From Chara braunii (lineage: Eukaryota > Plantae > Charophyceae), in the NCBI GenBank assembly GCA_003427395.1, contig BFEA01000023.1, positions 707,722-757,212 of the forward strand: a stretch of 49,491 nucleotides of DNA, in the 5' to 3' direction. Position numbers and translations under genes: made by a program. Within the stretch, counting starts at the first letter, position 1, and each line of letters begins with the position of its first letter. Shown here piece by piece: positions 1 through 49,491 of the stretch. The notes under the pieces were generated by a model, which was not told where the DNA came from, did not search any database, and saw only the letters and a list, made by a program, of their open reading frames with translations.

Positions 1-600
1 CAATTTATTTCAAAAAACAATGGGGACGAGGCCGGGGACCTCACAATTCAACCCGGAAAAGTCCTGGCAGCAACAGCCAGCTTAGCTTGTTGTAAAACTC
101 GAGGCCCCTAACCGCTAAAAACTATAACCAGTTGGAAACCGGGTCCAACGTCCCAAACTGTCAATAACTTTCCAAAATTAAACTTTAAGGCCCGGTAAAA
201 AAAAGGGGAGGAGTGCTACATCTCCAATAAACCTGATCTCATATCTACTTTATGCTCTTCCAAATCCAGGCACTCCACCTATAAGTTAAACTCTTAAATC
301 GTCAGCGCAAGTCATGAAAACACTTGATCATCCCTTCATTTCAATAGCCAGACTAGCAAATGATGGGGAGCAAATATGCGGGTATATTGTAACGTACTTT
401 AAGGACATTTTAACGTTCAGACGTTCATTTGAGTCTTTAGTTCATGATCTCTCAATTGACACATACCATAGATCACATCTAATGATCAGGGTCATCCCAC
501 AAGACAGACAATCACTAGAGTTACTGATTTTTCAAACATAACTGAAAAACGCAGCAAATGTCATGGTTATGGGAAATGCCCTAAGGAGGGACAGACTACT
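1..600 (-). mobile_element. 3' end of a degenerate L1/Tx1-like LINE
   Basis: rc of 1-90 matches the 3' UTR of the LINE at 17590-17680 (aagcta..gctg.tgctgcc.gga....ccgggt.gaattgtgaggtccccggcctc ... aataaa); residual LWYVSIER resembles MWVIWLDR; upper boundary approximate. Confidence 0.65.
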
Positions 601-695
601 GATAAAATTTTATTGATAACTTTGGATAAATATTAGTCCCTCATTTAGTCAAAATTTATAATTAAGTTTTTCGAAGAGATCAAATTTCCTCTTTA

Positions 696-1010
696 ATGTC
701 TTATGGCATCATATCGACTTTATATAAAAAAGGAATAAATTATATTATGAATTTGATACCTATCTCCCTTCTTAATGTCTCATACTACAAAATCCTTGTA
801 ATAACACTGACCAAAAGGTTAGCAATATGTTTTTTTATAGAGATCAAGTTGTGTTTGTACAAGATTGGTCCGTCTTTGACAATCAAGTTACCTTAGAATC
901 CCTTGAGATTATTCAGAGGAACAACCTGAATGAGATAATAATACTCTTAGACTTAAAGAAAGTGTACGACCGAGTGAATTGGACGTATGCTGTCACCACG
1001 CTGTTTGACC
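696..1010 (+). mobile_element. Degenerate LINE reverse transcriptase fragment
   Basis: GIISTLYKKG..IPISLLNVSYYKIL...KRL, then after a frameshift DQVVFVQDWSVFDN...LLDLKKVYDRVNW = RT domains 0-3 of L1/Tx1 clade elements. Confidence 0.85.
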
Positions 1011-1411
1011 CAAATTTTTTTCGCTCATACGTTTGATTTTTTTATCTGCATTTCGTCTCATTCTACAAAACTTAAACTATCTATGGTATTGAGTATAACT
1101 ACATTCTTTCCTCAATTGCCACCAGTTTTTTTCTAGTATGTTGTTCGTCTTGATTCCTCTTCTCTGTTAAAATATTAAAAAAAATGTTGGGAACATTGGA
1201 GGTGATCGAGATTCCAATGTCCCACAAATCTAAGTGTTCTGAAATTTTTGTTTAGTGTTACTCCACTTCTGCCAGAAACAGTTAACTCATGCTGATAATC
1301 CAAAATTCACTAGAATCTGAGCGTTAAGTATGAAATAATCGTTACCTTTTTCTAAAGTGTCAGTCAATTTGCAGAAGACTACGAACGAACTGTCATAAAA
1401 TAATGACTCTC

Positions 1412-1526
1412 GTCCTTCAGAACGTATGTTAAAATTGCAACAATACAAAGAAGATTAGGATGACCCTTGCGCAAGGATGACATGCATAAATTAAGAAATT
1501 GTCAAAATTAAATTAAAAAAAAAAAA
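1412..1526 (+). pseudogene. U6: Degenerate full-length U6 snRNA copy with A tail
   Basis: gtccttcagaac..ttaaaattgcaacaatacaaagaagattaggatgacccttgcgcaaggatgacatgcataaattaagaaattgtcaaaatt aligns to plant U6; followed by aaatt plus an A run. Confidence 0.9.
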
Positions 1527-1559
1527 GGTTCTCTAGTTACCTTATTGTTTAGCAGTCTC

Positions 1560-2145
1560 ATTCTACTTTAAACTGGATAGAGAGAAGTATAATTTGTGGA
1601 GGTAGTCTGCATTTTCACCATCTCATGCTATTGAAAACCATGTGTCACAATTTTTTACTCGAAACATTAACCTATATGAATTTGTAAGCTCGAGTTTGAT
1701 CATATACTGTTATACTATCGTTGTGTCTGGCGCTCCATAATCATGACGCAATGTTGTTTAGCATGCAGTTTTAATCCCTAACTACTCGTAAGTTCTCAAT
1801 AGCAAACATGTGCATTATTAATAAAAAAATAATTTTGTTTTTTCTATCTGACGAAAGTATATAGTCATCACTAACCAATCCAGACCATTCCTCTTCAGCT
1901 TAGCTCATGCCAATCTACCTCATAAATCAACGTCGTAGTCAACCATTATTTGCATTCACCTGTATGTGTATTTGAATGCATACTCTCTTTCTCTCATTCT
2001 TCTTGCTGGACCCGGGGCTTAAAGTTAACAGTCATCCTACCACATACCTGTTATTTTTGCTCGTTTAGTTTTATAACCTGTAGCAGAACCCATTGAACTT
2101 TATGTATGTGTGCCTATGATTTCAGTCACGGATGTTTGTATCTCT
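1560..2145 (-). mobile_element. Degenerate LINE APE endonuclease domain (ORF1/5' part probably continues to ~3900)
   Basis: Minus-strand remnants in the correct order: TNIRD*N (NIRGLN), VLLQVIKL (LLQETK), *GRLA, LVMTIYF...KLFF (NIYAP..FF), VVRD*NC (GGDFN). Confidence 0.65.
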
Positions 2146-5100
2146 TCGTTTGGTCACCAAGGCTTCACATGTTTCCTGTGGCAATCCTAAGATTGTTCAT
2201 GGGATGTGCTCGTCGTTGGCTATTGTTGGATACTGTCTGTACCACGAAGAGTGGTTGCATTCCTTGTAGGTGATCCGCCTCGATTTTGGTTCCTGCTCGT
2301 TGCGTCAGTGGACGAAGAACTGAACTCTGGTCACTTTAGCATAAACATACCACTTATATAGATTGATTTCAGTTTCTTATTCTTGGATAACTTGCCGTTA
2401 AGGTTAACCAGGGACTCTGCTGAGATTTGTTGATCTTCCAATACGTCATTAAGTCTTACGCCTTTGTTCTAAAGAAATTGGGTGAATGAGATATATCTCA
2501 ATCTATTTTTCGTCTGTATATATTATCAACTAGGATTACGATCTTCAAAGTCGGTAAACAACTTCTGCGGTGCGGTCTCAATAACCAATCTGAGAGAGAT
2601 TAGCTCCATCAAACTCTGTTTGGCAGGCAATATCGGTTCAAGTATAATAATCCTACGTTGCGACTTGTACTCACCCTCGTACGCATACGAAATCTCTTGT
2701 ACTCGTATGCTACTCATACGCTAGGGGTCCGTACGACTTTTTTTTTCCTTTTCTTTTTTTGTTATTTTTTCCCTCAAATTATAATTAGAATCTGTAGATG
2801 ACGCTCAACCGAATGTTGCTTGTTTTGTGCTTATGCAACACATTTTTATTTATTTTTTTTACTCCGTACGGGGGCATACAAGACGTACGGGTTCCCGACC
2901 TGTGCGTTTCATGAGGAAAGGCCTCGTGCGTGTACGTTCAGTAACGCACTAATAATCAAAGAAAAAAAATAAACAATATTTTATAACGATAGCCTTAAGA
3001 GGATCTGTACTACGTTGTTCATCAAAATTATAACGGACGGAATGTAAGGCTTCTCCGGGTTTGAAACTATTGCCTTGCAATGGTGAGAGTCCTACAATCT
3101 TTATACATTTTCCCCCCGACGTGTAGTCTTGGGGGAGAGACTGTGTGCTTGTCGATACCTTAAGAGCGCTCTCAACTGCTGAGAGAGTTTTGCAAGCCTC
3201 TGTTGCATATGATAGTTTTCGCCCTTTGCTCTACTTGACCCTTCCCCAGGTTGAGATGATCCTTCCCTTCTCGCCACCTTCAGTGGTGATCTACCTTTGG
3301 CATCATGTTGAGATACGGTTGAAGCGTCGATTTTGATTCATGGAAACGGGGGTATCTTGTTCATAGACTATAAATTGTTTTCTTTTTGATCTCAAGGTCA
3401 ATCTTTCATTCCTTCTTGATCCGCTTTGGGCTCTCTCTATGACTGAAAAAGTTCCTACATCCAGTTTACAAGCTGCATTCAAACCAATATCCCAGCGGGA
3501 ATCGGGATGCCCCACTAGCTGGTTGTTGTTCCATTGGCCTAAAATTAAATTATCATTCATCCCTCCCCTTGTGCCAGTTGGATACTGTGGTACCGATGGG
3601 AAAGTAGATTAGCTTTTGTGCTAGTATCTTATTGAAGTCCAAAATTCCGAGTCTGAAACCGGTTAAGTTCTTCCTTGTCCCTCCTGGTAAACCTGCAGAC
3701 AATCTTGAGTGAACTTCTCTACCTGGAGTTAACTCTCATTGATATTTAGGTCTATCTAACTTCTTCCTCATCCCTCATGATAACGCCTGTAGACAAGCTT
3801 GACTGAGCCTGTCTCTCGGGAGCCAACTCTCCTTGATATTAAGGTCTGCCTCTGGAACTCCTTTGCTCAAAGGATCGACGTGGTTGACCTCTTGGCTTCT
3901 GCATATGGTTATTATCAACGTAAAAATTTATTCACTCCACCGTAATCAGGTCTTGATGGTTGCTCATATCCTTTACACGTGGTTAATAGATGGTGTTATT
4001 TTCACCAAATTTAAATAGAAAATGTCATATTGCCTGAAGTTTTTGCTTTTTTTTTTTTTTTTTTTTTTTTTAATATGTATGTGCTTTAGGGTACATCATG
4101 TATTCGATTTGGACATATCTAGACAATCAATGAAAAAGTTGGCAAGAACCCCGAATTCGTTGAACGTCTTTTTGAATTCGAAAAATATTTTTTAAAAGGT
4201 TTTTAGCTACGAAGATTTTCATGACTGGCCGGTTTGGACCGGCTGGTCACCCGAGCATGACGCCCGAACGGGTCTGACGCCGGGGATACCCGGGCATGGG
4301 GGAAAACCAATAAAAATGGCGGTGGCGTTTTTCCACGCTTTCAGAAAGCGCCCAAATCCGGGCTCTTTTGTTTTTTTGAAAGTTGGTTGTCAAGGGGTGG
4401 GGAAGGGGAGTAAATGGATTTTAAAGGGGCTAAAGGGGTTTAAATGGGGGTGCCTTAGTGTGACTTGTTTTTTTTGTTTTTTATCTCGAGTTTTGTGAGG
4501 AATTTTGATGTGACCCTCAACCAAAAGTTGTTTGTATTGCAATTCTACACAATATATTTTTTTTTCCAGATTTTTTTGGAATTTTGTTTTTTGCGTTTGG
4601 GATACCCAGGCCCATGCCCAGCAGTCATGTCTCGCTGGTCACCCGGTCGCCAAGCCGGGCGTGATGTCGGAACTCGGACACCCGAGATATCTCCCTAGGT
4701 TCTTAGTGTTTTTTTTTATTTTAATTTTCTTTTCTTTTGCCTTTTTTTTTTATAATGTTTTAACTATGAGCTTGAATTGTTAGTTTTCAAAATTTTCCAC
4801 CATGTGCTTGTGGCAATGTGTCCAAAAACACCGAATTTTTGGTCTTCCATTAACCATCTCTCGCTCCCTTCTTTGGTTGTCCTGATTTTCAGCTCTGTTC
4901 TTGGTGTACTCCTCCTTATGAAAAAAAAAACTATGCAATTTCTGCACCAAGGAGTCCAGGAGGACTTGAGTGTACGTCATTATCCGTTCTCACCCAAATT
5001 ATGTCGAACATCCTCTATCTAAATTGCGGATCGACATTTTACATTTGATCTCCATCAATTCATGCATGAAACGATCCCTTATTGCCTTGTAGTGTCTCCT

Positions 5101-5394
5101 GACTGTACACACCACTCTTCTGATTGCATCTTTTGTATATATTATTGCATCCAAAGAGACCTGTAATACCATCACCCAAAAAGTATTATGCAACTCTACT
5201 CTTTTTAACTTCCTCCATTATATTCTTGCCATCCAAGCTCTAGACCTTATAGTATATGAAATGTCAAAGAGTTGTACCTCATCGTCCCTTTGATCAATTA
5301 ACAAGGTGACCACTGTTCTATCCCTTGCCACATAGGTTAAAACATTAGGTCCCTCAAATCGAATATTACCTTGTTGCGTTGGATACACAAATGG

Positions 5395-5606
5395 TTAAAC
5401 CACCAGTATTTGGCCTTGCTATCAATGTCGAGCCTAAATATGTGCCCTGCACGGTTTTTCGCGCCGACCTGCCAGCGAAAAAAAAAAAAAATGTTTTGGC
5501 TGGCGGCGTCAGCCTTTCAGGTCGGGTACCTCGGGCCTCCTAAACTTGGGGGGCGTTAACAACAACGCCCCGCGACCGACATAAAGGCCAAGTACTGGTG
5601 GTTTAA
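5395..5606. mobile_element. TTAA-flanked MITE, TIR ACCACCAGTAYTTGGCCTT
   Basis: ttaaaccaccagtatttggcctt ... aaggccaagtactggtggtttaa. Confidence 0.8.
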
Positions 5607-5943
5607 AGGTGATCCCCATTTTCAGCTCCTGACTAACGGGTCCAAAACTGAAATTAGGGGTTGGGGGTCCAATGTTATGTTTTTTTTTTTTTTTGCCTGT
5701 TTTTCTGTTGGTATCATTGGGGCCATTGGAATTTCCTTTGATGAGATTTCTGAAATTTGTCCAGGTTTATGAAATTGGAATGTTGGCGAAATTTCATAAA
5801 AGTGCACTTTTGCCTTTGCTGTTTTTATGTTTTAAAACCGTTTTTTTTTTTTTTGTAAGTAGTTAGTACAATTTCCACTCTATGAATTGGTGGCAAATTT
5901 GTTAAAAATAATCCTTGGGTTTTCCTATAAATGGCATGAGATC

Positions 5944-6250
5944 CAGCCAACGAACTCAGTTGGTAAGGCACACAAGTGGCATTCAAGAGGCCTTGGGTTC
6001 AATCCCAATTGGCCTCATGTACCTTCCTAGGCATGCTTGGCGCCCGCCACCTAGAGATAGCCTGTTGGTCCCCCCAATTGACATAAAAAAGCAATCTCTG
6101 CTGATGTTCATAGGGGGAGGGGTAATCGGGGAGGCAAAGCGATTGGCCACTCAGATGATGCTCAATCCCTCTGCTACCCTGGCCGGTGTCCCCCCCCCAT
6201 TGGGGGTTCCCTGAAGGCAATAAATAAAGGCCACCCTGGGCTAAAAAAAA
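5944..6250 (+). mobile_element. tRNA-derived SINE-like element (tRNA-Ala-like head)
   Basis: A box aactcagttggtaagg, B box gggttcaatccc, intervening tggcattcaagaggcc; the body ends aataaataaa...ctaaaaaaaa. Confidence 0.6.
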
Positions 6251-6333
6251 GGCCACCCGGTGTCAGATTAGACACCAGATCGAATTTACTTGGGCTGGTT
6301 AGTCCGATGATAATACCTCAGGGCCATTGCCCT

Positions 6334-6597
6334 TTAAACCACCAGTACTTGCCCCAGCTATCGATGCCGAGGTTGGAATGCCCCTGCGTGCCAATTTTTG
6401 CCGAAACCTTGGGGTACCATTTCAATTTTTTTTGTCTGGCGCTTCCAGCCGTTGTGGTACGGTACCCCGAAGCCCTAAAGGTGTGGCACGACCCGTTTCA
6501 ATTTTTTTTGGCTGGCGCTTCCAGCCATTGTGGTCCGGTACCTCGAAGCCCTAAAGGCGCGGTGCAACCTATAGCTGGGCCAAGTATCGGTGGTTTA
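6334..6597. mobile_element. Same TTAA/ACCACCAGTA MITE family, with an internal ~76-bp duplication
   Basis: ttaaaccaccagtacttgccccagctat ... atagctgggccaagtatcggtggttta. Confidence 0.8.
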
Positions 6598-6668
6598 GTT
6601 AAAAAAATAAATAAATGGCATCAGAAGTTGTCTGAAAATTGAGGCCTCGTCCCCGGCCTCTGGGGCGA

Positions 6669-6822
6669 GGTCCCACTAGCAAAGAGGATCGGATCGAATT
6701 CCTGAATCTGGACGTGTTTTATGCAGAGATGCAGAAAAGCAATTCAATCTTGATTTCCTGCACCTCTCTACAAACTCATCCAGATTCAGGCATTCTATCC
6801 GATCCTCTATGCTAGTGGGACC
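6669..6822. mobile_element. Fold-back MITE with ~44-bp TIRs
   Basis: ggtcccactagcaaagaggatcggatcgaattcctgaatctgga / tccagattcaggcattctatccgatcctctatgctagtgggacc. Confidence 0.8.
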
Positions 6823-6903
6823 ACACCCCTGATGAAATTTTGGAATGGATTTGAATTTGAAAAAAAATAAAAATAAAATTGAGGCATCGGAGTAGTGCAG
6901 CGA

Positions 6904-7899
6904 GGCCTCGTTCGACACCACTAGAAAACCCTTACATATAAGGGTTTCATCGTTCCACCCCTCCCTAATGACAAAAAAAAAGATGCCAAATCTGTTTTCA
7001 CATTCGCGGCCGTAAGGGCGAGCCCTACAAAAGTAAGGACTCCCCAGCCAAAACGGACGCAAATGTAAGGACGGCCGTGGAGGTGACTTGAAAGTAGGGG
7101 TGGCGCCCTTACTTCCACGGAAAAAAACGCTTTATTTTTTTTTTTACTTTTTCGTCAGGTGTTTCCTTCGCGTTCCTGGTCCAATGGCTGGGTTGTCCGG
7201 TACACCGCGGGACGGTGGTCCCACGGTAGCCTCCAACGGGTAGTGTGGTCGCCCGGCTGCGGTCCTGCGGTCCCTGTGGTTAGCCGTTTCGGCTTGCATG
7301 TGGACGCTCCCCGCGGAGGCAGGCGTGCGAGTGCCGTTGGACAACAGGAAAGGAGCGTCCGATACACCGGACGACGTGCAGACGTCTGCCAACGCCTGGG
7401 CTATGGCGGCCTCCCTCCTCCCCCTACCCCTCCCAGCCGCCCGCCGCAATCCGTTCACCGTCTCAATGTACCGGCACACCGCGAGGACAGCACTCGACCA
7501 TGCTCTTCTCAGTGGTTGACAATCTCCTTGACGCCGCCTCATCGCACCCACCGCTGTCCATAGCTGGACTGCGCTGCGTAAACAAGGCACATGGCAGTCA
7601 CGTGAAGCCACGTGCGCTGGCGTAATGGTGGATGAGTGCCCGCGACAGGGCCATGCCCGCCTTGGAGAAATGGCTGGCCCGGGTCTCCCACGGGCCCAAA
7701 GGTGGCGGACACGATTTCGTCTGCCGCAACACTGGGGCGGACACTCGCATTCTCTTCTCTGCCGCGTTAAACGGGGGCACCTGAAATGTAAGTGCGAGTG
7801 CGACAAAGTGTAGGGTTTTCGTAAGTGGTTGTGGAACGCATTTTCGTAGTTAGGGCGCCCTTACAAAGTAAGGTTTTGTAGTGGTGTGGAACGAGGCCC
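6904..7899. mobile_element. ~1 kb non-autonomous PIF/Harbinger-like element
   Basis: TIRs ggcctcgttcgacaccactagaaaacccttac / gtaaggttttgtagtggtgtggaacgaggccc, 3' flank TAA, subterminal ccttac/gtaagg repeats. Confidence 0.72.
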
Positions 7900-8833
7900 T
7901 AAGTTGGAGCCATAGGACCAGCGGGCTCCAAGGTGGGCTTATCACCTCGGAAACTGGGAATTGTTTTTTGTCGTCTTTTTTGGTGTATCGCCTCCGAAAT
8001 AGGTGGCCGCGATCTGATGATTGAAGGGAGACACAAAGGAAGGAACGGCGAGTGTATGCCACAGCATGAGAAGGAACTTGCTGCTAGAAACATGGCCAGA
8101 TGCACCCGCCACGTTTTTGTCTTTTTCACATTCCGAGAGTGGTGTGCGAGGCCCTATACATCCAGGGGAAGATCGACTGGCCACGGTTTTTCACGATTGG
8201 CGGGCAGTGGACCGAGACACTACTCGTGTACGTGGATGGCCGATGTGGAGCGGGAAGGGACGTCGCTCCACGACTCTGCAAATGTGAAAAATGCGAATGA
8301 AGCTTCCGCTAGAACATGGAACTATACACCACCATATTTTTTGTCTTTTATGCATGTGGAGAGTAGTGGAGCGGCAAACTCTCCTCCTTCAGACCAAAGA
8401 ACTGAAAAGGAAGGAGAACAGCAGAAAGAAGAAGCCGAAAAGGAAGAGCAATCAACACGTTGATTGATAGTTGAGGGCTTATGCACACCAACTCTACTAT
8501 TATCTATCGTATATGTATCTGGCAGTTATGGCCGGAGCAGGATCTCTGTGACCCCAATGGAGCCCCTAAACAAGCAAAAATGTCCTTCATGTCAGTGTGC
8601 CGTGAGTCATCTCGAGAGGATACGAATATGATTGAAATCTTTGAAATCTTTTCGTTTTTTTTTTTTTTTTTTTTTTTTTTGCGCTGCCTACAGTAGGCGG
8701 GCGCGGAAGGGTTGCGTCCCCGAAAAAGAAAAAAGAAATAAGGGTTGCGTCGGCTGTCCTGACGATCCTCTCGTCTGCATTGCGGTTGCGGTAGTGCCTG
8801 TGCTTTGTGACGCAGCCCTCTGTATAAACGATA

Positions 8834-8945
8834 GGGCATCGTTGCACTACTCGCCATCCGCCAACATTTTGATTGCATGTGGACATCCTTTTTGTCCACA
8901 TGCATTCGAGTTCTTGGCGGATGGCGAGTAGTGCAACTAGGGCCT
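8834..8945. mobile_element. Hairpin Harbinger-like MITE (second subfamily)
   Basis: ttgcactactcgccatccgccaa..tgcatgtggaca / tgtccacatgca..ttggcggatggcgagtagtgcaa. Confidence 0.78.
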
Positions 8946-9970
8946 CGGCGCAGTACTCGGTTGGTGAGTGTTTGCGGCGAAGAAGCCCATACGCATACGA
9001 GGACTTTTTTTTCGGCTGGGTGTATTTGACCACATCGGCGGCTAGGCGTGGATGCACCTGGCCTCGATGGCGTCCACGGGTGAAGCTGAAAAAGTCCTAC
9101 CGGTAGTGAAAGTATGCACTTGGTCCTCCAATGTGCAAGCCGTGCAGAGTCCCACCCACGTTGGGCCCTCCATTGATTTGATTGATCCTCCTCAGATCCA
9201 CGGCCTTCGAGGCGATTGATTCCGGCAATCAACGGTCGCAGCTGTGGGTTCGCACAATCAATGGCCAGGGAACAGTGGCCTTGTTGAGCTGAGCTGCAAG
9301 CAAACGTTTCCCATTACTATTCACGACTCGTGATAGTGACGCCAAAAAGTCCAAAAGAAGCGTGTTGTTCTGATTGTGATGTGAGGGTGGATGAGAGCAG
9401 CAGAGATTGCGGGCATCGAGGCGGGCAGGCGGGACTTGTTGGGCTACATAATTTGAGTCTTGTCTCTGCCGCCATCGTTGCCCGGGGCTAGGTCCCACTT
9501 ACACGAATTAAGCGATGTTGATTGACCGTAGATAGCACAGATCGACGGCCAGAAGTTCTTAATCAGGGCAAGTGGGACCTTGGCCCCGAGGGGTAGGGCC
9601 GGAGTGCCGGAGTGCAGGAGTGCGGGAGTGCGAGAGGGGGAGAGGGAGGAGGAGGAGAACGTGCAGCAGGGCCTGTGGTTGAAGAAGACGGGCGGGAGAG
9701 GAGAAAAAATTAGCGCCAGGACAAGGCTATTATTTAGACGGTCGGTGTCGGCGTTTTCGAGATTTACGAGGTGCGGCAGGGTACGGAGTCGAATGGTGTG
9801 CATGTGCGGTGTGTTGTTTTAACATTTTGTAAGAACGAAAGAGAGCGCGGCAGGTACACTCCCAGAGGAGGAGGAGGAGGAGGAGATCGCAGGAACAGAG
9901 GCGTGGTCGGGATATATATATATATATTTTGTTCTTTTCTTTTTTTTTGGTGAAATTCTCAGTGCTAGAC

Positions 9971-10075
9971 ATGGCTATGGCCACGATGCAGGCGCTGCGA
10001 CGGGCCACGTCATCTTTGCTGAGGGGGAGCGCATCGCGGGTTGGCTTTCCTGCATCCACCCGGCTGTTTCATGAG
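9971..10075 (+). CDS. PDHA: PDH E1-alpha exon 1 (mitochondrial transit peptide [35 protein letters not shown])
   Basis: R/S/A/L-rich, acid-poor presequence; donor GAG|gtgaat; phase 0 matches exon 2. Confidence 0.8.
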
Positions 10076-10087
10076 GTGAATTGTTTG

Positions 10088-10154
<67 letters not shown>

Positions 10155-13100
10155 CTGTGTGTGTGTGTGTGTGTGCGTCTCTCTCTTTTTTCATTCCTGG
10201 ACCGTCGAGAATTGTCCCTCCATAGGCCCGTATGCTCTTCTCGGCCCTTGCCTCTCCCATCTCTCTCTTTTTTTTTCTTTTTCTTTTCTCGTCATCATCT
10301 GTAATGAAGTGGACGGTCATGTGAAATTTTTGCACGTGGATGACACATGGGTCTCGAGATCGTCGTTGTAGTACTGTTGTGTGACACGTGTCATACGCCG
10401 ATGACGTAGGATGGACATCCACGTGTCATCCACGTGGCTCAATGACACGTCATGCTTGCCATGATCTCAATATGTTGTGTTGATGCACAGACATCCAATT
10501 CATCCTGTCATGAGTGTCTACGCCATATCTGTTTCGTTAGGGAGATTCATCTCAGCTCATTGACTAGTAATTGTGCAAGCTAAAGGGGCGACTGGTTTCA
10601 CTCAACTTTGTTAGCTGAAGGGGGCGTAATTCTGCCCAATTCCAGCTCTCGTCAATTGGCTCACGTACAGTATTATGTAGTGCAGGCTGCAATTGCGCAG
10701 AGTTACGCCCGTTCAGCTTGCAATTGCGCAGAATTACGCCCCTTCAGCTCGCGATTAGGCAGAATTAGGCACCTTCAGCTTGTAAAGTAATCAGTAGAGG
10801 CCCACACAGCTTTGATAATTGGCAGACAGAATTACGGACCTTCAGCTCGCAATTAGGCAGAATTAGGCACCTTCAGCGTGTACAGTAATCAGTAGAGGCC
10901 CACACAGCTTTGATAATTGGCAGACACTGTGATGACTCTGTAATCTTGTAGTCACGCGATGAGCCTGTATAGTACTGGCTGTGGGATTGCATTTCATGGC
11001 TAAGGGACTGGATAGACGATGGGCTTACATAGTATGGGCCTGTGTAGTCATGGCTATGGGCCTATGCGGTCATGGTGCGCGCTCAGGTAGTTACGTTTTA
11101 TATGACTGTGGACCCTACGTAGTAATTGGACCCACGTAGTGAGATGATCTAATATAGTCAGTCTGTGAGCCTGTATAGTCGTCGCTATGGGATTTCCATA
11201 GTTGTGGCTATGGGATTTCCATAGTCATGGCTATGGGATTTCCATAGTCATCGCTTTGGACTTGCGTAGTTATGGCTATGGGACTATAGAGTTCCATGGC
11301 TATAGAACTCCGTAGACATGGCTATGTGACTGGATAGACTATTTGCCGACACAGACTAGGGACCTGTGTAGTCGTGGCAATGAGACTAGATAGTCACGAC
11401 TGTGCACTCACGTACATACGTATGTTGTTCATTCGTGTTTTTTTTTTTTTTTGTCATTCGTGTGCTCGTGTGGGCCTATGTAGCATTTGCGAATTACTGT
11501 ATGTTATAGTGAGGTGGGCGGTCGGCGTAATCATTACGCCTATAATCTTGCAACAGCTGGAGTTAGCCGAGTCCAGCTATTGCCGAGTAAAGGGCTTGTA
11601 TAGTCATGGTTGTGGGCTCATGCAGTTATGACTATGGGTTCGTATAGCCTGGACTTAGCCGAGTGGTGGTGTCATGCTATAGAATGGTCCAGCTCTAATC
11701 GGTGAAGCAGCTTTTATATGTAGATATTATGTCTATATATTGTCACAAGAGTGTCAGGACGCAAATGCGAACAAAAAGGGAAAAAAAAAAAGAAAAACAG
11801 GAAAAAATGCATTCACATATATCGATATAAAGAACTGTCCGGTGAACCGTGGGCAGCGGGGGCGTCGTTAAGAGGATTTCCTTCCTCTCTCCCCCTTCTC
11901 ATTCTCTCCCCGTTCTCTATTTACACCCCCCCCCCCCCCTTCCTCCCCCGTGCTGATTGTGAAAATTCTGGTGTTGCGGACTCTTCTCAAGGTGTCTCAT
12001 AGTGCCTGTCGCTCATGACTCTCAGCAGCATTGGCTTGTCCCCCGTCGTCTTTCGCGGCCTCTTTAATGTTATTGCTAGCTGCCGCCGCCATCACCGCCG
12101 TCGCTGCCATCACATACCATCGCTGCCATCGCTGTTATCGCCACCATCGCTCTCATCATCATCATCATCATCATCATCGCTGTCATCATCATCATCGCTG
12201 TCATTACCCCACCATCGTTGTGATCACCACCATCGCTGTCATCACCGCCATCGCTGTCATCGTCATCACCATTGTTGTTATCGATTCAAAGGATGGAAGG
12301 ATGGTTTGTTTTGATCTAAACAGATCATCATTGAATGTACGCCCTTGCTGTCATCGTACGGTTATGATCCATCAGCACTGTTTATGATGATGTCCACCGT
12401 CTCTCTCTATGGTGGTCGCACCGCTTGGTGTGGTTGCGCAATGGCTAATCCACGTGTCAATCATTGAACGTACGGTCTTGCTGGTGAAGGTAAGGTCAAG
12501 TTTTTCCCGGTAAAAAAAAAAAAAGTGTATCCACGTCAATCCTCGGTCGGGGCACGCTTGGCTCCGCGCTGCGAATCCACGTGTCAATCCCTGAGTCACA
12601 TTTTGCAGTGTAAATCCACGTGTCAGTCCCAGGGTCACGTGTCAAGAAAGAAGTTGAAATCCACGTGTCAATCCTTGGTTGACCTATCGCGACACGTGTC
12701 GATCATTTGGACATATTGCTCATCATGGCTTTGTGGCTTTCTAATTGGATTTTTTTTCCGTTCTAATTGGATTTTTCGTGTTGGTAGTAGTTGTCCTTTC
12801 TGTTTCTTTTTTTGGAGACGACTACCGTTTTCCCGCGAGTAGAACGCACGGTCGTTATCGCTGCATGTCGTTATCGCTGCATGTAGATTGAGAATTTTGA
12901 AAATTGTCCCAAATATAGCTATAGCCCATAATAATCGTGATTTGTAGTCGGGGGACTACGGCAGTTTATGGCTGATGGCATGATTTCGAGACTAAGGGAG
13001 GGAGTCCCTTCTAGCAAAGAGACGCCTGAATTTGGACGCAATCGTGGAGAGGTGCAGAAAGAAAATTGAGATTGATCTGGTGCTCTGTATGTCTGCATGA

Positions 13101-16100
13101 AACACATCCAGATTCAGGCTCTTAATCCTATCCCTTTGCGGGGAGTGATAACGTGGGCCTTTGCTTAATCCTCCCAGGATGCCGGGGGTGAAAATATGGG
13201 CCTTTGCTTAACCCATAAATCGGGGACACCCCTCTGCGGATTTCTGACAGTCTGTCAATCATGAATGACTTTAAGTAATCGGGCTCAGGCAGGCCTCGGG
13301 GAATTTGAAGCTATGGCAGCGCTCAGTTTCCAAGGGCGGGGTCCACGCTCAACCAGCGCGTGGTCCAAGTCGGAGCACTGGGAGGTTCCCTCTTGGAATC
13401 AACCATTGTTCCATCTTGGAATCAGAACCCGAGCACACACACACACACACCTGTCTCTTATACACATCTAGATGTGTATAAGAGACAGGATAAATGTTCG
13501 TTAAATCGTTAGTTTAATGAAAGCACTTTGAACTTTGATTTCCAAACGTCGGATAACTATTGTGCAGTGTAAACCCGATCCACAGAAATGTCTGCAAACT
13601 TGCTTCAAGTTCTCACATGGGGAGTAAGGAAGGGGAGCGGGGTGGGAAGGGAGGGAGCGAGGGTCAGATTATGCCAACCAATTAACATTTTTTTTTCGGT
13701 GGCTACCGCTAACGAGGAGTCGTCGGAGGAGGTGCTGCAACAATACTGTGGATGAACCCTGGTTGACAAAAGGTGGTGTGGCAGCATATGGTTTTTACAT
13801 CTGACTGGGCCAAGAAAGGAAAAAACTGATATGTTCTACAAAATTGCAATCCAAACATCTTTTGCCTTAAAGTCGTATCCAAATTCATAGCCAACACTGA
13901 GTTAAAAAAACATATTTAAATTCATAACAAAAACCGAGGTAAAAAGTGTAACAACAAAATTAACCTTACTTCAACTATCACCTCTTATTTCATAGCATCA
14001 ATAAACTATCTCGTATATTTTCAGATATTTGTCTTTAGTAGTACCCTCTGTGAGACATTTTGCCTCGCTAAACTTCGATAGTTATGGATCGCTGATTTTA
14101 TTTTTTGTTGCTTCCCTACATATTGATTCTCTCCCCCTTCCCTTTATTTCCTCGTATTTGATAAACTATCTCATATATTCCCTTGCTAAACTTCAATAGT
14201 TATGAATCACTAATTTTGTTTTTTACCACTCCCCTACATGTTGATGCTCTTCCTCTCCCCTTTATTTCCCAGTATTAATGGACTATCTTATATATTGCCC
14301 TGCTAAACTTCAATAGTTATGAATCACCGATTTTGTTTTTTACTGCTCCCCTACACGTTGATGTTTTTCCCCTCCTCTTTATTTCCTAGTATTTATAAAC
14401 TATCTCATATATTGTCCTGCTAAACATCAATAGTTATGACTCGCTTATTTTTTATTTTACTTCTCTCCTACATGTTGATGCTCTTCCCCTTCCCTTTATT
14501 TCCTAGTATTAATAAAATATCTCATACGTATTTATACATTTGTCGTCAGTACCCTTTGTGAGATATTTTGCCCTGCTAAACTTTAATAGTTATGGATCAC
14601 TGATTTTGTTTTTCACTGCTCCCCTACATGTTAACGCTCGTCGCTCGATTGATAGGAGTTGCACCATCTACTTGTAACTCTCTTTCTAGCCTGGCCAACT
14701 CTACTCAGAGCACTAAGTTGGAATGTGTAAAAGATAGAGGGATTTTCCTTTTGATGTGCGTCGTGTACTTCACGTCCTTTGCTTCATGACAGCGTGACGT
14801 GGAAAATCCGACCACTTGCCCCTTAGATTTTTATTTTTATTTTTTGCCTTTTTTTATTGATTCTAGGGGTAACTTTGGCGCAGTCACGAAAACAGTTTGT
14901 AATTGCATTTGAAACTGCGTTTTAGCAGTTTAGTCAGGGTCCGGGTTTCAGTTGCAGTTGAAACTCGGGCTGCCTTTCCGTAGCAGTTCAGTCGGGGTCC
15001 TCGTCTATCCACGAACAGCAGATAAAAAAAAAAAAAAACATCCGTTATGTTGTGATTGCGGTCCGATACAGGATGCTTCAGTACTTGTCTGAAACTCAAT
15101 GAGCGTGGAATCCGCCTTGCCTAGCTGGCAGGGCACTATAGGGACCTCACAACAAAAAACAAAAAAGGAAAACGACATGTTCACTTCCTGGCCAGATACA
15201 TTCGTCAGGTGGATTCAAAGTTCCTCATTTCTTTACTTTTTTATTAACCGAAGTTTTAAGCGCAACCAGTATCTAAGGCAAGCAGTCATCACAAATAGAT
15301 GAGATGAATATGATCATCCACTAGGCAAGCATTGCTTGATTTTGTTTCTATAGGTCCAACAATTTGAAGCCTCCTTTCCTTATTGGATAACAAATGTTTT
15401 CTCGCATGACTTTTGAGATGAAGCCACATTCTACCTCACAAAACGGTTTCCAAATAAACTTTGCATCAACCCTTGTTACCGCCTTCGGTAGTTCTTATGA
15501 AAGCAGCCTCAACCGCCGAACAGAGATAAGTGGGGGAGCGGACCCACCTGAAGATACTTTTAATTACCTCTTATTGAAATATATTTCTTTGAAAGTCCCC
15601 TGCAGTTCTTACGCACCATTTGTATTCCTATGTACCCTTTGGAATGATTTTGTGTCACTCTCTTCATTCTAAGCTTTTAGACTTCCATCATGGCATAACA
15701 CGGCGCAGACCGTAAGTGAAGATTCTGTATTGGTTATGATTGCGAATAGGTCATGGCATAACATTGCGCAAGTCGTAAGTGAAGATTGTGTATTGGTTAT
15801 GATTACGAATAAGTCATCGGCCAATGCTTTCACCTTTCATATTTTGTTTTGAACTTGCATACATTTAATATTGAGACATGATCTAATATTGCAAACTAGA
15901 GCCTTGAACCATTAGTACCTTTGCCATGTGGGAAAATAGCAGGCCTCGGGTGGGTCTCCAACCTTTCGAAGGTTGAAACGAAACGACGGTCGCCGATCAG
16001 ATTTATCAATGGCAGTCATCGTCTGGCCCGACCTCCGAATTTTTAGGAGTTTGTGAGTTTTCTTTATTTTTAATATTTTTTCAATGCTGGCGGAGGTACT

Positions 16101-17962
16101 AGTGGTTTAAGTTGCAACACGAAAAACAAAGGAGTAAGGGGGAAACCCTATCTCAACGATCTCCTGACTACTCTTTTACGAAACTTTGGGTCACAGGATA
16201 AGTAAAGAGTTACCACGCTGATTTTTTCTGAATCGTTAGTAAGAGGGGGTCTGGGGGGACTGCAGGAAGCAAGGGTGAGGGCATGTCCATCAGGCAGCAG
16301 GCAGAGGGATGAATCTTTTAAGACAGTGGCAGGAGGAACCCTAGTACAAGAGCTCAGAATAGATCCCAATCAGTGGGGTTGGAAAGTAGGAAGTGAAGTG
16401 GTAATAGACCTCTGCAACCTGAGCCCAGCGCTAGTCATCAGAAGAAGAGCGGGTAGGAGAAAGTTGATGGACAAGTTGATCCCTCGCTGGGAAAAGGCGC
16501 AACCTTGCATACTTGCACCTACGGGAATGCAGCTTACGCGCCTGTGGAAGCAGTTAGCGGACATACCGTCACAAAAGGTAGCATCCCTGCTATGGTTACA
16601 GTCTCACTTGTCAGTCCCAACGGCGAACTGGCTAAGGAAAAGAGGAATGCAAGTAAAAATGGACTGTGACAGATGTGCGTGGCCCATTGAGACAATGCCT
16701 CACATGTGGTGGGACTGCGCCCGCTCGAGGAAGTGGTGGTTATGGTGGTTCATACACTGGGAGAAGATGTCAGGGAGTAAAGGGGAACAGGACGTGGCGT
16801 GGGTCCTACAAGGCTTTCTGAGCCAAGGGGGGAGGGGAGACAAGGGTAGGGGGTATATTGCCCAGGTCAGTCGGGCGGCGATGATGTGGGTCATCTGGCT
16901 GGACAGAAACGGCAGAAGATTTCAAAATCAAGGACTGTCGGAAATGCAGGCAGAGAAACTGTTCAAATCGATGCTGAAAACGAAAATCAGAGTGGATTGG
17001 AGAAAGAGAGTGGTTCAGGGGAGCAAACCGGCAGGTCTGAGGTGGTTCTATGAGACCTGGGCAGCACCAGGAGCTCTGGCAGAGGTAAGAGAAGGGAAGA
17101 TGAAAACGGCTCCTTGGCTTGATAGATAAACCAAGTGGGGAGGAGAGGTAACACAGGGGTCCCAGTAGTAAGGAGGTGGTGGGGTAATGGTAGGTAGGTA
17201 AGGGAGAAGGGGAGATTTAAGTAGGATCACTGGAGTCAGACAAATTGGCTTCGGTTCGTAGGTGACGGGGATAACAGTTAGGCGGGTAATAGTAGGAGTA
17301 GCAGCCTGGGCACTCGGCTGCGATAAAACGGTTCGGTCGCAGTAGACACAGTGGATCTGGGAGTGCTAGTTAACGAGGAACTTGGTTCCATCGACCGAGA
17401 TAGGTGGAGGATTGGCCGGGTTAGGCCAATCGTAGTTAGACCAGGGGTTAGGGTTTATGGTGCAATAGGGGGTTAGTGAGATTAGGTAGGCAGGGAAGAA
17501 ATAGGTTAGGACTGAGGGATTAAGAAGGAATTCATGATAAGTACAAGTTTTATGCACGTGTTCAAGAAGTTGGTACATGATTGGATGAGGATAAGCTAAA
17601 TCGGCTGATGCTGCCGGGATAACTCCGGGTGGAATTGTGAGGTCCCCGGCCTCAGCTCATTGATTGATAAGAATAAATAATTTGTTGTTAAAAAAGAAAA
17701 AAAAAAGAAAAAAGAATTGGGCCTCGCTCCAATACCGTCAACTTTCACAAAAAACGAAAATCATGGCGGTGTATCCTTCCATGTTGTAGAGGAAGATTCA
17801 TCGGCCAATTGGCCATAGCGGCGGATGTCGTTGTCCGTTCGTTAATTGCAGCCTTCCACCTCTCGGCACCTCCGCTACCTGTTTCCCGAACAGAGATGGG
17901 GCCTCTCTCCCACACTCTCCAAAGGTGCAAAACGAGACAGCTAGAAAATGAAAACATACGTC

Positions 17963-18010
<48 letters not shown>

Positions 18011-21000
18011 NCTCTCCTCCTCTTCCTCTTAACAATGTTGTTTTTACTTCTCTCCCTCTTCACCTCTTCAAGGTCTATTTCTTTTCTTCTTCTTCTTCTT
18101 CTTCTTCTTCTTCTTCTTCTTCTTGTTCTTGTTCTTGTTCTTCCTCCTTTGAACAACGTCTGTTCTTATAACTCCCTTGACGTCTGTTCTTATAACTCCC
18201 TTCTGTCAAGTAAGTCCTTCCACTCCTATGTATTTAATGCCGGGCATTGCTAAGCTATGTATTTAATGCCGGGCATTGCTAAGATGCCAGGATTATTGTT
18301 ATCCTCCTCTACATCGCGTACGGACTGGGCTGCAGTCTTTGTTTCCTTCTGTCTCCTCTGTTCGGATTCCTTGCTCTTTGTTTCCTCTTTTTTTCTACCC
18401 GGTGTTTTGTTTGCCTTTGTTCTTTACTGTTTGTCTCTGGAACCTCACTGTCTGTCTCTGGAGGCTCACTGTTTGTCTATGTTTGCCAGTTGTTGGGGTT
18501 AACTTTGTCTCTGGAGCCTCACTGCTTGTTGATTGCTCACGTTGTCTCTTGTTGAATTTGCGTGTGGTCCCCCCACCAGAGCTCCCAGGCTATGGCCGCT
18601 GCTCTCCCAGAGGTGTCGGTGGAGCCGTTCGTCGTAGACATTCCCGTGCCATTTAAGGCTCACAGGATAGAGCCTCCATCGCAGCAGATCGAGACTAGTG
18701 CAGGTGAGCACTTTGACAAGTCTTCCATCCTGTTCCAATGTTCCTCCCAAACCGTGGATTCAGTCTGTCACTGAGTCTTTTTTTTTAATGCTACCGTTTA
18801 CCGTCCTTGCACCTCTCTCTCTCTCTCTCTCTCTCGTTCTTGCATGTGGTCTGTCCGTTGACATGGCTGGTGATTGGTTGGTGGAGTTTCCTAAACAAGG
18901 AAGGGAAAATCTGCTGGATGAATTCCCTAGACGTGTCCTGGGAGATAACCGCTAAAATTGGAATGATGCAAAGAAAAAAAGCATGGCCTAAATTTGGCAA
19001 ATAAAAAAAGAAAAGAAAACTCTTTGAAGGGAGAAGCCCCCTACAAGTATTCTGGGGGACATCCGTTAAAATTCAAAGGGTGCAAGGTAAAAACATGTGT
19101 TGTGGAAAAGCGAGGATGACATGCATAATTCAAGAGAGGATCCAAATTTGGCCAAAAAAAAAAAAAGAACTGTTTGAAGTGAGCAGCCTATGTACTTGAA
19201 CGGGACACATGTGAATGTTGGTAAGCCGACCATGAGTTTGTGCTTCGCCGCCAGGCGGCGGCCCTTCGGCCTTACATGAAAAATGTGCTTAGGCGGTGAG
19301 TATACTAATGTCAGGGGCAACCCTCCTTCACCCTTCCCCCCCTTCCCCTTCCCCGCCTCACTCCTGGCCCCCTGAAAAGAAAAGAGAGGCAAAACAGCTT
19401 TTTCTCCCTTGGAAGTAAGAATTGTATCCCCTCGAATTGGCAGTGAAACCTAAGGAAAACGCTTAATTATTTTTTTATTTTTTTTTAAGGAAGATTATTA
19501 TAGTACCTGGTGTTTGCCCTAGAGTGAAAGAAAAAGGGAGGAACTTGGGTAAGGAGTTGTATCTCCCCTTGGTGCATTGTTATGGTACCCCTCAAGTTGG
19601 AACAATATGCTAAAAGATTAGCATCGCTTTGCACAAGGACGAGACCCACCTACAAATGCACGAAGGCATGTCCAGATTGTGAAGAAAGCAGGGGAAGAGG
19701 TAAGAGAAATGGTAATGTTTTTTTTTCCGCTTTTTCCCTCCTTTTGTCTTTTATAGCTACCCTTTTATACGATAATGTTTCTAAGGACCAAGTACAGACA
19801 AAAGTGACCACAATTGACATAACTGCAGTCAAGATTTGTGAACAGAAAATCGTAAGAAGCCTTAAACATGTCTCTGACGAAATCCATGTCGTGAATCCGA
19901 TATAACATCAAGCACCGGCTTCCAGTACAACCTGAAGAAATTGTGGCAGTTTTTAACAATACCCATATGAAAACACAGACTCTGGGCCTCGCTCCACTAC
20001 TCTCGACATGCACAACAGACAAAAATCATGGCGGTGTATCTTTCCATGTTCTAGCGGCAGATTCACTCTCGTCTTGCACATTTCGAGAGTAGTGGAGCGA
20101 GGCCCTTTACGAAATTGTGCCAGTTCCGACAAAACCCAACCCATATGAAAACACAGACTTTAAAAAAATTGTGGCAGTTCTGACAAAAGTCTCAAAAACA
20201 CAGACTTTAAGAAACTGTGGCAGTTCTGACAAAAGTCTCAAAACCCATATGAAAACACGGACCTGAAGGAATTGTGGCATTTCTGACAGAGTCCACGGTG
20301 CGCATTTGATATAAGAACAAGCACTGGCTCCCTGTGCATCATCATAAAAAGAGTCGAATCACTGACCTGAAGAAATCAAAGCAATGAACCACCATAATGT
20401 TTCTTATTATGACCCCTAAACAATCATAATGTTTTTTTGGACCCCTGTCTGATTACGATCCAGCAGCGTGCAAGGATGTCACCTGCGAATCGAGGAACGG
20501 ACATAACACAGACCAGTTGTGCCATAATGCTTCTAGGGACCGCTGTCTGAATTTTATCGTGCAGCGTGCAAGAACGGTGGTACCCATAAATTTGAGGGAT
20601 TTAGCTATGTTCGGATTGTGAACGACACCAGTAATCGAGGAATGAAATTGTTTCCAGATCTTGTCAATTGAACAAGGGAAAGTGATGATACCCACAAATT
20701 GAGGAGTGAAATCGTGTCTAGAATTATGTCTGGGATGTTTCGAAAATGGAATCATATCTATGTAGTCTCCAAAACGAAAGAAAGCAGCGAGTTTGATATC
20801 GGAATGATATTATTCATAAAAAAAAATAAGGGAAAGGGATGACACCCACAAGAAAGGAAAGGGACGACACGCACAAATTACAGGGAGGGAGGGATACAAG
20901 TACGCGAAAACGGTTGGTTGAAATGGAAGCGTCCGAACCATCAGATGTTACAATGGATGCCTGCTCTCTGTTCAGCAGTGTGCGAGGCCTGGAGCCCTGA

Positions 21001-21199
21001 ATCAAGAAATTGAATCATGTCTATATATTATTAATATCATTAACGAAAACAGGGAAAAGGGAATAGCTTGACAACGTCGTTTCTCTACTGACGATTGTTG
21101 GGCAGTCTACTATCGTTGCCAAAGCGCTGACAGAGAGGGGTACCTAGATGCAGGCCATGCATCCAAACACTGCTTTTGTATGCTGGTGCCTCTTTTGAC

Positions 21200-21232
<33 letters not shown>

Positions 21233-22578
21233 GAATCTTCTTTGTAACTTGTGACTGAGTTCGTTGGCAGTTGGTTCTGAGTTGTGTAAAAAGAAGACTC
21301 CAAAAAGAAAAGAGTAAAAGCGAGGGTTTGTCTGCACTGAGTCTTTTCTGTCCAAGGGGGGTGATTATTTCCATGTCTGTTATCCCTTGGGAGCGAGTGT
21401 TTTGTGTAAGGTGTCGCATGTGGATGGTTGGCCGGTAGTGGAGTTGTAGACCTACTACCGCCCTATGGAAACCACAACTGCCCCGGCTGCCTTGGATTGT
21501 GGCAGTATAACAGGCCTGCCTCAGGTAGGCCTGGGGGGGTTGTAGACTGTACCCCCTGTCATAGATAACAATTGCTGCGGCTGCCTTGGAGGGGTGGTAG
21601 ATCTTAGCCCCTTACATAAATAATCAACCGCTGCTGCTGCGGCCGCCTCCGATTGTGGTGGTGTACGGGGTGTGCCTCAGGGCGGCCCCGGGGTTGTAGA
21701 CCGTTCTGCACAAACCACAACTATCAACCGCTGCTGCTGCTGCCTCCGATTGTGGTGGTGTACGGGGGGTGCCTCAGGGCGGTCCTGGGGTTGTAGACCG
21801 TTCCGCACAAACCACAACTGCCCTGGGTGGCTTGAACTGTGATTGTGTAAGGGGTGCCGCAGCACTGTCCAGTAGTGGCCCTCAGAAGGCCCGGGGCAAT
21901 CTCAAGAAAAAGATGTTTTGGCTCCGGTTTCTACCATTGAACTGTAGATCACAATGCCAAGCGGCCGTTGCAAATAAAGGATGACTATTAGTATTTCCTG
22001 CCAAGGTGCAGGGTTTGGCAGGGCGGAGTCGGGCAAAACAAAGGTTCGCCAATTCAAACCACTACTGTGGTGCTTCTGAAAAGTTGTGGCATTGCTACAG
22101 TGCTGCGGCGTTTCCACTTTTCCACTTGAATGAAGTTATGCCAGTGCCCCAGGCCTGTTCATCCCAGCACAACGCGGCACGCATGCGGCTGCGACTTTCG
22201 GAAGTACTGGTGGTCTATGTTTTGGGGGCCCATGGGGGGCTGTGGCAAGTCTCAACATGAAACCTCTAAACTCAGCTTGATTTATGCCAGTCGTCTCTGT
22301 GGCTTTTTCCATGGAAATGCCTGAAAGAAAATAAATATTCCAGGGGCTAGTACATCCTGACCTACCTGTCAATCCTAAACCCAAAGGGCCTCTGAAAACA
22401 GCAGCATGCATATTTATTTTTCAGACCCTCCTCTTACACTGCACGGCAAAGCCAGGTTTAAATGTTGGGAGGGCTCATCATGTCTCGTCCAGTTCATTTC
22501 TAATCCTTTGTGCTCTGCAAACAGCTATTGGGGTGAGAAACATGTGAGAAAAGAAGGGTGTATATGTCCATGATAATT

Positions 22579-22633
<55 letters not shown>

Positions 22634-25600
22634 ATGCGTGTGTGTGTGTGTGTGCTCGTGTGTGTGTGTGTTTGTGTGTGCTCGGGTGCATGTTTGTGTG
22701 CATGGGTGCGTGTGTGTGCGTGGGTCCGTGTGTGTGCATGGGTNNNNNNNNNNNNNNNNNNNNNNNNNNNNNNNNNNNNNNNNNNNNNNNNNNNNNNNNN
22801 NNNNNNNNNNNNNNNNNNNNNNNNNNNNNNNNNNNNNNNNNNNNNNNNNNNNNNNNNNNNNNNNNNNNNNNNNNNNNNNNNNNNNNNNNNNNNCTTGGGT
22901 GCGTGTGTGTGCATGGGTCCCTCTGTGTGTGTGTGTGTGTGTGCAATGCCGCAGTAGAAGGTGTGACTGGAAAAATTGGAAAGGAGAATGCGATGTGCTT
23001 GTGGTTTGTGATTCCCTTGATGGTGTGCTTGTGCAGACCTTTTGGTGGGACTTTCAAGGACTCATCAGGAGGTTGAACCCCTACGGTCTGTCCAGAATCC
23101 AATTGACTGACGAATGACTCCTCACCATACTCACCCGAAGGTAGTGATATCCTCGAGATAAGTTTGACTTACGTGGCTAGGTGGAAATACTGCTGAGAAC
23201 GGCAGTATTTCTGAGAAACCAGTCCATTTTTTCAGGAGTTATTTGAGGGGCTTGTTTAAAATGTTTTTTCTCACATGTGGGCCCCAGCGAAAAAGGAAAA
23301 ATGAAAAAAAGAGTGAGAGGGAATGTGGGGGTAAGAAATTATATTATGGACTCCCTTTCGGAACGGAAGAGATCAAAGAGTTTTGTTCAAATGTCCTGCC
23401 ATGGATTCTTGTTTGGAGCTCACTAAGAAAAGTCGTGTTGTGATTTTTTGTTAAAACGGAAATTCTATACAAAGTGCATCAAATTGATTGCTGTTTTAGG
23501 TGGGTTGGGGGAGTGGGTAGAGGGTAGGGGCGGTGAACCGGGTTAATTAAGGCTATGAAGGCTAGATCTTTTACAAAGGAGGACCGTTAACAGGGGGTAG
23601 GGACGGTGAACTGGGTTAATTAAGGCTATGAATGCTAGATTCTTTACGGAGGAGGATCTTTAGTCTGCACAATATGCACCCTTCAAATGGTCCAAATTGG
23701 CTGAAATCCCCACCACCCCTGTTTCTTCCCCCCCTCCCCGCCCCACAATTGAAGCCACTCGGATAAAAAATATAAAAAATATGAAAATTCTGGAGTCTTG
23801 TAACCTGTCTTCGGTGTCTCTGGCACTGTGAAGAGTAATGTGGCTGACGAGATGCCCTGAGTGGAAGAAGAAAATTGTAAGTGAAAATAGAAGAAAGGGT
23901 ATACGGATGATACTAGGAGCCGTGTGGATACCACGATTTGACTACTCTTAATGACCCGAATTTGGGCCCTTGGAAGAATGAAACAGTGCCATTCGGGGAT
24001 ATGGACTTGTCCTCTGTTCTGGCATTCCCGTCCTTGTATGTGAAAGGAAGGACATATCGACGATAAATACCCGAATCCCCCAAAATCGGGACCTTAAAAG
24101 GACCAAAAAGAGGGTTTAAACTGGGTATTCCCTCTGTTTTGAGATTGCCGATTGCCGACTTGTAGTTTGTGCACTGGGTATTGTGAAAGTGTTCGACTAG
24201 AGTGAGAAGAGAAACCTTTTTCTGAAGTCGTAGCCTTCGTTCCTGTTTTCACTCTTTGGGGGAAAAGGCACCGTTTATGCTTGCTGGACTTACGAGCTTG
24301 GGGGAAAGGGTGGTGGAAAAAAGATGGCAGAGGTCATCTAGTTTGAAGTGAGGATTCTGCCTCCCTTGTGCCTGGCTGGATGTGCTCCATGGGTGCCATG
24401 AGAAGAGAAACCTCTCGCTGTGAAGTCGTAGCCTTCGTTGCGGTTTTCACCCTTACCTTTCAAAAATGCACTTGAACTAATGAAGTGCTTGGGGGGAAAA
24501 AGGGGGCAAGTTGAGTGCAAAAAAGATGGAGAAGGTCGTCTAGTTTGAAGTGAGGGTGCTGCCTCACTTGTGGCTGGCTGGATGTGCTCCATGGGTGCCA
24601 TGTTGGGTTCTGCTGGTCGGGAATCAAATGCTCCTGATTTTGAATCGATTTCAATGAGTCCGTTGAAACCGTCAGATTCCCCTTTCTAATGAACCAGATA
24701 TAGGTTAGAATCTTTAGATAGGGGTCCAGGCCCTGCCCATTAGGTTACGATTAGGAGTCCAGGCAGGGTGGATAATTCTCCATTGTTTGGGGGAACTTCG
24801 GCATGCATGGAAGGGGGTGTGTGTGGTCTTTGGATTTTTGCTCGTGGCATGTGTTGAGCCAAACCCGGTGTTGGAGTTGGCTTACAATCTGTTCCCACTG
24901 TGCTTGGTTATAATATACTCCCATGGTGCTTTTTTTCATGGAGGTCCAACGAACCCCCAAAACATATCCAAGGGAGTAGAATGGCACCTTCGCTGCGCCT
25001 TGCACCTGTTGCCTTGTTCGGATGAGGTGCGCCGCAGTTCAAAACGGTTCCAAACAGTTCCAAACGGTTCCAAATGGTTCCAAATGGTTCCAAACGGTTC
25101 CAAATGGTCCCAAACACTTCCAAATGGTTCCAAACGGATCCAAACAGTTCCAAAATATCTTTTTGGTCCTGTTGCAGGTCTCTTCTCTGAGCAGAAGTAT
25201 TCTCGACACCTAGAATAACAACTACATCTGCGAAACTTGTCTCGACATGATTAAAAGTAAATGAGCAAAACCAGGTGCTTAAAAGTTTACTTGGTAAGGA
25301 TGGTTGCTTCTATTTTTCTATTGCTGACTAAATTAAAAGTAAATACTAAATATACACCAAATTCTCCTTCGGGTGCGTCGACAGACGTATTCATAGAAGA
25401 ATGTGGTCCAGACGTTCTTCCGTGTACAGTTTGAAATGATGAATGTCGCCTGGCCCCATGTGTCCTGTCTCTTATAATCTGACTGTGGGGATAGGGGAGG
25501 AGTACAGCACAGCTCGCAATGGGTGTATTTTTGATGGACTGAAATTTGGCTGGGCCCAAAACTGTCCCCAAATAATAATCTCAACTTTGCAGAGTCTGCA

Positions 25601-25644
25601 CTGTGGGTTTCTTGTACGTGTCCGAGAGGTGAAATTACGACTAG

Positions 25645-25679
<35 letters not shown>

Positions 25680-28600
25680 CACCGGTACAGGATGCTGTGG
25701 TGGAGCCCCTGAAGAAGTGCTCTGGATGGGGTAGAGGGTTGGTCTGTGACAGCCTTCCCCTTGGACATGTGTCTAGCGCCTCAAGGGTAAGGCAGCCCTT
25801 GAATCTGCAATGTTTTCCCTCTTCTGTGCTGTTGTGGAACTATCCTTGCCCGTGATATGCAACCGGGCCCCCAGATTGGAAGGGGTTTGTATATTTGTTG
25901 TAAAAAAAAAAAGAAAAGAAAAAAAGAATGCTGTGGTGAACCTTGGTGTTCCTATTGAGGTCACAGTTTCCCTTTTTTGTTTTTTCTTTTTCTTTTTTTT
26001 TTGTCGGAGTATGCCTCTTGAAGAAGATCTGTTGTGGTCGTGGAGTATACTCAAGACTGCTGTCTTCCCCTGAAGACAATGTTCGGTCATTATCGCTGTA
26101 CCGAAGACCGAAAGTTCGCCCCAAATACAGCTATAACGCTAGTATAAAGACCATATGTTCTATTCAGGGAAAGGCGGTAGGGGCTGTCTTGAATGGGCCT
26201 GGTCGGAATTGGGACCACATGCAGGCAACACAGACGTATATGCCTTCAATTCTGTGCGCATTCTTGTTCAGTTAGTTGTGGAGAATGTCTTAACTAGGCC
26301 TGGGACAGCAGTAGCGGACCCACATCTTTCACGTGGAATGTGACATTATGAGAAGTGGTCTTTGCTCCCTAAAAAAATCTTTGCTCCCGAAGAAAGCAAG
26401 GAATAGGAAAACACTCCCATCTGAGTCCATCATGAAGATGATTTTCTGTTGACAAAGAGTGTTCCTTTTATGGGGATTATAAGAGGTGGGCCCCACAGTA
26501 GTGGATGGAGTAGGGCCATCTTATTCACGCTTCCAGTTTGGTAGGGTGATTGGGGTGTGGTGACAGAGGTGCATTGGCTGCTTCGGCGATGAAGGGGTGC
26601 TGAGGAGATTGCTGTCATCCAGCCTTTGTTTTTCTGTTTTTTTTTTGCTTTTTGTTTTCGTTTCCTCCAGCAACGAAAGTTCGATGATGTTTCTGGTGAG
26701 GCGGGCAGTGCACATGTTGCTACTGTTATGTTTTGCGGTCGAAAAACGTTGGCAGACAAAAAAAAAGAGCAGAAAAAGAGGAGAGGGGGGGTGGGGGGAG
26801 GGGGAAGATCATAGTGGGGGAAGATCATAGTGACAGTGCATGATTGAGGGTATTGGCAATTTTTGGGATTTAGGTTTGCTTTCTTTGCTTCTTTTAGGGG
26901 GAAAAAATGTTGAAATGCCCCGGAAAGTTGGGGTATGTCGTCAGATACCCCTAAAAAGCTATGGATACGGCAAAATGCCCCTATGACAGTAGTGAACTTT
27001 GTGAAGTACCCCACTCACCTATTGGACCCATCATCTTTTGCATATACGTCTACTGGCCCCTTGGCAACTTATTGGACCCATCATTTCTTGCATATACCCC
27101 TACCCTTGGCAACTTATTGGACCCATCATTATTTTGCATATACCCCTACTGGGCCCTTGGCGACTTATCTAAATGGCGCAGTATTTGTGTCCCTTGGACC
27201 CTGCAGATGTTGAAAGAAATGCACGGGCCCCTGCATCTGGCGAAGTTGCCCATGACCAGGACAGGGGCAGATGCAGAAGTTCGGGGCAATTTGACATATC
27301 CCTGTGTTTTAGGGGTATGTAGTGAAATACCCCAAGTTTAAGGGGTATTTCAACTATTTTCCCTTCTTTTTATCTTTTGGTGCGCGTAGCTGCCATGCAG
27401 TGAGGCTGAGACCAATCAAATAATCTGAGTGAGGACGCCGCCCCCGATAAACCGGGCGGGCCAAAAAGCCGTCCAGAAATATATACATACATATTTTTTG
27501 AAACCGGGGTTGTTCTGCGCTTGGCGAGAGGACCCCGAATCTGCAATAAAATTTTGGTTTTGGGGGGTGGTGGTGGGGGTTTTGGTCTGGGTGGGGGATG
27601 CTGGTGTTGAGGGGGTGTCTGTGATGTGGCGCAGATGCGTTTTTTTCTTCTGTTTTTTTTTGTAAGGGGTGTGTGTGTATACAAGCGGGAGAGAGAGAGA
27701 GAGAGAGGGAATGGATCCCCTTAACACGGCTTAGATGGCCCATGCAGGGTATCTGAAGGGTACTCACAGCCATGTAGCGCAGACCCCCCCACCAAAATCG
27801 AGGCAGGCAGAGAATATGAAGTAGAGCACGAGCTGGCCGAATATATACTCAAGATTCAAAATTAGGTCTGTGTTTCAGCAATGGGTTGCTCACGTAGCTA
27901 GGCCCTGTTGGTCTCTGCACGTGACTCTTAGGGCTTGGCTGCACTACTCACAAAATGTGCAAAATTAGAATGAATCTTCTGCAGAACGTGGAATAATACA
28001 CCACCTGTCTTTTGTGCCTTTGGTGAGTAGAGGCCCTCATATGGCGGCACAAGAAAGAACATGAAAGACACACGGGTGCCAATGCCGGCACAAGAAAGAA
28101 CATGAAAGACACATGGGTGCCAATGCACTGGACATGCAGTTTGAGCAAGTCACTTGGGTTCAGGAATGAGAGAAGTCTCATGGAGTCAAGGAGGGGAGGG
28201 AGGTGGAAGGCTTCTTGCAGGAAAACTGCTCAATCAATCGGCTTTTTGCAGGAAAACTGCGCGTTCTTTGATCGAGTCATTGCAAGAAGCTGATTGACGA
28301 AGCAGGCTTCCAAGAACGAGCTTGGTGTTGTTGATCTTGTGTGGCCCATTTGCTCTCTGATTGCTGACTGTGCCAATGTGTCATTGCACTTTTCCTTGTG
28401 CATCTGTCGCGATTCGCTTGTTTTGTTATGCAACAGCGGAACTGCTCAAGTTCTACGAAGACATGTACAGAATGCGGCGCATGGAGATTGCTTCTGACAA
28501 TTTGTATAAAAGCAAGTTTATTAGAGGTTTCTGCCATTTGTACGATGGACAAGAGGCGGTAAGCATTGGCTGATCATGTCTAGGGCTGGGTTGATCAGAT

Positions 28601-28693
28601 CTGGAAACCTTATTTCGACCCCACTGGAGGTGATTGACCATAAGTGGAGAGTATATTGCATCTTTCCTGTAAATTAGAAGGTGGTGGGAGTGG

Positions 28694-28776
<83 letters not shown>

Positions 28777-28893
28777 NNNNNNNNNNNNNNNNNNNNNNNN
28801 NNNNNNNNNNNNNNNNNNNNNNNNNNNNNNNNNNNNNNNNNNNNNNNNNNNNNNNNNNNNNNNNNNNNNNNNNNNNNNNNNNTCCACAAAGAA

Positions 28894-28965
<72 letters not shown>

Positions 28966-29008
28966 GTATTACATATCTTTCGGTGAAGCACGTTCCACAA
29001 AGAACATG

Positions 29009-29048
<40 letters not shown>

Positions 29049-31463
29049 GAAATATCTTTGGGTGAAGCACGTTTCACAAAGAACATGTGCAGTGCATTGG
29101 CACCCGTATGTCTTTTATGTTCATTTCCGTGCCGGCATTGCCTGCAGCTCCTGCACCGTGGGTGCCGTGGCAGTCGTGAATGTGGCTCTCTGTAACACAT
29201 TCTTTTTCAATCATTGCTAAGGTAGTCCTTTCAGTAATGCTAAATGAATTGAAGACATTTCTCTGGTTAGATGCAGTTGTATTGCCAAGGCATGGCGCTC
29301 CAAAGAGTATGATGATTCCGAAGAAGCGTGACGTGTGGCCAGGGCCGTAGGGGCTCTTTGTGCGTGATGAACGTGATCTGTATGTCATTCTAGTGTTTCC
29401 ATGCAGCCAAGTGGACCCTGAGCGTTGGTACCCAATTTCTGATCTCCGTGCTGGCTGGTTCTCCTCATCTGATGTTTGTTAATGGAAGCAGCTGCTCTCT
29501 CATGCTGCCTCTGCTATCTCGCGTCATACTTGAGCCACCCATGGAAAAGCAACCGAAACATTTTTTTAAATGTGGAATCGGTTTGTTAGTGCCTTGTAAT
29601 TATGGAATAAAAGGTCCTTAGCTGACCTTGCATCTGTAATGTAGGTGATGTCAGTTCTAATGACCAGAGCTGACTTTGGGAAGTTTATGACTTAGGGTTT
29701 ATCATTGTCTGATTGGCTTCTGTACTTCATCTTTCTTTCTTTCTTTCTTTTTTCTTTTATTTTCTTTTTTATGTTTCTGTAATGTCTCGCTCATTCTGTC
29801 CTCCCTCCCCCGCCGCCCTCTGCCTCTCTTCCTCCTCCCTCTTTGTATTGTACTACTACTTTGAATTTTCGTTTTTTTCCGTTTATGTCTTCTGCTGTTT
29901 TCATAAGAGTGTTTTTGGTTAATTTGTGAGGATTTGTGGAAGTGGTTGGTTATCAGTGCATGGGCCAAGCGCTATAGCTGTTCATTTTGATATTGACATA
30001 TGGGTCATGCGATTTCTTGACGATTGGACTTCTTGTTTGATGCTCTCTCTTGCAGGTCTGTGTGGGCATGGAAGCGTCCCTTACACGTGATGACTGTATA
30101 ATCACGGCGTACAGGGATCACTGTACACATGTTGGCCGAGGCGGTACAATCCCTGAGGTGGGTGGGTGAACATCCTCTCTCTCTCTCTATATATATCTCT
30201 CTTTTTTTTTTTTTTTTTGCTGGTGTCTCTTTTGTTTCCTATTTGTTGGTTGAATTACCGTCTGGTTTCAGAGAATTTTTTTAATTACCCGACGTAATAT
30301 GTATGTACGTGCTGTATGAGCAAACAATTTCTTTAATTGCGCATGAATTCGAATCCGTATGCAATCTGATAAGTTAATGACTGTGAATTAGATGCGTCAA
30401 CAATTGATAGACAGATCAGAGTTCTAGTCCCTACAGATTGGACAAGCAAACAACTTGGAATTACCTTGGACCGGTACTTCGGACCGGCAGCTCTGTGATA
30501 ATATTTCATGGATGACACGACCGACATCCTTTACTGTTTGCGCGTTTATAGAATGCTTAGGAGGGTATACACTTGCATCTGGTCCATGTGAGGATGTTTC
30601 CCATTTGCAGGTTGTGACTGCACATGAAGAACATGCGGTGGGTGTGTTGTTGTGGAATCGCACATAAAAATAGTTGCTTGTTGGATTGCCATTGTGCAGT
30701 ACACATTTAGTGTATGCTTTCACACACCATGGGGAGCACCTCACTTTCACACCCAGAAGGTATGGGGGTTATATATGAACAACACTGGGTGTCATACGTG
30801 TGTGCAGGTGATGGCGGAGTTGATGGGAAAGAAGGATGGATGCTCTAAGGGGAAAGGAGGGTCCATGCACATGTATCGTAAGGATCTCAATTTCTATGGT
30901 GGCAATGGGATTGTTGGTGCCCAGGTAAGAGCTGCTTTTCACCTGTCCTCTGGTGGTGGACATAGGGCATAACAGTTGGTTGTGTGTGTGCGTGGGTGNN
31001 NNNNNNNNNNNNNNNNNNNNNNNNNNNNNNNNNNNNNNNNNNNNNNNNNNNNNNNNNNNNNNNNNNNNNNNNNNNNNNNNNNNNNNNNNNNNNNNNNNNN
31101 NNNNNNNNNNNNNNNNNNNNNNNNNNNNNNNNNNNNNNNNNNNNNNNNNNNNNNNNNNNNNNNNNNNNNNNNNNNNNNNNNNNNNNNNNNNNNNNNNNNN
31201 NNNNNNNNNNNNNNNNNNNNNNNNNNNNNNNNNNNNNNNNNNNNNNNNNNNNNNNNNNNNNNNNNNNNNNNNNNNNNNNNNNNNNNNNNNNNNNNNNNNN
31301 NNNNNNNNNNNNNNNNNNNNNNNNNNNNNNNNNNNNNNNNNNNNNNNNNNNNNNNNNNNNNNNNNNNNNNNNNNNNNNNNNNNNNNNNNNNNNNNNNNNN
31401 NNNNNNNNNNNNNNNNNNNNNNNNNNNNNNNNNNNNNNNNNNNNNNNNNNNNNNNNNNNNNNN

Positions 31464-31505
<42 letters not shown>

Positions 31506-31518
31506 CTATACGCAAGTC

Positions 31519-31559
<41 letters not shown>

Positions 31560-32931
31560 CCTGGAGAAGCGATGGAAATAGTCAATAAACGGTTGTCATA
31601 TAAATAACGGTGGGATTGTCCGTAAACAGTGTGAAGTAATATATTATTGATTTGTGTATATGATGATGTAAGGTCTGCATAGCCGTTTGGCTGTAATTCA
31701 TTTTGCCAGGATAACCTGGATAAGTAATTAATAAGAATACATTTTAAATTCCTCTGGGACATCTGTTAAAATTGGAACAATACAGAGAAGATTAGCATGA
31801 CCCGTGCGCAACAATGACGCACGTAAATCGAGAAATGGTCCAAATTATTAAAGAAAGAAACAATTCAATACATGTGTTTTCCGGAATGTGGTATGGAGTA
31901 CCAGGGAGGAAGAAAGTGTGGTTATTGGTATTAAGTTGTCAACTCATGAATTTATAATTAAATTAATTGATGAAAATTTGATTTTACACCCCCCCCTCCC
32001 CGGGACCCCCTGACAGGTTCATTTGGGCTGTGGGGGTTTTGACTGCCTCTTGCTGGGTCTTCTGATTTGATTTCTCTCTGATATCCAGATTATGTGTGTC
32101 TATGGTTGCTGGTGATAAGCAACCGGACTGTTGCTCTCCAGGACAGATGGGGCTTGTGCCTGGTTAAAAAAAAAAAAAAAAAAAAGGAAAATGAGAAAAA
32201 AAAGGATTTTGCTTCAGCGTGGATGCTTGGCACTTCTCCACCTCGCTAAGCAATATTGTTAGTACTTAGTTGCAAACATGTGGTTTGTGCTAGCCGTGTT
32301 TCCTGAAAAGTTCAAATTGACAGTAACATTAACTCAATTGACATTAACATAATAAGGATAAGGAGATTCTTTCTATTTAAAAAGAGTCCCCAAATATGTA
32401 AAAGAAAAAGAATCATTGAAAATGTTATATATTTCACTAAATCCATATTCCGATATTTGTATTAATGATTTATCCCCATTTTCTACATTGGTGGCTATTA
32501 TTATTATTTGCCAACTGCTAGTACTTGCTATGGATCAGTCGAGTAACTGACTTAGATTGTTCGTCATCTACTATTGGAATTGCGATTGAAACGTTGGCGA
32601 GCAGACTCCTATCGGTGCAGGAATTGCTTTTGCATTGAAGTACAACAAAGTACCGGTAAGTAGTTTTTTGTTTTTTGTTTTTGTCGAATATTTCACCCCC
32701 TTCGATTCCACCTGTTGCATGCAGCCATGCAAATATACGCTGACACACGTGTACTTAGCGCAAGAAGCAGTGGATTGTTCATAAAGTGTACTTAGTGCAA
32801 GGAGCAGTCAATTTTTTTTATTTTTTTTATTTTTTTTATCCCTCTGCCTGATTCTTAGCTTTCGTAGTCAATTGGGTGTATCTTTTTGGAACTGGCTGTC
32901 TCCTGACCAAAGAATTGAACATTGGTTTTTG

Positions 32932-32975
<44 letters not shown>

Positions 32976-35435
32976 AAGGAACTGAACATTGGGCGCACTT
33001 CTGCTGTGTTTGGATATTCCTGTTTGATTTTGCAGGCTGTTTGTATTGCCATGTATGGTGATGGCGCAGCTAATCAAGGACAGGTACGGTAGGGCGAAGT
33101 AGAACTGCCTGTTATGTGATGTTTTCATAAGAGTCGAGACATTTGCTCTCTCTTTTATCACGTTGCAATACCACGGCAACTTCGCCGGCAAGAGTGCATG
33201 TTTTTTTTGGTCTTTTTTTTTTGTTGTTGTTGAACATTGGATGTGCAACAGATGTGGGTAATGCTTGGGGATTTTGTTTTTTCCCCCCTTGTTTCGTTGT
33301 TATTGAAGGTGTTAGCCTTCTGATCTTTTGCAGTGCTGGTGCCCACGATTACTGTCCGGTCAGGTCACTCTACAAAGAACTGGTACAAGGGTATTATACT
33401 ACTATGATCCTCGTTAAGAGCTAGGGTAAGGGGTATTGTGGTCCTTGATGAGGTAGGATAATGGGTATTGTGGTCCTCAGCGAGGTAGCATACGGGTATT
33501 ATGGCCGTCCTCATTGAGGTAGTGTAAGGGGTATTATGGTCACACCCCGATGGTCGTTGTCTTGTCGGCTCACTCCCAAGTATTGGTACAAGGGATTGGT
33601 AGAAGGGTATTATACTATTATGGTCCTCCATGAGGTGGACTAGAGGGAGTGGGTGCGTGCCCGGGAACATCGAGAGGTGGAAGGATGGGGACTGTCGAGA
33701 AGTGGAAGGATGGGGACTCATGATAGATTGTGTCCCAAGACAGCAAGTCCCCACATCCACACACACATCCACACACGCATCCACCTGCGCGTCCACCTGG
33801 GCATCCAGCCCGCCATTGTGCAAGTTTTTTGTGTTCGATTCATAGCATGTGCAAGTTTTCACGGTTTTGCACTGTCAGCAGTGAACGCTTTCTTTGTCTT
33901 CATTTGTGGGGTTGGACGTGTTGCAAGTCGCACGATGCTTGCGTGCTAGACCATTAGAAAAAAACTAGCTATTACCGATTCGACTTTCTGAGATACGAGG
34001 AGCAGTGTTGTTCTGCACCACACCGACCTTTTTCATCTCCTGCCATTGAGAGGAGGATCGGTGTGTTTTTTTAAAGTGTGCTGTACAACTCTGAAGTCTG
34101 TACACATTGAGAAGAAGAAGATTCATACGAAAGGTGAAACAGAGGCTGAAAATCGCTGGTAGATCATTAATGCCTGTATACAGTGTATATAGTATATACC
34201 ATAATAAAATGTCTGTTTCCATGCGCATTTTCGTAACGCTACCTGTGCGTGCTATGGCGAGACAATCATGGCCGCAAGTCTAATTCCAGCCCAGGTAACA
34301 TGACTGTGTCAGGTTGGCAGACCTGACGAGCAGCAGTCGTTAGCGGAATTCAAACTATGTTTGGATGTCGTCTGTTTTCTCCGTTTTCTAAGTAATGGAT
34401 CCAGCCTGGTCTTGGAAAGGAGTTGGAGGTGTAATGTTGCTTTCAAACACCAAACAGAGGTGACCCACTGGACTCAATGTCACTCGATGCAAGAGTGAAA
34501 GGTGAAACCCACATCTTGCTCCTGTGTGATGTGTCTGGGAAAAAAAGGGAAAAATCACAGGTATAGGAGGAGGAGGAGGAGGAGGAGGTGGTGGCGGCAT
34601 TAAAAGCTAATATGGCAAAGAAGTAGAAGTAGAAGGGAAAAAACGAGACAAAGAAGAAGAGGATGGATAGACAAGGAAACGTTTTCAATGTGGAAATCCA
34701 GGAGTCTAGGTATTTCTGCACTTGGGTGTGTAACACAAGGAAAAGTCGTACAAGGAAAAAAACGAGACAAAGAAGAAGAGGATGGACAAAGAATCGTTTT
34801 CATGTGGAAATCCCAGGAGTCGAGGTTTTGACAAAATTGATTCCATCTACGTTTAATACAAAGTGTGAAAAGTCAAAACTCCATGCACGTGTGAAAAGTC
34901 AAACAAGCATGAGTATCGTCAGATCTGTTGCAGAGTAGGTCGAGTGTATGTAAGCAATCCATACGTTGTTGAGAGTGCAGTGTCGGTGTCTGCTGTCCTT
35001 GCATTGTGATGGTCTGTCGGACCTTTTTCTAACTTGATGGCTTGTAAATGTGTTGGCTCTCTGTGCAGCTATTTGAGGCGATGAACATGTCCGCTTTGTG
35101 GAGTCTGCCAATTATCTACGTGTGTGAGAATAACCAGTACGTCGTCGTCCACCGAATTTTCCTTTCTTTTTTAAGCTTTTTTTTTTTTTTTCCCCCTCTT
35201 CCTCCCCCTGCCGCCCTTTTTTTTGTTCCTTTATTCAAACGGTCTTGAGATATTATTGTGAGACTGACAAGCTCCAGGTAATTCAAGAATTTCAGTCATC
35301 TTGGTCCATTTGAATTCGATCTCAGGTCTGTATTTCAAAGGTCTGTTCGTGTACCAATTGAGCTAGGCGCCTCAGTCGTGCTCCCGATTTTCTGCGAATT
35401 TGTGATGTTTCTTTTTTCCTCCATTCCAACTTTGT

Positions 35436-35486
<51 letters not shown>

Positions 35487-35487
35487 N

Positions 35488-35570
<83 letters not shown>

Positions 35571-37694
35571 GTGTGTGTGTGTTCTTTTTGGTGTTTTCTG
35601 GTGGGGGGTTCTGCTCTTCATGTCGGTTGCTCAGCTGGGTTAGTATCTCGTACTGTCTTCACCCGAATAGAATGCCTGGTAATTATTGCTGTATCTGGGC
35701 TAAAAGTTTGTGCCAAATACAGCTATAATGACGGGCGTTCTATTCGGGTGAAGACGGGGCTGATTGAGTAGCAGTTAACTCCTGTGTTGTGCCGAGGCTG
35801 TAGAAATGTCTGTTGGGGTTCGTTGTTGTTGTTATTGTTCTTCTTCTTCTTCTTCTGGCTTGTTGACTGTCTCATTTATCATCTGCTAGAATGCAGAAAG
35901 ATACACCTGTCAATAGGCCGTCATAGCTTTTGTCGTTTTCACATTTGGTGAGTGTGGAGGCAAGAATGCTGCAAGCACCACTGTACTCGTCGTTTTGTTT
36001 TTCCTTGTCATTTGTTTACTTCAGGGAGCTGTGCATGTCTACTTCGCACAATCGACAGGGAGCTGTGCATGCCTACTTGGCAGAAAAGAAGGGAAATGTA
36101 AAATAAGTCAAAGAACTTTAAATAAGCAGGCAGTGGATCTACCTCCTTTCTCTAACTGTGGTGGCTAAAAGTCTTCCATTTTGCTTTGCGGTGTGAACAC
36201 AAAAAAAATGCTGTCTGTGGTTTTGAAGGGCAGTAAGTTGGTTGCAATTTCTGCACCGCATCAGCAGTCTAGTGAAATGTGGGAACAATGCGCAATGCTT
36301 GGTGGATAGCCCAGAACCTCTTGGCCCATCCTGCGGACCGATCTCTGCACCAGCTTTGTGGCGTGATAAGAATGGAGATGAATGTCTCGTTCGGGACTGC
36401 TGTAGTCTTTACCCGAATAGCACGCTCAGGCACTATAGCTGTATTCGGGGCAACTTTAAGTTGGGATGGAAGTACAATGACCGGCCGTTCTATTTGGGCG
36501 AAGATGGTACACGTGCGGAAGGGCCCACCCAAATCTCTTCATCCCACCTGGGAACCAATTTCCGCACAATTGCAAACATTGATGTCTGTTTTTGGAATAC
36601 TCCTTTGCGTCTTGCATGGGGCTTCGTTTAGCACATCCCATGAAATTCTCGGCACCTTTACAGATTTGGTTAGCAGTGTCCCTTGCCTGGGAGAGCGTCT
36701 CATATTCCTCAATTCAATTGTAGTGGCTATGGTCGTCACCCGAATAGAACGCTTGGCCGTTATAGCTGTATTTGGTGCAAATTTCAGTCCGGGTACGGCT
36801 TTAATTACCAGGCGTGCTATTCGTGCAAATATGGTAGCCTCGTTGATAGCCCCTTATGACTGTACCAAGCTGTCTATTCGTGTGAAGACGGTAGCCTCTT
36901 CGATAGCCTCATATGACTGTACCAGGCATTCTATTCGGGTGAAGACGGTAGCCTCGTTGATAGCCTTATGACTGTACCAGGACTGGAACAAGGTTTGTAT
37001 ACATTCATGATGCCGAGGTGCTGTGTTGGGGAGGGGGAGAAGAAAGACCTCCGCTGCTGATCTCGTCTGGAAGCGTTGTCAAGAGAACACAACTATGCCC
37101 ATTGATGATGGTTTGGCGGGTCCGTGCAGTCATGGGCTGTGCTGTTAAAGCACCAGTACATGGGCACCTGGGCCGCCGGTCTGCTGGAGAGGTGAGAAAC
37201 GAAAACGGGGCCGCTGATCAAATTTAATCAATGGCGGCCCCCGGGTTTGACGTTTTGGACGTTTTGGCCGCGTTTTTCTTGTGGCAAGAAGTTTCGAACT
37301 GCAACGGTGGGGCGGTGCAGTTTTGTGGTTTATGAATGTATCTGACGACTACGGTTTTGAAAGTTTGATGATGACCCTTTCTGCAAGCTTCAGCAGTGAG
37401 ATTTGAGAACGTTGTTTTTCTGTGGTTGTGGCTTTCAGAGCTGTCTTCGACGTGGGGAAGGTTGTGATTTCGAAAGTTTGAATTGGCTTCATGATCCTTG
37501 CAAAATGGATGTAAAGAAGCTGTAAAGATGTTTTTTTTCTTTTTTTTCTCACCTTCCCATGCGAATCTTGTCTGTATTGTTCCAATTTTAACAGATGTCC
37601 TGATGGACAATTGGAAAGAAATTCTTTTTTTTATTTTTTATAATTTAATTTGGACCATTTCTCGATTTATGTGTGTCATCCTTGCGCAGGGGCC

Positions 37695-37726
<32 letters not shown>

Positions 37727-40294
37727 ACGGATGTCCTGAAGGACAATTGTAAAGAAATTCTACTTTACCTTTTTTGGAATATAAGTAAGTGTACAATACA
37801 TGATTTATGGGCGTCATCCTTGCGCAGGGGCCATGCTATTCATGTTAGCGTTCACAATTGGACGGCAAACGAATGAAAAATTTGAACTGCATGGATGATA
37901 TTCACATGGGATAAATCTTCCCTCGTTTTTCGTGTTTTGGCGCTATGGCTCACAGTTATGGGATGGGCACTGCAGAGTGGAGGGCAGCGAAATCGCCAGA
38001 CTTTTACAGCCGTGGCGATTACATTCCCGGACTGAAGGTAGACGGGATGGATGTCCTGGCTGTTAAACAAGCTATACGATTTGCAAAGAAACACAGCCTT
38101 GAAGGAAAGGGACCTTTCGTTCTGGAAATGGACACCTACCGGTACCATGGGCATTCCATGTCTGATCCGGGCAGCACTTACCGAACAAGGGAGGAGATCT
38201 CGGGAATTCGCCAGGAACGCGACCCGATTGAAAGAGTTAAGAAATTGCTGATCGGCCGTCAGATTGTACAGCCGGCAGATCTGAAGGTAGGCACTTCCTT
38301 CTTCTTTTTTCCTGAAGTCACTGAAGTGCGTAATTGTTTGGGGGTTGCAAATGCATTGTATTGTATCATATTGTCAAACAGAGCTTCCCGGTGAACCGTC
38401 CGTAGGCAGAGAGGGAGAAGAGGACAACAAACAGATAATGGAAGCAATATGCACAGTTGCTTCATCACATCCTCTCGACATGCATTCTGTAGCATGTGCA
38501 TCAAAGCTGCACTTGACACGGTTATTTCAGGACCCCTTTCATTCCTCTCGGCTGCGGAATGCATGCCGCAGAACTGTGTCGACTGCAGCTTTGACGCAGT
38601 GGAATGCATCACATCCACTGCGTCAAAGCTGCAGATGACACAGTTCTTTCAGGGTAAGGTCTGTGGAATGCATCAAAGCTGCGTGAAAGTGTATTTCATT
38701 CCACTGCGTCAAAGCCGCAGTTGACACAGTTATTTCAGGGCAAGCCTGCAGAGGAATGAAAGGGGTCTTTAAGCACAGAGGAATGAAAGGTGCCATTAAG
38801 CACAGAGGAATGAAAGGGGTCCTTAAGCACAGAGGAATGAATGGGTCCATTCTTATCTCCTCGTTAGACCTTTGTGGAACAGGGCAGGCATATGAGCTGG
38901 GTCCATGGCAAGTCAAGCAGATGAAGAATTTGTGGAAGAGGGAGACATTTTTTCCATGTTTGTTAGTAGTGAGAGACATTTTTTCCATGTTTATTAGTAG
39001 TGTTGTGCTGCCTATCTGGAAGTGAATGGTTGTTTGCTCATTTTCTGGGTTTGGATGTCTGATTCTGTTCGAGTATTGAGTTTATCTGTGCCTAGCACTT
39101 GTGAGTGCTATGAAGCAGTGCTATTGTGGTGCCAGTAGTAGGGTATTGTTTAGTTCTATAATAAAAAGAATAACGATAAGTGATTGTACTGAATGTAAAA
39201 AGAAGAATCAATATAATCATAAATAATGAAATTCATATACTCTATTACTCGTACATTTTAGAGATTATGTAATAATTGATGTAATAGAGAATGAAAGAAT
39301 ATACATATAATGATATAAACACAAAATAAATCTACATTGTTGTCTATTTTAGATTTTCTGTTTATATTACTTTATATGTATATATATATTCAGCCTCCTG
39401 ATGAGTCGGTGAAACTCCGACGAAACAGTTTGTCAAAGCCGCTCGTTTGTTGTCCTCTTCTCTCTCTCTGCCTACGGTTTACTGGGCAGTTCTGTTTGTG
39501 ACGATATATATATGTATATATATTCTTCCTCGAGTTCGGTCATTATCACTGAATCTAAGCTGAAAGTTACACCAAGTACTGCTATAACGACCGGGGGTAA
39601 AGACGGTGGTTGCGGCACTACCGAACAACGATATCACCGTTGGCAGTGTGATATGAGGTAGAGGAGGATAAGTGACTGTTCATAAGACATTGGGTTTGAC
39701 CACAAGCAATTGCTTGCTCCAAAAGAATATAGATAAAAAGTTGATTATGGTCAAACCATTGAGCATACTCAGCATAGCATAGTTACTCGATGGTTTGACT
39801 ACAATCAACTTCCTAATCGTCTGTGCGGGTTGTGGGTATTGAGAACATCTGTGCATGTTGAGGCCTAACTTTTCTTCTGAGACTCAATAATACTATCTAT
39901 TTTTATTGCAAATTATATGATCTGTGATTTTAGCTCAGGTCTTTTTAGTGCTCAAGGAAAAAACAATTTGAGAAAGTAATCCAATGAGCATAGTGCAATG
40001 ATAGTTGCGCACAAATTATGAAGGTTGATTCAACTTGATTTGCTGATTTCCACCAAGAGTTTCATATCCTGGCAGTATATGCCAATGCTGTGCGGATCGC
40101 CAAAGTCCGTATAGTAGCATATACCCTTAGTGGAAGTTACTATACCCTAAGTGGAAGTCGTGGTGATGCGTTTTGTGATGGCGTGACCACAGTAAGTTGT
40201 GGTACGGTCATCTTTAAAGGTGGTCCCAGGATTGTGGAATTGGTACTACGTTAGGCGGTACCAGTTTTGGAGTCTGCATTGAGCAGAGGTTGGC

Positions 40295-40385
<91 letters not shown>

Positions 40386-43300
40386 GAAGGTTGTCTATGT
40401 ATTAGAATTATGTTCTCGGGTGAGTGCGCATTGTTTCTGGGTTTGTTTTGTTTTTCAAACTTTTTCTTTCAAAAAGGTTGTGGAGGCTGGGAGGTATAGG
40501 CAGGCTCTACCCTAGCAGCCAGTGCTTTGATCACACTCTCACGACACCCCCAGGGCAGAGCGGGAGCTTTCCAAGCCAGGAGACTTGCAATGGTTTGTAC
40601 CCAGACTCCGAATGGTACCCCGTCTCCGACTGTGTACGTGGTAAGCACAGCCAGCAGGACGCTCTGCTGGCAGGACCCCCCATACAACATGTACACAGTT
40701 TGACTGTTCCCCGTTGGGTACCCGGCCGGGGATGTAATGTTCTGGAGTCCAGTATCTCGGATTCGTAATGTGGGAAGACGGCTAGCGTTTGCAGAATAGG
40801 TTCTGCATTACTGGTGGTTTTCTAATGCAGTGATTAGAAGTACTCATGTATTGTGTTCTCCCTGTTGTTGAATTTCTGCCTGAATCATTTTGTCTATTTA
40901 TATTCCAGCCAATAGAAAAGGAGTGTTCTAATGCAGTGATTACTACTGAATAGACTTACTGAAGGTTCTTTTTTTTTTTTTTTATCTTTGTTAATGGGTG
41001 ACGGCCTTGAGATATTATCGTTGTGGACTGACTGGCCCGCCTGATAATTCGGAATGGTGTTAGTCTGTTCGTTATCTGATAGCATGGGGATTCGAACTTG
41101 AGTCTGTATTTCAAAAGTTCATCGGGGTGTAGTATGCAGAACTTCAGCAGAAGTAAACCAACTGAGCTAGAGCTGCTAGACCCATTGGATGGCGTACTGA
41201 AGTTTTGTGTTGTGCCTGTGGTTGAATTTGTGTGTGAATCTCCTGACCTCTCTACATTGCAGGCAATAGAAAAGGAGTGTTCCAAGGAAGTGAATGAGGC
41301 AGTGGACTTCGCAAAGGTAAGCAGCCAGATTCTGTGTTTTCAATTACATTTGTGAGCATGTGCATATGAATGTGGATTTTTTTTTTGTTTTTTTTTCTTT
41401 TGTTGCTTTTTTCTTTTGAAAGAGTGTGCAGAAAGAATCGACAGGCGAGCCGTGAAAAAACGGGGGGAAAAAAACGAAGATGAAAATCTGATGAATCTCA
41501 TTGTGTAGTGGAAAATGTCGACTGTTTGATGAATCAAAAACGGTTTTGCCCAAGTCTGGTATCTGAGTGAGAATCATAAATAGGAAATAGAAGGTTATAG
41601 AACTCTTAAAGCCTTCTCACCGCCCCGCCCTTCCCCCCCTTCCCTCACTTCCTGAACCCACCACGACACTGGGGCCTGGTGGCATTCCACTGCCTGCCGA
41701 GATTTTCCGAACCGCCAGGGGTTGTTTTTTTCTTTGGTCTTCTGCTCGGGCCGCCAGCCATCGTGTTCGGGTAACCACAATCCTCCGAAATTCTTCTAGG
41801 CGATGAAAGATTACTCCACAAGGCCGGGGTGTCATGTACTGGGGGTTGAATATTGTAGCCTATGTAGAAATAGCACTCTTCAGGGGGGCCCCCACCTCCC
41901 TTCCCCCTGAGGTATGTAGGTTGAGTCCTTGTGTTCTGGGACCGCCACATTTTAGTTCGTGTGTGTGAAGAATCTAGTGGGAAGCAGTGAATGACCATCT
42001 TCTCGCCCTCCCAGTGAGAGGTTTGCGTACGAAATAGAACTCTCCAGTGCTCTCTCACCTCACCCCCCCCAATAAATGGAGGATGGCTCCTTGTGCTTCG
42101 CCGCGTTGCGGGCACAGTCGCATTCATCCGTCTGCATGCTGGAGACACAAGGTCTAACTTTGGTTGAGTTCGGTCATGTGTGCCTTACCCCATGTAACCT
42201 TGAAGACTCGAAGATCCTAAGGAACAGCTCCCTGTATTTTGTGTAGTGAAATAACCATGATTCTAAAAAACGATTTGTATTACTTAATTGCAAATTTTTC
42301 AGTAGCTTAGTAAATTCGATTCTTTTTTGCAATGAAATAGTACTAATCTTACCTTTAGTACCAGGGAGCGGAAAGCGCATGAGCTCTCACTATCTCCTGT
42401 CTGTATTGCCCATGGACATACTGTTCTTCTTTGCAGTGCCCAAGGTAGTCATCATGCGAAAACAGTGCAAATGACAGCGACTCAATGCTTAGAAGAATGG
42501 GGGACATGATGCTCGCAATGACGGACGTTTTCACATGACTATCGTTTTTTTCGTAGTTATCACTCGTTCGAGTCGGTGGGTTGTTGGGTTGTGTCCGCAA
42601 CCAAGAGCATAATATGTTTAACAAATTAACAGTGATTTTTTTTAGTGTAATGAAAAGAGGGCACTAACTGCAGTCAGTGGGTTGTGTCTGCAATGATGTG
42701 ATTGGTGTAAGATGGTTAGTTCAACGATCTATCATTTATTTGACTTTTCTATTCACTATTGATGAATGATGTGGTTGGGGTGTAATATTGGCCAGGCAAG
42801 CCCACAACCAGAGGATTCGGAGCTATACGCTGACATTCATGCCAAGCAGACGGATATGAAGGTAAAGTTCTTGACGCCACAGCAGCAAGCCACTCACGTG
42901 GCACCTACTTTCAGTTCCATTTTTTGTTCAGCATCAGAGGGTAGGTCTCACCGGCGTTATGTTCAGGCTTGCAGCAGAGTATGAACCGAGCCATCATAGG
43001 TGGCATGCTTCGTGCTTTCGAAGCATGGACATAACTCCAGTTGGGCCTGAAGGTCAATTGTTTGGACTTTGCCTTGTTGTGTGTGTGGGGGGGGGAGAAT
43101 CATTTTAGTTCTTTTTAATAAAATTTATTCTTAATTTGGTAAAGAATTTGGATGTGACCCTGAGGCAAAAGTCATTTTTCTACAAAACATGTTTTTTTTC
43201 CCGGATTTCTGTGTTTGAACTTTTTTTTCTTTTTTTTGCCTAAGACCTTCCCTGGGCCCTGGCCCTTGTACGGCTGGGCTGCCCTGGCATCGAAGGGGGG

Positions 43301-49491: not shown

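What the first reader, a model, noticed from the sequence alone, without database searches (positions are those of the whole stretch)
37557..37838. Circularly permuted tandem U6 array (3' half - spacer - full U6 - A-tail/spacer - 5' half)
Seen: on the minus strand three U6 pieces repeat with a 136-138 bp period. Each U6 start is preceded by the same 17-nt linker AGAATTTCTTT(A/C)CAATT. The array begins at TAGCATGG and ends at CGCATGG, the same internal U6 position, so it amounts to about two units of a circle opened inside U6. The central copy is almost identical to plant U6 but ends CCAAATTAAATT plus A-rich sequence instead of oligo-T, and has no upstream USE/TATA. Inference: ordinary U6 retro-pseudogenes are monomers, so a permuted multimer suggests rolling-circle reverse transcription of a circular [U6+linker] RNA, or a mobile U6 mini-satellite. 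A plain alternative is a local tandem duplication, or a TSD-flanked insertion in front of an older copy.
Basis: partly seen in the sequence, partly recalled or inferred. Interest (0 to 1): 0.8.

Follow-up and report, generated by a model that had tools for sequence, protein, structure and literature searches.

The report
Local tandem repeat of U6 pseudogenes
Three head-to-tail, dead copies of the splicing RNA U6 sit backwards inside an intron of a pyruvate dehydrogenase gene; they look like an RNA-derived U6 copy and its flanking DNA that were duplicated on the spot, which happens all over this stretch of genome, and nothing points to copying from a circular RNA.

Summary
On the minus strand, U6 pieces repeat every 138 and 136 bases. 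A 17-base linker (16/17 identical) precedes two U6 starts. The central copy is a near-perfect, A-tailed U6 (Rfam 99 bits).

The circle and minisatellite readings are not supported:
- The linker occurs nowhere else in the window.
- Two other good U6 copies are monomers with unrelated flanks.
- A second U6 array 18 kb away has the same build (U6, A-tail, linker) but an unrelated linker, and its units share mutations, which points to DNA-level duplication.
- About 8.7% of the window lies in roughly two-copy tandem duplications, so a duplicated U6 copy is not surprising.
- "Starts and ends at the same U6 position" is what any two-unit duplication looks like.
- The last unit carries its own A-tail.

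Best reading: a LINE-type U6 processed pseudogene plus target-derived flank, duplicated locally at DNA level and then decayed.

Unexplained: 40 bases of the first unit are far more diverged than the rest, and the central copy is fresher than its neighbour.

Earlier notes of this scan report other U6 arrays on other pieces of this genome, which they name Chara braunii (not tested here). I could not search the rest of the genome.

The parts
37802..37838 (-). Unit A core: U6 positions 47-83, 35/37 identical to the central copy
   Evidence: BLAST 94.6% over 37 nt. nhmmer extends it to 37853-37797, U6 27-86, E=2.7e-10. cmscan aligns the whole model across 37885-37782 at 40.9 bits.
37762..37801 (-). 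40-nt spacer where U6 84-101 plus the A-tail of unit A should be; only 23/40 identical to the matching part of unit B
   Evidence: Global alignment p=0.008 against dinucleotide shuffles but 0.087 against AT-matched genomic 40-mers. Fisher p=3e-6 against the rest of the repeat. No other match in the window.
37745..37761 (-). Linker copy L1, AGAATTTCTTTACAATT; candidate 5' target-site duplication of unit B
   Evidence: Exact pattern search. No 13-16/17 match elsewhere on either strand.
37644..37744 (-). Unit B: full-length U6 retrocopy, no oligo-T terminator
   Evidence: Rfam RF00026, 99.1 bits, model positions 1-105.
37626..37643 (-). A-rich tail of unit B (ATTATAAAAAATAAAAAAA)
   Evidence: Sequence read. 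The same CCAAATT-AAATT-A(n) ending is seen in the independent copy at 1412-1526.
37609..37625 (-). Linker copy L2, AGAATTTCTTTCCAATT (16/17 to L1)
   Evidence: flank repeat score 16, p=0.001.
37557..37608 (-). Unit C: U6 positions 1-52, 47/52 identical to B; all five differences are derived in C, and two are CpG decay
   Evidence: nhmmer E=2.2e-11.
37531..37556 (-). Rest of unit C: GAAGGTGAGA (possibly U6 62-72) followed by its own A8GA8 tail
   Evidence: cmscan alignment. No significant global similarity to the 3' half of B (p=0.93).
37504..37534 (-). Possible degraded third linker copy directly after the tail of C: 12/17 in register, plus the exact 9-mer TTCTTTACA 12 nt further on
   Evidence: 1.2% of random 38-mers and 1 of 75 other A-run flanks score as high, so this is suggestive only.
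37956..38391 (+). Exon of the host gene (pyruvate dehydrogenase E1 alpha type). The array lies antisense in the intron upstream of it, about 70 nt from the 3' splice site.
   Evidence: Pfam E1_dh, E=1e-41, profile positions 162-270. The previous exon, about 35066-35140, matches profile positions 139-163.
18936..19188 (+). Second, older U6 array of the same build but with an unrelated linker (ACTSTTTGAAGKGAGMAGCC)
   Evidence: nhmmer hits 18936-18989 (U6 2-55) and 19051-19148 (U6 3-98). Junction repeat 18990-19038 against 19144-19188 scores 28.5, shuffles 8.9 +/- 1.6.
1412..1526 (+). Monomeric A-tailed U6 retrocopy with unrelated flanks (comparison copy)
   Evidence: Rfam 74.7 bits; flanks read.
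31750..31848 (+). Monomeric U6 retrocopy (comparison copy)
   Evidence: Rfam 78.7 bits; flanks read.

Best explanation
This is a locally made, DNA-level tandem repeat built from a LINE-type processed U6 pseudogene. Step 1 (inferred from standard hallmarks): a polyadenylated U6 RNA was reverse-transcribed into an intron of the pyruvate dehydrogenase E1-alpha gene, antisense to the gene. That produced U6 plus an A-rich tail, bracketed by a 17-nt sequence from the target DNA. Step 2 (inferred): replication slippage or unequal exchange duplicated the ~137-bp unit of linker, U6 and tail. The exchange was either between the flanking 17-mers or between neighbouring U6 pieces at the shared TTAGCATGG stretch. 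In the second case both outer edges fall at one U6 position and a whole U6 is left in the middle. Step 3: the outer units decayed by point changes, CpG loss and a deletion in unit C. The array is not a gene: it has no terminator, the outer copies are broken, and nothing suggests function. The linker is local DNA, not part of a mobile or circular RNA.
For: - Unit B has the hallmarks of a processed pseudogene: full U6 at 99 bits, no T-run, an A-rich tail, and a 16/17 flanking repeat (p=0.001). These are the features described for mammalian U6/poly(A) pseudogenes (PMC4476161).
- A LINE remnant lies in the window (zf-RVT), along with 48 A-runs of 9 or more bases.
- The linker is private to this locus. 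The five metagenome matches to linker+GTCC are not followed by U6.
- A second array in the same window has the same build with an unrelated linker. Its two units share derived changes: TTTGGC before the tail, TGCAA in place of TACAG, and a TGGG loop. That fits copying at DNA level from an already mutated unit, although a shared variant source RNA is not excluded.
- Local tandem duplication is pervasive here: 21 non-microsatellite arrays, mostly about 2.0 copies, cover 8.7% of the window.
- A two-unit duplication necessarily starts and ends in the same phase of the unit.
- Divergence between units (about 7.5% outside the spacer) argues against an assembly artefact.
Against: - Period-shifted identity is not uniform: 98/106 in three blocks but 23/40 in the spacer (p=3e-6). 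No one-step duplication predicts that.
- Unit B has 0/52 derived changes against 5/52 in unit C (p=0.03). This hints that B is younger or was refreshed.
- A two-unit duplication with breakpoints inside U6 needs an earlier state that already held two adjacent U6 pieces.
- Two of four clear U6 loci being arrays is slightly more than the 8% background predicts (p=0.035).
- The third linker copy after unit C is only suggestive.
- No empty site and no second genome was available to show that the linker is target DNA.
Confidence: 0.6

Rival explanations
1. Two or three separate U6 retro-insertions hit the same spot, at the edge of an existing A-tail. Each reused the same nicks and so the same 17-nt target-site duplication: the oldest is upstream (A), then C, then the young full-length B between them.
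For: - The units appear to differ in age: B is pristine, C is 10% diverged with CpG decay, and A is mostly decayed.
- B and C have different 3' structures and different tails.
- B is bracketed exactly by the 17-mer.
- C may be bracketed by L2 and a more diverged L3.
- The period arises naturally as U6 (101) + tail (about 20) + duplication (17).
- 3'-truncated, A-tailed U6 copies with target-site duplications are known in mammals (PMC4476161).
Against: - It needs both nicks to be reused exactly, at least twice.
- The bottom-strand site (TTCT followed by T-run or ACTT) is a poor match to the L1-type TTTT/A preference quoted in PMC4476161.
- The 35/37 core inside an otherwise roughly 57% identical unit A stays unexplained (p=3.5e-5).
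- The second array's units share derived changes, which favours DNA copying there.
- The two monomeric copies in the window show no comparable target-site duplication.
Confidence: 0.2
2. One RNA-level event made the multimer. Either reverse transcriptase ran about twice round a circular [U6 + tail + linker] RNA, or a multimeric transcript of an array elsewhere was retro-copied here.
For: - The clear homology begins and ends at the same U6 position and spans about 2.06 units.
- A poly(A) run follows the last piece after 10 unrelated bases. This would fit a template switch from a polyadenylated RNA, the order seen in U6/LINE chimeras (PMC4476161 abstract).
- Other U6 arrays are reported elsewhere in this genome by earlier notes, one with about 135 nt per unit (untested).
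Against: - The linker is absent from the rest of the window and from the flanks of the other U6 copies.
- The other array uses a different linker, so there is no common U6+linker RNA.
- Units made in one pass should be equally alike, and they are not.
- No significant repeat flanks the whole array.
- No ribozyme or other circularising element is present: the Rfam scan at E<=1 finds only U6 here.
- Equal phase at both ends is also what plain duplication gives.
Confidence: 0.06
3. Repeated priming within one integration event. After copying a U6 RNA and the 17-nt target stretch, the new DNA end primed again on another polyadenylated U6 RNA. One event would then lay down several [linker-U6-tail] units from different RNA molecules.
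For: - The linker sits at each junction.
- The units have different tails and truncations, as expected from separate RNA templates.
- Arrays look somewhat over-represented among U6 loci (p=0.035; earlier notes).
Against: - I know of no precedent for this, and I found none in the papers I searched.
- It predicts linkers and units of equal age, but L3 (12/17) is far more diverged than L1 against L2 (16/17), and C carries CpG decay that B lacks.
- The shared mutations in the second array fit DNA copying better.
Confidence: 0.05
4. Assembly artefact: a single U6 copy was wrongly expanded during assembly.
For: The window contains several scaffold gaps.
Against: - The nearest N is at 35487, about 2 kb away.
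- The units differ by 5-10%, by a deletion and by different tails, unlike collapsed or duplicated reads.
Confidence: 0.02

Closest known systems
U6/poly(A) and 3'-truncated U6 processed pseudogenes made by LINE-1 in mammals (Doucet et al. 2015, PMC4476161)
   Same: The copy is promoter-less, has an A-rich tail in place of the oligo-U end, and carries flanking direct repeats the size of a target-site duplication. Unit C resembles their class of 3'-truncated, A-tailed copies.
   Different: Those copies are described as dispersed monomers or U6-LINE chimeras, and the word 'tandem' does not occur in that paper. Here the copy and its flank are repeated head to tail. The genome is from the plant lineage, and U6 copies are far denser (4 clear loci in 49 kb).
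Tandem amplification of a unit bracketed by short direct repeats through unequal sister-chromatid exchange (Chen et al. 2022, PMC8831618)
   Same: The layout is short repeat, unit, short repeat, unit, with the short repeat at each junction (abstract). Here the short repeat would be the 17-mer.
   Different: That work concerns genes and elements amplified to many copies, often under selection. Here there are two to three dead copies, and the role of the 17-mer in the exchange is inferred, not shown.
circRNA-derived pseudogenes (Dong et al. 2016, Cell Research; from my own knowledge, only cited in passing in PMC7894079)
   Same: A retrocopy whose order of parts is circularly permuted, sometimes with more than one unit.
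   Different: Those junctions are back-splice junctions of exons with no foreign linker. Here the junction carries a private 17-mer and an A-tail, the units differ in age, and no circularising signal is present.
Alu and L1 insertions next to or inside the A-tails of older elements (from my own knowledge, not tested here)
   Same: They produce head-to-tail neighbours in one orientation, separated by A-rich sequence.
   Different: Their target-site duplications are usually A-rich tail sequence, and each insertion has its own. Here the same non-A-rich 17-mer recurs.

Membership tests
LINE-mobilised processed U6 pseudogene | U6 sequence without its own promoter or terminator | tested here: met
   Unit B aligns to Rfam U6 positions 1-105 at 99.1 bits, but AAA replaces the terminal U-run. 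What lies upstream is another U6 piece and the linker. USE/TATA elements were not formally scanned.
LINE-mobilised processed U6 pseudogene | A-rich tail at the 3' end | tested here: met
   ATTATAAAAAATAAAAAAA follows unit B and A8GA8 follows unit C. The independent copy at 1412-1526 has the same kind of tail.
LINE-mobilised processed U6 pseudogene | Target-site duplication bracketing the U6 and its tail | tested here: inconclusive
   A 16/17 direct repeat brackets unit B exactly. The same repeat is equally expected from tandem duplication, and no empty site was available.
LINE-mobilised processed U6 pseudogene | A LINE reverse transcriptase that uses poly(A) is present in the genome | tested here: inconclusive
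   A zf-RVT domain ORF lies at 16275-17129 and there are 48 long A-runs. No intact LINE was examined.
DNA-level local tandem duplication | Head-to-tail units of constant period that include non-U6 flank | tested here: met
   Periods are 138 and 136, with the linker inside the unit.
DNA-level local tandem duplication | Units share private derived changes | tested here: inconclusive
   Met in the second array. In this array no shared derived change was found in the U6 body. Only the tail pattern of A and B is loosely alike.
DNA-level local tandem duplication | Uniform divergence between the copies of one event | tested here: not met
   98/106 against 23/40 (p=3e-6). More than one event, or a later local change, is needed.
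Rolling-circle retrocopy of a circular RNA | The same permuted junction (tail-linker-U6 start) recurs at other loci or in RNA | tested here: not met
   It is absent from the rest of the window. Metagenome matches to the linker lack U6. The whole genome and RNA data are not testable with these tools.
Rolling-circle retrocopy of a circular RNA | A circularising element or a detected circular RNA | not testable with these tools
   No ribozyme family was found in 37300-38100 at E<=10. RNA data are not available.
U6-derived SINE or mobile minisatellite | Many copies share the same non-U6 parts (linker or LINE-like tail) | tested here: not met
   The flanks of the other U6 copies are unrelated, and the second array has a different linker. 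Only the short AAATT-A(n) ending is shared.
Functional U6 gene | Oligo-T terminator directly after the U6 3' end | tested here: not met
   CCAAATT is followed by AAATTATAAAA.

The most novel reading that the evidence does not exclude
Head-to-tail U6 arrays are a recurrent product of retroposition itself in this genome. New U6 cDNAs would be laid down beside existing U6 copies or re-primed at the same nick, giving [target repeat-U6-tail] multimers. On this reading the arrays are not by-products of generic DNA duplication.
Probability: 0.1. Interest if true: 0.6.

Novelty: new member of a known kind. Interest (0 to 1): 0.25.

Why it matters
If the ordinary reading is right, the locus is one more dead snRNA retrocopy caught in this genome's very active local duplication, and its value is mainly as a marker. 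It does show how a duplication with breakpoints inside a repeat can mimic a "circular permutation", and how it can leave an intact-looking U6 between two broken ones. The wider question is why U6 is copied back into this genome so densely, and why arrays of it recur. That question is worth a genome-wide survey; this locus alone does not answer it.

Tried and rejected
- **Linker in public metagenomes.** Five exact hits, none followed by U6, so they are chance matches.
- **Linker as a shared 3' tail of all U6 copies.** The sequences after the A-tails of the other copies loosely resemble it (GAA..TCTTT), but many unrelated A-runs in the window are also followed by GAA. The copy at 31748 matches only 12/17. 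I rejected this as composition or endonuclease preference plus chance.
- **A direct repeat flanking the whole array.** 37912-37877 against 37510-37473, offset 404: local score p=0.055, and 17/24 lies inside the shuffle null. Dropped.
- **The 40-nt spacer as an inversion or a copy from elsewhere in the window.** No match.
- **The 5' extension of unit A and the 3' part of unit C as decayed U6.** Weak or absent (p=0.03-0.075 and 0.93).
- **Literature search for tandem U6 pseudogenes.** Nothing specific.
- **Steps not taken.** I did not verify the species. None of the fetched contigs looked human.
Full report
**What is there.** Read on the minus strand, the region runs as follows.
- A U6 piece begins at TAGCATGG (37838) and matches U6 positions 47-83.
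- 40 further bases follow.
- The 17-mer AGAATTTCTTTACAATT lies at 37761-37745.
- A complete U6 lies at 37744-37644. It ends CCAAATT-AAATT and continues into an A-rich run.
- The 17-mer occurs again with one change at 37625-37609.
- U6 positions 1-52 lie at 37608-37557 and end CGCATGG.
- Then come GAAGGTGAGA and an A8GA8 run.

The GCATGG anchors are 138 and 136 bases apart. TRF reports period 136, 2.2 copies and 80% matches. Rfam U6 scores 99.1 bits for the central copy and 40.9 and 39.9 bits for the outer pieces. Offsets 138 and 136 give 24/24 and 23/24 matches, where shuffles never exceed 19/24.

**How sharp the ends are.** Beyond that, in-register global alignments are weak.
- The 5' side of the first piece gives p=0.03-0.075.
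- The 40-nt spacer against the U6 3' end plus tail gives p=0.008 against shuffles, but 0.087 against AT-matched genomic 40-mers.
- What follows the last GCATGG shows no similarity (p=0.93; all).

Directly after the A-run of the last unit lies a 12/17 in-register match to the linker, with the exact 9-mer TTCTTTACA 12 nt further on. Only 1.2% of random 38-mers and 1 of 75 other A-run flanks score as high. A third, decayed linker copy is therefore possible but not shown.

**Surroundings.**
- The array is not inside any longer repeat of the window.
- It lies antisense in an intron of a gene on the plus strand. That gene's exons match the Pfam E1 dehydrogenase profile in order: positions 103-129, 123-140, 139-163, then 162-270 at 37956-38391. 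I searched the exons one by one by reference and did not join them.
- The first U6 piece ends about 70 nt upstream of that exon's splice acceptor.
- The window also holds a LINE remnant (zf-RVT) and 48 A-runs of nine or more bases.

**Other U6 copies in the window.**
- Two are good monomers, at 1412-1511 and 31750-31848. Their flanks are unrelated to the linker and to each other. The linker itself has no 13-16/17 match anywhere else on either strand.
- A second array was not part of the finding. On the plus strand, U6 2-55 (18936-18989) and U6 3-98 (19051-19148) are each followed by the same unusual ending (CCAAATTTGGC), an A-run and a roughly 20-nt linker, ACTSTTTGAAGKGAGMAGCC. The junction repeat scores 28.5 against 8.9 +/- 1.6 for shuffles.
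- That linker is unrelated to the one in the finding.
- The two units of the second array share changes absent from the other U6 copies: TTTGGC before the tail, TGCAA in place of TACAG, and a TGGG loop. This is what copying at DNA level from an already altered unit gives. A common variant source RNA is the alternative.

**Background rate of duplication.** TRF and a self-comparison find 21 tandem arrays with periods of 20-250 bases. Most have close to two copies, and together they cover 8.7% of the non-N bases. With about 8% background, at least one of four U6 loci falling in such an array has probability 0.29, and two or more has probability 0.035. Duplication of a U6 copy is therefore no surprise, and arrays may be mildly enriched.

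**Reading.** Unit B has every mark of a LINE-type processed U6 pseudogene: a full U6, no terminator, an A-rich tail, and a 16/17 direct repeat bracketing exactly U6 plus tail. The same marks are described for mammalian U6/poly(A) pseudogenes, which also include 3'-truncated A-tailed copies like unit C (PMC4476161).

Several results together indicate that the linker is local DNA and that the multimer was made on the spot:
- the linker is private to this locus;
- the other array has its own, different linker;
- the last unit carries its own A-run.

"Begins and ends at the same U6 position" is a property of any two-unit duplication. If the exchange took place between two neighbouring U6 pieces at their shared TTAGCATGG stretch, both outer edges fall at that point and a whole U6 is rebuilt between them. 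Amplification of a unit bracketed by short direct repeats through unequal sister-chromatid exchange is a described route (PMC8831618).

**What does not fit.**
- Period-shifted identity is 35/37, 16/17 and 47/52 in three blocks but only 23/40 in the spacer (Fisher p=3e-6). No single event, whether slippage, unequal exchange or rolling circle, predicts this.
- All five differences between B and C in U6 1-52 are derived in C, judged against the Rfam consensus and the other copies. Two of them are CpG decay. The probability under equal ages is 0.03.
- Within unit A, the core is much better kept than its sides (p=3.5e-5).

These points favour a history of several steps and keep alive the rival in which B is a younger insertion that reused the same site. 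I cannot separate the two from one locus.

**The circle.** A circular U6+linker RNA should leave the same junction elsewhere. It does not within 49 kb, and metagenome matches to the linker lack U6. Units from one pass should be equally alike, and they are not. No repeat flanks the whole array. No ribozyme or similar element is present. I put this reading, together with a retro-copied multimeric transcript, at about 6%.

**Earlier notes of this scan.** name the genome as Chara braunii. They report dense U6 retrocopies, other head-to-tail U6 arrays on other pieces (one of seven units in 948 letters, about 135 per unit), and a 17-18-bp target-site duplication at another A-tailed retrocopy. I treated these as leads only and did not test them, apart from confirming the high U6 density in this window.

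**Verdict.** Two details remain unexplained, and a genome-wide question could not be addressed here.

Noticed in passing
window 18936-19188 (+): A second, older U6 array. Two units, U6 2-55 with an internal deletion and U6 3-98, each end CCAAATTTGGC plus an A-run plus a roughly 20-nt private linker. A similar linker-like stretch lies upstream of the first unit.
   Followed up: partly
window 32590-38391 (+): Host gene of pyruvate dehydrogenase E1-alpha type, with collinear exons. The U6 array is antisense in its intron, about 70 nt from the splice acceptor near 37955, so the pre-mRNA carries more than two stretches complementary to U6 snRNA. The U6 copy at 31750-31848 lies upstream of the first visible exon in the sense orientation.
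   Followed up: partly
whole window: Local tandem duplication is pervasive: 21 arrays with periods of 20-250 bases, mostly about two copies, cover 8.7% of the bases. Examples are 14060-14642 (period 117), 44383-44862 (period 252) and 48526-48827 (period 149).
   Followed up: partly
window 1505-1526 and 37626-37650: Two independent U6 retrocopies share the ending CCAAATT-AAATT-A(n) where a U6 gene has CCAAATTTTT. This could be a common source transcript or a few bases copied from the 3' end of the partner LINE.
   Followed up: no
window 19567-19730 (+): A weak U6 match (22.9 bits) with an insertion. It is followed at about 19705-19722 by GAGAAATGGTAATG and a run of nine T, which is the only U6-like 3' end with a terminator-like T-run in the window.
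   Followed up: no
window 16275-17129 (+): ORF with a zf-RVT domain (E=9.5e-8), a remnant of a non-LTR retrotransposon. The window also holds 48 A-runs of nine or more bases, many of them followed by GAA.
   Followed up: no
My whole-window Rfam scan at E<=1 lists no hammerhead family.
   Followed up: partly
window 31734-31750 (+): The 17 bases just upstream of the U6 copy at 31750 match the linker at 12/17 in register. There are 39 such matches in the window, so I judged this to be chance.
   Followed up: partly
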